Positions 1-64,000 of a stretch of 64,000 nt of DNA are shown here, in pieces. The stretch spans positions 1 to 64,000 of the forward strand of contig JANNWY010000083.1 in assembly GCA_031409335.1 (NCBI GenBank), in the 5' to 3' direction. Position numbers and translations under genes: made by a program. Positions within the stretch are counted from its first letter, which is position 1; every line of letters starts with the position of its first letter. The notes under the pieces are model-generated. The model was not told the origin of the DNA, searched no databases, and saw only the letters and a list, made by a program, of their open reading frames with translations. This DNA comes from Chthoniobacteraceae bacterium. Lineage in GTDB: Bacteria; Verrucomicrobiota; Verrucomicrobiia; Chthoniobacterales; Chthoniobacteraceae.

Positions 1-2466
1 GCCAATGGCGCGCTCGGCAATGCCGCGGGCACGCTCTTCTTCAAGGGGGGCACTTTGGAGATCACCGGCACCACCTTTACCTCAACGGCTCGCGCCATTT
101 CGTGGGGCACCGGCGGCGGCGGGTTCAAGGTCGCGGACGCCAGCAATACCTTCACGGTCGGCCAGTCTCTGAGCGGCAGTGGCGTGCTCAGCAAGACGGG
201 GCCGGGAACGCTGGTCCTTTCCGGTACGAACACTTACACGGGGCAAACGACGGTTTCCGAAGGCATCCTGCGGCTGGCTGGAGGTAACGCCATTGCGAAT
301 AGTGGCACCGTGGCGCTGACCAATGCGAGTGGGGTGACCTTGGATTTGAATAATACCAGCGAGACGGTCGGCAGCATCACCGGCGGTGGCCTGAGTGGCG
401 GCAATATCAGCCTGGGCTCGGGCACGCTGACCGTGGGCGGGGGCGACTTTGCGGGGGTGATCAGTGGAGCGGGCGGCAGCCTTGCCGCGACGACCAGCCC
501 CCTCCTCGTGAAGGGAGCGAACACTTTCACCGGCGGCACCACGATCAGCAGCGGAGGATCGATCTGGGTAAAGGCTGGCGGCGCACTCGGCACGGGCGTG
601 ATCGCGGTGACCGGCAATGGAACCTACAACGATTTAGCGAACGCCATCGTCTTTGAGCGGAGCGGTGCGCTTGGCGGTGCCGCAGCCACGCCAACGCAGG
701 CGATCACGGTGAATAGCGCGGGATTCATCACCAGCCTGAACTCCTTCACCACGCTGGGTGCGGTGACGCTGAATGGCGGCATCATGGAGACCGAAGGAGG
801 TGAGAGTGCGGCGCATCAGGCGTTCTTTCTGCGCGGGACGGTGACGGTGCAACCGAGTGCCGCGACCGCCTTTATCCGTCCCTATTCGCCCGCCACGCCA
901 AATGCCGGGATTCATCTCCTCAGCGGAGCCTCCGGCGGGACGACTTTCGACGTGGCGAATGGCAGCGCAGCCAATGATCTCGTCGTGACTGCGAAATTGA
1001 TCGATCCCCCGGCGGAGGCCGCGGGCACCGGGAGCGTGATCAAAACAGGAGCCGGAAACATGCAACTCGGTGGGGCGAACACCTACAGCGGTGAGACCAG
1101 AGTGGATGCCGGGACGTTGGAGGTGAGCGGCACAGGCTCAGTGAGCGCGACTTCTTTGATCACCGTCAACAACGGCGGGACGCTGCTCCTGAGCGGCAAC
1201 ATTGCGACCAATAAGATCAACGACGCAGCCGCGGTGAATTTGAATGGCGGGACTTTCAATGTCGGAGGTCTCAGCGGGCTCGATGAGCAGGTCGGCACGC
1301 TCACGCTGAGCAGCACCTCGACCCTCGACTTCGGCGCGGCCAGCACCAGCGAAAGCCTGCGCTTTGGCGATAGCCATACCGCTACCTGGGCCGGGCGACT
1401 CAATGTCTGGAACTGGACCGGCGGCGTGGATCATTTATATGTCGGCACAGACTTCGGCGGGCTGACCGCGTCACAGTTGGCGCAAGTGCGTTTTTACAGC
1501 GACAGTGGGAGCACGCTGCTCGCCGATGGCGCGGCGTTCGCTGGCATGGGGGAGATCACGCCGGTGCCCGAGGCTTCCACCGTCTATGTGGCGGTGGGTC
1601 TGTTCGGCCTGATTGGCTGGCGGGAAAGGCGCAAAGCGCGGCGCCTCCGCATCGTTCTCAACTGCGCGCTGTTCGGGAGTTTGGCCGGCATCGGCTGGAC
1701 GCATGGCGATGTGGATGAGGCGATCGCTGCGGCCACCCAGCAAATTGCCGCGCAACCCGCGGACGCGAAGCTTTACCTGCGGCGCGGCGGACTCCACCGG
1801 ATGCATCGGGATTGGATCGCGGCGGGCGCGGATTTCGACAAAGCGCTGACGCTCGACCCGCAACTCATCGTGGCGGAACTGATGCGCGGCGAGATGCTCT
1901 GTGAGGCGGGACGGGCGAAGGAGGCGAAGCAGCCGCTTGATCGTTTCCTCGCGCAGCGTCCGCAGGATTCCGCCGGCCACGCCGCGCGCGCCCGGGCTTT
2001 CGCAGCGGCAGCAGAGTGGTCCGCCGCCGCGGAGGATTTCGCGCAGGCCATCGCGTTTGGGCCAGCGCCCGATCCCGCGCTGTTCATCGAGCGAGCCGGC
2101 ACGCTGCGCGCAGCGGGCAAAATGGATGATGCCATCCGGGCGCTTGACGACGGAATCGCCCGGCTCGGTCCACTGATCACGTTGGTCCAGTTGGCGATCG
2201 ATCTTGAGGCCGAGGGGGGTCATGTGGATGCAGCGCTCGCCCGGTTGGCGAAAGTAGTGGAAGCGACCCCGCGCAAGGAGCGCTGGCTTTTGCGTCGCGG
2301 CGAACTGCTGGAGAAATCGGGCCAACGCGCCGCTGCCCACGATGCCTACACCGCCGCGCAAGCCGCTCTCGCGAAAGTTTCCACCGCGCGCCGGGCGACG
2401 CCCGCGACGCAAGAGGTCTCGCGGGCCATCGCTGCGGCGCTCATCCGCGTCGCTCCGGGATCGTAG
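1..2466 (+). CDS. Autotransporter-associated beta-strand repeat protein with internal PEP-CTERM signal, fused in frame to a TPR protein (5'-truncated by window edge)
   Basis: Frame open from base 1. Repeats LSKTGPGTLVLSGTNTYTGQTTVSEGILRL and VIKTGAGNMQLGGANTYSGETRVDAGTLEV; ITPVPEAST-TM-RERRKARR ending at 1644 (VPE at 1564); Ala-rich TPR helices from 1702. Confidence 0.85.
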   Translation, partial: ANGALGNAAGTLFFKGGTLEITGTTFTSTARAISWGTGGGGFKVADASNTFTVGQSLSGSGVLSKTGPGTLVLSGTNTYTGQTTVSEGILRLAGGNAIANSGTVALTNASGVTLDLNNTSETVGSITGGGLSGGNISLGSGTLTVGGGDFAGVISGAGGSLAATTSPLLVKGANTFTGGTTISSGGSIWVKAGGALGTGVIAVTGNGTYNDLANAIVFERSGALGGAAATPTQAITVNSAGFITSLNSFTTLGAVTLNGGIMETEGGESAAHQAFFLRGTVTVQPSAATAFIRPYSPATPNAGIHLLSGASGGTTFDVANGSAANDLVVTAKLIDPPAEAAGTGSVIKTGAGNMQLGGANTYSGETRVDAGTLEVSGTGSVSATSLITVNNGGTLLLSGNIATNKINDAAAVNLNGGTFNVGGLSGLDEQVGTLTLSSTSTLDFGAASTSESLRFGDSHTATWAGRLNVWNWTGGVDHLYVGTDFGGLTASQLAQVRFYSDSGSTLLADGAAFAGMGEITPVPEASTVYVAVGLFGLIGWRERRKARRLRIVLNCALFGSLAGIGWTHGDVDEAIAAATQQIAAQPADAKLYLRRGGLHRMHRDWIAAGADFDKALTLDPQLIVAELMRGEMLCEAGRAKEAKQPLDRFLAQRPQDSAGHAARARAFAAAAEWSAAAEDFAQAIAFGPAPDPALFIERAGTLRAAGKMDDAIRALDDGIARLGPLITLVQLAIDLEAEGGHVDAALARLAKVVEATPRKERWLLRRGELLEKSGQRAAAHDAYTAAQAALAKVSTARRATPATQEVSRAIAAALIRVAPGS

Positions 2467-2635
2467 GACGATTTCTACACTCCACACGCCAACGGTGTTT
2501 CATCGCTCAGCCCAATAGGTTGCGCGCCTGGCGTTTTGTGCCGCAGGTGCCGACGCCGACTTCCGCGCCTGCGCCCGTGGTGAAATGGATATTTGAGGAT
2601 CGAGCGCGCGGAACCGTGGTGGGGAGCAGGCGTGT

Positions 2636-3691
2636 TTAGGAAAGTTTCGCGCGCGAGCCGGTCCGCGCGGCTTCGTAGATCGCGAGCACGAGGGCGACGG
2701 CGTTGCGGGCTTCCGCGCCGGGGATCATGGGCGGACGGTTTTCGCGCAGTGCATCGACGAGATCGGCGACGAGGCGGCGGTGACCTTCGTGGGTGATCGC
2801 CATCGGGTCCGCGGCGCCGCCCTTGATCGCAGGGGAACCGTCGTCTTCGAGAACTGCCGCGTCTTCGGGAAGCGGCTCCGCGAATTCCCAGCGCACGAGC
2901 CGGTCGTTGACGAGCACGGCGGTGCCGCGTTCGCCGATGATTTCGATTCGCAAATCGGAGCCGGGATACGCGGAAGTCGCGGCCTCGATCGAACCGAGCG
3001 CGCCATGCGCAAAGCGGAGTGACGCGACGATCGTGTCCTCGGCCTCGATGCCGGGATGGGCGAGCGTCGCGGAAAATGCGCTGACTTCAGCGGGCATTCC
3101 GGCAAGCCATTGCAGGAGATCGACGGCGTGGATGCCTTGATTCATCAGCGCGCCGCCGCCGTCGAGCCGCCACGTTCCCTTCCATGCCGAGCCGGTGTAA
3201 TAGCTCCGCGCGCGCCACCATTTCACGTACGCGCTGCACAGCGTGAGTTGCCCGAAACGACCGGCGGCGATCGCGCGCTTCAAGATGCCTGCACCGCGTC
3301 CGAGGCGATTTTGGAAAATGCCCGCGAGCATTCCGCCGCCGCGTTCCGCCGCGGCGAGGATGCGGTCCACGGCGTCCAGGGAAATCTCCAGCGGCTTTTC
3401 GCAAAGCCCGGCTTTTCCCGCCTCCAGCAAAGGCACCGCGGCCTCCGCGTGCGCGCCGCTCGGCGTGGTGATGCACACCGCGTGGACCGCGGGATCGCGG
3501 ATGATTTCCTCCAGACTTTCCGCCGCCTGGCATTCGTGCCGTTTCGCAAAATCCGCGCGCGCCGCGCTGCCACGCGAGAACGCGGAGATGAGCTTCGCAC
3601 CCGCATTCGCGCGGATCGCGCCGGCGTGGACATCGGCGATGGCACCGGTGCCGATGATGGCGAAGCCGATAGCGTTTGGCGCGGAATTCAT
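2636..3691 (-). CDS. Gfo/Idh/MocA family oxidoreductase
   Basis: FAIIGTGAIA Rossmann motif, CEKP, GGGALMNQGIHAVD. ATG at 3691; the 794-aa ORF-track version includes an antisense shadow of bioB. Confidence 0.9.
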   Translation of the reverse strand: MNSAPNAIGFAIIGTGAIADVHAGAIRANAGAKLISAFSRGSAARADFAKRHECQAAESLEEIIRDPAVHAVCITTPSGAHAEAAVPLLEAGKAGLCEKPLEISLDAVDRILAAAERGGGMLAGIFQNRLGRGAGILKRAIAAGRFGQLTLCSAYVKWWRARSYYTGSAWKGTWRLDGGGALMNQGIHAVDLLQWLAGMPAEVSAFSATLAHPGIEAEDTIVASLRFAHGALGSIEAATSAYPGSDLRIEIIGERGTAVLVNDRLVRWEFAEPLPEDAAVLEDDGSPAIKGGAADPMAITHEGHRRLVADLVDALRENRPPMIPGAEARNAVALVLAIYEAARTGSRAKLS

Positions 3692-3805
3692 AGCTGGGAC
3701 ATTTTGAAAAAGAGCCAATACGGTGAATGACTCCCTGCCGACAATCTTTTCGGTTTCGCCTTGGACGGCTCGCGAGTCTCCACTAACAACACTGCACTTT
3801 TCCGC

Positions 3806-4768
3806 ATGAACCTCACCGCACTCCAGGCGCTCTACGATCTTCCCTTCTTCGATCTCATCCAGCGTGGGCGCGATGCGTATTTGGAAAACTGGAGCAACAA
3901 TGAAGTGCAGCTTTGCACGCTGCTTTCCATCAAGACGGGCGGGTGCTCGGAGGACTGCGGCTATTGCGCGCAGAGTTCGCGTTACAAGACGGATGTGAAG
4001 GCGGAGAAGCTGATGGAAACGGCGGACGTGCTCGAAGTCGCGCAGCGGGCGCGCGAGAATGGTTCGACGCGCTTTTGCATGGGCGCGGCGTGGAAGGGTG
4101 TGCGCGATGGGGATGCGAAATTCGAGCAAGTGCTGGGGACGATCCGCGAAGTCAGCAAGCTCGGCATGGAAGTGTGCGTGACACTCGGGCAGCTCACGCT
4201 CACCGAGGCGCGCAAGCTCAAGGAGGCGGGCGTCACGGCTTACAATCACAACATCGACACATCGCCCGAGCACTACGCGAACATCGTCACGACGCATACT
4301 TTCCAAGACCGCGTGGACACCATCGCTGCCGTGCAGCAGGCCGGGATGGATGTGTGCTGCGGCGGCATCATCGGCATGGGTGAGACGGAATTGGACCGAC
4401 TGAAAATGCTGGAAGTGCTCACCAATTTCGATCCCGCGCCAGAGAGCGTGCCGATCAATTGCCTGATGGCGATGCCCGGCACGCCGCTCGCAGATCAGCC
4501 GCCGGTCGATATCTTCCCGCTCGTCCGCCTGATTGCGGTCACGCGCATCGTCTTGCCGAAGGCGAAAGTCCGCCTCAGTGCCGGTCGCACGCGGCTTTCC
4601 CGCGAAGGCCAGGCGCTGTGCTTTTTCGCGGGCGCGAACTCGATTTTTTACGGAGACAAATTGCTCACCGCGAAAAACCCCGGCGTCGATGAAGACCGCG
4701 ACCTGCTCGCGGAACTCGATCTGATCCCGCAGCAGCCGCACGCGGATCGGATGGCTTGCATGACGTAG
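3806..4768 (+). CDS. bioB: Biotin synthase (radical SAM)
   Basis: SIKTGGCSEDCGYCAQS (CxxxCxxC), YNHNIDT, ESVPIN, VRLSAGR, GANSIFYGDKLLT. Confidence 0.96.
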   Translation: MNLTALQALYDLPFFDLIQRGRDAYLENWSNNEVQLCTLLSIKTGGCSEDCGYCAQSSRYKTDVKAEKLMETADVLEVAQRARENGSTRFCMGAAWKGVRDGDAKFEQVLGTIREVSKLGMEVCVTLGQLTLTEARKLKEAGVTAYNHNIDTSPEHYANIVTTHTFQDRVDTIAAVQQAGMDVCCGGIIGMGETELDRLKMLEVLTNFDPAPESVPINCLMAMPGTPLADQPPVDIFPLVRLIAVTRIVLPKAKVRLSAGRTRLSREGQALCFFAGANSIFYGDKLLTAKNPGVDEDRDLLAELDLIPQQPHADRMACMT

Positions 4769-4773
4769 ATTTT

Positions 4774-5577
4774 CTACCCGCCGCGCATCAGCCACACCAG
4801 CGCGCCCCACAGCCGCACGCACAGCTCCTCGGTATTCCCCAAAAGCTCGCGTGCGAATGCGACGAGCGTGATTTCCGGCGCGGCGATGATGAGCAGCGCG
4901 AGGAGGAGCAGGAGATTCATGACGTAGATGATGACGAGCGAAAAGAAGGTGCCGTGATAGGTGAGGTCGCTTTGGCCTTTCGGGATCATCCAAAGGGTGA
5001 AGCTCATGTGGAACGCCCACGTCACACCGAGCAGGCCGAAGAGCAGTGGAGTGAACGAGGCGACGTTGTAGAACAAGCTGACGACGCCGTACACGGCGAT
5101 GACGGCGATGCTGTAGAGCGGGTAGAAATACGGCGCGAGCGCGATGAGGAAATTATTCGTGTCGGTGATGATGTGGCCGCCGTCGCGCCGGACCTTGAAG
5201 CGCATCACCCGGCCACCCATCGCCCAGACCCAGATGGCGTGGGTCAATTCATGGCCGAAGACATACACGCGCAGCGGGCGCGGCTCGCGGAAGGCCCAGA
5301 TGCTGGCGAAAAACACGGCCACCCACGCAGCCACGCCGATGACGAAAAAGCGAAACTCCTGCGTCGCCCAAAAGCGGTGATCGACGGCGGCTTGATGGAA
5401 GCAGGTGAAGAGGCTTTGCGTGAGCAGGCCGGCGACGGGCAGGAGGAAAATGGCGACGATCGTATTCAGCCACCACGTGGGAATCGTCCATGGCTCGGGC
5501 TCGCAGGTCCGCGCGCCTGCCATGAGGATTTTGCGAGGCGTGCGTTTGTTTTTGGATTTCGTTCGACTGGAAGCCAC
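4774..5577 (-). CDS. Integral membrane protein, peptidase M50-like HExxH metalloprotease
   Basis: Multiple TM segments, FGHELTHAIW motif, LIALAPYF. Confidence 0.65.
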   Translation of the reverse strand: MASSRTKSKNKRTPRKILMAGARTCEPEPWTIPTWWLNTIVAIFLLPVAGLLTQSLFTCFHQAAVDHRFWATQEFRFFVIGVAAWVAVFFASIWAFREPRPLRVYVFGHELTHAIWVWAMGGRVMRFKVRRDGGHIITDTNNFLIALAPYFYPLYSIAVIAVYGVVSLFYNVASFTPLLFGLLGVTWAFHMSFTLWMIPKGQSDLTYHGTFFSLVIIYVMNLLLLLALLIIAAPEITLVAFARELLGNTEELCVRLWGALVWLMRGG

Positions 5578-5638
5578 GGAATGCGCGTGGTTCTAACGAA
5601 ATTATTTGCGACGAAAAGACGCAAAACCGCATTTCCGA

Positions 5639-6712
5639 TCAGTGCCGGGTGCGGTACGCGGGGAAGTAGTCGCTTTGCAGCTGGGCCTCCAGCGGGAGGT
5701 TGGCGGCCTGCGCGCTGAGCGCGGTCAGCGCGCGGTATTTCTCTTCATCGGTGATGAGGCGTAGGGTGAAAAACGGGAAGGTTAGACTCGAAAAACCGCG
5801 CTTGAACGAAAGCAGCCGGTCATCGGACCCACCGACGCCGCCGCCGAGGTGCAGGTAGCGGTTGCCGCGGGATTTCGCCCATTCCGCTGCGTGAAGAAGG
5901 GCGAGATGAAACGGAGATTTCGACAGGAACGATGATTTCGTGCCGCCAAGGTGCGCTTGGAAAAGCCCGTCGCATTCGAGGAAAACACACGCTGCCGCCA
6001 GCTCGCTTCCGAGTTCCACAAAACAGCAATGCACGCTGTCGCGCAGCTCGGCGAGTTTCACAAAATATTCGCGGCCGAAATAGTACGAATCCCGGGCATG
6101 CACGCGGTCCATGGTCTCGCGATACACTTCCAGGAACGAGTCGATGTGTTCGTGAAGGGGAACCATCCGCGCCTCGAAGCCGAGCCGCTTGCACTTTCGG
6201 ATCGTCCATTGATGACCATCGCGAATGTTTTTCCAGATGCCGTCTGCATCCGGCGTCAAATCCATCGCCACCGTTTCACTCGCGGCGCCGAAAAATTTCT
6301 CAGGAAAAAGTTCCGAAAGACCGATGCTGAAAAACGGATTCATCCGAAAGAACGCCGAGCAGACGCCCTGCTCGCGGAGCGTTTCGCTCAAGCGCTGCAT
6401 CGCTCCTTGCGCGAAATCAGGCGACTGCCGCGCGGCGTCGCTGAGCAGCAAGCCGGGATATCCGTATGGCGAAATGACGTCGCAGACATCCGCCGCGACC
6501 GAGTTGCCCGGGAACAGGACGTCGCACCGCCGCCGAAGGTATGGGATGAAGAATTCCCGGTCCGCCTCTCGCGCCCAAAACGCGCCCGGCTCCGCCTGAT
6601 TCGTCTCACCCTCGAGCAGGGAATACGCGGGGAGGTGGTAAAAGTCGTGGGACAGCCGACTCAGGACCGCGCGCCATTCGGGATCGTCGGCGCGCAGGTG
6701 CCGGTGTTCCAT
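5639..6712 (-). CDS. GNAT-fold FemAB-like acyl/aminoacyl transferase
   Basis: DVISPYGYPG, YRETMDRVHARDSYYF, LHLGGGVGG..DRLLSFKRGFS, YFPAYR; ATG overlaps the upstream TGA. Confidence 0.8.
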   Translation of the reverse strand: MEHRHLRADDPEWRAVLSRLSHDFYHLPAYSLLEGETNQAEPGAFWAREADREFFIPYLRRRCDVLFPGNSVAADVCDVISPYGYPGLLLSDAARQSPDFAQGAMQRLSETLREQGVCSAFFRMNPFFSIGLSELFPEKFFGAASETVAMDLTPDADGIWKNIRDGHQWTIRKCKRLGFEARMVPLHEHIDSFLEVYRETMDRVHARDSYYFGREYFVKLAELRDSVHCCFVELGSELAAACVFLECDGLFQAHLGGTKSSFLSKSPFHLALLHAAEWAKSRGNRYLHLGGGVGGSDDRLLSFKRGFSSLTFPFFTLRLITDEEKYRALTALSAQAANLPLEAQLQSDYFPAYRTRH

Positions 6713-7596
6713 CACGCGCCTTCCGACCATACGGTGGGAAAGACGGATGGGTCGCTGAAATCGGGATCGCCGTTGGGCAGGGTGCGGCAGAGCTTCTCGT
6801 CGAAGATGTGGATTTCGCGGCCTTGCGCAGTGCGGAACGGGCGATAGTGATTCGGGCCATCCTGCAAATGGACCGCGAAGGAAAGCCGGGGCAGCCCGCT
6901 CGTGTTCGGGTAGCTGCCGTGGATCGTCCAGGCGTGGTGAAAGCTGACCTGCCCTTTCTTCAGCGTCATCGGGACGGTGCGGACTTCCATTCCAAAGTCG
7001 CGGAACTTCTGTTCGAGTTCCGCGAGGTCTTGATGGTTGAAAAAGCGCACATCCTGGTTGCCTTCCCAACGATGGCTCCCGGCCATCACCACGAGTGGAC
7101 CGCGGTTCACCTCCACGGAATGCAGCGGAATCCACGCGGTGGTGAGATTGTCCGAACTGCACGTGCCCCAGTAGGCGCGGTCCGCGTGCCAGCCGGTCAC
7201 TGTCGTCGATGCGTTTTGGGTGTTGGACGGTTTGTAAATGAGTTGGTCGTCGAGCAGCCGGATCGACGCACTGCGCGTGAGTCTGGCCGCGATCGCACCC
7301 AGCAGCGGATAGGTGGCGAGCGCGTAAAGTTCCTTTTTTTGCAGCGAGACAAACTCGTTGTTGCGCTGGCCGTCGCCATCGCCCGGTTGCCAGTTGGAAA
7401 AGCCGGTGTCGAACGGGAGCACCGCGTCGCGTTCCCCTTGGTAAAAGCGCTGACTTCCTTCATCGGCGTCGTCGATCAGCGAGCCAGGCAGGACGCCTTG
7501 TTTGGAGATATAGTAGCCATTTTCCTCGTAAAATTTTACGTCGGAATCGTCAGGCAGGAGGGCAAGTTGGTCCGGGGTGAGTGAGAATGAAGACAT
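6712..7596 (-). CDS. Phytanoyl-CoA dioxygenase (PhyH) family Fe/2OG oxygenase
   Basis: FYEENGYYI, GWHAD (HxD), TAWIPL, GSHRW, HHAWTIHGSYPNTS..PR. Confidence 0.88.
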   Translation of the reverse strand: MSSFSLTPDQLALLPDDSDVKFYEENGYYISKQGVLPGSLIDDADEGSQRFYQGERDAVLPFDTGFSNWQPGDGDGQRNNEFVSLQKKELYALATYPLLGAIAARLTRSASIRLLDDQLIYKPSNTQNASTTVTGWHADRAYWGTCSSDNLTTAWIPLHSVEVNRGPLVVMAGSHRWEGNQDVRFFNHQDLAELEQKFRDFGMEVRTVPMTLKKGQVSFHHAWTIHGSYPNTSGLPRLSFAVHLQDGPNHYRPFRTAQGREIHIFDEKLCRTLPNGDPDFSDPSVFPTVWSEGA

Positions 7597-7754
7597 GATG
7601 GGAAAAGGATTTTCTTCGATGCTGCGCAGAAGGTTCGTGGTTGATGCGGGTCCGGACATTTTCCAGCGAGTATGACTTTCAGAAACGCGGGAGCAAGAAA
7701 AGTGTGCTGTGTTTCAGCGAAACTGACCGCCGCGGGCTGCAATCGCCCACCGCG

Positions 7755-8936
7755 CTATTGGTCCACGCCCGCTGCGACAGCCGCGGTGGCGATGCCGAGG
7801 TATTCCAAGATGCGCGCCTGCTCGGCGTCTTTGAGATTCGCGCGGCGTGCCATTCCGGCGACGGCTTTGGACCAGCCGTCCATAGAGCGCGAGTCGAGCA
7901 TTTCGAGGTCGTGGCATTCGGCGCAGCGGGTCGTGTAAAGTTTGCGGCCCTCACTGAGCGTGTCGCCGGTGCCTTTGATTTTCATGGCGGTGAGAAAGGC
8001 GGGAGTGATTTGCGGTGAGGTGCGCTCCTCAAATTGCGCGTTCATTTCCTGTTTCAGCGCGCGGAGTTTGACGTGGTCGGCGCAGAGCTTGAGGCCGTTC
8101 TCGATGGCGGTCATGGCGTGGACTGCGCCTTTGTGGAAACGGCGCATTTCATTCGCGGAATCGAGCATGCCCTGCGCTTCGTCGAGGTCGCGCTGATTGC
8201 GGGCGGCGAGGGCTTTCATCGCGAGATGCCCGGGCTCGGCGGCGAGGCCGGCTTCGAGATGTTTCGCGGCTTCGACGAGGCGGTGGCGGGCGAGCGACTG
8301 GCGGGCGCGGGTGAAGGCGTTTTGGGAGATAGTGACCCGCTTTTTAAGATCGGCACGGTCGAGCATCGGCGGCGGAGCGGCGCCGAGGCGGTCGGCGCCT
8401 TCGTCGAGCGGAAGCGCGAGCGTCGGCAGGCCGGACTTGGCGAGTTGCGCGGTGAGATCGCGCATCGCTTTCAAGCCAGCGGCAGTGCCCGTGCGCGCGG
8501 CGACGATGCGCGCGATGATGGGAGCGGCGAGTGGTTTCACGGTCGCGTCCTGCGCCGCGCGCTGGAGGAGACGCGCGGATTCATCGTGGCGCTGATCGCG
8601 AAATGCGCCGACGCCCTTCACGAGATCCGCCCACGCGCTCGGCGGGCTGGGTTCGAGGACTTCTTCCGGCAGCGTGACCGCGACCACGGAGTCGTCGTCT
8701 TTCAAATAGCTCACGAAAACGCGCCGAGTGGCGGCGTCGTGTTTGAGGACGGTAAACTCCTGGCCTTTCGCGCCGGGCTGAAAGTTTTCGCCTTTGAAAA
8801 GCAGCATCTCGCTTTTCACGACGCGCACATTTTCACCCGGTAAAAATGGGGCGGCCTGAAGGATGGGAGCGAGCAGCAGAACGGATAACGCATGCAGCGC
8901 ATACGAATGCTTTCTTGATGGGTTGTAGCTTTGCAT
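7755..8936 (-). CDS. Secreted helical-repeat protein with C-terminal monoheme cytochrome c domain
   Basis: N-terminal signal peptide, Ala-rich TPR-like helices, GRKLYTTRCAECH heme motif followed by W..AVAGM. Confidence 0.7.
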   Translation of the reverse strand: MQSYNPSRKHSYALHALSVLLLAPILQAAPFLPGENVRVVKSEMLLFKGENFQPGAKGQEFTVLKHDAATRRVFVSYLKDDDSVVAVTLPEEVLEPSPPSAWADLVKGVGAFRDQRHDESARLLQRAAQDATVKPLAAPIIARIVAARTGTAAGLKAMRDLTAQLAKSGLPTLALPLDEGADRLGAAPPPMLDRADLKKRVTISQNAFTRARQSLARHRLVEAAKHLEAGLAAEPGHLAMKALAARNQRDLDEAQGMLDSANEMRRFHKGAVHAMTAIENGLKLCADHVKLRALKQEMNAQFEERTSPQITPAFLTAMKIKGTGDTLSEGRKLYTTRCAECHDLEMLDSRSMDGWSKAVAGMARRANLKDAEQARILEYLGIATAAVAAGVDQ

Positions 8937-9038
8937 GTCGGAGGAAGTCTATGAGACTATCGAAAATGCAATCAGTGACCTCAGACGAGGTGACGAAACC
9001 AGTTTCCATCCCTCGTCATCTGCGCGTTCTGTTTCATC

Positions 9039-9320
9039 TCAACGCTTATCTCTTGTCGTAAGCGAACCATCCTTTGGCTTTGGCTCCAGCCGCCGAAAAA
9101 GAAGCCTTAACAGCTTGAAAAAAAGGATGATTCCGAAAAAAAATCCACCTAAAAACCCCACGCCTCCCCAAGGCTTACCAAACAACCGTGCAACTACAGT
9201 CCCAGTCGCCCATCCTGTCCCCGTGCAAAAAGCAAAAACTGCTATTGCTAGGATCAAATCAAACAATCCCCACCCAGCTTGTGACGAGTTACGCATGTCG
9301 CCTTGTATCTCTTCTAACAT
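9039..9320 (-). CDS. Small membrane protein in a lower-GC patch (start uncertain: 9320 or 9296)
   Basis: Two hydrophobic Gly-rich segments and a basic tail; about 49% GC by hand count over 9061-9300. Confidence 0.5.
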   Translation of the reverse strand: MLEEIQGDMRNSSQAGWGLFDLILAIAVFAFCTGTGWATGTVVARLFGKPWGGVGFLGGFFFGIILFFKLLRLLFRRLEPKPKDGSLTTRDKR

Positions 9321-9324
9321 CTTT

Positions 9325-10293
9325 CTACGCCGCAAATGCCGTTAGAAACGCGCACTCGATGGCGAGTTGCTCCTGGACGCCGGGGTTTGCGAGATGGCCG
9401 CGAAGATTCTCGATCGCGATGGTGCGGCGCAGGCACTCGGCGGCGGTGAAACGCGTGGCGAGCGCCGCGGTGTCGGACCCGGCTTCGGCGAGATCGAGCG
9501 CGGGGGCGCCGTGCTGGTGGCGGAGGACATCGGCCCACCAGCCGTCGAGCACTTCGAGCAGCTCGGCGCGGACCTGCCGGTATTTGGCCTGGGTCAGCGC
9601 CTCGAAATGCTCTTCGCGATCAGCCAGCCACGCGCGGGCCTCGGTGGTGTTGCGGTAATGCTGCTCCTCTTTTTTGTAAGTGGCCGCGTCTTCGGCAGCG
9701 ATGGTTTCCTTCGCTTCGGCGAGCAGCTCGCTGAAGGCGCGGACAAGGCGGAAAGTCTCGGGGAGCGCGGGCTTTTCGGCGCGGGCGTGGTCTTGCAGCA
9801 CGGACAGCAACCGGCGCTGGAGCGGCGTGAGCTGGCGGGCCTGCGTGGATTTCAACTGCACCTCGATGCAGCGGCTGAGGACGGTTTCCGGGAGCTGCTC
9901 GGGCAGGGCGCTGAGGAGCAGCAGCAGCGAGTTGTTCGGCGGTTCCTCGAGCGTTTTGAGGAAGGCGTTCGCGGCCTGATCGACCAGCCGGTCGGCGTCG
10001 ATCAGGATGCCGATTTTCCGCGTGCCGGACATGGAGCGCAGGTGCAGCTCGCGCTCGAGATCGCGCACTTGTTCGATGACAATGCGGCGGGATTTTGATT
10101 CCGGCTGGATGAGATGCACGTCGCTCGCGGCGAATGGGTCGGCGCTCGGGCCGTGGAGCAGCGCGCAGAGATTGCGGGCGAGCTCGCGTTTCCCCGCGCC
10201 GGGGGCGCCGCTGATGAAATAGGCGTGCGCGAGCCGGTCTTGAGCGTGCGCGCGGTTTAGGAGGTCGCCAGCTTCAGCGGGTGTCAAAGGCAT
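9325..10293 (-). CDS. holB: DNA polymerase III delta' subunit
   Basis: RLAHAYFISGAPGAGK, IEQVRDL, AANAFLKTLEEPP, TVLSRC. Confidence 0.9.
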   Translation of the reverse strand: MPLTPAEAGDLLNRAHAQDRLAHAYFISGAPGAGKRELARNLCALLHGPSADPFAASDVHLIQPESKSRRIVIEQVRDLERELHLRSMSGTRKIGILIDADRLVDQAANAFLKTLEEPPNNSLLLLLSALPEQLPETVLSRCIEVQLKSTQARQLTPLQRRLLSVLQDHARAEKPALPETFRLVRAFSELLAEAKETIAAEDAATYKKEEQHYRNTTEARAWLADREEHFEALTQAKYRQVRAELLEVLDGWWADVLRHQHGAPALDLAEAGSDTAALATRFTAAECLRRTIAIENLRGHLANPGVQEQLAIECAFLTAFAA

Positions 10294-10356
10294 GGGCGGA
10301 GTAGAAAGGAGGGAGCCAACGGTGAGAAGCGAGAACTCGCGGTGGTCGCGTTCCCG

Positions 10357-10429
10357 TCCTGATCCTGATCCTCTGCCCACAAGCTGGGCTATTCTCGGAT
10401 CAAGATCAGGATCAGGATCACGAGCAGGA
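10357..10429. repeat. Palindromic element with hexamer-repeat arms
   Basis: TCCTGATCCTGATCCT ... GGATCAAGATCAGGATCAGGATCACGAGCAGGA. Confidence 0.7.
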
Positions 10430-10446
10430 TAACCAATCAGCCGCGG

Positions 10447-11334
10447 CTAGCGGGTGATCACCGTCGGCATTTCCGGGGCGGCGGACGCCCTGGATTTGCC
10501 TGGCTTCACCACCGGCACCGGCGCGGCATTTGCCACCGTGGAAGTATTCCGCATGAAACGCGCAGCGGCGGTGTTGTTCGAGCCGAGCCGCGCCCACGGT
10601 CCCGACGGCACATCGCGCGCTTCCACGAATTTCCAATCGACCACATCCATCGACCCCATGCCGAGGTAGTCGCGGACCGACGGCGAAACATCGAGGCCCG
10701 CTGCCTTGTTCAGATTGGGCTTGGGCAATTCATTTCCAAAAACGTATTCCCAGTGCGTCGTGGTGAAGGGACCGCAATCGCTCCATTGCGCGTAGCAGAC
10801 GCGACTGCCTTTTCGGACGGCGATCCAGCGATTGTGACAGACGCTTTTACCCTCGCGCTCGTAGGCCTGGGCGAACCATGGGATGACGGTGCGCGCCTCG
10901 GGCTTGTGCCGGCCGCCGGACACGTCGTTGTAAGGAAGGGCGAAATAGAACGGGTTTTCCTTCGGGATGAACGCCGCAGGCATGAAATCCCGGCGGGCGT
11001 TGGGGTCGGGATTGTCGTAGCCGCCGAAATTAATGGCCCAGTCGAGATCCCACGAGCTGGAGCGGTTGTGGACGGGGTTGTTCTGAGCCGCACTTTCGCC
11101 GGCCCAGAAGACGGTGGTGACGATGTTCATCTTCCACGGATACCGCCCGGAGATGCCGCGAAAGCTCGAAGTCGTGGGGACGAAAACCTTCGGTTCGATG
11201 GAGGAAAGGGCACTCTCGCGGAGCTTCCGCGCGAAGCGGTCAAAGTCCTCGCTGCTGGAGTGAACGCTGGTCTGGCCGCAAAGGGTTCCCGTCGATACGA
11301 GAATTCCCACGAGATAAGGGATGAGCCGGTTCAT
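10447..11334 (-). CDS. Secreted conserved hypothetical protein, probable double-psi beta-barrel (RlpA/barwin-like) domain
   Basis: Signal peptide; YFALPY, VCYAQWSDCGP and GLDVSPSVRDYLG resemble the DPBB 'DxGP' and 'lDlS' motifs. Confidence 0.6.
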   Translation of the reverse strand: MNRLIPYLVGILVSTGTLCGQTSVHSSSEDFDRFARKLRESALSSIEPKVFVPTTSSFRGISGRYPWKMNIVTTVFWAGESAAQNNPVHNRSSSWDLDWAINFGGYDNPDPNARRDFMPAAFIPKENPFYFALPYNDVSGGRHKPEARTVIPWFAQAYEREGKSVCHNRWIAVRKGSRVCYAQWSDCGPFTTTHWEYVFGNELPKPNLNKAAGLDVSPSVRDYLGMGSMDVVDWKFVEARDVPSGPWARLGSNNTAAARFMRNTSTVANAAPVPVVKPGKSRASAAPEMPTVITR

Positions 11335-11348
11335 TTTTAGGAATTCGC

Positions 11349-11363
11349 GCGCCTTATATGCCA
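11349..11363 (-). promoter_or_regulatory. Possible sigma54 -24/-12 promoter
   Basis: TGGCATATAAGGCGC keeps the GG-N10-GC spacing just upstream of the ATG at 11334; lacks the TT before GC. Confidence 0.3.
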
Positions 11364-11673
11364 GCAATTTGGGGGGGTAAAGCAGTTTTTGCTGCCCGGC
11401 GTGTCCGCAAATCCGCCGTTTCGCCGTAGCCCGGAGTCGCGGTCGGATGGCGGAAAAGCGCCGGAGCTTCGTTCCATCGGCAGGATTTTCCGCATTGTCC
11501 CCGGCTCATGGTGACTCCTTCTCGGATCGGGCGGCGGCGGTGCATGTGGCCCGTAGCAAAGCAGCGGGGATGCCACGCTTTCCCGGCATCGAATGCGACG
11601 GCTCCGCTAAATGCTTGGCGGGTTCGGAACTTTTACGCTTTATTCCCGCCCCCGCGAAAAGTGGGGACACCAA

Positions 11674-14619
<2,946 letters not shown>

Positions 14620-14660
14620 CAGCCGATCGCCTTCTCATACCACTCGCCCACTGAGCCACG

Positions 14661-17600
14661 CTATGGCACGCGGGCTTTGGCGATCGCTTCGGAGCCGTCG
14701 CTCAGGGTGGCGCGGTAGATGAGTTCGCCGTGGCTGTTGTAGCTGCGGGTTTGCGCGGGGGAGCCGGCCACATTTCCGAGCAGCGAGAGGGCGCGCACGG
14801 TGAGGTTCGTGCCGGGGAAGGTGTCACCTTCACGCGCGATGAGTCGGAGTGCGCCGTTGGAATCCACGGCCCATACGCCGGTGTCGTTGCTGGCGGTAAT
14901 CTTCGCGGGGTTTGGACGACCGGAAAGCGGGACGGCGAGATCGGCGAGGAAGACGGGGCCGCTCGATCCATCGGGCAGGGCGATGGAGCGGAAGGATTCC
15001 CATTTCGCGCCCGCGGCGACGCCAGCGGCTTGCACGCCTTCGCGGGCGATGAGGACTGGCGCGCCAGTGCCGGGCTCAGTCCCCGCTTGGCCGAGATACC
15101 AGAGGCCGTCATCGTTAAGCGAATTCACTCCACGCCCGAGCGCTTTTCCGATGAATGCGATGTTTTGCGCTTCATTCACGACGCCGATTTTGAAGCTGGT
15201 GAAAATGGCGTCTTCGATGTCGTCGATGATGTCCCCTTCGCGCACTGCGAAAGAACTGCTGGCTTCATCGGGCGTGAAAACGAGCGCGGAGTTGTTGGTC
15301 CGCGTGTTGAGTGACGCGACGGCGATTGTGTCGCCGAGGTTGTTTTGCGCGGGAACGCCGAAGCGGACGAGGCGCGCATCGGTTTCGGGGATCAAGTCCG
15401 CGGTGAGCGCGACATCGTAAATGACGCCGTCGCCGGAAGCCCGCACGAGGGCCTGGGTGGAATCGGTGAACTCGATCCGCGCGGCGATGCCCACGGGCAC
15501 TGATCCGCGCCCGTGACCGGCTGCTCCATCCATCGGCGGGAGGGCGACGATCGCTCTCACTCGCTTGGCTGCGCCGCCGCGCAACGCGAGATTCTGACCT
15601 TTGCGCAGCAGGAGGCGCGTCGAGGATTCGCCAGTGGCTGAAATCTCATGAGCGAAGAGCGCTTCATCGTTTGCCGGAACGACTCCGGTTCCGGCGAGCT
15701 TTGCGACAAAGGCGACATTCGTGCGTTCGACCGTTTCGTCATCGCGAACGAAATTCGAGCTGAGCGCGACTGAGGTGAACGACGCGTATCGCACGGAGAG
15801 ACCGGCAGCCACGTCGAGTTCGCGCGCCACCATGCGGAGCGCACCGCCGCCCGCGGTGCTCCAGATGCCGCGATCGTTCCGCGTATTGACCGATGAGGCT
15901 GCGGAGCCGAGGCCGCGGATCGTTCCGATAAAAGCGGTCGCGTCCGAATCATTCAGCAGCACATCGCCGAGGCTCACAAATGCGAGCTGGCTCTGCGGCG
16001 CACCGCTCGCGTTCGGGACGGCATCGCCCGCGCTGACGAGCACGGCGGTTTCGCCATTCACATCCGGGCCGAGGATCACCTGGCGCACGGTGGCTCCCGA
16101 GGAATAACTCGCGGTGAGTCCGAGATGGCCCGCGTTATTGATCGAAGGGATGCCAAGCACGCGCATCCTCGCATCGGCAGGCACTCCCGTCCCCGCGACA
16201 CCAGCCCCGGGAACGACTCCACCCTTGATCGCGACGACCTTCGTGGACGCTCCCGGCAGATACGGCGCTTCGGCGTCGATGATGACGCCAGTCGCGGGAG
16301 CCGAGGCGACGCCGGGATTTCCCACGGCATCCTGATACGAGACGGTGACGTTGTAAGTGCCATCCCGGATCGCAGCAGGCGCGCTTTGCACGGACGAAGA
16401 TTCACCGGGATTTGCGGGATCAAAGCTGAAGGTGTGTTCGCCCGCGCTTTCGCCATCGGAGGCGAGGATGAGTTCGCGCAAGGTCGCGCCGCTGACGAAT
16501 CGGACGACGACCGAGCCGGCGAGCGCATCCTCGGGCAGGACGTAGGAAATCGTCACAGGCTTCGTGGTGATGGTCCCGGTCACGGGCGCGATCAGCGTCG
16601 GAGCCTGCGTCACGTCCCCGTCAAATTCACCCGCGTTGATGAAGACCGAAATCTTTTCGTCCACCTGCGATGCGGAGGTGACATCCATCACGCCATCGCC
16701 ATCGAAATCCGCGGCTGCCACCGAAATGGGACCTTGCACGCCGGAGGAAACCAGCGCCTCGGCACCAAACGTCACGTCACCGTTTTCATCCACCCCATTG
16801 CTGGGAAACCAAATGATCCGATCATCCGTCAGAAGGGCGGCCACGATGTCGAGATTGCCGTCGCGATCTATGTCCGCCGCGATCACGGATTCCACCGCGC
16901 GCGCCTCAAACGAGACGATCACTTCCGGGCCAAAGGATGTCGTTGCAGCGGGTTGTTGGGAAACGTTTCTGAAATAGCTGATCTTGTTTCCCGCGGGTGC
17001 CGCGACGATCAAGTCGGGTGAGCGGTCCTTGTTCATATCCGCGATCGCCACGTTGTAGGCGTTTGGCAGATTCGTCGAAATCACCTCTCTGGTGAAAGTC
17101 GGCTCGCCACTTTCATCGAAGCCGCCCTTGAACCATGCAAGCGTGCTGCCATTCAAAGAAGTAACGGCGAGGTCGAAGATACTGTCGCCATCGAGGTCGG
17201 CCGATGCGACGCAGGTCGGCGCGATTCCCGCCGTGGAAATGACGTGCTGATTCGCGGTCGGATTTGCGGACGTATATCCGAAATTTCCGTCACCCAGATT
17301 TTTGTAATAGGCGATTTTGTTGTCGAACAAAGAGGCGGACACGACATCCCACAATCCGTCACCATTGACGTCCGCGACCGTCACCGAATACGCATAGTCC
17401 GCACTCCGGGAAATGACGCGCTGGTTCGCGGCAGGGCTGCCAAAGAGCGCGGTCGGTGACGCGCCGGTATTGCGATACCACGCGATTTTGTCATCCAGCG
17501 TGGAGGCCGAGACGAGGTCCATCCGGCCGTCCGCATCGATGTCCGCGGCGATGATGCAGTTCGGTCCCAGGGCCGCCGTGGAGATGACGATCGCTGGTGA

Positions 17601-17864
17601 GAACGTGCCGTTTCCCAGATTCCGATACCAAGAAATCTCGCTGTCGAAAATAGACGCCGCTGCCACATCCTGCCAGCCATCGCCGTCGAAATCCGCAGTG
17701 ATGACCGACGAGCCGAAAGGCTGACTGCTGGACAGGACGGTTTGATTTGGAAACGAGACATTTACAGGCGTCAATTCCGCGCGCGCCTCGATCGGAAGAC
17801 AAACGCCGCCTGCAAAGCAGGAGGCCGCGATGGCGAGAATGGGAAGGGCGCGAAAATGACGCAT
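14661..17864 (-). CDS. Secreted FG-GAP/VCBS-repeat protein with Ig-like linker and C-terminal NxxGxxAF-type repeat region
   Basis: Signal peptide; seven ADxDGDGxxD-like repeats with WYRN; C-terminal repeats INNAGHLGL, LNDSDATAF, NNLGDTIA, VNEAQNIAF, YNSHGELIY. Confidence 0.8.
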   Translation of the reverse strand: MRHFRALPILAIAASCFAGGVCLPIEARAELTPVNVSFPNQTVLSSSQPFGSSVITADFDGDGWQDVAAASIFDSEISWYRNLGNGTFSPAIVISTAALGPNCIIAADIDADGRMDLVSASTLDDKIAWYRNTGASPTALFGSPAANQRVISRSADYAYSVTVADVNGDGLWDVVSASLFDNKIAYYKNLGDGNFGYTSANPTANQHVISTAGIAPTCVASADLDGDSIFDLAVTSLNGSTLAWFKGGFDESGEPTFTREVISTNLPNAYNVAIADMNKDRSPDLIVAAPAGNKISYFRNVSQQPAATTSFGPEVIVSFEARAVESVIAADIDRDGNLDIVAALLTDDRIIWFPSNGVDENGDVTFGAEALVSSGVQGPISVAAADFDGDGVMDVTSASQVDEKISVFINAGEFDGDVTQAPTLIAPVTGTITTKPVTISYVLPEDALAGSVVVRFVSGATLRELILASDGESAGEHTFSFDPANPGESSSVQSAPAAIRDGTYNVTVSYQDAVGNPGVASAPATGVIIDAEAPYLPGASTKVVAIKGGVVPGAGVAGTGVPADARMRVLGIPSINNAGHLGLTASYSSGATVRQVILGPDVNGETAVLVSAGDAVPNASGAPQSQLAFVSLGDVLLNDSDATAFIGTIRGLGSAASSVNTRNDRGIWSTAGGGALRMVARELDVAAGLSVRYASFTSVALSSNFVRDDETVERTNVAFVAKLAGTGVVPANDEALFAHEISATGESSTRLLLRKGQNLALRGGAAKRVRAIVALPPMDGAAGHGRGSVPVGIAARIEFTDSTQALVRASGDGVIYDVALTADLIPETDARLVRFGVPAQNNLGDTIAVASLNTRTNNSALVFTPDEASSSFAVREGDIIDDIEDAIFTSFKIGVVNEAQNIAFIGKALGRGVNSLNDDGLWYLGQAGTEPGTGAPVLIAREGVQAAGVAAGAKWESFRSIALPDGSSGPVFLADLAVPLSGRPNPAKITASNDTGVWAVDSNGALRLIAREGDTFPGTNLTVRALSLLGNVAGSPAQTRSYNSHGELIYRATLSDGSEAIAKARVP

Positions 17865-18112
17865 GAAAGGAAATCGGAGGCTCCCGGAGGGCTGGGAATG
17901 CTCAGGTGAGATGATGGCAGACAAGATACCTTGGTGCAAATTTTTATCCCGGCGATTCAGTGTGCTGACGCAATGATTCACGAGGTGGTTGCCAGTTTTG
18001 CCGCCAAGGAAGCCGGAACGAAGGAGAGTCGGTTTTTGATTCACGGTGACTATAACCACCATAATTCATGCCGCGCATCGCTGGTCCGCGCATGAATAAT
18101 TTAACGCTGCAA

Positions 18113-19297
18113 TCAACCGGCCATTTGGAGCTTTGCAAAACCATCGCGCGCTTCGTCGTAGCAGCGCTCGAGAAATCGCGTCTGCCTATCGAGATCAAAC
18201 TGCTCCTGGACACGGGCACGCGCTGCAATGCTCATCGCGGCATAGCGAGCCGGATCACGAGCCAGCGTGCGCATCGCCCGCTCGATCGCGCCGTGGTCGC
18301 GCTCATCGACGAGCAGTCCGCTCACGCCACTTGCCACGGCTTCCGGGATTCCGCCGTGATTTGTCGCCACCACCGGCAGGCCAGCAGCCATCGCTTCGAG
18401 CATTGAGTTTGGGACGCCCTCCTGATCGCCACCGACCGTCAGTTCGCTGGGATGGAGAAACAGATGCGCCGTGGCAAAAGTCTCGCGCAATTTTTCCTGC
18501 GAAAGAAATCCGGCGAAGGAAACTTGCGCGGCGATCCCGAGTTTGGCGGCGAGCGCGCGGAGTTCTTCGAGTTGCGGGCCTTCGCCAGCGATCGTGAAAG
18601 TGGATTTCGGAAACTCGCGCGCAAATCCCGCGAACGCACGCAAACTGGTGGCGAGACCCTTCTTCGCGATCAAGCGGCACGCCTGCACGCACCGCCATGC
18701 GCCATCGGCTGGCACGACTCGCGCCGCGAACGGAATCTGCCCGAGCGGAACGCCCGCCCGATGCACGCGGATTTTCCCCGCGTCGCAACCCATCGCGACC
18801 AGCCGCCTCCCGATCGACTCCGAGCGCGCCAGCAGCAGTGCGCATTTCGCAAACATCCTCCGCGTCCGCGCCGGATCGTCCACGACTCCCGCATCGGCTC
18901 CGTGAAAACTCACGATCACCGGCAAGTCCGCGATCTCCAGCAGCGGCAGCAAATGCACGCCGATGTGGCCGAAATAAACATGGAGCACGCGCGCCCCCGC
19001 GCGATGCAACTCCGCGAGGGTCCGGCGCGCTTCCGAGCGGTAAATCGTGATCGGCTGCCCGCGGATTTGCTTTTGCCAGAAGCGCCGCAGCGGATGCGTG
19101 AGCGGCTTTGGCTTGAGCACGATGTCGGAGAAAGGAAACGCACTGGCGTTCTCGCGCTTCTGGCAAAAAACCACGGGCCGATACGCGCGGAGCGAGGTGA
19201 TCTGCCGATATACATGCAACATCTCGGGCTTCAGAAACGTGACAACATATTGCCCCACCACTGGCAGAGTTTCGGGAACGTCACTTGTCTGGATCAC
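18113..19297 (-). CDS. Glycosyltransferase family 4 (WcaL/AmsK-like)
   Basis: VSFHGAD, RLIAKKG, DQEGVPNSMLEAMAAGLPVVATNHGGIPE. Confidence 0.9.
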   Translation of the reverse strand: MIQTSDVPETLPVVGQYVVTFLKPEMLHVYRQITSLRAYRPVVFCQKRENASAFPFSDIVLKPKPLTHPLRRFWQKQIRGQPITIYRSEARRTLAELHRAGARVLHVYFGHIGVHLLPLLEIADLPVIVSFHGADAGVVDDPARTRRMFAKCALLLARSESIGRRLVAMGCDAGKIRVHRAGVPLGQIPFAARVVPADGAWRCVQACRLIAKKGLATSLRAFAGFAREFPKSTFTIAGEGPQLEELRALAAKLGIAAQVSFAGFLSQEKLRETFATAHLFLHPSELTVGGDQEGVPNSMLEAMAAGLPVVATNHGGIPEAVASGVSGLLVDERDHGAIERAMRTLARDPARYAAMSIAARARVQEQFDLDRQTRFLERCYDEARDGFAKLQMAG

Positions 19298-19321
19298 GCG
19301 TCATTCTATCTTGTGTCCGCC

Positions 19322-19591
19322 ATGCGCAGAGAAGTCGAAATTGTAAATGAACTCGGCCTCCACGCGAGGCCGGCCGCGGAATTTGTCCGCGCGGTTCACG
19401 ATTTTGAATGCGTTGTTTTCATCATCAAAGGCGACGCGCGATTCTCCGCCGGCAGCATCATGGAAGTGCTCACGGCGAACCTCGATTGCGGCACCCGCCT
19501 TACACTCGAAGCGACAGGCCGCGATGCGGAAAATGCGCTGAAACGACTGGCGGCGCTGCTCTTGGAATTCAAGGCGCAGGAGGAATCGTAA
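19322..19591 (+). CDS. ptsH: HPr family phosphocarrier protein
   Basis: NELGLHARPAA (active His) and SAGSIMEVL (regulatory Ser). Confidence 0.92.
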   Translation: MRREVEIVNELGLHARPAAEFVRAVHDFECVVFIIKGDARFSAGSIMEVLTANLDCGTRLTLEATGRDAENALKRLAALLLEFKAQEES

Positions 19592-19593
19592 CG

Positions 19594-20487
19594 TTATCCA
19601 AACGACGCGCGCGCCGCTTCCGCATCGCGGGCGATCTGCGCGCGAAGCGCTTCGAGCGAGGGGAATTTTTTTTCGGGGCGGAGAAAATGGCGGAAGACGA
19701 TTTCGAGATCCGCGCCGTAGAGCGCATCGTCGAAATCGAATATGTGAACTTCCAGCAACCGCTCGCCACCAGCCTCGGCAACCGTCGGGCGCACGCCAAT
19801 GTTCGCGACACCATGGCGAGGCGCATCGCCGTTGCGCAGGACTTCGACGGCATACACGCCGTCGGGCGGAAATTGCTCGTTGTGCGCGCGGAGATTTGCC
19901 GTCGGGAATCCGATCGTGCGACCGAGCCGCCGGCCTTCGACAACCGTGCCGAGAATCGCGTACTCGCGACCGAGCAGCCGGGCCGCGGTCGCCAGGTCGC
20001 CGGTTTCCACTGCACTCCGAATCAGCGTGCTGCTCACGATCTGACCATCCACTTCCACCGCGTGGATTCCGACTTCGTCGAAACCAAGTTCCCCACCGAG
20101 TCGCGCCAGCATTTCCAAATTCCCCGCGCGCCCTTTTCCAAACGACCACTGATGCCCCACGCAAATCTCGCGCAGCGGCTTCCCCGCGGCAGCGAGCTGG
20201 CGGATGAAGTCATCCGGCGGCGTCGCGGCGAATGCGAGATCGAACGGGATCACGAGCAAATGCCGCACGCCCAGCGCGCGGATCAGCCGCACCTTATGCG
20301 CGGTCGAGGTCAGCAAACGCGGCGCTTTCTCCGGTCGCAGCACGCGGATTGGGTGCGGGTCGAAAGTGACGACGATTGCCGTCCCATTCGCCATCCGCGC
20401 ATCCGAGATCGCCCGCTCGATTACCGCCCGATGCCCCAAATGCACCCCATCGAAAACGCCGATCGCCAGAAACGCTGGTCCCGGCAC
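19594..20487 (-). CDS. ribF: Bifunctional riboflavin kinase/FAD synthetase
   Basis: IGVFDGVHLGH, VSSTLIR, GRTIGFPTAN, NIGVRPT, LEVHIFDF, LRPEKKF. Confidence 0.95.
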   Translation of the reverse strand: MPGPAFLAIGVFDGVHLGHRAVIERAISDARMANGTAIVVTFDPHPIRVLRPEKAPRLLTSTAHKVRLIRALGVRHLLVIPFDLAFAATPPDDFIRQLAAAGKPLREICVGHQWSFGKGRAGNLEMLARLGGELGFDEVGIHAVEVDGQIVSSTLIRSAVETGDLATAARLLGREYAILGTVVEGRRLGRTIGFPTANLRAHNEQFPPDGVYAVEVLRNGDAPRHGVANIGVRPTVAEAGGERLLEVHIFDFDDALYGADLEIVFRHFLRPEKKFPSLEALRAQIARDAEAARASFG

Positions 20488-20620
20488 GCTGGAGAGATCG
20501 GAAATGGAGCGAAGCGGAGACGAGGCAGCGATAAGTGCCCGACATCATGCCGGACATTCGCGCCGGCTGCTAGCGATTTGCGCCCGCGCCCGGCAGGAAG
20601 CGCGGCACGGCAACGCCGAA

Positions 20621-20703
20621 GGCTCTGGACCTGCTGCGATTCGTCCGCAGCTTTCCTGAGAGCGCATTGGAGAGCGGTGAAGGATCGCCACAGTCCAAAG
20701 GCC
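20621..20703. repeat. Degenerate REP-doublet (REPIN-like) palindrome
   Basis: CTCTGGACCTGCTGCGATTCGTCCGCAGCTTTC is an imperfect inverted copy of GAGAGCGGTGAAGGATCGCCACAGTCCAAAG. Confidence 0.5.
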
Positions 20704-20750
20704 CGACCCATCATCGCACGGCTGACAGGGCGTCCACGTCACGTTTTGCC

Positions 20751-20807
20751 CTCGTTCCCGCGTTGCACATGGGAATCGTGCGCTCCCAAATGGAACTTCG
20801 GAGCGAG
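20751..20807. repeat. Degenerate CTCGTTCCC-type REP palindrome
   Basis: CTCGTTCCCGCGTTGCACATGGGAA ... CGCTCCCAAATGGAACTTCGGAGCGAG. Confidence 0.45.
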
Positions 20808-20909
20808 ACAAAAGAGGCAAAAATCGATCGTCGGCGTTTTGGCAGAGAGGTGTCGTGCCGGGCCTTGACCTCCCGCGCTGCCCGCGTGACGCTCGTGTCT
20901 GCCGCACAC

Positions 20910-22205
20910 ATGAAACTTCGCCACGCGCTCCCGCTCGCAGCCCTGCTCGCTCTCACGCTGGAAAGTGCCGGCGCGATCAAGGCCGTCAAACGCAATTACC
21001 TTGCCGAAGCGGAAGAGGCGCTCCGGCGCAACGATCCCGACGCCGCGCTCAAATCACTCGACGCCGCACTCGCCGAGAATCCTGAGAATCCGGGCGCGCA
21101 CTTTTGGCGCGGGCGTCTGCTGGCGGGAAAAAACGAGTGGGACAAGGCGCTGGTCGATCTCGACGAAGCGGTGCGGCTCGATCCCACGAATCCGCAGGCC
21201 TACGGATACCGCGGCTACGTTCACCAAAAACGCCGCGAAATGGACGCGGCGGTCGCGGACCTGAACACGGCGCTGCGACTCAATCCGCGCGATGATTGGG
21301 CGCTGTATTGCCGCGGCCTCGTGTCGGGTGAGCGCGGCGATTATGCGAGTGCCGTCAGCGATCTCGACGCGGCCATCGATGCGAATCCGAACAATCTCGC
21401 GGCCATCAACGGGCGCGGTCACATCCATCTGCTGCGCCAGGACTTTCTAAAAGCGATCGTCGATTTCGAGCGCAGCATCGCGATGGATCCGGCGGACCCG
21501 GCGGGCTACACCGGCCGGGCGGCTGCCTATTTTATGAAGGGCGACTTCCAAAAAGCCGCGGATGATTACACGAAGGTCATCGGCCTTTTGCCGAAGGATT
21601 CCCGACCGCTGGTGCAGCGCGGATATGCGATGGCGGCGCTGAAGGAGACGGAACGAGCGCTGGCGGATTTCGAACTCGCGCTCCGGCTCGATCCGAAGGA
21701 AGCGAGCGCGCTGGTCGGTCGCGCGGAACTGCGGCGCATCGCGAAGAAATGGGCGGAAGCCATCGCGGACTACGACGCGGCGATCGCTCTCGAACCCGCG
21801 GATTTTCGCGCGCTGATGGGACGCGCGGCGGCGCGCTACGGCCAGGGAGAAATCGAGAAGGCGCTGGAAGATTACTCGGCGACGATGAAATCGCACCCCG
21901 ACGAGCCGCAACCTTTCAACGACTACGCGTGGATGCTCGCGACCGCGACAAAGGACAGCGTGCGCGATGGCGCGAAGGCGGTCGATCTGGCGAAGCAGGC
22001 GTGCAAATTAACCGACTACAAAAACGCGGCGTTCATCGACACCCTTGCCGCCGCCTACGCGGAAAAGGGCGAATGGGATGAGGCGCTGAAGTGGCAGCAG
22101 GAAGCGGTGAAGCTCAGCGGCGACCAGCCCGAGGACGTGCGCAAGGAACTCGAAGAGCGCATCCCGCTTTACAAAGAGAAGAAGGCGTATCGCGAGAAGC
22201 TGTAG
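20910..22205 (+). CDS. Secreted tetratricopeptide repeat protein
   Basis: Signal peptide; about 9 tandem 34-aa repeats (AxxDxxxAxxLDP); C-terminal AWMLAT...RDGAKAV..A..AC...DTLAAAYAE. Confidence 0.9.
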   Translation: MKLRHALPLAALLALTLESAGAIKAVKRNYLAEAEEALRRNDPDAALKSLDAALAENPENPGAHFWRGRLLAGKNEWDKALVDLDEAVRLDPTNPQAYGYRGYVHQKRREMDAAVADLNTALRLNPRDDWALYCRGLVSGERGDYASAVSDLDAAIDANPNNLAAINGRGHIHLLRQDFLKAIVDFERSIAMDPADPAGYTGRAAAYFMKGDFQKAADDYTKVIGLLPKDSRPLVQRGYAMAALKETERALADFELALRLDPKEASALVGRAELRRIAKKWAEAIADYDAAIALEPADFRALMGRAAARYGQGEIEKALEDYSATMKSHPDEPQPFNDYAWMLATATKDSVRDGAKAVDLAKQACKLTDYKNAAFIDTLAAAYAEKGEWDEALKWQQEAVKLSGDQPEDVRKELEERIPLYKEKKAYREKL

Positions 22206-22211
22206 GCGGGA

Positions 22212-22781
22212 TTACACGCCGGTGTTCGCGTAGATTTCCGAGAGCGGAAGCGCGATGACTGGATCGGCGATCGTGAGCACTGCGTCGTTGCCGGTGAGGG
22301 TTTGCGTTTCCCAACCGTCGCCGCCGCGCCGCCAGACGTTCAGCTCCATCTTGAATTGATCGACGAGGACGTAGGTTTGGAGGCTTTCGAGCGTCTGATA
22401 CGCCCAACGTTTTTCCCGTTGATCGAGACGCGCGGTGTCGGGTGAAAGCACCTCGAAGATGACGCTTGGATAGTCGGAAAAGTAGTCTTCCGTGTCGCGC
22501 GGATCGCAACTCACGAAGACATCAGGGTAATAAAAGAGCGTCTCGCCGCGGGTGCGGACGCGGACTTTCATATTGAAGGCGAAAACGTCTCCACGCTTAT
22601 CGCGCCGCATTTGGGAAAGTGCTGACAGGATACTTCCTCCGAGAAGATTGTGCCTCCGGTTCGTCGCGGGCATCTCGTAGATTTCGCCTGCCACATACTC
22701 GTGCTTCACTTCACTTTTCCGTTCCCCTTCCAGATATTCCTCAACCGTGACCAGCGTGGCAATTTTGTCAAAAGCACTCAT
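22212..22781 (-). CDS. Uma2 family (PD-(D/E)XK-like) endonuclease
   Basis: EEYLEGE..SEVKHEYVAGEIY, YYPDVFVSCD, EVLSPDT...D..EK. Confidence 0.9.
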   Translation of the reverse strand: MSAFDKIATLVTVEEYLEGERKSEVKHEYVAGEIYEMPATNRRHNLLGGSILSALSQMRRDKRGDVFAFNMKVRVRTRGETLFYYPDVFVSCDPRDTEDYFSDYPSVIFEVLSPDTARLDQREKRWAYQTLESLQTYVLVDQFKMELNVWRRGGDGWETQTLTGNDAVLTIADPVIALPLSEIYANTGV

Positions 22782-22812
22782 GCCCGTGGCTCGAATGGCA
22801 AACGCTGCGCGC

Positions 22813-24528
22813 TCAATCCGTTTCCGTCATCGCCTCGTCCGCCTGCGTGACGCGCACGACTTCCTCCACGGTCGTCTGCCCGCGCAACACGCGCCGCCAG
22901 CCGTCGCTGCGCAGGCTGTCCATGCCGTCGATCATCGCGCGATTCTTCAGGTCGTTGCCCGTGGATTTCCGAATGATGAGCCGGCGCAGCGGCTCGGTGA
23001 CGGCGCAGAGTTCGTAAATCGCCGCGCGGCCTTTGTAGCCGGTGTGGCGGCAGGTGTCGCAGCCCACGCCTTTGTAAAATTTGAAATCCTCCGGCATCGG
23101 CGCCTCGATCTCCTTCAAATAATCGATCGGATAGCCCGCCTCTTGTTTGCAATCCTGGCAGATCGTGCGGACGAGCCGCTGCGCGAGAAAGGCGCGGACG
23201 ACGCTCGCGAGCAGGAAGGGCTCGATGCCCATGTCGAGCAGACGCGTGATGCCGCTCACGGCGTCGTTCGTATGGAGCGTGGAGAAAACTAAGTGGCCCG
23301 TCATGGCCGCGCGGATCGCGATTTCGGCAGTCTCGAAATCGCGGATTTCGCCGACCATCACGATGTTCGGGTCCTGCCGCAAAATGGCGCGCAGGCCGTT
23401 CGCAAAGGTCAGCCCAATCTCGCCTTTCACATCGATCTGCGACACGCCCGGCAGCCGGTACTCGACGGGTTCCTCGATCGTGATGATGCGCCGCGACACC
23501 GCATTGATGCTGGAAAGGAACGAATACAGCGTCGTCGATTTTCCCGAGCCGGTCGGGCCGGTGACGAGGATGATTCCGTTGGGAAGCTGGAGCAGTTTTT
23601 TGACGGACGCGACCTGCTTCTCGCTCATGTCGAGCCGATCAACGCCGAAGGCCAGCGTCTCGCTCCGGCTCAGGAGACGCAGCGAAATGCTCTCGCCATT
23701 CACCGTCGGGATGGTGGAAACGCGCACGTCGATCGCACCGGCGGTCGTGTTCAAATTGATGCGGCCATCCTGCGGCAGGCGACGCTCTGCGATGTCCATG
23801 TGCGCCATGACTTTCAGCCGCGAGATGATCGCGCTTTGCAACACGCGGAGCTGCGGCGGCACGGCAACTTCGTGCAGGATGCCGTCGATGCGGTAGCGGA
23901 TGCGCAGATCGTTTTCGAGCGGCTCGACGTGGATGTCCGTCGCGCGTTCGTAGATCGCCTCGCGGATCACCTGGTTCACAAACTTCACGACGCTCGCCTC
24001 GGGATCGTCGCTCGCGATGTCGTGCGCCTGCTCGCGCTCGATCGACTCGTCGTACGAACGCGTGTTTTTCAGCAGCTCATCAAATGTCTCCGCGCCGACG
24101 CCGTAGAGCGTCTTGATCGCGCGCAGCAAAGTCCCGCGCGGCGTGATCGCCCATTCGATCTGCTTTCCCGAGAGTTGCTGCGCGGCGAGACGGCGCGCGA
24201 TCGTGTTGAACGGATCGTACGTCGCCAGCTTCACCGTCGTCTCCGTCGCCTCGATCGGGAGGACTTGATGTTTGAAAACAAAACGCGCCGGCAAAAGTCC
24301 CTGCACCGCGCGATCGATCTTCGTCGCCTCCACGGCGACGAGCGGCATTTTGAAAAGCTCGCCCAAGCCCGCGGCAAACTTGTGTTCATCGACCTTGCCG
24401 GAATTCAGCGCCTCGATGCTCCACGTACTCCCCGACGGCGGCGTGATCGCCGCGAGTTGCTGCACGTCCTCATCAGCAGAGACGCCGCTGGCGAGCAGGA
24501 GATCGACGAGCGCCTTCCGCGAAGTCAT
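22813..24528 (-). CDS. gspE: GspE/PulE family secretion ATPase
   Basis: ATDIHVEP, DIAERRLPQDG, GPTGSGKSTT, LRQDPNIVMVGEIRD, TGHLVFSTLHTN, two CxxC motifs. Confidence 0.92.
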   Translation of the reverse strand: MTSRKALVDLLLASGVSADEDVQQLAAITPPSGSTWSIEALNSGKVDEHKFAAGLGELFKMPLVAVEATKIDRAVQGLLPARFVFKHQVLPIEATETTVKLATYDPFNTIARRLAAQQLSGKQIEWAITPRGTLLRAIKTLYGVGAETFDELLKNTRSYDESIEREQAHDIASDDPEASVVKFVNQVIREAIYERATDIHVEPLENDLRIRYRIDGILHEVAVPPQLRVLQSAIISRLKVMAHMDIAERRLPQDGRINLNTTAGAIDVRVSTIPTVNGESISLRLLSRSETLAFGVDRLDMSEKQVASVKKLLQLPNGIILVTGPTGSGKSTTLYSFLSSINAVSRRIITIEEPVEYRLPGVSQIDVKGEIGLTFANGLRAILRQDPNIVMVGEIRDFETAEIAIRAAMTGHLVFSTLHTNDAVSGITRLLDMGIEPFLLASVVRAFLAQRLVRTICQDCKQEAGYPIDYLKEIEAPMPEDFKFYKGVGCDTCRHTGYKGRAAIYELCAVTEPLRRLIIRKSTGNDLKNRAMIDGMDSLRSDGWRRVLRGQTTVEEVVRVTQADEAMTETD

Positions 24529-26999
24529 TTCCGTTTCGCGCTGCGCTTCGGAGCCGGTGCGGAGACGTTATCGCGCAGTACCGGTTCGCCGCGCCGGAAT
24601 GTTTCGTCGGCAGGCACCGCTTTGCGGATGCCTTTCGGTGCGAGGGTGGATTCCAGATCCGGTTCCATTTGAAAACCATCGAATTGCCGCTCCCGCTGGC
24701 TGATCGCATCGCGCGGCGTATTGCTCACCACGGGACGCAGCAGGATCACGAGTTCATCGCGCGATTTGCTGGTCCGCGTACTGCGGAAGAGCGCGCCGAT
24801 GCCGGGGATTTTGCTCAGGTAGGGGATGCCGCTTTTCGAGACGGTGTTGCGTTCGATCCGCAGACCGCCGAGCACGATGGTGGCGCCGCTCGGGACGCTC
24901 ACGTTCGTTTTCAAAACGCGGGTGCCGATCCGCGGGATGGCGTTGCCGCTGATCGTGTCGCTTTCGCCGGAGAGTTCGTCGATTTTCTGCACGATCTCGA
25001 GCTGGCACTCATTGTCCGAGTTGATCAGTGGCAGCACTTCGAGCTGGGTGGCGACGGTCTTGAATTGCACGCTCGAATTCGTGGACAGCCCGTTGTTTGC
25101 ATTCACACCCACGGCGGAGCTGGTGATGTTCGTTGGCACGGCAATCTCGGTGCCGGATGAAATCACCGCCTTTTTGTTGTTGCTGGTGAAAACGCTGGGG
25201 TTCGATGTCACGCGAAATCGCCCCGTCGTGTTCAGCGCCTGCACGATCACATCGAGCGCATTTCCCGCCGTAAAAAAGCCGCCCAAGCCACCGGCACCGC
25301 CCGTGGCAATCTGCGTGATTTTGCTTTGGTTCAGCAATGACACCAGGCTCAGACCACGCGGATTCGTGAGCGTGTCCGGCGTCACCACCAGCCCGCCCGC
25401 GCCGCCCGTTCCCGTCGTCCCGGTTCGCAGACCATCGTCGCCACCTTTGCGCAGGATGTAACTCACGCCGAACTGCTCGTCGTCATTCAAAGTCAGCGTC
25501 CCGATCACCGCGTGGATCGTCACCTGCGGCGCGCGCACGTCGATCTTGTCGAGGAACGCGAAGACCTTTTGCTGCACGTCCTTGTTGCCGATCACGATGA
25601 TCGCGTTCGCCCGTTTGTCGGCGATGATCCGCGTGTTTCCCACCGTGAAGGCCTCCGGCACCACGTCGCGCTCTTCCGCATTCAGGCTCTCCGAAAACCC
25701 GCCCGTGCCGCCGCCACCACCGCCGCCGAGGCCGCCGGAGTTTCCTCCAAAACGGTTGTTATCCGAAAGATTCTGCGTGTTGCCGGTGTTCCCGCGGCCC
25801 GTCTGGCCGCGCTGGGTCCCGCCTGCGCCGCCTTCATTTTTCTCGCCGGGATCGGAGATGGCCTGCTTCATCGCATCGAGAATGTCGCCTGCGGAGACAT
25901 GCTTCAGCGGTCGCGTCACTGGCTCGCCGAAGATCGTGTCCGCATCAAGTTGCTCGATGAGCTTGCGGAAAAACTTCAAGTTCACCGGCCGCGTCACGAT
26001 GTGGATGCGATTGGTCCGCGCATCGGCCTGGAGGATCGTTTTCCCCACGACCACCGCATCCTCCGAAAGCACGCGCCCGGAATTCACCTCAATCGTATTC
26101 GGCGCCGTCACCTCGACCGTCGCCTGCTGGGAACCGCCGGGCAGCGGCACACCTTCGGGCGTGATCGCCGCATTCGCGCGGTTGAGATTGGGCCGCGGCA
26201 CGCCCGGCGTCGTCGGTGCCGCGCCGGTCTGGCCTTTCGGCTGGATGATGTCCTGCAACTTCTCCAGCACATCCTTCGCATCGGCGCGTTGCAGCGAGAA
26301 AAATTCGCTCTTCACCTCCGCCGGCGGCAGATCGATCTCGCGGATAATGCGCAGCAGGCCGCGGATGATGATGGAATTCTCTGTGATCAAAAGCGCGCCC
26401 GCTTTTGGCAGCGGCGTCACTCCCGGCCCGAGGGGTCCCGCAGGAATCGCTTGGCCGAGTGTTTGCGCCAGTTCCGTCGCGTCCGCGAACTCGAGCTTTT
26501 TTAGAAACGTGACGACCTGTTCGTTCTCGGGGAGTTCAGCGAGTTCCGAATAAATCGGGATGCCCAAATTGCGCGGCGTCCCGCCCGGCCCGGTGATTTT
26601 CCAAATCCTCTCATCCACCGGGATGAGCGTGTATTTGTTCATCATCAGACTGATCTCGATGATTTTGAGCGCCTCCTCTTTCGGGATTTGTTGCGAGACG
26701 ACGATGTTGAGTTGTCCGACGACCGTATTGTCGCGGATCAAGCGCCGCCCGGTGAGCCGCTCGTAGAAATCCAGCACCGCATTGACGTCCGCATTTGGAA
26801 ACTGGAGTTGCACCATTTCCCCTCCCATCGACGGCATCGCCGCTGGCGCGGCAGGCAATGGCGCGGCGGGGATCTGGGGCCTGACGTTTTGCGGCGTCAC
26901 GGGAGGCACCGGCACCGGCAGCGCTGGCTGGGCGGGATTCTGGGCGGACGCTCCTGCGGACAGCATCAGGAGCGGGATGAAAATGGATGGGCGAAACAC
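24525..26999 (-). CDS. gspD: Type II secretion secretin GspD
   Basis: Signal peptide, N0 domain (LQFPNADV), N domains (ADARTNRI, ADKRANAII), secretin core SGATIVLGGL...GIPYLSKIPGIGALFRS...ELVILLRP. Confidence 0.9.
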   Translation of the reverse strand: MFRPSIFIPLLMLSAGASAQNPAQPALPVPVPPVTPQNVRPQIPAAPLPAAPAAMPSMGGEMVQLQFPNADVNAVLDFYERLTGRRLIRDNTVVGQLNIVVSQQIPKEEALKIIEISLMMNKYTLIPVDERIWKITGPGGTPRNLGIPIYSELAELPENEQVVTFLKKLEFADATELAQTLGQAIPAGPLGPGVTPLPKAGALLITENSIIIRGLLRIIREIDLPPAEVKSEFFSLQRADAKDVLEKLQDIIQPKGQTGAAPTTPGVPRPNLNRANAAITPEGVPLPGGSQQATVEVTAPNTIEVNSGRVLSEDAVVVGKTILQADARTNRIHIVTRPVNLKFFRKLIEQLDADTIFGEPVTRPLKHVSAGDILDAMKQAISDPGEKNEGGAGGTQRGQTGRGNTGNTQNLSDNNRFGGNSGGLGGGGGGGTGGFSESLNAEERDVVPEAFTVGNTRIIADKRANAIIVIGNKDVQQKVFAFLDKIDVRAPQVTIHAVIGTLTLNDDEQFGVSYILRKGGDDGLRTGTTGTGGAGGLVVTPDTLTNPRGLSLVSLLNQSKITQIATGGAGGLGGFFTAGNALDVIVQALNTTGRFRVTSNPSVFTSNNKKAVISSGTEIAVPTNITSSAVGVNANNGLSTNSSVQFKTVATQLEVLPLINSDNECQLEIVQKIDELSGESDTISGNAIPRIGTRVLKTNVSVPSGATIVLGGLRIERNTVSKSGIPYLSKIPGIGALFRSTRTSKSRDELVILLRPVVSNTPRDAISQRERQFDGFQMEPDLESTLAPKGIRKAVPADETFRRGEPVLRDNVSAPAPKRSAKRK

Positions 27000-27104
27000 G
27001 GGCGATGAATAGGTGGGCAGCGGCGGGCGGTCAATAGAGGCCAGCGGAGGGAAATGCGTTCAATCTTGCGTGGGAAAAGATGGAGGCGCGGGAAACGGGA
27101 GGGT

Positions 27105-27271
27105 GAAAGCGGCCTCTGCGTTCGATGTTCGATGTTGGAAGTTCAATGTTCGATGTTCAGCCCGCCGCAGGCGCTTCGGTGGTCCGAATGCGCTCCCCGA
27201 ATTCCAAGGCCGCTGCGCGGGGCTGAACATCGAACTTCCAACGTCGAACATCGAACGCAGAGGCCGCTTTC
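27105..27271. repeat. Long inverted repeat with heptamer-repeat arms (MITE/REP-like)
   Basis: GAAAGCGGCCTCTGCGTTCGATGTTCGATGTTGGAAGTTC matches the reverse complement of GAACTTCCAACGTCGAACATCGAACGCAGAGGCCGCTTTC with one mismatch. Confidence 0.85.
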
Positions 27272-27308
27272 CATTTCCCCGCTTTCCGCCCACGCTCCGC
27301 TGCGATCC

Positions 27309-29384
27309 ATGAGCTTCCTCAACTCCGCGCTCTTCCCCGCGCTCATCGCCCTCGCCGGAGTGCCACTGCTCATTCATCTGCTGAACCTGAAATTCCCCAC
27401 GTATTTTCAGTTCTCCTCCGTCAAACACCTGCGAGATACCGTGGCGCAGGGCTCAAAGCTCTTCCGCTGGCGGCACCTCGTCCTGCTCGCCCTCCGCACG
27501 CTTTTCATCGTCGCGCTCATCTTCGCTTTTTTGCGGCCAGTGCTCCCGCGTTTCGGGTCAAACGCGGGCGCAAAATCCGGGCGCACCGTGCTGCTGATTT
27601 TCGATCGCTCGCTCAGCATGGAGCATCAGGATGGCGGCGTCTCGGCGCGGCAGCGCGCAGTCGCGGAAGCGGGGAAAATCCTCGGCACGCTCGGCCCCGA
27701 CGACGCGGTGAACGTCGTCCTCGCCGGGCAGACACCCGTCGCGTGTTTCAACGAATCCTCGAAAAATCACGCCGAGGCCCGGCGTTTCATCGAAGGGCAA
27801 AAGCCCGGCCTCGGACGCGCCGATTTCAGCCTCGCAAATGCGACCGCCGCGCGGCTGCTCGCGAAGACCACGCCGCTCACCGAGATCTATTACCTCTCGG
27901 ATTTTCAGCGCAAAACATGGGCCGCGGTGGATTTCACACCGCTGCCCGACAAGGCGCGGATTTTTTTCGTCGATGCCGCGCCCGGCGCGCGCGGAAATCA
28001 CGCGCTGCTCGGCGCGTCGATCAATCAATCGCAAGTCCTCGCCGGCGACACCGTGACGGTCGAAGTCGAGGTCGGAAACTTCGCCGCGCAGCCGCTCGAC
28101 GCGCCGATGAAAGTCGTGATCGATCAGCGCGTGAGTTTTGAAAAAAGCGTCAGCGTCCCCGCCTGGTCGTCCGCGAAAATCACGCTGCCCGTGCCGCCCG
28201 GCGGGCCGGGGCTCCATCTTTGCGAGATCACGCTTCCGCCCGATGATCTAGTGCAGGACGACCGCATTTGCCTCACGATCCCGGTGCTCGAAAAGGAAGG
28301 CATCCTCATCGTCACCGACACGCCCGATCCCGACAAAGACGCCGCGCTTTTCCTCCGCACCGCGCTGAATCCCTACGAAGACCTCGCCGGCTCGCTGCTG
28401 CCCGAGCAAGTGCGCGCCGCCGATCTCACGCCCGCGCGGCTCGCTTCCGTGAAAAAAGTTTTCCTCACGCGCGCCGGAAAGCTCGACGACGAAGCGATCA
28501 AGCGGCTCGCGGATTTTATCTTCCACGGTGGCGGCGTCGTCTGGTTTCTCGACGGCGAGGCCGATGCGGGAAATCTCGCCGCGCTCGAAAAAGCGAGTCC
28601 GCTCCCGATCAAACTCGCCGGGCGCCGCGTCGCAAAAAACGTCGGCGCGGATGCCCTGCAAATCATCCGCGGCGATTTCAAATCGAAATTCCTCCGCCTC
28701 TTCGCCGGAGCGCGCCGCCAAAATCTCGCGCTGCTGGAATTCTACGATCTCAACAACGCGAGCGCGACCGGCGCCGGCCACGTGCTGCTCACTTACACCG
28801 ACGGCACGCCCGCGATGGCGCAGCTCAATCACGGCCTCGGCACCCTGCTGCTCATGAATTTTTCCGCCGGTGAACTTTCCAGCAATCTCGCGCGGCAGCG
28901 ACTCTTCCCCGCGTGGATGCAGGAGATCGTGAAAAACCTCGCGAACGATGAAGCCGCCGCGCCCGCGACGATCGTGGGCGAGACCGTGACGGATGAAGTG
29001 TGGCGTAGCGAACTCAAGGAAGGCGCATTCCGCAAACCCGGCGGCAGCGCCGCGGCGTTCAAAGCCGAGACGCTCGGCGAGCGCGCCGCGCTTTCATTCG
29101 TGCCGGATGAACTCGGCTTTTACACCATCCAATCCGGCAAACTGCTCCACGCCTACGGCATCAATCCGCCGCCCGACGAAAGCGACCTGCGCCCGATCGA
29201 CCGCGCGCTCTTGCCCGACAATCTCGGCGCGCGCGGCCAGCAGGGATTTTTCGTGGCTGGCCGCGAGGACTTCGAGGATCTCGTGCGCGGCCGTCCGATC
29301 TTCCACTGGTTTATCTTCGCCGCGCTCGCCGCGCTCATCGCCGAGTCCGCATTTCAGCTTTTCGTCAGGAGGAAAACCGCGTGA
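27309..29384 (+). CDS. BatA-type N-terminal double-TM and vWA domain protein
   Basis: MSFLNS...VPLLIHLLN...FSSVKHL...LLALR...AFLRP; MIDAS DRSLSM; LSDFQ; C-terminal ESDLRP plus TM helix. Confidence 0.85.
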   Translation: MSFLNSALFPALIALAGVPLLIHLLNLKFPTYFQFSSVKHLRDTVAQGSKLFRWRHLVLLALRTLFIVALIFAFLRPVLPRFGSNAGAKSGRTVLLIFDRSLSMEHQDGGVSARQRAVAEAGKILGTLGPDDAVNVVLAGQTPVACFNESSKNHAEARRFIEGQKPGLGRADFSLANATAARLLAKTTPLTEIYYLSDFQRKTWAAVDFTPLPDKARIFFVDAAPGARGNHALLGASINQSQVLAGDTVTVEVEVGNFAAQPLDAPMKVVIDQRVSFEKSVSVPAWSSAKITLPVPPGGPGLHLCEITLPPDDLVQDDRICLTIPVLEKEGILIVTDTPDPDKDAALFLRTALNPYEDLAGSLLPEQVRAADLTPARLASVKKVFLTRAGKLDDEAIKRLADFIFHGGGVVWFLDGEADAGNLAALEKASPLPIKLAGRRVAKNVGADALQIIRGDFKSKFLRLFAGARRQNLALLEFYDLNNASATGAGHVLLTYTDGTPAMAQLNHGLGTLLLMNFSAGELSSNLARQRLFPAWMQEIVKNLANDEAAAPATIVGETVTDEVWRSELKEGAFRKPGGSAAAFKAETLGERAALSFVPDELGFYTIQSGKLLHAYGINPPPDESDLRPIDRALLPDNLGARGQQGFFVAGREDFEDLVRGRPIFHWFIFAALAALIAESAFQLFVRRKTA

Positions 29385-31564
29385 ACTTCACCCTCGATCC
29401 CATCCTCCCGATCGACCTGATCCTTGCCGCCGCACTGACGCTCGCCATTTTCACCGCGCTGATCTACGCGCGAATCGGCGCGCAACTTTCTCCCTCGAAA
29501 AAATACGCGCTCATCGCGTTGCGCGTTCTCGGCATCGTCCTGGTCGTCCTCATTCTCCTCCAGCCCTCGCGCATCGAACTCATCGCGCCGCTCACGACTT
29601 CGCACGTCACGCTCATCGCCGTGGACAATTCCCGCAGCATGGCGCAGCGCGACGTGCCGCAGGGCGCGCGGATCGACGCCGCGCGCGCCGCCCTCGCGGA
29701 CGCGGCGCTGCTGCGTCCCGATGGCACCGCCGCGCAGGATGATCTGCGGCTCTTCAAATTCGGCGCGAACGCTGCACCGTTCACCAACGGCAGCCAGCTC
29801 GACGCCGCGGATGCGACCACGCACATTCACACCAGCATCACCGACCTGCTCGCCTCGCTGCGCCCAAATGAAGCCGCGCGCGCCATTTTCCTGTTCTCCG
29901 ACGGCCACGATTTTGAAGCCGTGAATCCTGCCAAAACCGGCTTCCTCGCACGCGGTCGCGACGTGCCGATCTTCGCGATCGCGACTGGAAAACAAGGCCA
30001 GGTGCGCGATGTCGCCGCGCGCATCACCAGCTATCAGCCCTACACTTACGTGAAACAAAAGACGCGCATCACCGCGTCGCTGCGGCTCATCGGCTGCGAG
30101 CTGGAGACGATCGAGGTCGAACTTTTTCGCGACGGCGTTGCCGTGCAAAAGCGCCGCGTCGAAGCGGGCGACAACGCGGAGATGCCGATCGAATTTGAAG
30201 TCACCGAGCCCGTCGTTGGTCAGTACGAATACGAACTGCGCGTGCGTCCGCTCGACCGCGAAGTGGACCGCGAAAACAATGTGGCGCTGACGTATCTCAA
30301 CGTCATCGACCAGCAAATCCAGGTGCTCTTTCTGGAAGGCTCGCCGTATTGGGACAGCACATTTTTCCAGCGCTCGCTGATGCGGAACGAGAAGATGAAT
30401 GTCGATGCCGTGTTCTCGTACGGTGAGGGCAAGACGCGCGTCATTCGCAAGAAAGCCGGCGAAGCCGAATTCAAGCTTCCCGCGCTGCCGCAGGAATGGC
30501 GGCACTACGATGTCGTGATTCTCGGACGCGACGTGGATCGCATCCTCGGCAGCGATGGCATCAAGCAGCTCGACGACTACGCGCGGAATCAAGGCGGGAC
30601 AGTGATCTTCAGCCGCGGCGCGGCATTTGGAAAAATGAAGGATCAGGGCGAACTCGAACCCGTGATCTGGGGCCACTCGCCCGCCGAGCACGCGCGCATG
30701 ACGCCCGCGCGCGAAGGCCAGGCGCTCGCGCCATTCCGCGCCCTCGCGGAGCAGCAAGCAAAGGAAGACCGGCTGCCGGATTTGATCGCCGTGCATCCGA
30801 TTACCGAAAAGAAAACGCTCGCCGCGACGCTCGCCGTCGCGCGCACGGGAACGGCCGGAGAAGCTGTGCCAGCCATGATTCACCGGCGATTCGGCGACGG
30901 CCAGGTGCTCAGCGTCGGCGTGGATGGCCTGTGGCGCTGGGCATTCAATTCACACGTCGATGGCGCGAATACATTCTTCGATCGCTTTTGGGATCAGATG
31001 ATTTTGTGGCTCATGGCCGGGCGAGATTTTGTCCCCGCGCAGAAATTTTCGCTGCGGGCCAGCACGGCGAATATCCCGCTCGGCGAAAAGATTCACTTCC
31101 GCGCAATCGTCCGCGAAAACCCCGGCGCGCCGCGCGAAGTGCCGCTCGTCATTTCGCAAAATGGCGCGGAGGTCGGACGCACGACGCTCACCGCCGCGGA
31201 TCAACTGCCGGACAAACTCGCCGCCGAATTTCTCCCCGCGCAACTCGGCAGATACGAGGCCACCGCGCAACTGCCAGGCGGCACCAAAGCGGGCGTGCGA
31301 TTTTTCGTTTACGAAGAGAATCCCGAGCGGACCGAAGTGGCGCTGGACCTGACGTATCTCAAGCGGCTCTGCGACGCGAGCGAAGGCCGGATCGTGCGAC
31401 CCGAGGAACTCACCAGCCTGCTCGCGAATCTAAAATCCACCGAAACCTCCAGCGCCCCCGCCACCCGCCTGCACACCCTCTGGGATCGCGCCCCGCTCTT
31501 CTGGCTGCTCGGCCTGCTCTTCGCCGCCGACTGGTATCTGCGCCGCCGCTGGGGTTTGTCGTGA
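29381..31564 (+). CDS. Membrane-anchored vWA plus glutamine-amidotransferase-like domain protein
   Basis: Two N-terminal TM, MIDAS DNSRSM, FSDG, YDVVILG, LWRW...FDRFWDQ, C-terminal TM-WYLRRRWGL; overlaps the upstream stop (GTGA). Confidence 0.75.
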   Translation: MNFTLDPILPIDLILAAALTLAIFTALIYARIGAQLSPSKKYALIALRVLGIVLVVLILLQPSRIELIAPLTTSHVTLIAVDNSRSMAQRDVPQGARIDAARAALADAALLRPDGTAAQDDLRLFKFGANAAPFTNGSQLDAADATTHIHTSITDLLASLRPNEAARAIFLFSDGHDFEAVNPAKTGFLARGRDVPIFAIATGKQGQVRDVAARITSYQPYTYVKQKTRITASLRLIGCELETIEVELFRDGVAVQKRRVEAGDNAEMPIEFEVTEPVVGQYEYELRVRPLDREVDRENNVALTYLNVIDQQIQVLFLEGSPYWDSTFFQRSLMRNEKMNVDAVFSYGEGKTRVIRKKAGEAEFKLPALPQEWRHYDVVILGRDVDRILGSDGIKQLDDYARNQGGTVIFSRGAAFGKMKDQGELEPVIWGHSPAEHARMTPAREGQALAPFRALAEQQAKEDRLPDLIAVHPITEKKTLAATLAVARTGTAGEAVPAMIHRRFGDGQVLSVGVDGLWRWAFNSHVDGANTFFDRFWDQMILWLMAGRDFVPAQKFSLRASTANIPLGEKIHFRAIVRENPGAPREVPLVISQNGAEVGRTTLTAADQLPDKLAAEFLPAQLGRYEATAQLPGGTKAGVRFFVYEENPERTEVALDLTYLKRLCDASEGRIVRPEELTSLLANLKSTETSSAPATRLHTLWDRAPLFWLLGLLFAADWYLRRRWGLS

Positions 31565-31580
31565 GAGAGAGTTCCCTCCG

Positions 31581-32918
31581 CTACTTCGCCCCGATCGCCA
31601 CGAGTTTTTCGCGGGTGCGGAAGAAGAGGACGCCGTCTGCGAGCGCGGGCGTGGCCATGCAGGTTTCGCCGAGTTCGTTCGTCGCGATGACCGAGAACTT
31701 TTCCGCAACCGGGACGACAAACACTTTTCCCAGCTCGCTGGTGAAGAACACATTTCGCCCGTCGGAAACGGGTGACGCGGTGAAACCTTCGCCGCTGCGC
31801 GTGAGCCGCTCGCCGAAACGAATCGCGCCGGAACGCGCGTCGAAATTCGTCACGATGCCGGAATCGAGGCAGCCGAAAACCGAGTCGCCGACGACGATGG
31901 GCGTCTGCATGTAATTTCCCTGGCGCGCGTGCGTCCACGCGATTGCGGCGTTGGTCGTGCCGGGATTTTCGGGCGTGATGTTGCCGGTGGCATCGAGGCG
32001 GATCGCGCGCATCGGGCGGAAGATTCCATGCGCGCTGGTGAGATAGATATAGCCATGCGCGGTGACGGGCGTGGGCACCGGGATGTCGCCGCCGCCTTCG
32101 AGTTTCCAAAGCTCTTTGCCGGTGGTGAAATCGTAACCGCCGCTGTGATGCCAGCCGTTCACTACGATCTGCGTGCGAGCAGCGGTGGTGATGACCGTGG
32201 GCGTGCCCCACGTCGGCACATCCTTGCGCGGCGTGCGCCAGGTTTCTTTGCCATCGGCGAGATCGAAGACCGCGAGGAAGGAGTCCTTCTGCACATCGCA
32301 AAGCACCACGACTTTGCCGTCGTGAATGACGGGTGAACTGGCAAAGCCCCACTGCGCGCTGGGCACGTTGTAGTAGCCGGAATCCATCGGCCCGAGATCG
32401 GTCTTCCACGCCAGCTTTCCAGCCATGTCGAAACAGAACAGCCCTTCCGAACCCATGATCGCGACGATGCGTTTGCCGTCCGTGGCAGGCGTGGAATTGC
32501 AGTGGCTCGACTTCGTGTGCCGCTGCACGCGCGGGACGGCCTCGAGCGCGAGCGTGTCCCAAACGACGCTGCCAGTCGCCTTGTCGAGCGCGAGCAGCCG
32601 CCATTGATGCGGCTCCTTTTCCGTGACGGAGGCGATGTCGCCGTAAAGCCCCACCTTCAAATCCGCGCGGCCCGGTTTCACCGCCGTGGCGACATAGACA
32701 CGATCGCCCCACACGATCGGTGCCGAATGCGCGAGCCCCGCGATCGGCGTTTGCCAGCGCACGTTCTCGGCGGTTTCCATTTTCCATGAAACGGGCGCGA
32801 CCACCGCATCGGCGACGCCACTGGCCTGCGGTCCGCGGTATTGCGGCCAGTCCGCGCCTTCTACCGGGCCGCACGCAAACGCGGAAAACAGCAGCAGCGA
32901 GAGGGCGTTGATTTTCAA
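31581..32918 (-). CDS. Secreted PQQ-like (BamB-like) beta-propeller protein
   Basis: ADWPQYRGP, APIVWGDRVYV, LALDKATGSVVW, STPATDG, TPALADGVLFFRT. Confidence 0.88.
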   Translation of the reverse strand: MKINALSLLLFSAFACGPVEGADWPQYRGPQASGVADAVVAPVSWKMETAENVRWQTPIAGLAHSAPIVWGDRVYVATAVKPGRADLKVGLYGDIASVTEKEPHQWRLLALDKATGSVVWDTLALEAVPRVQRHTKSSHCNSTPATDGKRIVAIMGSEGLFCFDMAGKLAWKTDLGPMDSGYYNVPSAQWGFASSPVIHDGKVVVLCDVQKDSFLAVFDLADGKETWRTPRKDVPTWGTPTVITTAARTQIVVNGWHHSGGYDFTTGKELWKLEGGGDIPVPTPVTAHGYIYLTSAHGIFRPMRAIRLDATGNITPENPGTTNAAIAWTHARQGNYMQTPIVVGDSVFGCLDSGIVTNFDARSGAIRFGERLTRSGEGFTASPVSDGRNVFFTSELGKVFVVPVAEKFSVIATNELGETCMATPALADGVLFFRTREKLVAIGAK

Positions 32919-32927
32919 GCGTGAAAG

Positions 32928-34640
32928 CTACCGCTCGGGGTCGCGTGGAAATTTCACGTACGGCAGCCGCGCGCCGCGGTAGGTGAATTGATCCGCGCGA
33001 ATCTCCGGCGCGGGCCGGTGGAAGCGCGTGCCGCTGATGCCGATGATGTCATCCTGATCCACGCCATCGCCGGAAATGCCGATCGCGCCGATGACCTTTC
33101 CATCGCGGTAAAGCGGGAAACCGCCGGGGAAAATCGTTATGCCGTTTGGCAGATTTGGATTGCCGGGAAAGAGCACGGCGGGATTTGGCGAGCGGCGCAG
33201 GCTCACCGCTTCCTGAAATCCGAAGAGCGGTCCGTGCTCGCGACCGTCGATTCCGGGCGGGTAAAATTTCTGCGCGAGGAAGCCGACCGAGCGGCTCGAC
33301 ATGGCAAACTGGCTGTTCGAGAAAAAGATCGCGGTGCGCGCTTTCTGCACGGCGACATCCCAACTGAAAATGGTGGCTTCACCAGTGCGAAAGACGCCCA
33401 GGATTTCCGGCTTCTCGCCAGCTTTGTCGGGATTCGCGACGACGCTGATGAAGACTTTCACGGAAGTGCCGATCGGCAGCCGGATGCCGGCGCGCGTGGT
33501 GAGCGCGCGGTTCGCGGCCATCTTGATCGCGCGCTCGACTTCATCCCGGCTGAGCCGACGCGCGACACCGCCGACTTTTCCGCGCGTGGGATGGTTGAGC
33601 AGCGGATCGTCGCGCAACGTGAACCGCACCTCGCCCTCGAAGTCGCCGTACGTTTCCCGCTTCCACGGATACGGCTGCGGCGAGGCTTTCGGGTCGAGGT
33701 CGATGCGCTCGCTTGCCGGGTCGATAGGATTGAGCGGGAGGCCGCGCACTGGCTGGCCAAACGTGCCGAGCGGTTTCGGATCATCCACATCCTCGATGTC
33801 ACCCTGGCGCTCGCCGACGTATGGGATGCGGATGCCGTTGATGAGCACGTTATTTGCGACGATCGAGCGGTTCGGACGGAAGCCAGTCTGACCCGCAAGC
33901 GCGACGAGTTCGTCGAGGTCGCGGCCTTGTTTGAAGCCAGTCGTCGCCTCGGTTTGCGTGTCTTTCAAAAAGATCGCCGCCGCCGGCGTAAGATCGGTCG
34001 GGCTGTTGTCGCCAGTGACGCCGATGCCGCCGACGAGGTGGCCGAGCTTGTAAAGCGGAACGCCGCCGGGCGAATCATTCAGCGACCCGAGCAGCACACT
34101 CGGCGCGCGCACGCCGGGCGAAGTGGTCGGATCGACCAGCGCCGTCGGATCGAAGCCGGGCCGGATATATTTCATGAAATTCACATCCGAAAAAAACAGG
34201 CTCGAAAGACCGACGCCGACGAGCGGACCCGTGCCGGTATTCCGCACGCCGGGCGGAAAGTGCTGTTGGATGATGAAACCCGCGGTGCGTGACGTGAAAG
34301 CCTGTTGATCGCTGCTCAGAAAGGCTGCGGCACCCGCGCGCGTGATGGCGGCGGCGAGCTTTCCGTAGAGCGCGATCTTGCTGCGATCGCTGAGGCTGAA
34401 AGGCGGGATGGGATTTGGGATGCGCCCGCCCATGTCCCACACGGCGAGGACGAATCCATCGCGATCAGTGACGGCAATGATCGCGCGCGGATCAATCCTC
34501 GCGGCCTCGGTCGCCGCGTTGGCGACGATGGTTTCGACCTCGCCTTTGGTGAGCTGCACCACATCGGCGCGGAGTTTTGTGAGGGAGCAAACGAAGGCCA
34601 AAATGGCCAGGCGGAGTATCGGACGGGTCAGACTTTTCAT
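32928..34640 (-). CDS. Secreted protein with two GlcG/HbpS-like (heme-binding) domains
   Basis: Two copies of the motif set: IAVTDRDG...PGGVPLYKLGHLVGGIGVTGD and VAVQKARTA...PGGFPLYRDGKVIGAIGISGD. Confidence 0.75.
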   Translation of the reverse strand: MKSLTRPILRLAILAFVCSLTKLRADVVQLTKGEVETIVANAATEAARIDPRAIIAVTDRDGFVLAVWDMGGRIPNPIPPFSLSDRSKIALYGKLAAAITRAGAAAFLSSDQQAFTSRTAGFIIQQHFPPGVRNTGTGPLVGVGLSSLFFSDVNFMKYIRPGFDPTALVDPTTSPGVRAPSVLLGSLNDSPGGVPLYKLGHLVGGIGVTGDNSPTDLTPAAAIFLKDTQTEATTGFKQGRDLDELVALAGQTGFRPNRSIVANNVLINGIRIPYVGERQGDIEDVDDPKPLGTFGQPVRGLPLNPIDPASERIDLDPKASPQPYPWKRETYGDFEGEVRFTLRDDPLLNHPTRGKVGGVARRLSRDEVERAIKMAANRALTTRAGIRLPIGTSVKVFISVVANPDKAGEKPEILGVFRTGEATIFSWDVAVQKARTAIFFSNSQFAMSSRSVGFLAQKFYPPGIDGREHGPLFGFQEAVSLRRSPNPAVLFPGNPNLPNGITIFPGGFPLYRDGKVIGAIGISGDGVDQDDIIGISGTRFHRPAPEIRADQFTYRGARLPYVKFPRDPER

Positions 34641-34795
34641 CGCGGATATCAGGAATAATCAGGATTCCGGGCCGAATCAAACCTGAACATTGCCGGCGAT
34701 TCCGCTCGGCGGTGATTCAATGTCGCGCAAGCCGCCCGGGCGTCAGCCTTTGAAGATTGGCATTTCGCCGAACGCTTGCGCCGGAAAAAAACTGG

Positions 34796-37700
34796 TCAGT
34801 TCTCGCGCAGCAGGAAGCGGAAGAACTGGCGTTCGCCGAGGCGCGGGCCGGTGACGTTCACGGGGACGCCGGGCGTGGCGAGGCTGTTGTTTCCGGGCAC
34901 GTTCCAGAGCGACCACGTTTGCAAATCGGTGGAAGTTTCGATTTGGAAAGAGCGATTCGCGGGGAGACTCACGGTGAGGGTGAAGTCGTTGCCAGGTGCG
35001 GCAAGTGATGGCGTGAAAAAGCTCGCGCCATTTTGTGGCGAAGTGCTGGCGAGAAATTCCTGCGCGTTGCTGTGGCCATCGGCGTCGGCGTCGGAGGCGG
35101 GGTCGCCTGCGGGGGAATTCGGCGAGCCGAAATTCGCGAGCCGCCATTGCGCGTAGGTTTGCTGCGACTGGAGCGCGGCAATCCATTCGGTGAGCAGCGC
35201 GATTCCGGACTGATCGAGTTCGTTGCTGCCGAGCGGCGGCATTCGCGTGAAGCCGTTTTGGACGGCGATGCGGTTGAACACGATGGAATTTCCGGTGAGG
35301 CCGGGGACGATGAGACGGTTCGCGGCGTTGCTGCCGTTTTGCGTGGCGGGGCCGTTGATGAGCAGGGTTTGCGCGAGCGTGCGGTGGGCGCGGGCGTCGA
35401 AGCTCGGCGGCGGGGCGCTGCCGGGCTGGTGGCAGTTCGCGCAATTCACGTCGAGATACGAGCGCACGCGGGCCTCGACGGGGAATTGCGTTTCGTTTGC
35501 CGCGATGTGACGCGGGAGCAGATTCGGTGAGTCGGGTGTGTTGGAAAAGTAGCCCGCGCTTTGCAGCAGCGTGAGTTGGTTGCCGGCGAAGCCGTGGATG
35601 TTTTCCACGCGATTGAGCTGCCGCGTGTTGAAGGAAAGCGCATGGCCGGCACCGGCATTGTGGCACGTTACGCACTCGCCGCGGCTCGGGATGCGATAGG
35701 TTTGCACGCGCGGATTTCCGTTTTCGATCACGTTGATGCCAAACGATTCGCCCGCATCCGCGACGAGCGTGGCTTCGGTTTGCGCGGCGTTCCAGCGGTA
35801 GCTCACGCCGTAAGTTCCCCCCGCATTTTTCACGAGCACGCGCGTCTCGATGCGCTGCGATGTGGCGGGATTTCCGCGCGTGGTTTCGAGGTCGAAATGT
35901 TTCACCCAAATCATCCCATCCGGGAATGTCCACGCGCCGTCGCGGCTCCACGTCAGCGTGCTCGCCGCGTCGGGCACGATGAACCAGCGGCGCTTGTCCG
36001 CGAAGTCGCTCCAGAACGGCACATTGATGAAGTACGGCAGCACGCCGGGCGCGGGCGCGAGGTCGGCGAGGTCGGAGAAAAGTCCCGTCGCGCTGAGCGT
36101 CGCGGGATACGCGCCGGTGTCCGCGCCCGCGACGAGCCGCAGGATGCGCCCCTCGACGATATCGACCATCAGCACGTCTCCGTTCGACGGGTCCGCGCCG
36201 AACGCGACCTGATTCGCATTGCCCGTGAGCCGCTCGATCGCGACCGACGGCGTGCGCCGCAACGCCCAGATGTGACCGTCCACGTAGTCGCCGAAAATGT
36301 AAGCGCCGGTGAGCGCGGGCAGATTCGCGCCGCGATAGACGATGCCGCCGGTGATCGAGTGGCCCTGAAATTCACCGTTGCCGAGCGCGTATTCGTAGAG
36401 CGGATTGGTGAAAGTAAAACCCGGCAGCGCCTCGCCCGCATTCGGTCCGGTGAGCGTGCCTTCGCGCCACGACCAGCCAAAGTTCGCGCCGTTCGTGGCG
36501 AGGTTGATTTCCTCGCGCTGCACCTGCCCGACATCGCCGATCCAGATTTCGCCGGTCGGCGCATCCACGGAAAAGCGGAACGGATTGCGCAGCCCGACGC
36601 TGAAAAATTCCGTGCGCACATTTGCCGCCGGGATGTTCACGCCGTTGAAAGTGACGGTCGGATTTGCGGTGACGAATGGATTGTTCACGGGCACCGAATA
36701 GCGCGCGATCCCGGCATCGCGCGGCACGCTGGCGTGGAGATTCGGCTCGGGATTTCCGGGCAACTTGTCCACATCGAGACGCATGAGCGCGCAGAAAAAA
36801 TTCAGGTCGATGCGCTGCCCCTGCCGCCGCGAATCGAACTGCTCGCCGCCATCGCCGCTCGACACATAGAGATAGCCGCCGGTGCCGAAATGCATGTCCG
36901 TGCCGAGGTGATAGCCGAATTGATCGGCCTGCTGAATGAGCACGACTTCGCTCGCCGTGTCCGCCGCATTCGGATTCCCCACCTGCGCGGTGAAGCGCGA
37001 GATGCGATAGAAATTCTGCCCGCCCGCCGCGACCGAATACCACGCGAAGAAACGCCGGTTCGCCGCGTGCTGCGGATGAAACGCCATGCTCATTAGCCCG
37101 CGATCCACGCTATTCAGCAGCGTCTCGCCGCGCGACGAGCAGAGCACCGCGAGATCGAGGAACACGGACGACGACGGCGAGGGCGCGGTGACATTTGGAA
37201 TGACGCGAATCGTCCCGCCGCGCTGCACGACGAAAAGCCGCTGCGCATCGCCAGGCACCGTCGCGATGTTGATCGGCTGCGTGAACGTGAGCGCACCAAA
37301 CGCGGGCGTGGTCGTGTAGGTCGTCGTGGGCGGCGTGCTCGGCACGTTCAGCGTCGCATTTGGAATACGGAGCGAAGGCGCAAACGTGAGCGTGACCGCG
37401 ACCGGCGCGGCAAATCCGCCCGCACTATTCACGCGATACGTGAAGCTGTCCGACACGGGCGAACCCGTCGTGTGCGTGTAAAGAATCCGCCCGCTCGCAT
37501 CCGGCACCGCGGTGCCACTCGCAGGCGGCGTCACGATTTCCACGGTCGCCGGATTCCCGCCGGGCGCATCGTTCGCAAGCACGGCGACGCGCACCTTTTG
37601 CAAATGATGCAGCGTCGCAGCATCCGGCTGGAGCACCGGCGGCGCGAACGACGCATCCCGCCCCGCCGCAAAACTCGCCGCGATGTCCGTCGGCGCGAGC

Positions 37701-38464
37701 GCGTGATCGTGGATGCGCACCTCGTCGTAGGCCGCGTGCGCCATCGCAAGGCTGTTCCATTGCGAGCGCCCGAGCCAATTGTTCACGTCTTCAATCTCGC
37801 TGAGGTGAAACGCGACGTTGCCCGAACGCGCAAGCACGCCGTTGCGATACCACGCGACATTGCCGCCGCCCGGCGTGTCCTGAAACGTGAAGACGTAGTG
37901 ATACGTCGTGCCGAGCGTGGTCGCGAGCGTGTCGTCGAGATACACCGGCGAGCCGCCATTGATCCGCGCGCCGAGCCGCTGGGAATTGATGTTCGTGTCG
38001 CGATTGAAAAGCAGCGCGATGCCGTCGCTCGTCTCGGAAGCAGGCACGTTCGCGCCGGTCGTGCCCGTCCACTCGCCCGCCGCTCCCGCGCCATCGCCCG
38101 CGATATTCATGCGACCAAAGTCGAACATGAGCTGGAAAAAACGCGCGCTGATGGGCGCGGCCCAAATCTCGACGGTGAGATTCGTCTTCGAGGAGACGAG
38201 CCCATTCGGCAGATTCAAATACGCCGAACTCGTCGCGTCCGGCTGATCGCAATTCGTCGTCCCCGGCAGCGTGATGCGCACGCCATTGAGCGCCGCGCCA
38301 TTCCCCCGCACCTGTAGCGGCACGGCGGAGATCGTGTCATTGAAAACGCTGCCGTGCGGCGCGGCACCCGCGGCTTGATTGAACGACCAGCGATTCACGA
38401 GTGCGGCAGCCGCATCGTGCGCGAGTGCGGCGAGGGTGAGCAGGATGAAGAGGCGCGAGTTCAC
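34796..38464 (-). CDS. Secreted multidomain protein: LamG-like, Ig-like, PQQ glucose/sorbosone dehydrogenase propeller, diheme cytochrome c, C-terminal domain
   Basis: Signal peptide; NNWLGRSQW...YDEVRIH; GLRNPFRFSVD...GDVGQ...EEIN; PFWSDFADKRRW, IETRVLV, CVTCH, CANCH, MPPLG. Confidence 0.85.
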   Translation of the reverse strand: MNSRLFILLTLAALAHDAAAALVNRWSFNQAAGAAPHGSVFNDTISAVPLQVRGNGAALNGVRITLPGTTNCDQPDATSSAYLNLPNGLVSSKTNLTVEIWAAPISARFFQLMFDFGRMNIAGDGAGAAGEWTGTTGANVPASETSDGIALLFNRDTNINSQRLGARINGGSPVYLDDTLATTLGTTYHYVFTFQDTPGGGNVAWYRNGVLARSGNVAFHLSEIEDVNNWLGRSQWNSLAMAHAAYDEVRIHDHALAPTDIAASFAAGRDASFAPPVLQPDAATLHHLQKVRVAVLANDAPGGNPATVEIVTPPASGTAVPDASGRILYTHTTGSPVSDSFTYRVNSAGGFAAPVAVTLTFAPSLRIPNATLNVPSTPPTTTYTTTPAFGALTFTQPINIATVPGDAQRLFVVQRGGTIRVIPNVTAPSPSSSVFLDLAVLCSSRGETLLNSVDRGLMSMAFHPQHAANRRFFAWYSVAAGGQNFYRISRFTAQVGNPNAADTASEVVLIQQADQFGYHLGTDMHFGTGGYLYVSSGDGGEQFDSRRQGQRIDLNFFCALMRLDVDKLPGNPEPNLHASVPRDAGIARYSVPVNNPFVTANPTVTFNGVNIPAANVRTEFFSVGLRNPFRFSVDAPTGEIWIGDVGQVQREEINLATNGANFGWSWREGTLTGPNAGEALPGFTFTNPLYEYALGNGEFQGHSITGGIVYRGANLPALTGAYIFGDYVDGHIWALRRTPSVAIERLTGNANQVAFGADPSNGDVLMVDIVEGRILRLVAGADTGAYPATLSATGLFSDLADLAPAPGVLPYFINVPFWSDFADKRRWFIVPDAASTLTWSRDGAWTFPDGMIWVKHFDLETTRGNPATSQRIETRVLVKNAGGTYGVSYRWNAAQTEATLVADAGESFGINVIENGNPRVQTYRIPSRGECVTCHNAGAGHALSFNTRQLNRVENIHGFAGNQLTLLQSAGYFSNTPDSPNLLPRHIAANETQFPVEARVRSYLDVNCANCHQPGSAPPPSFDARAHRTLAQTLLINGPATQNGSNAANRLIVPGLTGNSIVFNRIAVQNGFTRMPPLGSNELDQSGIALLTEWIAALQSQQTYAQWRLANFGSPNSPAGDPASDADADGHSNAQEFLASTSPQNGASFFTPSLAAPGNDFTLTVSLPANRSFQIETSTDLQTWSLWNVPGNNSLATPGVPVNVTGPRLGERQFFRFLLREN

Positions 38465-38595
38465 TGCCGGTGTATTCAGGGGCGGCGGGAAATCGTTACA
38501 GCCATTCGCCCGCTTTTTCAAAAAGTTCGGCGGATCGTTGCCGACTGCTGGCTGGAATTCGCCCCGCCGCGCGGCTATCTGAATGGAAACCCGCG

Positions 38596-40341
38596 ATGCC
38601 AGACCCATCCTCACGCCTGACCCGCGCCGATGCCCGCGATTTCTTCCGCGCTGCCCTCGGCGGCGACGCGGAATCCGACTCGGGATGGAGCCCGCCATCG
38701 CCGCAGGCACTCGCGCCATTTTTCCCCGGCTACGCGATCGAGACGCTGCTCGGGCGCGGTGGAATGGGCGCGGTGTATCGCGCGCGGCAGCTTTCGCTGG
38801 GCCGCGCGGTTGCGCTGAAACTGCTGCCGTTTGCGCTCGGCGTGCACGAGGATTTTGCGGAGCGCTTTCGCCGCGAGGCCGCGGCGCTCGCGCGGCTGAA
38901 TCATCCGCACATCGTCGCCGTGCATGATTTCGGTCAGGCGGATGACGGGCATTTTTTCATGTTGATGGAATTCGTCGAGGGGACCGATCTCGCCGCGCAT
39001 CTTCACACCCACGGGCCGCTCGCGCCGGATGCCGCGCTCGCGATCATTCGCCAAGTGTGCGACGCGCTGGAATACGCGCACGCGCACGGCATCGTCCATC
39101 GCGACATCAAACCCGCGAACATCCTGCTCGACTCCACAGGCCGCGTGAAAGTGAGTGATTTCGGCATCGCGCAATTCGCCCCCGACGAGGCAACGCCGCA
39201 ACTCACCGGCACCGGCACCCTGCTCGGCACGCCGGACTACACCGCGCCCGAGCAACTCGCCCGCCGCGCCGACGCTGATCATCGCGCGGATATTTTCAGC
39301 GTCGGAGTCGTGCTCTACGAAACGCTCACCGGCCAGTTGCCGCGCGGCATCTTTCGCCCCGTGTCCGAAATCGTGCCCGCCGCGCGCGGGCTGGATCGCG
39401 TGATCACGCGCGCGCTTCAGAGCGAGCCGGAAAGGCGCTACCTCTCCGTGCAGGAAATGCGCGGTGAACTGATCGCGCCAAAGCGCGCGGACCGTCATCG
39501 GATGATGCGGTTTCTAAATGTCGCGGGCGCGCTCGTCGTCGCGGGCGCGCTCGCGGTTCCGCTCGTGAATTGGCGCATGAAAAAAGCGGTCGTGCCGCCA
39601 TTTGAAAACAGCCTCGGCATTCGCTTCGTGCCCGCCGGCACGCCGGGCGTTCTCTTCGCCACATGCCAGACGCGCGTGCGGGATTTCGCGGCTTTTGTAA
39701 AAGCGCACGAACCATGGGATGGCGCGCCGATTTTCGTGAACTACGTCGGGAATTCCGAGAGCTGGCAACCGAGCAATCTGTCGTGGAGCGATCCGGGTTT
39801 TCCGCAAACGCCGGAGCATCCCGTGGTCGGCGTATCGCAGTTGGATGCGACGGCATTTTGCGCGTGGCTGACGGAGTATGAGCGAAAATCAGAACGAATC
39901 GGCACCACGGATTTTTACCGCCTGCCGAAAGACGAGGAGTGGAACGTGGCCGCGGGATTGAGCGCCGACGTGCATGATCCCGCGGGCGTTTTCCTCTGGC
40001 GCGGGAGTTTTCCGCCGCCTTCGTACGAGGGGAATTTCGCTGGCGAAGAATTGCGCGAAGATGAGCGCTTCGCAAAATTTGAAGTCATCGCGGGCTATCG
40101 CGACGCGTTTCGTTTCACCTCGCCAGTCGGGTCATTTCCGCCAAATCCCCACGGCCTCCACGATCTCGGCGGCAACGTGACCGAGTGGCTGCACAGCGAC
40201 GAACTGCGCCAGGCGCGAATGCGCGGTGGAAATTGGTGGGACGCATCCGCAGCATCGCTTGATGCCGGCAAGCGCCGCACGCACGAGCGGACGATGCGCG
40301 CATTCACCTCCGGCTTTCGCATCGTGCTCGTCCGCCAGTGA
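38596..40341 (+). CDS. Hanks-type Ser/Thr kinase with TM helix and C-terminal FGE-sulfatase-like domain
   Basis: LGRGGMGAVY, VALK, HRDIKPAN, DFG, APE; ENSLGIRFV, HPVVGVS, RLPKDEEW, GLHDLGGNVTEW, GFR. Confidence 0.92.
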   Translation: MPDPSSRLTRADARDFFRAALGGDAESDSGWSPPSPQALAPFFPGYAIETLLGRGGMGAVYRARQLSLGRAVALKLLPFALGVHEDFAERFRREAAALARLNHPHIVAVHDFGQADDGHFFMLMEFVEGTDLAAHLHTHGPLAPDAALAIIRQVCDALEYAHAHGIVHRDIKPANILLDSTGRVKVSDFGIAQFAPDEATPQLTGTGTLLGTPDYTAPEQLARRADADHRADIFSVGVVLYETLTGQLPRGIFRPVSEIVPAARGLDRVITRALQSEPERRYLSVQEMRGELIAPKRADRHRMMRFLNVAGALVVAGALAVPLVNWRMKKAVVPPFENSLGIRFVPAGTPGVLFATCQTRVRDFAAFVKAHEPWDGAPIFVNYVGNSESWQPSNLSWSDPGFPQTPEHPVVGVSQLDATAFCAWLTEYERKSERIGTTDFYRLPKDEEWNVAAGLSADVHDPAGVFLWRGSFPPPSYEGNFAGEELREDERFAKFEVIAGYRDAFRFTSPVGSFPPNPHGLHDLGGNVTEWLHSDELRQARMRGGNWWDASAASLDAGKRRTHERTMRAFTSGFRIVLVRQ

Positions 40342-40358
40342 GCCCTCGGCGAATCCGG

Positions 40359-40434
40359 TGGTGGAGGTAAGGGGATTCGAACCCCTGGCCTCGTCATTGC
40401 GAACGACGCGCTCTACCAACTGAGCTATACCCCC
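40359..40434 (-). tRNA. tRNA-Ala (anticodon CGC), CCA encoded
   Basis: GGGGGTATAGCTCAGTTGGTAGAGCGCGTCGTTCGCAATGACGAGGCCAGGGGTTCGAATCCCCTTACCTCCACCA; G3:U70 pair. Confidence 0.97.
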
Positions 40435-40453
40435 CGTGGATCACCGAGCGCGC

Positions 40454-40482
40454 AATAAAGGCGGGCGCATCGCCGTCGTCAA
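40454..40482 (-). promoter_or_regulatory. Putative sigma70 promoter of tRNA-Ala
   Basis: TTGACG-N17-TTTATT about 20 nt upstream of the tRNA. Confidence 0.5.
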
Positions 40483-40566
40483 GCGCACGCTCACTTTTCG
40501 TGTCACACGCGGCTTTCGCAGTTGATTGGCGAGCGACCGCCGCGCGAATCTGCGGCCCTCATTTCT

Positions 40567-41757
40567 ATGTTCGGCAAATTCCAAGATCATCTCCGCCAGC
40601 AGCTCGCCGATATCCGCGCCGCGGGACTTTACAAAAACGAGCGCGCGATCACGACCCCGCAGGCCGCGCGCATCCGCGTGGCCGACGGGCGCGAGGTGCT
40701 GAATATGTGCGCCAACAATTACCTCGGCCTCGCGGATGATCCGTCCGTGCTCGCGGCGGGGCACGCAGCGCTGGATCGCTGGGGCTACGGGCTGGCGAGC
40801 GTGCGGTTCATTTGCGGGACGCAGGAACTCCACAAACTGCTCGAACGGGCGCTCAGCGAATTCCTCGGGACGGAGGATACGATCCTGTATTCATCGTGCT
40901 TCGACGCGAACGGCGGGCTCTTTGAAACGTTGCTCGGCGCGGAGGACGCGATCATTTCCGATGAGCTGAATCACGCCTCGATCATCGACGGCATCCGCCT
41001 CTGCAAAGCTGCCCGTTTTCGCTACAAAAATAACGACATGGCCGATCTCGAAGCGAAGCTGCGCGAGGCCGCGGAGAAAGGCGCGCGTTTCACAATGATC
41101 GCGACCGACGGCGTGTTTTCGATGGACGGCTACATCGCGAATCTCGCCGCCGTCTGCGATCTCGCGGACAAATTCGGCGCGCTCGTGATGGTCGATGATT
41201 CGCACGCGGTCGGATTCATGGGCGCGCGCGGACGCGGCACGCACGAGCACTGCGGCGTGATGCAGCGCGTGGACATCCTCACCGGCACGCTCGGCAAGGC
41301 GCTCGGCGGCGCGAGCGGCGGCTACACCAGCGGGCGGCGCGAGATCATCGAGCTGCTGCGCCAGCGGTCGCGCCCGTATCTTTTTTCAAACACGCTCGCG
41401 CCATCCATCGCGGGCGGATCGCTCCGGGTTTTGGAAATGCTGACGCAGTCCCCTGCCCTGCGCGACAAGCTCGAGGCGAACACGAAATTCTTCCGCGCCG
41501 AGATGACCGCGCGCGGTTTCAACATCCTCCCCGGCACGCATCCGATCGTGCCGATCATGCTCGGCGACGCCCCGCTCGCGCAGCGTTTCGCGGAGGCCAT
41601 GCTCGCGCGCGGTGTCTATGTCGTCGGCTTTTTCTACCCCGTCGTCCCGCAGGGAAAAGCGCGCATCCGCACGCAAATCAGCGCGGCGCATTCGCGGGAG
41701 GATTTGGTTTTTGCGATCGAGCAATTCAGCGCAGTGAAGGCGGAATTCGGCCTGTGA
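40567..41757 (+). CDS. kbl: Glycine C-acetyltransferase (2-amino-3-ketobutyrate CoA ligase)
   Basis: [55 protein letters not shown]. Confidence 0.93.
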
Positions 41758-41783
41758 GCGCGGGGCACAAGCGCCTTCCCGAC

Positions 41784-41799
41784 TGGCACAAACATCGCT
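41784..41799 (+). promoter_or_regulatory. Putative sigma54 -24/-12 promoter of the asnB-glycosyltransferase operon
   Basis: TGGCACAAACATCGCT versus consensus TGGCAC-N5-TTGCW; ends 18 nt before the ATG. Confidence 0.6.
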
Positions 41800-41817
41800 A
41801 ACTATCCCGCACCAATC

Positions 41818-43686
41818 ATGTGCGGCATCGCCGGTTTTTTCGATCCATCCCTGGCCGAGGCCGAGGCGCGCGTGCGTCTGGATGCCATGCTGGATCGCAT
41901 TGCCCATCGCGGCCCGGACGGCGTGGGCGCGCACATCGCCAGCGGACTCGCGATCGCGATGCGGCGACTCAGCATCATCGACCTAGCAGGCGGCTGGCAG
42001 CCGGTGTGGAACGAGGACCACACGATCGGCATCGTTTTCAACGGCGAGATTTACAACTACATCGAACTCACCGCGCAGCTCACCGCCGCCGGGCACGTTT
42101 TCCGCACGCATTCCGACACCGAAGTGCTCGTGCATCTTTACGAAGAGCGCGGGCTCGAGATGTTCGAGTCGCTGCGCGGGATGTTCGGCTTTGCCCTGCT
42201 CGACACGCGCCAGCGACGGCTGGTGCTGGCGCGCGATCATTTCGGGCAGAAACCAATTTACTACACGCGCGACGGCGAGCGGTTCGCGTTCGCGTCTGAA
42301 TTGAAAAGTCTGCTCGCGGTGCCGTGGGTGAATCGCGACCGCGATCCCGATGCCTATCTCGACTACGCCGGCTGGCTCGCGCTGCCGTCGCCGCGCACGC
42401 ATTTCCGCGCGATTCACAAACTTCCCGCGGGCAGTTTTCTGACGCTGCCACTCGATGGTTCCGGCGGGCCGGTGGTGAAAAAATACTGGTCGTACGATCT
42501 GAATGCCGCGCCTGATCTCACGACGCTGGAACCCGCCGTCGATGCGCTCGACACCGCGCTCGCGGATTCGGTGAAAGTGCATCTCCGCGCGGATGTCCCC
42601 GTCGGCGTGCTCCTCAGCAGCGGGCTCGATAGTCGCGTGGTCACGGCGTACGCGCAGGAATTGCAGGGCGGGCAAATGCAGACCTTCACGGTCGGCTTTG
42701 GCGGGCCGGATTCCGAGATGATCGGCGCGGCGGAAACGGCGCGCGAGATTCGCTCGAAACATCACGCGCTCGAACTCAGCGCGAGCGATTTGCTTGACAA
42801 CATCGTCCGCATCGCGTGGCACCTCGATGAACCCGTCGGCGATCCCGCCGCGTTCGCGGTGCTGAAGGTCTGCGAACTCGCACGCCACCACGTAAAAGTG
42901 CTGCTCTCCGGCGAAGGCTCGGACGAACTTTTTGCCGGATACGACGCGCGCTACAGCGGGATGCTCGCGACGCTGAACCGCTCGGAAAAACTGCGGAAAT
43001 TCGCGCCGCTCCTGCCAGAAGCGGACCCGGCGGGAATGCCCTCGCGGTGGAATCGGCTGCGCACCCGCGCGCATCACAGCCGCGCGAGCGAAGCACTGAC
43101 GCTCCGGCTCGAAGGTCTGCCCGGCGACGTGCGCACGCCGCGCGGTTTGACAGCCACGCAACTCCGCCGCCTGCGCGAACGCGCGGACGAAATCGGCGCG
43201 ATCGTGCATCGCCCGCAGCGCGACGTTTTGAGCGAACTGCTCGCGCTCGATCTCGACTGGCAGCTCGCCGAATCGCTTCTGCAAAAAGCCGACAAAATGA
43301 GCATGGGCGCATCCATCGAACTGCGCACCCCGATCCTCGACCGCCGCGTCGCCGAGGTCGCCGCGCGCATCCCTTCCGATCTCAAACTCCCACCCGGCGG
43401 CCCCGGCAAACTCGTCCTCCGCCACTGCCTCGCCCGCAAACTCCACGAGACCCTCGACCGGCCGAAACGCGGCTTCCCCGTCCCGCTCGCCGAATGGTTC
43501 CGCGGCCCGCTGCGCGAGGCAATCGAGTCCGCCCTTTTCGCAAAAAACTCCGCCGCCCTCGCAAATCTTGACGCGAAACTTTTGCACGCGGCGTGGGAAG
43601 ATTTCCTAGCCGGAAAATGGGACGGCGCGCGCGTGCTCTACTCGCTTTGGCTTTACGAAATCTGGAACGCGAAGATCGGCGAATGA
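41818..43686 (+). CDS. asnB: Asparagine synthase-like glutamine amidotransferase (polysaccharide-associated)
   Basis: MCGIAG, HRGPDG, RRLSIID, FNGEIYN, LSSGLDS, LSGEGSDELFAGY, KRGF. Confidence 0.92.
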   Translation: MCGIAGFFDPSLAEAEARVRLDAMLDRIAHRGPDGVGAHIASGLAIAMRRLSIIDLAGGWQPVWNEDHTIGIVFNGEIYNYIELTAQLTAAGHVFRTHSDTEVLVHLYEERGLEMFESLRGMFGFALLDTRQRRLVLARDHFGQKPIYYTRDGERFAFASELKSLLAVPWVNRDRDPDAYLDYAGWLALPSPRTHFRAIHKLPAGSFLTLPLDGSGGPVVKKYWSYDLNAAPDLTTLEPAVDALDTALADSVKVHLRADVPVGVLLSSGLDSRVVTAYAQELQGGQMQTFTVGFGGPDSEMIGAAETAREIRSKHHALELSASDLLDNIVRIAWHLDEPVGDPAAFAVLKVCELARHHVKVLLSGEGSDELFAGYDARYSGMLATLNRSEKLRKFAPLLPEADPAGMPSRWNRLRTRAHHSRASEALTLRLEGLPGDVRTPRGLTATQLRRLRERADEIGAIVHRPQRDVLSELLALDLDWQLAESLLQKADKMSMGASIELRTPILDRRVAEVAARIPSDLKLPPGGPGKLVLRHCLARKLHETLDRPKRGFPVPLAEWFRGPLREAIESALFAKNSAALANLDAKLLHAAWEDFLAGKWDGARVLYSLWLYEIWNAKIGE

Positions 43687-44606
43687 CCCCGCGCGTCACC
43701 ATCGCCATTCCCTGTTTCAACGCCGCGCGCTGGATCGAAACAGCCGTGCAAAGCACGCTCGATCAAACATGGCCGGAGAAGGAAACGATCGTCGTCGATG
43801 ACGGCTCGACCGATGGTTCGCTCGAAGTGCTCGCGAGTTTCGGCGAAAAAATTCGCGTCATCCGCAGCGAGCATCGCGGCGGAAACCGCGCGCGGAACAC
43901 CGCCGTCCAAGCCTCGACCGGCGAGTGGATTCAATTCCTCGACGCGGACGATTTTCTCCTGCCGCAAAAGATCACGCGCCAGTTTTCCGAAGTCGAAAAA
44001 GCGGACGCCGATGTGATTTTCAGTCCCGTGATTTTTGATCACACCGGCTGGCGTTCCGTGAATGCGGTGGACGCGAGCCGCGATGCAAAAACGCTGTGGC
44101 TCGCGTGGCAGCTCCCGCAAACCGGCGGCTGCATCTGGCGCAAAAGCGCGCTCTCCCAAATTGACGGATGGAACGAGGAAACTTCGTGTTGCCAGGAATT
44201 CGAATTGTATCTCCGCGCGATCAAAGCCGGCCTGCGATTCCGCTTCGCGCCCACCGCGAACGCGGTCTATCGCGTCTGGTCGGAGGATACGCTCTGCCGG
44301 AAAGATCCGCGCGCGGTCATCGAAGTGCGCACCCAGCTTTACCGGAATTTCGTGAGCTGGCTGCGCGAGCACCACACGCTCAGCGCGGAGCATCACGCGC
44401 TCGCTGGCCGCGCGTGTTTTGAAATGGCGCGCACGCTCGCGAAGCTCGATCCCGCCGAGGCCGCGCGTTACCACGACGAGCGCAGACGCGAGCAGTTGAT
44501 CCACGTCTCCGGCCCCGCCGCTCCCCTCGCCTATCGCGTCACCTACCACACGTTCGGCTTTTCTTTCGCCGAAAAACTCGCATCCACTCTCCGCCGCACC
44601 GCCTGA
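43683..44606 (+). CDS. Glycosyltransferase family 2
   Basis: VTIAIPCFN, VVDDGSTD, FLDADD. Confidence 0.9.
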   Translation: MTPRVTIAIPCFNAARWIETAVQSTLDQTWPEKETIVVDDGSTDGSLEVLASFGEKIRVIRSEHRGGNRARNTAVQASTGEWIQFLDADDFLLPQKITRQFSEVEKADADVIFSPVIFDHTGWRSVNAVDASRDAKTLWLAWQLPQTGGCIWRKSALSQIDGWNEETSCCQEFELYLRAIKAGLRFRFAPTANAVYRVWSEDTLCRKDPRAVIEVRTQLYRNFVSWLREHHTLSAEHHALAGRACFEMARTLAKLDPAEAARYHDERRREQLIHVSGPAAPLAYRVTYHTFGFSFAEKLASTLRRTA

Positions 44607-44610
44607 TTTC

Positions 44611-45528
44611 ATGCCGCTCTTCTCGACCGTCATCCCGGTTTTCAACCGCGCGGAACTCATCCGCCCGACGCTCGACTCCGTGCTCGCGCAGGATTTCGCG
44701 GATCAGGAAGTGATCGTCGTCGATGACGGCTCGACCGACGACACGCGGCAAACGCTCGCGAGTTACGGCGGTCGCATCCGCACGCTGCATCAAAAAAACA
44801 GCGGCCCCGCAGTCGCGCGAAATCTCGGTATCGCGCAGGCGGGCGGGAGATACATCACCATTCTCGACAGCGACGATCTCTGGTTTCCGTGGACGCTCGC
44901 GACTTACGCGGAGGCGATCGCGCAGTTCGATTCGCCCGCGTTTCTCGCCGGTGCGCCCGCCGTTTTTTCCGATGAAAAGGACGTGCGCAAAATCCAGCGG
45001 ACGCCGCTCAAGGCCGAGCGTTTTCCCGACTACCTGGCGAGCGGTGATGCGTGGCGCTGGTTCGGCGCGTCGTCGTTTGTGCTGCGCACGGACGCCGTGC
45101 GCGCGGTCGGCGGATTCAGCACCGAGTGGATCAATTCCGACGACGCCGATCTCGCGCTGCGGCTCGGGCAGGCGGCGGGATTTGTGGACATCCAGGCACC
45201 CGCGACTTTTGCGTACCGCGATCACGCGGGCAGTTTGAAAACGAAGGCCGATGTCTCGTTTCGCAGCCTCAGCTACATGATCGCGCAGGAGGAATCCGGC
45301 GCGTATCCCGGCGGCAGCGCGCGGCGCCGCGAGCGATTGGAAATTCTCACCCGCCACATCCGCCCGTTCTCGTTGCAATGCCTGCGCGGCGGCGCGATCG
45401 CGCACGGCTGGAATGTGTATCGAAAAACGTTCGCGTGGCATCTCGCGCTGGGCCGCGCGAGTTACCTCGGCGCATATCCGGTGCTCACCGCGTTCCACGC
45501 GATGAAGCTCAGAAAGGTCGCCGCATGA
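44611..45528 (+). CDS. Glycosyltransferase family 2
   Basis: STVIPVFNR, VVDDGSTD, ARNLG, LDSDD. Confidence 0.9.
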   Translation: MPLFSTVIPVFNRAELIRPTLDSVLAQDFADQEVIVVDDGSTDDTRQTLASYGGRIRTLHQKNSGPAVARNLGIAQAGGRYITILDSDDLWFPWTLATYAEAIAQFDSPAFLAGAPAVFSDEKDVRKIQRTPLKAERFPDYLASGDAWRWFGASSFVLRTDAVRAVGGFSTEWINSDDADLALRLGQAAGFVDIQAPATFAYRDHAGSLKTKADVSFRSLSYMIAQEESGAYPGGSARRRERLEILTRHIRPFSLQCLRGGAIAHGWNVYRKTFAWHLALGRASYLGAYPVLTAFHAMKLRKVAA

Positions 45529-46061
45529 AATTGCTCATCCGTCTTTTCCACGGCCTCGCATCGCGGGCGCGGGCCATTTTTTACGGAATGCTCGGCGTAA
45601 AAATCGACGGCGCGTGCTGGCTGCGCGCGATCGAGATTCCGCGCGGGTATTCCGACATCCAGCTCGCGGATGGAGTGGCGCTGGATCGCGGCGTGGTGCT
45701 GCTGATTTCCGGCGAATCGCGCGGCGCGGCAAAGATCGTGATCGGACGCGCCGTTTACATCAACCGCTCGACCATCATTGACGCCAGCGAACGCATCGAG
45801 ATCGGCGCGAACGCGATGATCGGCCCGTCGTGTTACATCACGGATCACGACCACGTCGTCGGCTCCGCCGATGATCTCATGTCAAAGCCAACGCGCATCG
45901 GCGAGCGCTGCTGGATCGGCGCGCACGTCACGATTTTGAAAGGCGTGAGCATCGGCGATGACACCGTGGTCGGCGCGGGAAGTGTCGTCACGAAATCGCT
46001 GCCCGCGCGCGTGATCGCGGTCGGGAATCCCGCGCGCGTGATCCGCGAGATCGCGCCATGA
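45525..46061 (+). CDS. Hexapeptide-repeat O-acyltransferase
   Basis: IGERCWIGAHVTILKGVSIGDDTVVGAGSVVTK...GNPAR. Confidence 0.9.
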   Translation: MKLLIRLFHGLASRARAIFYGMLGVKIDGACWLRAIEIPRGYSDIQLADGVALDRGVVLLISGESRGAAKIVIGRAVYINRSTIIDASERIEIGANAMIGPSCYITDHDHVVGSADDLMSKPTRIGERCWIGAHVTILKGVSIGDDTVVGAGSVVTKSLPARVIAVGNPARVIREIAP

Positions 46062-46963
46062 GCGCATCCGTCGCCATCTGCATCGCCACGCACAATCGCC
46101 GCGACGACCTGACCCGGACCCTGCGCGAAATTGCGCGACTCGATCCGCAGCCCACGGAGATCATCATCGCCGCCGATGGCTGCACGGACGGGACGCCGGA
46201 GTTTGTGGCAAACGAATATCCCGCCGCCCGACTCATCACCCACGTCGAAGCGCGCGGCTCGATTCCTTCGCGAAATGAGATGGCCGCCGTCTGTACGAGC
46301 GAGATTTTCCTGAGCTTGGATGACGACAGTTATCCGATCGAAACCGATTTCATTTCACGCCTCGCGCGCATGTTCGACGAAAACTCCGCGCTTGCCATCG
46401 CCTCGTTTCCCCAGCGCACCGACGAATTTCCCGCGACGCTGACACAGACCGATTTTGGCCCACCGCATTTCACCGGCACCTACGCAAATTCCGGTGCAGC
46501 CATCCGCCGCGCGGTTTTTACAAAACTCGGCGGATACCCGGATTTTTTTCAACACGCCTACGAAGAGCCCGACTTCGCGCTGCGCTGCTGCGCGGCGGGC
46601 TGGCAGGCGCGCCACGAAACTTCGCTCACGATCCGGCATCACTTCACGAGCGCACAGCGGGATGAAGTGCGCACGCATCACCGGCACGCGCGCAATGAAT
46701 TGTGGAGCGTGCTGATGCGCTGTCCCGCGCCGCAGCTTTTTGCCGTCGCGCTCTTCCGCATCGCGCGCCAGGCGGGATACGCCGCACGTCGCGGAGCGTC
46801 GTGGCTCGTGCGCGAGCCGCAGTGGTGGCGCTCGGTCCTGGCGCTCCGGCTGAAACGCGAGCCGTTGCCGTGGAAAACGTATCGCGCGTGGATGGAGCTG
46901 GTGCGTCACCCGATCCAATCGCGCGACGAGTGGGTCGCGAAATTTGGCGAGCCAAACGCGTGA
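46058..46963 (+). CDS. Glycosyltransferase family 2
   Basis: ICIATHNR, ADGCTDGT, SLDDDS, GGY...YEEPDF. Confidence 0.88.
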   Translation: MSASVAICIATHNRRDDLTRTLREIARLDPQPTEIIIAADGCTDGTPEFVANEYPAARLITHVEARGSIPSRNEMAAVCTSEIFLSLDDDSYPIETDFISRLARMFDENSALAIASFPQRTDEFPATLTQTDFGPPHFTGTYANSGAAIRRAVFTKLGGYPDFFQHAYEEPDFALRCCAAGWQARHETSLTIRHHFTSAQRDEVRTHHRHARNELWSVLMRCPAPQLFAVALFRIARQAGYAARRGASWLVREPQWWRSVLALRLKREPLPWKTYRAWMELVRHPIQSRDEWVAKFGEPNA

Positions 46964-46987
46964 TGAAAAACGCCCGCTGCGCACTCC

Positions 46988-47126
46988 GGGTAGCACGCTC
47001 GTCCCGCCGAAATGAACTTCCCCGCACCATCACCCCGAATTTTGCGAACGAATTCCACGGCCAATTGTTCATGAAGTCCACGAAGGCGGGACGCCTTCGC
47101 CAACGCTCGGGACGAGCGTGCTACCC
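46988..47126. repeat. GTAG-type REP/REPIN-like element with perfect 19-bp terminal inverted repeats
   Basis: GGGTAGCACGCTCGTCCCG ... CGGGACGAGCGTGCTACCC. Confidence 0.8.
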
Positions 47127-47159
47127 AGATCTACCGATCCGCTCATCTCCAGCCGACCA

Positions 47160-48290
47160 ATGAAGATTTCCTTCGCGGCGACGAATCCCTGCCACGTCTA
47201 TCCCTTTGCCGTGGAGCTAGCAAAACTCGGTGATCTCGGCGCGTATTACTCCGGCTACCCTGCGTGGAAACTCGCGCACTCCGCTGGTCTGCCGATTCGC
47301 GCACACAGCCTGCGCACGAATGTCGTCTATGGCCTGCTGAAGTATGCGCCCGAGCGGCTCCGCCCGAGTTCGCGCGCGCTCTTTCTCTGGCAGGATCGCG
47401 GGTTCGATCGCTGGACTGGCGCGCATTTGGAAGCGTGCGAATTCATCCACGGCATCCCGGGCCAGTGCCTGCACACGTTTCGCGCGGCGAGGAAAATCGG
47501 CGTGCGCACCGTGCTCAATCACGCCACCGGACCCGTGCGCGATTGGGTGCGCATCATGGAACCGGAATACCAGCGCGCTGGCCTGAAGCTCACCGACGCC
47601 TGCCCGTACGACGCCGACTATTTTCGCCGCGAGGATGAAGAGTATGCGCTCGCGGATTTCCACTGCGCGGCATCGACGGTCGTGCGGGAGCAACTCATCG
47701 CGCGCGGCATCGCAGCCTCGCGCATCTGGCTCGTCCCGTATGGCGCGGATGAGCGGATTTTCCATCGGGGAAATGCGGACGCACCGAATGCGTTTCGCAT
47801 CGTCTTTGCAGGCCAGGTCGGTTTGCGAAAAGGACTCCGCACTTTCCTCGCAGCGCTCACCCTCGCCGCGCGCGAAGACTGGCGCGTGGATTTTTTCGGC
47901 GCGGTGCTCGGCGAAGCGCGCGGTGACCTCGACGCCTATCGCGGTGCGGCCCCGCTCACCTTTCACGGAGCCGTCTCGCAACAAAAACTGGCAGACGGAT
48001 TTCGCGCCGGATCGGTGCTCGTCCTGCCGTCACTGGAAGAGGGTTTCGGCCTCGTCGTCCCGCAGGCGCTGAATTGCGGCTGCCCGGCGATCGTCAGCGA
48101 CCGCGTGGGCGCGAAAGACCTCATTCGTCACCGTGACAATGGTTCGCTTTTCAAAACGGAAAACGCGGAAGCGCTCGCGGCAGAACTCTCTTTCTGGGCG
48201 GGCAATCCGCGACGTGTGAACGAATCGCTTGGATGGTCCGCACCTGCCGCCACGCTGCTCGCCGCCAGTCGCGCCGCCGCTGGTGCATAG
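47160..48290 (+). CDS. Glycosyltransferase family 4
   Basis: FAGQVGLRKG, LVLPSLEEGFGLVVPQALNCGCPAIVS. Confidence 0.88.
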   Translation: MKISFAATNPCHVYPFAVELAKLGDLGAYYSGYPAWKLAHSAGLPIRAHSLRTNVVYGLLKYAPERLRPSSRALFLWQDRGFDRWTGAHLEACEFIHGIPGQCLHTFRAARKIGVRTVLNHATGPVRDWVRIMEPEYQRAGLKLTDACPYDADYFRREDEEYALADFHCAASTVVREQLIARGIAASRIWLVPYGADERIFHRGNADAPNAFRIVFAGQVGLRKGLRTFLAALTLAAREDWRVDFFGAVLGEARGDLDAYRGAAPLTFHGAVSQQKLADGFRAGSVLVLPSLEEGFGLVVPQALNCGCPAIVSDRVGAKDLIRHRDNGSLFKTENAEALAAELSFWAGNPRRVNESLGWSAPAATLLAASRAAAGA

Positions 48291-48353
48291 CGCGTCGTGG
48301 TCGGCGCAATATCTCTTCAATTGCGCAGCGTCTTCTGTTTATTTGGCCGATCC

Positions 48354-49664
48354 ATGAAACGAATCACCCCTGCCCGCTTTTTTCTCATCTGTCTCGCGAC
48401 GCTGTCCACATGCGCATTTGCGGACCTCGTGACCCTGAAAACGGATGAAAAGATCGAAGGCAAAATCATCGCGGAGAGCGAAACCGAAATCACGATCTCC
48501 ACGAAGGTTTCCGCCACCATCACCGACGAACGGGTCATCAAGCGGACCGAGATTAAGTCCATCACCAAGGATGCGCCCGATGAGCTGCGCTGGCAGGGCT
48601 TGAAAAATGTGAAGCTCGGCCGGAATTCGTTTCCGCTGACGTCCTACGACTTGGCAATCAATCCGTTCAACGGATTCATGGCGGAATTTCCCACCAGCAA
48701 ATTTGCCGCGGAGGCGAAGAAGCTGGCGGACGAATTCGCCGCGGAAAAGAAACGGGTGGAGGCAGGCGAGGTGAAGCTCGACGAAAAGTGGCTGAGCAAG
48801 GAGGAGGCGCTGAAGGAAGGCGTCCAGATCAAGGCATTGACCGCGTTTAACTACATGAAGGATCAAAGCACGCGGGATATGACCGGCGCGCTCAATACCC
48901 TTGATGCGATCGAGAAAAATTTCCCTGGCACGCGCGCGTATCCCGACGCGGTCGAGTACGCGCAAAAGATGCTCCCTGCGCTGAAGGCCGAAGTGGACCG
49001 CCGGAGCAAGGCGCTCGCCGCCCAAAAGATCGAGCAAACCGATGCCATCAAGAAACTCACCGGGCCTGACAAAACCAAGCTGGAGAATGAGCGCAAGGGA
49101 GTTCAAACCGCCTTGGACGCCAACGTGAGCGCGGCGGAAAAGCTGGGTCTCAAATGGCTTCCGCTGAGCCCCGCCAACGAGCGGAGCTTGAAGATTCTCG
49201 AGACGAAGATTTCATCCGAGACCCAGCGCCTTGCGAATATCCCGATCGCGAAAATGCGCGCGTCGATTCAAACTGCGTTGAAGGCCAGGACGCTGCTGGA
49301 AGCGAAAGATCTCGATGGCGCGACCGCTGCGCTCACGCAGGCCTCGGCGGATTGGTCGAACAACGAAATCGCCACACGCCTGCGCACCGAACTCGAAGCA
49401 GCCCGGAAAATCGCTGCCGCCACACCCGCCGCGGAAATCGCGCCAGCAGCGCCCGAAGTCGCCGCGGTGGAAACCAAGCCAGCCAAGACCGAGACCAGCG
49501 ACACTTCCGCCGAGCCGGTGGCGGAGCAGGTCGATAGCGACAAGCCTTTCCTGCTCACTCCGGGAGGTGCGGTGACCGTCGTGATCCTGGTGGGGCTCGT
49601 GGTCGCCGCCTTCAGCGCGATCAAGAAAATCAAAGCCAGAGCGAACGACGACGGCCAGGAATAA
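48354..49664 (+). CDS. Exported helical protein with C-terminal TM anchor (PTPDL-family-like)
   Basis: Signal peptide then ADLVTLKTDEKIEGKI; coiled/helical body; Ala/Pro linker; C-terminal TM followed by KKIK; the PTPDL motif itself is not present. Confidence 0.6.
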   Translation: MKRITPARFFLICLATLSTCAFADLVTLKTDEKIEGKIIAESETEITISTKVSATITDERVIKRTEIKSITKDAPDELRWQGLKNVKLGRNSFPLTSYDLAINPFNGFMAEFPTSKFAAEAKKLADEFAAEKKRVEAGEVKLDEKWLSKEEALKEGVQIKALTAFNYMKDQSTRDMTGALNTLDAIEKNFPGTRAYPDAVEYAQKMLPALKAEVDRRSKALAAQKIEQTDAIKKLTGPDKTKLENERKGVQTALDANVSAAEKLGLKWLPLSPANERSLKILETKISSETQRLANIPIAKMRASIQTALKARTLLEAKDLDGATAALTQASADWSNNEIATRLRTELEAARKIAAATPAAEIAPAAPEVAAVETKPAKTETSDTSAEPVAEQVDSDKPFLLTPGGAVTVVILVGLVVAAFSAIKKIKARANDDGQE

Positions 49665-49671
49665 GGAACCC

Positions 49672-50259
49672 ATGACACGCACCGCCAAAATCCATCGCAA
49701 GACGAGCGAGACTGCCATCCAGATCGATCTCACAATCGATGGAAGCGGCACGAGCAGCATCGCGACCAAGATTCCGTTCTTCGATCACATGCTCACGCTT
49801 TTTGCGCGGCACAGTCTCATCGATCTCACCGTCGAGGCCGATGGCGACATCGAGGTGGACTTTCACCACACCGTCGAGGACACGGGCATAGCGCTCGGGC
49901 AGGCATTCGCCCAAGCGCTCGGCGACAAGCGCGGCATCCGCCGCTACGGCTGGGCGCTGCTGCCGATGGATGAAACCCTCTCGCGCGTCGTCGTCGATTT
50001 CAGCGGACGCCCATTCCTCGAATACCGCGCGCCGGAATCGGTCGCGTCGATCGGCGGCTTTCCGTTTCAGTTGGTGGAGGAATTCCTGCGCGGTTTCTCG
50101 GTCCACGCTGGCTGCAATTTGCACGCCGAAATCCTCTACGGACGCGACGCTCACCACATGGCCGAGGCGATTTTCAAAGGGCTCGCGAAAGCGGTGGATC
50201 AAGCGTGTCAGCTCGATCCGCGCGTCGTCGGAATTCCAAGCACGAAGGGGATGCTCTGA
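49672..50259 (+). CDS. hisB: Imidazoleglycerol-phosphate dehydratase
   Basis: FFDHML, DFHHTVED, PMDE, HHMAEAIFK, PSTKG. Confidence 0.96.
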   Translation: MTRTAKIHRKTSETAIQIDLTIDGSGTSSIATKIPFFDHMLTLFARHSLIDLTVEADGDIEVDFHHTVEDTGIALGQAFAQALGDKRGIRRYGWALLPMDETLSRVVVDFSGRPFLEYRAPESVASIGGFPFQLVEEFLRGFSVHAGCNLHAEILYGRDAHHMAEAIFKGLAKAVDQACQLDPRVVGIPSTKGML

Positions 50260-50268
50260 ATTTATCAG

Positions 50269-50350
50269 TTAGGATTTAGGAATTAGGATTTGGCCCGCCG
50301 CTCGGACGCCGCTTCGAATTCCTAAATCCTAATTCCTGGTTCCTAAATCC
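50269..50350. repeat. Palindromic element with heptamer-repeat arms between hisB and hisH
   Basis: TTAGGAT TTAGGAA TTAGGAT ... TCCTAAA TCCTAAT TCCTGGT TCCTAAA TCC. Confidence 0.8.
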
Positions 50351-50959
50351 ATGCTCGCCCTCATCGACTACGGTAGCGGCAATATCCGCAGCGTCACGAA
50401 TGCGCTCCTGCGCGAGCACGGTGATGTGGAACTCGTGAGTGATCCCGCGCGGCTCGCGGATGCGGATGCGATCGTGCTTCCGGGAGTCGGTGCGTTTGGC
50501 GATTGCGTGCGCGGGCTGGAGTCGCGCGGGCTTTGGGAGCCGCTGGCGGCTTGGCTCGCGGCGGACAAGCCGTTCCTCGGAATCTGCGTCGGCTACCAAA
50601 TGCTTTTCGACGAGAGCGAGGAATCGCCAGGAGTTCGCGGATTCGGATTTTTCCCGGGGAAAGTAAAACGCTTTTCCACGCCGGGACTGAAAGTCCCGCA
50701 GATCGGCTGGAACCAGCTCGACCTCGCCGCGCATTCGCTCTGGCGCGGGCTCCCGGCGAATCCGCACGTCTATTTCGTCCACTCGTATTTCCCCGCGCCG
50801 ACCGATGATTCAGTCGTCACGTCCCGCTCCACCTACGGTGAAACCTTCGCCGCCAGCGCAGCTCGCGGTCGCGTGGCCGCGGTGCAATTTCACCCGGAAA
50901 AGAGCCAGGACGTCGGGCTCGGCATCTTGCGGAATTTCATCGCGGCAACCCGCGCTTGA
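50351..50959 (+). CDS. hisH: Imidazole glycerol phosphate synthase glutaminase subunit
   Basis: IDYGSGN, LPGVGAF, LGICVG, YFVHSY, QFHPEKS. Confidence 0.96.
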   Translation: MLALIDYGSGNIRSVTNALLREHGDVELVSDPARLADADAIVLPGVGAFGDCVRGLESRGLWEPLAAWLAADKPFLGICVGYQMLFDESEESPGVRGFGFFPGKVKRFSTPGLKVPQIGWNQLDLAAHSLWRGLPANPHVYFVHSYFPAPTDDSVVTSRSTYGETFAASAARGRVAAVQFHPEKSQDVGLGILRNFIAATRA

Positions 50960-50990
50960 GCCGCACTGGATCGGAGTTACGCTTTTCAAG

Positions 50991-51239
50991 ATGAGCACCG
51001 CCGCTTCACCCGAACCAAAAGACGCAGAACAACTGCGCGCGGACCTCGCCGAAAAAATTCGTGGCATGGATGAAACGCACCTGCGTCTGACGACCACGTT
51101 GTTGCGCGAGATCGAGATGAGCGAAACTCTTGCCGAGCTTGATGAAGCCTTCGACGCGGCGCGGTGCGAAGGTCGGCTTTCCCCCGAGCATATTCAGGCA
51201 GCGATCGCCGCGCATCGGCAACGGCATCCCTATCGATGA
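50991..51239 (+). CDS. Small protein, putative antitoxin
   Basis: 82 aa, helical and acidic; stop overlaps the ATG of the PIN gene (ATGA). Confidence 0.6.
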   Translation: MSTAASPEPKDAEQLRADLAEKIRGMDETHLRLTTTLLREIEMSETLAELDEAFDAARCEGRLSPEHIQAAIAAHRQRHPYR

Positions 51240-51652
51240 CCGTCTGCCTCGACACGAATGTGTTGATCCAGATGTTCGGTGGACGGGCGCAGTGGAGGCC
51301 GCTGCGCGACGCGCTTTTCCTCGGTCGCCTCGAATGGGCGATCTCAACTTCCATCCTCATGGAGTATCAGGAAATCGTCAGCGAGCGGATGGGTGCGCGA
51401 CGATGGCAGCAAGTGGCGGCGTTTGTGGATTTCCTCGCCGAAGTGCGCGGAACCGTTCGGCACGTGGAGCCGAGCTTTCAATTCCGGGTGATTGTTCACG
51501 ATGCGGACGACAACAAATTTACCGACTGCGCAATCGCGGCGCAGGCCGATTTCGTGATCACGGACGACGGGCACTTTGCTCCGCTCGAAGACGCGGGCTA
51601 CCGGCCCAAGCCAATTTCGCCGGTGGAATTCCTGCGCCGTCATCTGCACTGA
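51236..51652 (+). CDS. PIN-domain toxin (VapC-like)
   Basis: VCLDTNVL, ILMEYQE, DADDNKFTDCA...ADFVITDD.HF. Confidence 0.88.
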   Translation: MTVCLDTNVLIQMFGGRAQWRPLRDALFLGRLEWAISTSILMEYQEIVSERMGARRWQQVAAFVDFLAEVRGTVRHVEPSFQFRVIVHDADDNKFTDCAIAAQADFVITDDGHFAPLEDAGYRPKPISPVEFLRRHLH

Positions 51653-51710
51653 CGAGGAGATGCTTGCAGCCCGCGCCCGTTCCTCGGCATCGTCCCCACC
51701 TTCTCATTCC

Positions 51711-52448
51711 ATGATCCTCCTCCCCGCAATCGATCTCATGTCCGGCGAAGTCGTCCGCCTCAAACAAGGCAAGGCTGACCAGAAGACCATTTACTCGAAC
51801 GATCCCGCGGCGTTCGCCCGCCGCTGGCAGGAGGAGGGCGGCGACTATCTGCACATCGTCGATCTCGATGCGGCGTTTTCCGGAGAACTCCGCAACATCG
51901 AAAGTGTGCGCGCGATCACGAGTGCCATCACGATTCCCTGCGAACTCGGCGGCGGGATGCGCACCGAAGCCGCCATCCGGCAGGCCATCGAGGCGGGCGT
52001 GGCGCGCGTCATCATCGGCACGCGGGCGGCGGAGTCGCTCGATTTCGTGCGCGACATGGCGCGCGAATTCGGCGGCGAGCGGATCGCGGTCGGCATCGAT
52101 GCGAAGGATGGTGTCGTCTCCGTGAAAGGCTGGACCGAGATGTCCGCGATGACGGCGCTCGATCTCGCGCGAAAGGCGGAGGATGCGGGTGCGGGCACGA
52201 TCATCTACACCGACATCGCCACCGACGGCATGATGCAGGGGCCGAATTTTGGGGAGATGGAGATCATGCTGCGCGCGCTGCACTGCCAGCTTATCGCCAG
52301 CGGCGGCGTGAGCAGCGCGGCGGATGTGGCGCGGCTTGGGAAAATGGCCGGCCTTTACGGCTGCATTATCGGCAAGGCGCTTTACGACGGCGCGATCGAC
52401 CTGCGGCAAATTTCAAACCTGAAATTTCAAATCAAAAATCCTACATGA
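51711..52448 (+). CDS. hisA: ProFAR isomerase
   Basis: PAIDLMSGEVVRLKQG, LHIVDLD, GGGMR, YTDIATDG, ASGG, GKALY. Confidence 0.95.
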   Translation: MILLPAIDLMSGEVVRLKQGKADQKTIYSNDPAAFARRWQEEGGDYLHIVDLDAAFSGELRNIESVRAITSAITIPCELGGGMRTEAAIRQAIEAGVARVIIGTRAAESLDFVRDMAREFGGERIAVGIDAKDGVVSVKGWTEMSAMTALDLARKAEDAGAGTIIYTDIATDGMMQGPNFGEMEIMLRALHCQLIASGGVSSAADVARLGKMAGLYGCIIGKALYDGAIDLRQISNLKFQIKNPT

Positions 52449-53308
52449 AAATCCTTTATCTCGACTGCGCCTCCGGCATCAGCGGCGACATGACGGTCGG
52501 CGCGCTCGTCGATCTCGGCGTGAAACCATCCACCCTCGAATGGGAACTCTCGAAGCTCGCGCTCGGCGATTTTCACATGCACTTCGAGCGCCAGCAGCGG
52601 CACCATGTCGAGGGCGTGAAATTTGGCATCCATGAAGGCGCGACCCACACGCACGAGCAAGATGAGCACGCGCACGGTGAGCATTGCGGGCACGATCACG
52701 GGCATTCCCATGAGCATGAGGAACACTCGCATTCACCCGAAGAGCACGCGCATGAGTCGCATGGGTCGCATGATCACGATCACGAACACGGGCGCAGCCA
52801 TCGCGAAATCCGCGAGTTGATCGAGCACAGCGAGCTTTCCACTTTCGTGAAGAAGCGCACGCTCGCCATCTTCCAGCGCATCGCGGTCGCCGAGGGAAAA
52901 ATCCACGGCATGCCGCCGGAGAATGTCACTTTTCACGAAGTCGGCGCACTCGATTCGATCGCCGATATCGTCTGCGCGTGCGTCGCCATCGAAGCACTGG
53001 GCGTGGAAAAAGTTTTCGTCTCCGCGCTGAACGACGGACGCGGCACCGTCAATTGCGCGCACGGAACATTTCCCCTCCCCGCCCCGGCAACGATGGAAAT
53101 TTTACACGGCATCCCGCTCGGGCAACTCGATGAGCCGCACGAACTCATCACGCCCACCGGCGCGGCGATCGTCGCGGAGTTTGGCGCGTCGTTCGGGCTG
53201 ATGCCGCGCATTCAGTCGGAAAAAATCGGCTACGGCATCGGCACACGCGAACTGGCGTCGCGGCCCAACGTCCTGCGCGCCGTGCTCGGTACGCTCGCCG
53301 AGGACTAG
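52445..53308 (+). CDS. larC1: Nickel insertion protein LarC, N-terminal part with His-rich insert
   Basis: LYLDCASGISGDMTVGALVDLG, AEGKIHG...FHEVGALDSIADI, CAHG..P.PAPAT, TPTGAAI, PNVLR. Confidence 0.9.
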   Translation: MKILYLDCASGISGDMTVGALVDLGVKPSTLEWELSKLALGDFHMHFERQQRHHVEGVKFGIHEGATHTHEQDEHAHGEHCGHDHGHSHEHEEHSHSPEEHAHESHGSHDHDHEHGRSHREIRELIEHSELSTFVKKRTLAIFQRIAVAEGKIHGMPPENVTFHEVGALDSIADIVCACVAIEALGVEKVFVSALNDGRGTVNCAHGTFPLPAPATMEILHGIPLGQLDEPHELITPTGAAIVAEFGASFGLMPRIQSEKIGYGIGTRELASRPNVLRAVLGTLAED

Positions 53309-53311
53309 GCG

Positions 53312-53770
53312 ATGAATGGCGGCTACGAGACGGACACCGTCACGCGCCTCGAAACGAATCTCGACGACTGCCCCGCGGAGTGGCTCGGCGCGGTGATGCA
53401 GCGCCTGCTCGAGGCCGGCGCGCTCGATGTCTGGTTCACGCCGATCCAGATGAAAAAGCTGCGCCCCGCAGTGATGCTCTCGGTGCTTTGCAATGACGAA
53501 AAGACTTCCGCGCTCGCGGACGTGATCTTCGAGGGCACGAGCGCATTCGGGCTGCGCATCGAGAAAGTGATGCGCCTGAAACTGAGCCGCCGCATCGAAA
53601 CCGTGAACACGGAATTCGGCGAGGTTGCGGTGAAAATCGGATCGCGCGGCAACGAAGTGCTCCAAGTCGCACCCGAATACGATTCATGCCTCGCGCTGGC
53701 GAATCGCACCGGCGCATCGCTGAAGCTGATCTACGAGCAAGCCGTGCAGGCTTGGCGCAGCCAAAAGTAG
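53312..53770 (+). CDS. larC2: Nickel insertion protein LarC, C-terminal part
   Basis: LETNLDD, GALDVWFTPIQMKKLRP, TSAFGLR, APEYDSC; same frame as larC1 after TAG-GCG. Confidence 0.88.
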   Translation: MNGGYETDTVTRLETNLDDCPAEWLGAVMQRLLEAGALDVWFTPIQMKKLRPAVMLSVLCNDEKTSALADVIFEGTSAFGLRIEKVMRLKLSRRIETVNTEFGEVAVKIGSRGNEVLQVAPEYDSCLALANRTGASLKLIYEQAVQAWRSQK

Positions 53771-53842
53771 GCGAGGTTTGCAACCTCGCGCAGTGGGCCG
53801 CCTCGCGTCGCTCGTCTGAGCGAGGTTGAAAACCTCGCCTAC
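53767..53842. repeat. GTAG-family REP doublet (REPIN-like), probable bidirectional terminator
   Basis: GTAGGCGAGGTTTGCAACCTCGC ... GCGAGGTTGAAAACCTCGCCTAC; each half is itself a hairpin. Confidence 0.85.
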
Positions 53843-55389
53843 TCGCTACCCACGGCGACGCGAAACAACAGCGTTCCCGCGGTCGGCGGCGTCAGTTTCA
53901 GCACGGTGTGATCCACCGGCGCGGGCGCGGCGCTCACGGTCTGGAATGGCACCCAGCCCGCTCCGGTATTCGCGCTGACGAGATAGGTCTTGCCGGGAAC
54001 GCTCGGCCACGTCAGCCGGAAGGTGCCGTCGAGTTCCGCGCGAAAGACCGAAGGCGGATTCGCCGGACTCGTTCCTGCCGTGAACTCCGCGCCATTGCTC
54101 ACGCCATCGCCGTCCTGATCGTTCGCGGCATCATCCAGCGTCGGATTCAATCCATTCTCGGTTTCCCAGTCGTCCGGCATCCCATCGTCGTCGTTATCCA
54201 CGACAGATGGAGGCACGAGCTGGTAAAGCTCCTGGCCGAAGCCATCGCCGGAATCCGCGGCGAGAAAAAGGCCGTCGTTGATCGCGCGGAGACCGCTGGC
54301 ATTCGATCCGTAGGTGCCTTCGTAAATGTCGGCGACCATCTGCGGCGAGCCAGTGCCGCGATAGACCCAGAGTTCGTGTCCGTGCGTGCCGTCGTTGGCG
54401 AGAAAGTAGAGTTTGTGCCGGTGGACGGCAAAATTCGACGGCGCCGAGTCGGCGAGAAAATCGTCGCCGCCGGAAGCCAGATTCGGATTGATGTTCGCGA
54501 CCATCGTGAAGGTCGAGCCGTTGTATTTCCAAAGCTCGATCCCGGCGGAAGTGCGGTCGTTGGCGGCGAAGTAGAGCGCGTTTTTGAACACGGTCATCCC
54601 GGACGGATCGAATGCCAGCGGACCGGGAGCCTTGTCTGCGACCAGCGTGGAAGTCGTCCCATCATAGCCCCACAACTCGGTGCCATAGGTTGGGTTGTAA
54701 GCCTGAAAGTAGAGCTTTCCTTGAAACACCGTGAGCCCAGACGGTGCCGAGCCGTTGCCCGGATTGATGTTCGGACCGGCCTTCGATAGCGCGCTTCCAT
54801 CGTAGCGCCAGAGCTCCGTCCCCTGCCCCACCTGACCGTTCGCGCTGAAATAAAGCGCGCCATTGTATTCCGCGAAATGCTGCGGGTAGCCGCTGCCACT
54901 GCCGGGATAGATGTCGATGACCGTCAGCGTCGTCCCGTTCCACCGGAACAACTCCGTGCCCACATCCGAAAAGCGCGTGCCGCGAAAATAGAGGTCGCCT
55001 TTAAATGCGATGAACGCCTCCGGATTCTGCACGGAAACCGCAGCGGCGATCTTGGTCAGCGCCGTTCCATTCCACGACCACAGTCGATGCCCCGTGCCGT
55101 CGTTCGCACCGAAATAGAGCGTGTCATTCGCGACCGTCAGGTCGGTGGGAGTCGAGCTGCCAGCGGGATGGATCTCACCGACCTGCGCGGCAGTGGTTCC
55201 GTTGAACCGCCACAGCTCCACATTTTGCAGCGCACTGTTTGAGCGAAAGTAGATCTCGCCTTTGTAAGCCACGAGATACGACGGTCCCGAGCCGCGCGGG
55301 CCGGGATTCAGATCGAGCGCGAGCTGCACGGTGTCGGCATTCGCCTGGAGGCAGGCGAGAAATGCGGCAGTCAGACAGCAGCGCAACAT
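53839..55389 (-). CDS. Secreted ELWxxDGT-repeat beta-propeller with acidic Ca-binding-type motifs and C-terminal domain
   Basis: ELWRFNGT, ELFRWNGT, ELWRYDGS, ELWGYDGT, ELWKYNGS, ELWVYRGT; DNDDDGMPDDWE and DQDGDGVSNGAE. Confidence 0.85.
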   Translation of the reverse strand: MLRCCLTAAFLACLQANADTVQLALDLNPGPRGSGPSYLVAYKGEIYFRSNSALQNVELWRFNGTTAAQVGEIHPAGSSTPTDLTVANDTLYFGANDGTGHRLWSWNGTALTKIAAAVSVQNPEAFIAFKGDLYFRGTRFSDVGTELFRWNGTTLTVIDIYPGSGSGYPQHFAEYNGALYFSANGQVGQGTELWRYDGSALSKAGPNINPGNGSAPSGLTVFQGKLYFQAYNPTYGTELWGYDGTTSTLVADKAPGPLAFDPSGMTVFKNALYFAANDRTSAGIELWKYNGSTFTMVANINPNLASGGDDFLADSAPSNFAVHRHKLYFLANDGTHGHELWVYRGTGSPQMVADIYEGTYGSNASGLRAINDGLFLAADSGDGFGQELYQLVPPSVVDNDDDGMPDDWETENGLNPTLDDAANDQDGDGVSNGAEFTAGTSPANPPSVFRAELDGTFRLTWPSVPGKTYLVSANTGAGWVPFQTVSAAPAPVDHTVLKLTPPTAGTLLFRVAVGSE

Positions 55390-55474
55390 GGCAAAACGCG
55401 GGGGAGTCATGACCATGGCCTATGGCATCGCGCCGCAAATGCAATGCGGTGAATGTTACGTTTTGAAACGTCGA

Positions 55475-56182
55475 TCAGCGCAGCGAAACCGGGAGAAATT
55501 CGCGCGGTGCCTGGATCAGCACGGGATGCGCAGCGGGCCGCAGCCAGCGTTGCAGCTCGGCGATGGCATCGCGCGGCATCGTGGTGCAGCCGGCGCTGCC
55601 GCGCCCTGGCCCGCGCCACAGGTGCATGAAAATGCACGAGCCTGCGCGCGGGACGGCGCGGGGATTGTGGGCCACGACGATGCCGAGGCGGTAGTCTTCG
55701 CTGTCCGGGCGCATTTTTTCCGAGGAGTTCCAATCCGGTTTTGCGATGCGGGTGCGATCGACGATGCGGTTGTAGTAGCGGGAGTGCGGATCGTCGATGG
55801 CTGCGATGTCCGGCCCGCCGCGAATGTAGGGAAGCGAGACGCCCGCGGGCTTTTCATCGTAACCGAATGCGGCGGTAAGCCGGAAGACTCCAGCCGGTGC
55901 CTTGCCATCGCCCTCGACCTTTCGCGGGCCGTCGGATGGGACCGTGTGCAAACCCAGCCCCCACGCCAGTCCCGAGCGTCCCACATTCACCGAAATCGCC
56001 GGGCCCGCCGCGCGCCACGGCTCGCGCGAACTGCTCCGCGAAAAGCGGCGAAGCGTTCCCGAAGTGTCGCTCCATCCCCGCGTGGCGACGAAGACGCACT
56101 GGCGCGCGGCGGCGGGAGCAGCGAGTTCGCTGGCACAGATCTGCGGGGCGCACGCGAGCAGGATGAGAAGGTGAAAACGCAT
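55475..56182 (-). CDS. YkuD-like L,D-transpeptidase family protein
   Basis: Signal peptide; KVEGDGKAPAGVF; GSCIFMHLW.....SAGC (His...Cys catalytic motif). Confidence 0.82.
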   Translation of the reverse strand: MRFHLLILLACAPQICASELAAPAAARQCVFVATRGWSDTSGTLRRFSRSSSREPWRAAGPAISVNVGRSGLAWGLGLHTVPSDGPRKVEGDGKAPAGVFRLTAAFGYDEKPAGVSLPYIRGGPDIAAIDDPHSRYYNRIVDRTRIAKPDWNSSEKMRPDSEDYRLGIVVAHNPRAVPRAGSCIFMHLWRGPGRGSAGCTTMPRDAIAELQRWLRPAAHPVLIQAPREFLPVSLR

Positions 56183-56270
56183 GGTCGTGAGTGAAGCAGA
56201 ACGGCGGATGATTTGCCCGAAAAGATGCTTGCGCGCACAGTCGCCGCTGCTAGACGTTCCCGCTCGCAAA

Positions 56271-56351
56271 GCTCGGGTGGTGAAATGGCAGACACGTACG
56301 TTTGAGGGGCGTATGCCGTAAGGCGTGGGGGTTCAAGTCCCCCCCCGAGCA
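56271..56351 (+). tRNA. tRNA-Leu (anticodon GAG), CCA not encoded
   Basis: Acceptor GCTCGGG/CCCGAGC, D loop AAATGGCAGA, TACGT-TTGAGGG-GCGTA anticodon arm, long variable arm, GTTCAAGTC. Confidence 0.95.
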
Positions 56352-56518
56352 CTTTCCCGGCAAGCCATCAAGTTCGACCGTGGCTGTCGCCACAAAGTGA
56401 CCACTGAGGGCCGTGCCTTCCGGCGCTCTCGGGGCGCGTTGGCAATGCTCCCAATTTCGCGCAGCTTTGACAAAACGCCGACGAGGTGGGAGCCTCGCCG
56501 AAATTCAACCCCGGTCGA

Positions 56519-58177
56519 ATGTCACCTACAGGCAAAGCACCTTCCGGCACCGCTTCTTCGGAGGCTGAGGGCGGGCGTGTCGAGGAGGCAACGGCGGAGC
56601 ACGATGAGCGGATGAATCTGGCCCTCGCCTCCGCGGGCATCGGCACTTGGAATTGGAAGATGCCCTCCAATGCGGTCTCCTGGGATGCGCGGATGCACGA
56701 CCTCTTCGGTCTGAAGCATGGGACTTTTGCGGGAACCTTTAAGGGTTTCGCCGAGCTGCTGCATCCCGACGATCGTGAGCGCGTCCAGGGCGCGGTGACG
56801 CGAGCGGTGGATGACGGTGCGAGTTTCGACACGGAGTATCGCGTGGTGTGGCCGGACGACGGCGGCATTCACATGGTGCGCGCGCGGGGCAAAGTCTATC
56901 GCGACGAAAAGGGTGAGGCTGTCCACATGACCGGCGCTTGCTGGGACATCACCGAGCGCTGGCGGTCGGACGAAGCACTGCGGGAGAGTGAGCAACGTTA
57001 CGGGCGGCTGCTGGATTCGGTGACGGACTACGTTTACACCGTCAGGATGCGCGAAGACCGCGTGACCTCGACTTCGCACGGCGCGGGGTGCATGGCGGTC
57101 ACGGGATATTCGCCGGAGGAATTTCAAGCGGACTCGTGGCTGTGGCACCGGATCATTCATCAGGACGATCGCGATGCGGTGGTCGGCAACATTGCGCGGA
57201 TGATCCGTGAGCGCGCGCCGATCACGATGGAGCACCGGCTCATCCGGCGCGATGGCGGCGTGCGGTGGGTGCGCAACAAACAAGTGCCGCGCTACGATTC
57301 CGAAGGGTGCCTCGTGTCCTACGACGGATTGGTTTCGGACATCACTGAGCGAAAGCTGGCGGAGGAAAAAGTGCGCACGGTGCTGGAGGATCTCACGAGA
57401 TCACACGAGGAATTGAAGGCGGCGCAGATGCAATTGATCCAGGCCGAGAAACTGCAATCCGTCGGCAGACTCGCGGCAGGCGTCGCGCACGAGGTAAAGA
57501 ATCCGCTGGCGACTTTGCAGATGGGAATCCAATGCCTGCGCGATCTCGATGTCGCGAAGGATGAGACGGGTGCGATGGTGCTCGGCGAAATGGATGAAGC
57601 CGTGCGCCGGGCAGCCGTCGTGGTGAGCGATCTGCTCGACCTCTCCTCGCCAAAGGAACTCGGGATGCGCGAGGCGCAGATCAATCCGCTGATCGAGAAA
57701 TCGCTCCGCTTTGTGAAGCACGACATCCTGCTGCAAAAGATCAACGTCATCACACAACTCGCGGCGGACGTGCCGCCCTGCCTCGTCGATGCGGACAAAA
57801 TCGAGCAGGTGCTCATCAATCTTTTTACCAACGCGTGCGACGCGATGCCCGAACATGGCACGCTGACCGTCACCAGCGCGGCCCGGACGCTGCGGGCGGA
57901 TGAAGTGGCTTTCGAGGAAGGCGACCGCGGCGGCGTCCGGTTTCGCGATGGCGAGCGAGTGGTGGCGATCGAGGTGCGCGATACCGGCTCGGGAATTCCC
58001 GAGGCAAAGCTCGGGCACATCTTCGACCCATTTTTCACAACGAAAGCAACCGGACAGGGCACCGGCCTCGGCTTGTCGGTGGCGCGGCAGATCATCGAAT
58101 TGCACAAGGGCCGGATCAGCGTCGCGAATGCGCCGGGCGGCGGCGCGGTCGCGACGATCGTCTTGAAGTGCGTGTGA
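56519..58177 (+). CDS. Cytoplasmic PAS-PAS sensor histidine kinase (NtrB-like)
   Basis: Two PAS/PAC units (HPDDR, DITER); AGVAHEVKNPL; EQVLINLFTNA; DTGSGI; FDPFFTTK; GTGLGL. Confidence 0.92.
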   Translation: MSPTGKAPSGTASSEAEGGRVEEATAEHDERMNLALASAGIGTWNWKMPSNAVSWDARMHDLFGLKHGTFAGTFKGFAELLHPDDRERVQGAVTRAVDDGASFDTEYRVVWPDDGGIHMVRARGKVYRDEKGEAVHMTGACWDITERWRSDEALRESEQRYGRLLDSVTDYVYTVRMREDRVTSTSHGAGCMAVTGYSPEEFQADSWLWHRIIHQDDRDAVVGNIARMIRERAPITMEHRLIRRDGGVRWVRNKQVPRYDSEGCLVSYDGLVSDITERKLAEEKVRTVLEDLTRSHEELKAAQMQLIQAEKLQSVGRLAAGVAHEVKNPLATLQMGIQCLRDLDVAKDETGAMVLGEMDEAVRRAAVVVSDLLDLSSPKELGMREAQINPLIEKSLRFVKHDILLQKINVITQLAADVPPCLVDADKIEQVLINLFTNACDAMPEHGTLTVTSAARTLRADEVAFEEGDRGGVRFRDGERVVAIEVRDTGSGIPEAKLGHIFDPFFTTKATGQGTGLGLSVARQIIELHKGRISVANAPGGGAVATIVLKCV

Positions 58178-58200
58178 TCAGTGCCGTTTGCGCAGCGCGC

Positions 58201-59757
58201 TCATTGCCGCGCCATCACCCGGTAGAAATACGCGGTCGCGCTCGCCGACGGATCCGTCAATGAAACCATGGCGCCTTCATCCACCAGCGTCGCCCCGCTG
58301 ACTGGCAGCCACGTGCCGTAGTTCAGCACCGATGAACGGAACAGCGTGTAAGTCGCACCCGCGGCCTTGTTCACGCGAACGGTGAATTGCGTTCCGTTCA
58401 GCGCAGTGCCTTGCACGACCGGCGTCGCGAGCGTTGTCTGGAATTTTCCCAGCTCGATTTTCAAACCGTAGTAGCTCCCATGCGCTGCCGCAGTGAGCGT
58501 GCTGGAAAGCAGATTGCTCGTTTCGTTCACGTCTGTGCTGAACTGGTACAACTCCTCACGGCCATCGAGGAACTGGATGAGCTTGAAGCCACTCCCATCG
58601 CGCAGCGTCCTGCCCGATTCTCCCACTTGGATCGAGTCGCCGAATCCCTCGCTGAATGCAAAGCGCGCGGGGTCGTCCTTGTTTTGCAGAATGGGCAGGA
58701 TGCTGTGCGAGTCGATCGGGTTCGCGGCTGGTTGCGTCACGCTCACATTGATCCCGGCGAGTTCGAGAATCGTCGCGTAGAGATCCACGCAATGCACCAG
58801 CGCGCTGCTGTCGCGATTCGGGTTCACGACCGCGGGTCCGGCGATGATCATCGGCACGCGCGTGCCGCCTTCATACAGCGTGTCCTTCGCATGCGCCGCG
58901 GTGTAAGGCGTCTGCACGATCTGCGGCGGCGTGCCATTGTCTCCGATGAAAATGATGTGCGTCTTCTGGCGATCCACCGCCGCGAGCAGTCGCCCGACTT
59001 CCCTGTCCATCGCTTCCGCCGCTGCCTCGAACTTCTGCCGGTTCGTCAGCGCGCCGCTGCCATAAGTGTGCAGGCTCGCGGGCGGAGTGTGAAACGGGGT
59101 GTGCGGCGCATTCAAGCCGACCCATGCGAACCACGGCGACGCGCCGCGCGACTGAATCCACGCGACCGCATCGTTCACGGTCTCGGTCGTCGCGTAGGTC
59201 GTGCTCGTGCTCGTCGTGGGGACGTTGTTAATCGGGCCGACGGTCACTTTCGACCAGTTCGAGTAATCCGTCAGCGCGCCACCGATCGAGCCCGCGAAGT
59301 ATGTCCAGCCACCCATCGTCCGCGGCGTGTTGTTGCTGCCGGGGCCGGAATTGAGATGCCACTTTCCAAAAGACGCGAGCTGGTAGCCGAGTGATGCGTT
59401 CGCCGCGAATGCCTCGGGCAGCGTGAACTCCGCAGCCTGAAGCTCCGGGTCCGTCGCACCAACAATCGCCTCGCCTATCCCGGTGCGAAAAGGATGTCGT
59501 CCGGTCAGCATCGCGGCACGCGAAGGCGAGCACGTCGGGTGCGCGCAGGCATTGCGAAACAGGATTCCGCCGGCCCTCAGCGCAGTGATGTTCGGCATCG
59601 GCGGCAGGCTCGCTCCCGCGCTCGCGGTGAGGGGAAAACTGTCCGCGCCGAGATCGTCGGCGATGATGAGCAGGATGTTGTCCGCGCCATGGGCCGGCGC
59701 AAGCAGCGGGAGAACGAGCGCGGCGATTGTGAATGGGAGGAAACATGTGAACTTCAT
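58201..59757 (-). CDS. Secreted Cys-type sulfatase with extra C-terminal domain
   Basis: NILLIIADDLG, CSPSRAAMLTG, FGKWHL, APHTPFH, GDNG, YEGGTRVP. Confidence 0.92.
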   Translation of the reverse strand: MKFTCFLPFTIAALVLPLLAPAHGADNILLIIADDLGADSFPLTASAGASLPPMPNITALRAGGILFRNACAHPTCSPSRAAMLTGRHPFRTGIGEAIVGATDPELQAAEFTLPEAFAANASLGYQLASFGKWHLNSGPGSNNTPRTMGGWTYFAGSIGGALTDYSNWSKVTVGPINNVPTTSTSTTYATTETVNDAVAWIQSRGASPWFAWVGLNAPHTPFHTPPASLHTYGSGALTNRQKFEAAAEAMDREVGRLLAAVDRQKTHIIFIGDNGTPPQIVQTPYTAAHAKDTLYEGGTRVPMIIAGPAVVNPNRDSSALVHCVDLYATILELAGINVSVTQPAANPIDSHSILPILQNKDDPARFAFSEGFGDSIQVGESGRTLRDGSGFKLIQFLDGREELYQFSTDVNETSNLLSSTLTAAAHGSYYGLKIELGKFQTTLATPVVQGTALNGTQFTVRVNKAAGATYTLFRSSVLNYGTWLPVSGATLVDEGAMVSLTDPSASATAYFYRVMARQ

Positions 59758-59857
59758 TTTGGACAATGAACCCGGCGCGGATAAACGCCGGCGATTCATC
59801 CACATAAAACTCCGTTTATCTGCTCCCGTTGCGATCCACTTTCGTTAGCTTCGCGCC

Positions 59858-60529
59858 GTGCGAATCCTCCTCGTCGAAGACCAAGCCAAGCTCCGCGCCT
59901 TTGCCAAAAAGGGGCTCGAGGAACTCGGCATTTCCGTCGATGCGGTCGGCGATGGCGACGAGGCATTTCGCCGCGCGACCGAGACGCCATACGATGCGCT
60001 CGTGCTCGACATCATGCTGCCCGGGCGCGACGGCCTCAGCATCCTGCGCGGCCTGCGCGAGCGGCGGAATACCGTGCCCATCATCCTGCTCACCGCGCGC
60101 GCGACTTTGCCGGAGAAACTCGAAGGCCTGAATCTCGGCGCGGACGATTACCTCACGAAGCCGTTCTTCGTCGAGGAACTCGCCGCGCGCCTGCGCACCA
60201 TCGTTCGCAGAAAGGCGGGCGAGCCTTCGCACCTGCTGCGCGTGGCGGATCTCGCGATGGATTTACTGACGCGAAAAGTCACGCGCGACGCCGGGGAAAT
60301 CGTGCTCACGACGCGCGAGTTCGAGCTGCTGGAATTCCTCATGCGATCGCCGGGCCGCGTGTTTGGTCGCGTGCAAATCTACGAACACGTCTGGGGCTAC
60401 GACATGGATTTGGAGAGCAATCTTGTGGAAGTCTATGTGCAGCGGCTGCGCGCCAAGATCGACAAGGATCGCGAGCCGAAGCTGCTGCGCACCGTGCGCA
60501 ATGCCGGCTACGTGCTCGCCGAGAAATGA
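59858..60529 (+). CDS. OmpR-family response regulator (CusR/CzcR-like)
   Basis: RILLVED, LDIMLPGRDG, GADDYLTKPF, winged helix NLVEVYVQRLRAKID. Confidence 0.93.
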   Translation: MRILLVEDQAKLRAFAKKGLEELGISVDAVGDGDEAFRRATETPYDALVLDIMLPGRDGLSILRGLRERRNTVPIILLTARATLPEKLEGLNLGADDYLTKPFFVEELAARLRTIVRRKAGEPSHLLRVADLAMDLLTRKVTRDAGEIVLTTREFELLEFLMRSPGRVFGRVQIYEHVWGYDMDLESNLVEVYVQRLRAKIDKDREPKLLRTVRNAGYVLAEK

Positions 60530-62070
60530 GCGCGCGGCACAGCTTCCGCGCCCGGCTCGCCGTGCAAACCATGCTCGTCGCCGGCGTGGTGCTCGCCGCA
60601 TTTGGCGCGGCCTCGTGGTGGTACGCGCGACAGCAACTCGCGCGTGATCTGGATTTGCGGATCACGGAATCCGCGCGCCGCATGTGGCCCCGATTCACGC
60701 CGCGCACGACGCCCGCCGATTTCGCCGAAGCCGTGCAGGGCGCAAACATCGCCGTGATCGTGCATGCGAACGGCGAAAATGGCCGGCAGCTTTTTGCAAG
60801 CAACGCAGCCTTCGCAAAAGTCGCTCAGCCATTTCTGGACCGCCTGCCGAACCGGGCCGCGGTGGACGCGGCGGTCGAGGATCTCGAAAAACGCGGCTTG
60901 CGTCCGCCAGGGCGCGACCGCCCCCCGGACCGGGACAGCCCGCCCGACCGCGAAGGCTCGCCGGGTCGGCAACCGCCACCAGGTCGCGGACCCAATGCAG
61001 CCTTCCGCTTGCAAGGAATGCCGGAGATTCGCGAGCCCCTATTTTTCACCGTCGCCGCTGCCGATGGCGACTGGCGTTTCGGCGCGTTCAGCAATCCGCA
61101 CTACACCGTTTTCACCGGCAGCTCGCTTCGCGATTTCCACGCAGACGTGCATCGCGCCGCGTGGTGGTACGCCGCCGCGGGCGCTCTGGGCCTGGCTCTC
61201 GCGGGCATCGGCGCGTGGTGGACTTCGCGTCGCGCGATGCGTCCGCTGGATCGCATCGTCGCCACCGCGCAGCATCTCACCGCGACTGATCTCGACCGCC
61301 GCATCCCATCCGGCCCGCGCGATGACCGCGAATTTTCCCAACTCATCGCCGTGCTCAACGGCATGATGGACCGCCTGCAAACCAGCTTCCAGCAAGCCGC
61401 GCGGTTCACCGCCGACGCTTCGCACGAGCTGAAAACGCCGCTCTCCGTAATGCAAGTCACCCTCCACGACGCGCTCCGCCGCACCGACTCCGGCAGCACC
61501 GAACACGCCGAACTCGAATCCCTCGCCCGCGAATGCGCGCGGCTGAAAAGCATCACCCACAGCCTGCTCCTGCTCTCGCAAGCCGACGCCGGAAAACTCC
61601 CGCTCACACGCGAACGCTACGATCTCAGCGCCGATCTTGCACGCCTCGTGGAAGACGCGGACGCCATCTGCGAGCAAGCCGGTCTGCATTGCGAACACGA
61701 CATCGCACCCGGCCTTCACATCGACGCCGACCGCGGGCTGATGCGCCACGTTTTCCAAAACCTCCTGAGCAACGCCGTGAAATACAACCGCCCCGGCGGC
61801 CTGGTGAAAATCGCGCTCGCGGCCAGAGACGGCCACGCCGAATTCACCATCGCCAACACCGGCCCCGGCATCCCAGCCAAGGCACAGCCGCGACTTTTCG
61901 AGCGCTTCTTCCGCGCCGATGCCGCCCGCACCAGCGAAGGCGCGGGACTCGGGCTCAACATCGCCTACGAACTCGCCCGCGCGAACGACGCCGAATTGCG
62001 CCTCGTCGAAGCCGTCGAAGACTGCACCCGCCTCGAAGTGAAAATGGTCCGCTCGGCGGCGCCAAAGTAA
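60526..62070 (+). CDS. Membrane sensor histidine kinase with HAMP domain (CusS/CzcS-like core)
   Basis: Two TM; FTADASHELKTPL; NLLSNAVKYN; NTGPGI; FERFFRAD; GLGLNI. Confidence 0.92.
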   Translation: MSARHSFRARLAVQTMLVAGVVLAAFGAASWWYARQQLARDLDLRITESARRMWPRFTPRTTPADFAEAVQGANIAVIVHANGENGRQLFASNAAFAKVAQPFLDRLPNRAAVDAAVEDLEKRGLRPPGRDRPPDRDSPPDREGSPGRQPPPGRGPNAAFRLQGMPEIREPLFFTVAAADGDWRFGAFSNPHYTVFTGSSLRDFHADVHRAAWWYAAAGALGLALAGIGAWWTSRRAMRPLDRIVATAQHLTATDLDRRIPSGPRDDREFSQLIAVLNGMMDRLQTSFQQAARFTADASHELKTPLSVMQVTLHDALRRTDSGSTEHAELESLARECARLKSITHSLLLLSQADAGKLPLTRERYDLSADLARLVEDADAICEQAGLHCEHDIAPGLHIDADRGLMRHVFQNLLSNAVKYNRPGGLVKIALAARDGHAEFTIANTGPGIPAKAQPRLFERFFRADAARTSEGAGLGLNIAYELARANDAELRLVEAVEDCTRLEVKMVRSAAPK

Positions 62071-62154
62071 TGTGGGAGCGAGCGATGCGGCACCGCCTCT
62101 GTTTTCCATTTGCAATGGCTTGGCGCGCGGAGGGGCACCACCCGCCATCCGTCC

Positions 62155-64000
62155 CTACGCCTCCACGGGATCGAGTTCCAGCTCCGGCATTTCCTTCTCG
62201 GTCACATCGGATGCCTTCGGCTGGTCTTGTTCGAGGGCGATGAGCATGTAAATGGCGGGCAGGACAAAGAGTGTAAATAGGGTGCCGATGATCATTCCCG
62301 AAACGAGGACGATGCCGATGCTATTGCGCGCGCCGGCTCCGGGGCCGCTGGCTAGCACCAGCGGAAAATGTCCGGCAACGGTGGCTACCGATGTCATCAA
62401 GATCGGGCGGAGGCGGGTGCCCGCGGCGTCCGTCACTGCCTTCAGTTTGCTCATTCCCGATTCCTGCAGGGAGTTGGCAAACTCGACGATGAGGATGCCA
62501 TTCTTTGCCACCAAACCCACCAGGGTAATGAGGCCGACCTGGCTGTAGATATTCAGGGTGGTGAATCCCAGGAAACTGAACAGCAGCGCACCGGAGAGCG
62601 CGAGCGGCACGGAGCCGAGCAGGATCACGAACGGATCGCGGAAACTCTCAAATTGCGCGGCCAGCACGAGGAAGATCAGGATAAATGAAATGATGAGGGT
62701 CGCGGTCAGCTTGTTACCTTCCAGCCGGAGCTGACGGGCCTCGCCTGCATAGTCCACTGAAACGCCGCGTGGCAGAATATTCGCTGCCTCGTCTTCCAGT
62801 GCCTTGAGCGCCTGATTGAGGGTGATGTGCGGCGGGACCGCGCCTTGGATTTTCGCGGAGTTCAGTTGCTGGAAACGATTGAGTGTTCGTGGCTGCGCGG
62901 AGTCGTTCAACGTCGCAAAAGTAGAGAGCTGCACGAGTTTCCCGCCGGGGCCGGTAACGTAGAAATCCTTGAGCTGATCGGGGTTCAGCCGCTCGCCACG
63001 CTTTACCTGTGGGATGACTTTGTAGCTGCGTCCCTGCATGCTGAAACGGTTGACGTAGTTTCCGCCGAGCATGGTGCCCAGGTCCGCTCCCACCTGTTGC
63101 AGGTTGAGACCGAGGGAAGCCACTTTATCCCGATCAAACACGATCTCGGTCTGCGGCATGTCGTATTTCAAGTCGGTATCCGCAAACACAAAAAGGCCGC
63201 TCTGAATGGCTTTGGCGACCAGCTTGTTTGCCAGTTCCAGCAGCTCCGCCGGTTCAGCAGTGGAGGCGATGACAAACTCCACCGGAAACTGTCCGCCGCC
63301 AGGGAGTGGCGCGGGTGTGGTGGCGATGACGCGGACGCCAGGGACCGCACCCAATTTTCCGAAAGCCTCCGGAAGAATCTGCTCCGGCGACCGCTTGCGC
63401 TCGCTCCATGGCTTTAGACCCATGCCGGAAAATCCGGTGAACGCCTGGGTAAGCTGGAAGGTATGCCTCGTCTCGGGGAATGATTGGAAAACTTCGTTTA
63501 CTTTTTCGGTGTAAAGCGTGGTCTGCTCGATCGTGGAGTTCGGTGCTGCCTGCACGATTCCGAGGATCACGCCTTGATCCTCTTTCGGTGCAAGTTCGCT
63601 TGGCGTGAAAAGGAAGAAGGGCACACCCATTAAGATCACCAATGCGGCAAGAGTGAGGGTGACTGGACGCCAGCGAAGGGTGTTGGAAAGCGTCGTGACA
63701 TACGCATTCCGCAGGCGATCGAAACGGCGATTGACGAAACCGGCGAAGCCTTTGTGCGAATCGCCCTGCCGCAGCAGCTTGGAACTCATCATCGGCGAAA
63801 GCGTGAGGGCGACGACACCGGAAACCACCACCGCACCCGCGAGCGTGAAGGCAAACTCCCGGAAGAGTGTTCCGGTCAAGCCGCCTTGGACTCCGATCGG
63901 CGCATAGACCGCCGCCAGGGTGATCGTCATCGCGATGATGGGTCCGACGAGTTCGCGCGCACCTTTCATGGCGGCGGCAAATGGGGAGAGACCTTCGTGA
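62155..64000 (-). CDS. RND efflux transporter permease (AcrB/MexW/MexI-like), 5'-truncated by window edge
   Basis: ALTLSPMM, LAAQFESFRDP, GLVAKNGILIVEFAN, RLRPILMT; frame open to the window end. Confidence 0.93.
   Translation of the reverse strand, partial: HEGLSPFAAAMKGARELVGPIIAMTITLAAVYAPIGVQGGLTGTLFREFAFTLAGAVVVSGVVALTLSPMMSSKLLRQGDSHKGFAGFVNRRFDRLRNAYVTTLSNTLRWRPVTLTLAALVILMGVPFFLFTPSELAPKEDQGVILGIVQAAPNSTIEQTTLYTEKVNEVFQSFPETRHTFQLTQAFTGFSGMGLKPWSERKRSPEQILPEAFGKLGAVPGVRVIATTPAPLPGGGQFPVEFVIASTAEPAELLELANKLVAKAIQSGLFVFADTDLKYDMPQTEIVFDRDKVASLGLNLQQVGADLGTMLGGNYVNRFSMQGRSYKVIPQVKRGERLNPDQLKDFYVTGPGGKLVQLSTFATLNDSAQPRTLNRFQQLNSAKIQGAVPPHITLNQALKALEDEAANILPRGVSVDYAGEARQLRLEGNKLTATLIISFILIFLVLAAQFESFRDPFVILLGSVPLALSGALLFSFLGFTTLNIYSQVGLITLVGLVAKNGILIVEFANSLQESGMSKLKAVTDAAGTRLRPILMTSVATVAGHFPLVLASGPGAGARNSIGIVLVSGMIIGTLFTLFVLPAIYMLIALEQDQPKASDVTEKEMPELELDPVEA

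Follow-up and report, generated by a model that had tools for sequence, protein, structure and literature searches.

The window, which is the whole stretch of DNA that was analysed, comprises 64,000 nucleotides of one contig of a metagenome-assembled genome (G000:C83:1-64000). At its left edge lies one long open reading frame in which a PEP-CTERM-like sorting tag precedes another predicted export signal and a complete tetratricopeptide repeat (TPR) protein. The +1 frame is uninterrupted from base 1 up to the TAG at 2464-2466, in the codon listing as well as in the ORF list. Its features are as follows.

1..2466, + strand: single ORF, 5' end truncated by the contig edge, 821 aa visible
1..1560, + strand: passenger of autotransporter-type beta-strand repeats (PATR; PF12951 E 3e-19, TIGR02601 E 5e-22), from the C-terminal portion of a large surface protein of the PEP-CTERM type, with 8 paralogous ends in G000
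1561..1578, + strand: PEP-CTERM signature, degenerate P-V-P-E-A-S (V-P-E 1564-1572, Ala 1573), PF07589 below cut-off
1579..1620, + strand: first hydrophobic helix (transmembrane helix of the tag), mean hydropathy 2.47, in-frame GTG at 1588 and 1594
1621..1650, + strand: basic cluster RERRKARRLR (RERRKARR is 1621-1644), as in paralog tails and in TPR-family n-regions
1651..1701, + strand: second hydrophobic stretch (hydrophobic 1651-1698, Thr 1699) with G-W-T ahead of His as the predicted signal peptidase I site; the homolog P0009 ends alike
1702..2463, + strand: 254-aa all-helical TPR protein starting at His1702, with His1 and Gly2 invariant in its family, pLDDT 95.6

A first-pass annotation, made from the letters alone, had placed the tag, basic cluster, second hydrophobic stretch and TPR in one stop-free frame, with about 250 aa of TPR after His1702 and no in-frame ATG, GTG or TTG separating the basic cluster from the second hydrophobic stretch. 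The codon listing of 1-2466 bears this out, and the TPR part counts 254 aa. Two features had been missed: the GTG codons inside the first helix, and the degenerate P-E-A of the tag. There is also an in-frame TTG at 1681, inside the second hydrophobic stretch. GC3 is similar on either side of the junction (0.77, 0.83, 0.75), and thus gives no sign of foreign origin. The AlphaFold model of the TPR part is helical throughout; a fold search with it returned generic TPR superhelices as the best folds, and nothing more specific. The N-terminus of the passenger lies off the contig, and no other contig of G000 was found to share 21-55 bases with the C83 start. A contig from run X2 extends 1225 bases further past the C83 edge.

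Six runs (X1-X6) contain the stretch or part of it, the best matches being freshwater sediment metagenomes; no RNA run is listed among the matches. X1-X4 come from one study; X1 and X2 are possibly the source of the window DNA, while X4 is not flagged as a source. Contigs of X1 (900-2700), X2 (900-2103) and X4 (1605-1833) run across the junction without a single difference, and X3 has no contig over 1532-1682. A second study, P2 (X5 and X6, whose identical junction records were counted once), holds a relative that is about 94% identical, its flanks differing at 29/409, 61/961 and 43/729 positions. Gap-free contigs over 1481-1666 (7 differences) and 1645-1795 (3 differences) tile the junction in this relative; given a 31-letter overlap rule, no P2 contig was counted as bridging 1636-1674.

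The reading frame of the P2 relative is intact over about 6% divergence in the pieces listed. Its long records show a single coding gap, an in-frame one of 3 bases at 1376, and the pieces listed leave out 410-463 and 1422-1480. Third codon positions take 24 of the 38 passenger changes listed (p 0.0002), from 40 of 145 difference rows that do not include those of the junction. By codon, the listed passenger changes are 18 synonymous and 15 non-synonymous. Differences are somewhat sparser in the junction than in the flanks (10/337 vs 133/2099, p 0.012), with the caveat that the records could be from different strains.

The possibility raised in the first-pass annotation, that a base error hides a stop or start, is very unlikely. 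Of the 558 possible single changes in 1481-1666, 12 would create a stop; the junction differences of the P2 relative are not itemised. Even if a substitution introduced a stop, a new start codon would be required as well, and the two other frames remain open for 75 and 31 codons beyond 1621, so that one base change cannot give two genes. That an assembly chimera or a base error conceals two genes is largely refuted and very improbable: the genome is assembled from a metagenome, the ORF sits at a contig edge, X1 and X2 may themselves be the source, depths are low (2.5-10.7) and X3 lacks the junction, but X4 bridges 1635-1803 unchanged, a divergent strain from another study tiles the same junction with no joint or indel in those records, and at least two base changes would be required.

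The fused frame is confirmed as a genuine feature. It is also more than chance, because the tag sits where it does in paralogs that share the passenger end and tail, and because the second stretch ends at the very His that starts the mature TPR family.

The tag itself is a non-canonical member of the PEP-CTERM class, failing on position, signature and score. What had been called a full PEP-CTERM-like motif does have the hydrophobic helix (1579-1620) and directly after it the basic cluster (1621-1644), but reads Pro-Glu-Ala in place of Pro-Glu-Pro and stays below the Pfam cut-off, with a PF07589 score of 14.4 bits against 20.7. TIGR02595 does not report it, either directly or among 150 scored places. 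In the PEP-CTERM HMM check that had been proposed, the tag thus stays below the curated cut-offs, but it is homologous to terminal tags: the passenger end and tail are shared with paralogs, three of which (C88, C307, C196) pass TIGR02595. The G000 paralogs end in VPEPS..GL(V/I)GWRERRK plus 10-15 residues and then a stop; in C83, 275 aa lie beyond the tag.

With an HMM trained on the genome, G000 has 180 tags at 13 bits or more, of which 169 are within 40 aa of a stop. P-E-P is found in 167 of these 169 terminal tags, and PEA in 1. The C83 tag scores lowest of the nine WRE/YRE-type paralogs on this HMM (13.4 vs 18-31 bits). G000 has four PF09721 exosortase genes over the cut-off, and a signal peptidase I (TIGR02227). 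Exosortase cleavage at C83, as predicted from the tag, is doubtful because of the PEA.

Two named families were tried and rejected. The name of NF033207, midcut-by-XrtH, implies a mid-protein exosortase site, and C83 matches it weakly over both helices (profile 37-79). The score is 13.5 bits against a cut-off of 45, there is no XrtH match (E<=1e-10) among the four exosortases, and a search of 5 genomes with this profile found nothing over the cut-off. PrsT (TIGR02917), the PEP-CTERM system TPR protein of about 900 aa, scores 49.5 against 312 bits with the 254-aa C83 protein, which amounts to generic TPR likeness only.

The second hydrophobic stretch is the TPR family's own predicted signal peptide. 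In the standalone homolog P0009 the signal ends in an identical I-G-W-T before His, and the leader of P0010 aligns by eye with RRLRIVLNCALF. The stretch has the makings of a Sec signal for signal peptidase I: an n-region RKARRLR, an h-region with hydropathy 2.05, and Gly/Thr at -3/-1. It is weak for the family, that hydropathy being at the 5th percentile (2/39 family signals are as low) and Thr at -1 occurring in 1/39. The earlier idea that the basic cluster doubles as the tail of the tag and as the n-region of a signal peptide is supported by the paralog tails on one side and by the TPR-family signals on the other.

His1-Gly2 is invariant in 24 aligned members of the TPR family, which suggests that a free N-terminal His matters. 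The C83 TPR keeps this pair and 96 of the 104 conserved columns, while the second family His is lost (H5D). Its 8 departures compare with 1-7 in the 17 closest homologs and 12-19 in more distant ones.

Elsewhere, the TPR is usually a separate gene. In relatives, each of the 11 best loci is a frame by itself, 290-397 aa long and equipped with its own signal peptide. None of the 70 homologs of near length matches PF07589, and those with an intact N-terminus carry a signal peptide there, whose end directly precedes His. PEP-CTERM was found at 0 of the 80 TPR loci returned out of 106 confirmed genome loci; 10 of the 80 have long open frames upstream, with no tag in them. Searches for longer proteins (about 8000 candidates scored) gave generic TPR proteins and one TPR-phosphatase fusion (P0001), and no PEP-CTERM fusion. 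A metagenome scan with a single TPR protein gave 4 weak loci, which were left unused. The closest named TPR homologs are from Chthoniobacteraceae, to which verrucomicrobial group the host thus likely belongs.

The exported TPR family has no name. Besides the invariant N-terminal His-Gly it has conserved His/Asp in the first repeat, and a phosphatase as neighbour; P0001 is fused to one. A purple-acid-phosphatase-like gene is nearby at 56/80 loci, and the family is possibly a metal-binding partner of the phosphatase. The C83 TPR has no adjoining phosphatase gene; phosphatase-like genes of G000 are on C165, C193 and C293, C293 with its own TPR. The phosphatase-like gene at G000:C193:56154-64115, which has no TPR neighbour, adjoins what we take to be integrase-like and capsid-like ORFs.

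The passenger search covered 151 genomes of the family, of which 39 matched, and 29 loci from other genomes were fetched. In 28/28 homologous passenger ends the stop comes 27-44 aa beyond VPE, with no TPR match in any of them. The 29th locus gave no match in the same script, and stops 60 aa after its tag. Among the relatives' genomes and homologs searched, the fused passenger and TPR pair was found only in G000 and in the one relative that is about 94% identical.

Since the halves stand alone in all the relatives searched but that one, C83 is likely a young, lineage-restricted fusion using a recurrent junction type, and the pair is probably not a conserved polyprotein family. The first-pass annotation had offered a deletion-fusion as an alternative, and the fusion part is supported, both halves being separate genes elsewhere apart from this relative. 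Its proviso that all relatives might encode two genes, making this a one-off, largely applies to the passenger and TPR pair, but the P2 relative appears to keep the fusion. A deletion between two neighbouring genes appears to be the simplest origin; no genome with both genes adjacent and unfused was found among the relatives searched. The fusion point would be near 1636-1645, where the Arg cluster of the tag meets the Arg-rich n-region of the signal, judging by the leaders of P0009 and P0010.

The search of related genomes for an internal PEP-CTERM followed by a membrane stretch and TPR gave a split answer: the passenger/TPR pair was not found in the genomes searched, but the tag-plus-signal layout recurs widely. 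Within G000, 6/180 tags are followed by at least 200 residues (C83, C95, C152, C66, C153, C62). In C83, C95 and C152 the tag leads straight into a second signal-like stretch, in C66 and C153 this comes after about 55 aa, and in C62 there is none. This means that there are at least 3 cases of the layout among the 180 tags. A Met is found right at the junction in C95 and C152.

G000:C152:27659-31789 (- strand; L041) is a two-unit chain with a repeated domain and PATR passenger and an internal PEP-CTERM at aa 958, followed by a second signal, a paralogous domain and a terminal PEP-CTERM. It is a cleaner polyprotein candidate than the C83 fusion. G000:C95:14137-18720 (+ strand; L021) joins a small PEP-CTERM protein via tag and signal to a 1100-aa YVTN beta-propeller. 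In G130:C193 the pair is encoded by separate genes, and a tag-like helix lacking PEP lies ahead of the propeller ORF there. C66:22926-24167 (+ strand) and C153:34781-36571 (- strand) are paralogous small PEP-CTERM genes that run into the same downstream secreted family, with in-frame linkers that differ and measure 55-60 aa.

Four further junctions were seen in selected loci of relatives: one in G019, two in G017 (protein P0147) and one in G125. Chains of up to ten PEP-CTERM units exist in P0075 (2500 aa), L111 (G017:C264), L107 (G019:C398) and L084 (G125:C64), and most of these units are then followed by a signal-like stretch.

For a wider view, a profile was made from the three tight junctions; it gave 275 cluster representatives, of which the best 150 were examined. 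An internal tag is present in 121 of these 150, for a total of 216 internal tags and up to 10 tags per chain. A second hydrophobic stretch lies within 50 aa of the tag in 210/216 cases, compared to 270/3002 control windows. For 45 proteins ranked by the tag part alone this is 63/67. A small-x-Ala site occurs at 197/210 of these junctions (control 1090/2100), and P-E-P is kept in 214/216 internal tags. Met is kept at 56/210 junctions. A terminal tag ends 107 of 119 chains, and some of the 12 without one are probably cut short or missed. A TPR homolog is found in 0/150. As the set was chosen by a profile of such junctions and by summed scores of repeated tags, its rates are inflated; it shows existence and breadth, not rate. 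Judged by these sequences, the tag-plus-signal layout is general.

How might such a chain be handled by the cell? The fused C83 chain probably sits in the inner membrane as a hairpin of two helices; signal peptidase I likely frees the TPR protein from it, and an exosortase may free the passenger. A deletion would have brought the tag's Arg-rich tail up against the n-region of the TPR signal, likewise rich in Arg, with the loss of one stop and one start. Sec would export the passenger, whose N-terminal signal would lie off the contig. Helix 1 would then stop transfer and leave the Arg cluster inside, which is the topology expected for PEP-CTERM from the accessible text of PMC1569441 and from the positive-inside rule. 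Helix 2 would restart export, and the TPR would reach the periplasm. Signal peptidase I would cut before His1702, giving the normal N-terminus of the family. The exosortase would cut near P-E-A; if PEA blocks cutting, the hairpin would keep the passenger anchored. Release of the passenger by an exosortase is the working model for cyanobacterial PEP-CTERM proteins in the accessible part of PMC12188702. Since the junction is compatible with the usual topology of membrane proteins, cells would tolerate fusions of this kind, and these could arise repeatedly.

The original interpretation, a surface protein and a periplasmic TPR protein from one translation product, is thus partly supported. More tentatively, there may be a general and as yet unrecognised polyprotein route in PEP-CTERM bacteria, using exosortase plus signal peptidase I on chains of up to ten units, in which C83 would be a young, selected coupling of an adhesin to a TPR protein that needs its free His. 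The C83 copy is a weak example of such a route, with its PEA, its sub-cut-off tag and its marginal second signal.

It is also possible, though unlikely, that the fusion is tolerated and not, or not fully, processed. The passenger and TPR would then be tethered in the periplasm as one two-helix chain, with both signals decaying. This would fit the PEA and the lowest tag score among paralogs, the weak h-region and rare -1 Thr, H5D plus 7 more TPR departures, and the lack of a neighbouring phosphatase gene. It would also fit a remark in the accessible text of Haft et al. 2006 (PMC1569441) that tags at unusual positions may have no function and may drift. Against it, standalone P0009 uses the identical G-W-T-His site, C83 has retained His1-Gly2, and in the P2 relative the junction is no more variable than its flanks and the frame has stayed intact.

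Somewhat less probable again is an internal restart, with the TPR made mainly from GTG 1588 or 1594 behind a 36-38 aa leader, and the read-through chain as a by-product. Two in-frame GTGs are indeed available inside helix 1, annotated leaders in the TPR family measure 44-55 aa, and C95, C152 and the 56 class junctions mentioned keep a Met. However, there is merely a short GAGG 14 bases ahead of 1588, the GTGs belong to a tag helix that was inherited, with Val, Ala or Met at these places in paralogs, and 154/210 class junctions have no Met. With no stop in the way, ribosomes that come from upstream have to translate the whole fusion all the same.

If the two-helix chain is cut as proposed, precedents exist for the signal peptidase half. 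Viral glycoprotein precursors have internal signal peptides at which signal peptidase frees the downstream protein. The FbcH cytochrome b-c1 precursor of Bradyrhizobium japonicum is reportedly also one chain with an internal signal, from which signal peptidase frees the downstream protein. Unlike C83, these have no sortase tag, and they are conserved and experimentally shown. For the other half, work by Abdul Halim from 2017 is said, by its title, to have ArtA, of the exosortase family, process a non-C-terminal tripartite signal of an archaeal protein; this is an archaeal Tat substrate, unlike C83, and the likeness is by title alone.

C83 shares with PEP-CTERM/exosortase substrates the motif, helix and basic cluster after a passenger rich in Thr/Ser/Asn/Gly. 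It differs in that the tag is 275 aa from the end, reads PEA, and has a further export signal plus an entire protein behind it. By analogy, it would behave as though a canonical PEP-CTERM substrate had been fused to an ordinary Sec preprotein. According to the accessible text of Haft et al. 2006 (PMC1569441), 87% of PEP-CTERM tags have fewer than ten residues beyond them, and the accessible part of the myxosortase preprint (10.1101/2023.06.07.544157) treats the C-terminal position as a usual attribute of such tags.

A close published case is MXAN_5598, like C83 a protein with a sorting tag in its middle that stems from a probable gene fusion. In the accessible text of PMC11980579, its internal MYXO-CTERM is ascribed to the fusion of two genes, with the C-terminal part exported; the authors suggest that processing of the N-terminal part nevertheless goes on, and cite two references for mid-protein tags working. 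In contrast to C83, MXAN_5598 has another tag and another protease (myxosortase), that text does not mention a second signal peptide or cut, and the case is also a proposal. Internal tags as such have therefore already been published (MYXO-CTERM). The PEP-CTERM tag-plus-signal junction type is apparently undescribed: no paper on such polyproteins was found in a search of main texts that reached few subscription journals.

Should junctions of this type be cut, bacteria would have secreted polyproteins rather like those of enveloped viruses, and 'C-terminal' tags would serve as modular processing sites. In that case many exported proteins within long ORFs of Verrucomicrobia and other PEP-CTERM bacteria would escape annotation. 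The junction would also make for a simple exosortase assay; in the accessible text of the literature searched, no demonstrated exosortase cut site on PEP-CTERM proteins was found. The C83 locus alone is modest, yet its invariant first His gives the predicted product a sharp N-terminus.

Next to the fused gene, at 2636-5020 on the - strand, the window has a 794-aa ORF that is probably not one protein. Its part at about 2636-3691 is presumably oxidoreductase-like, after which we take the frame to stay open antisense to a biotin-synthase-like gene (3761-4768, + strand).
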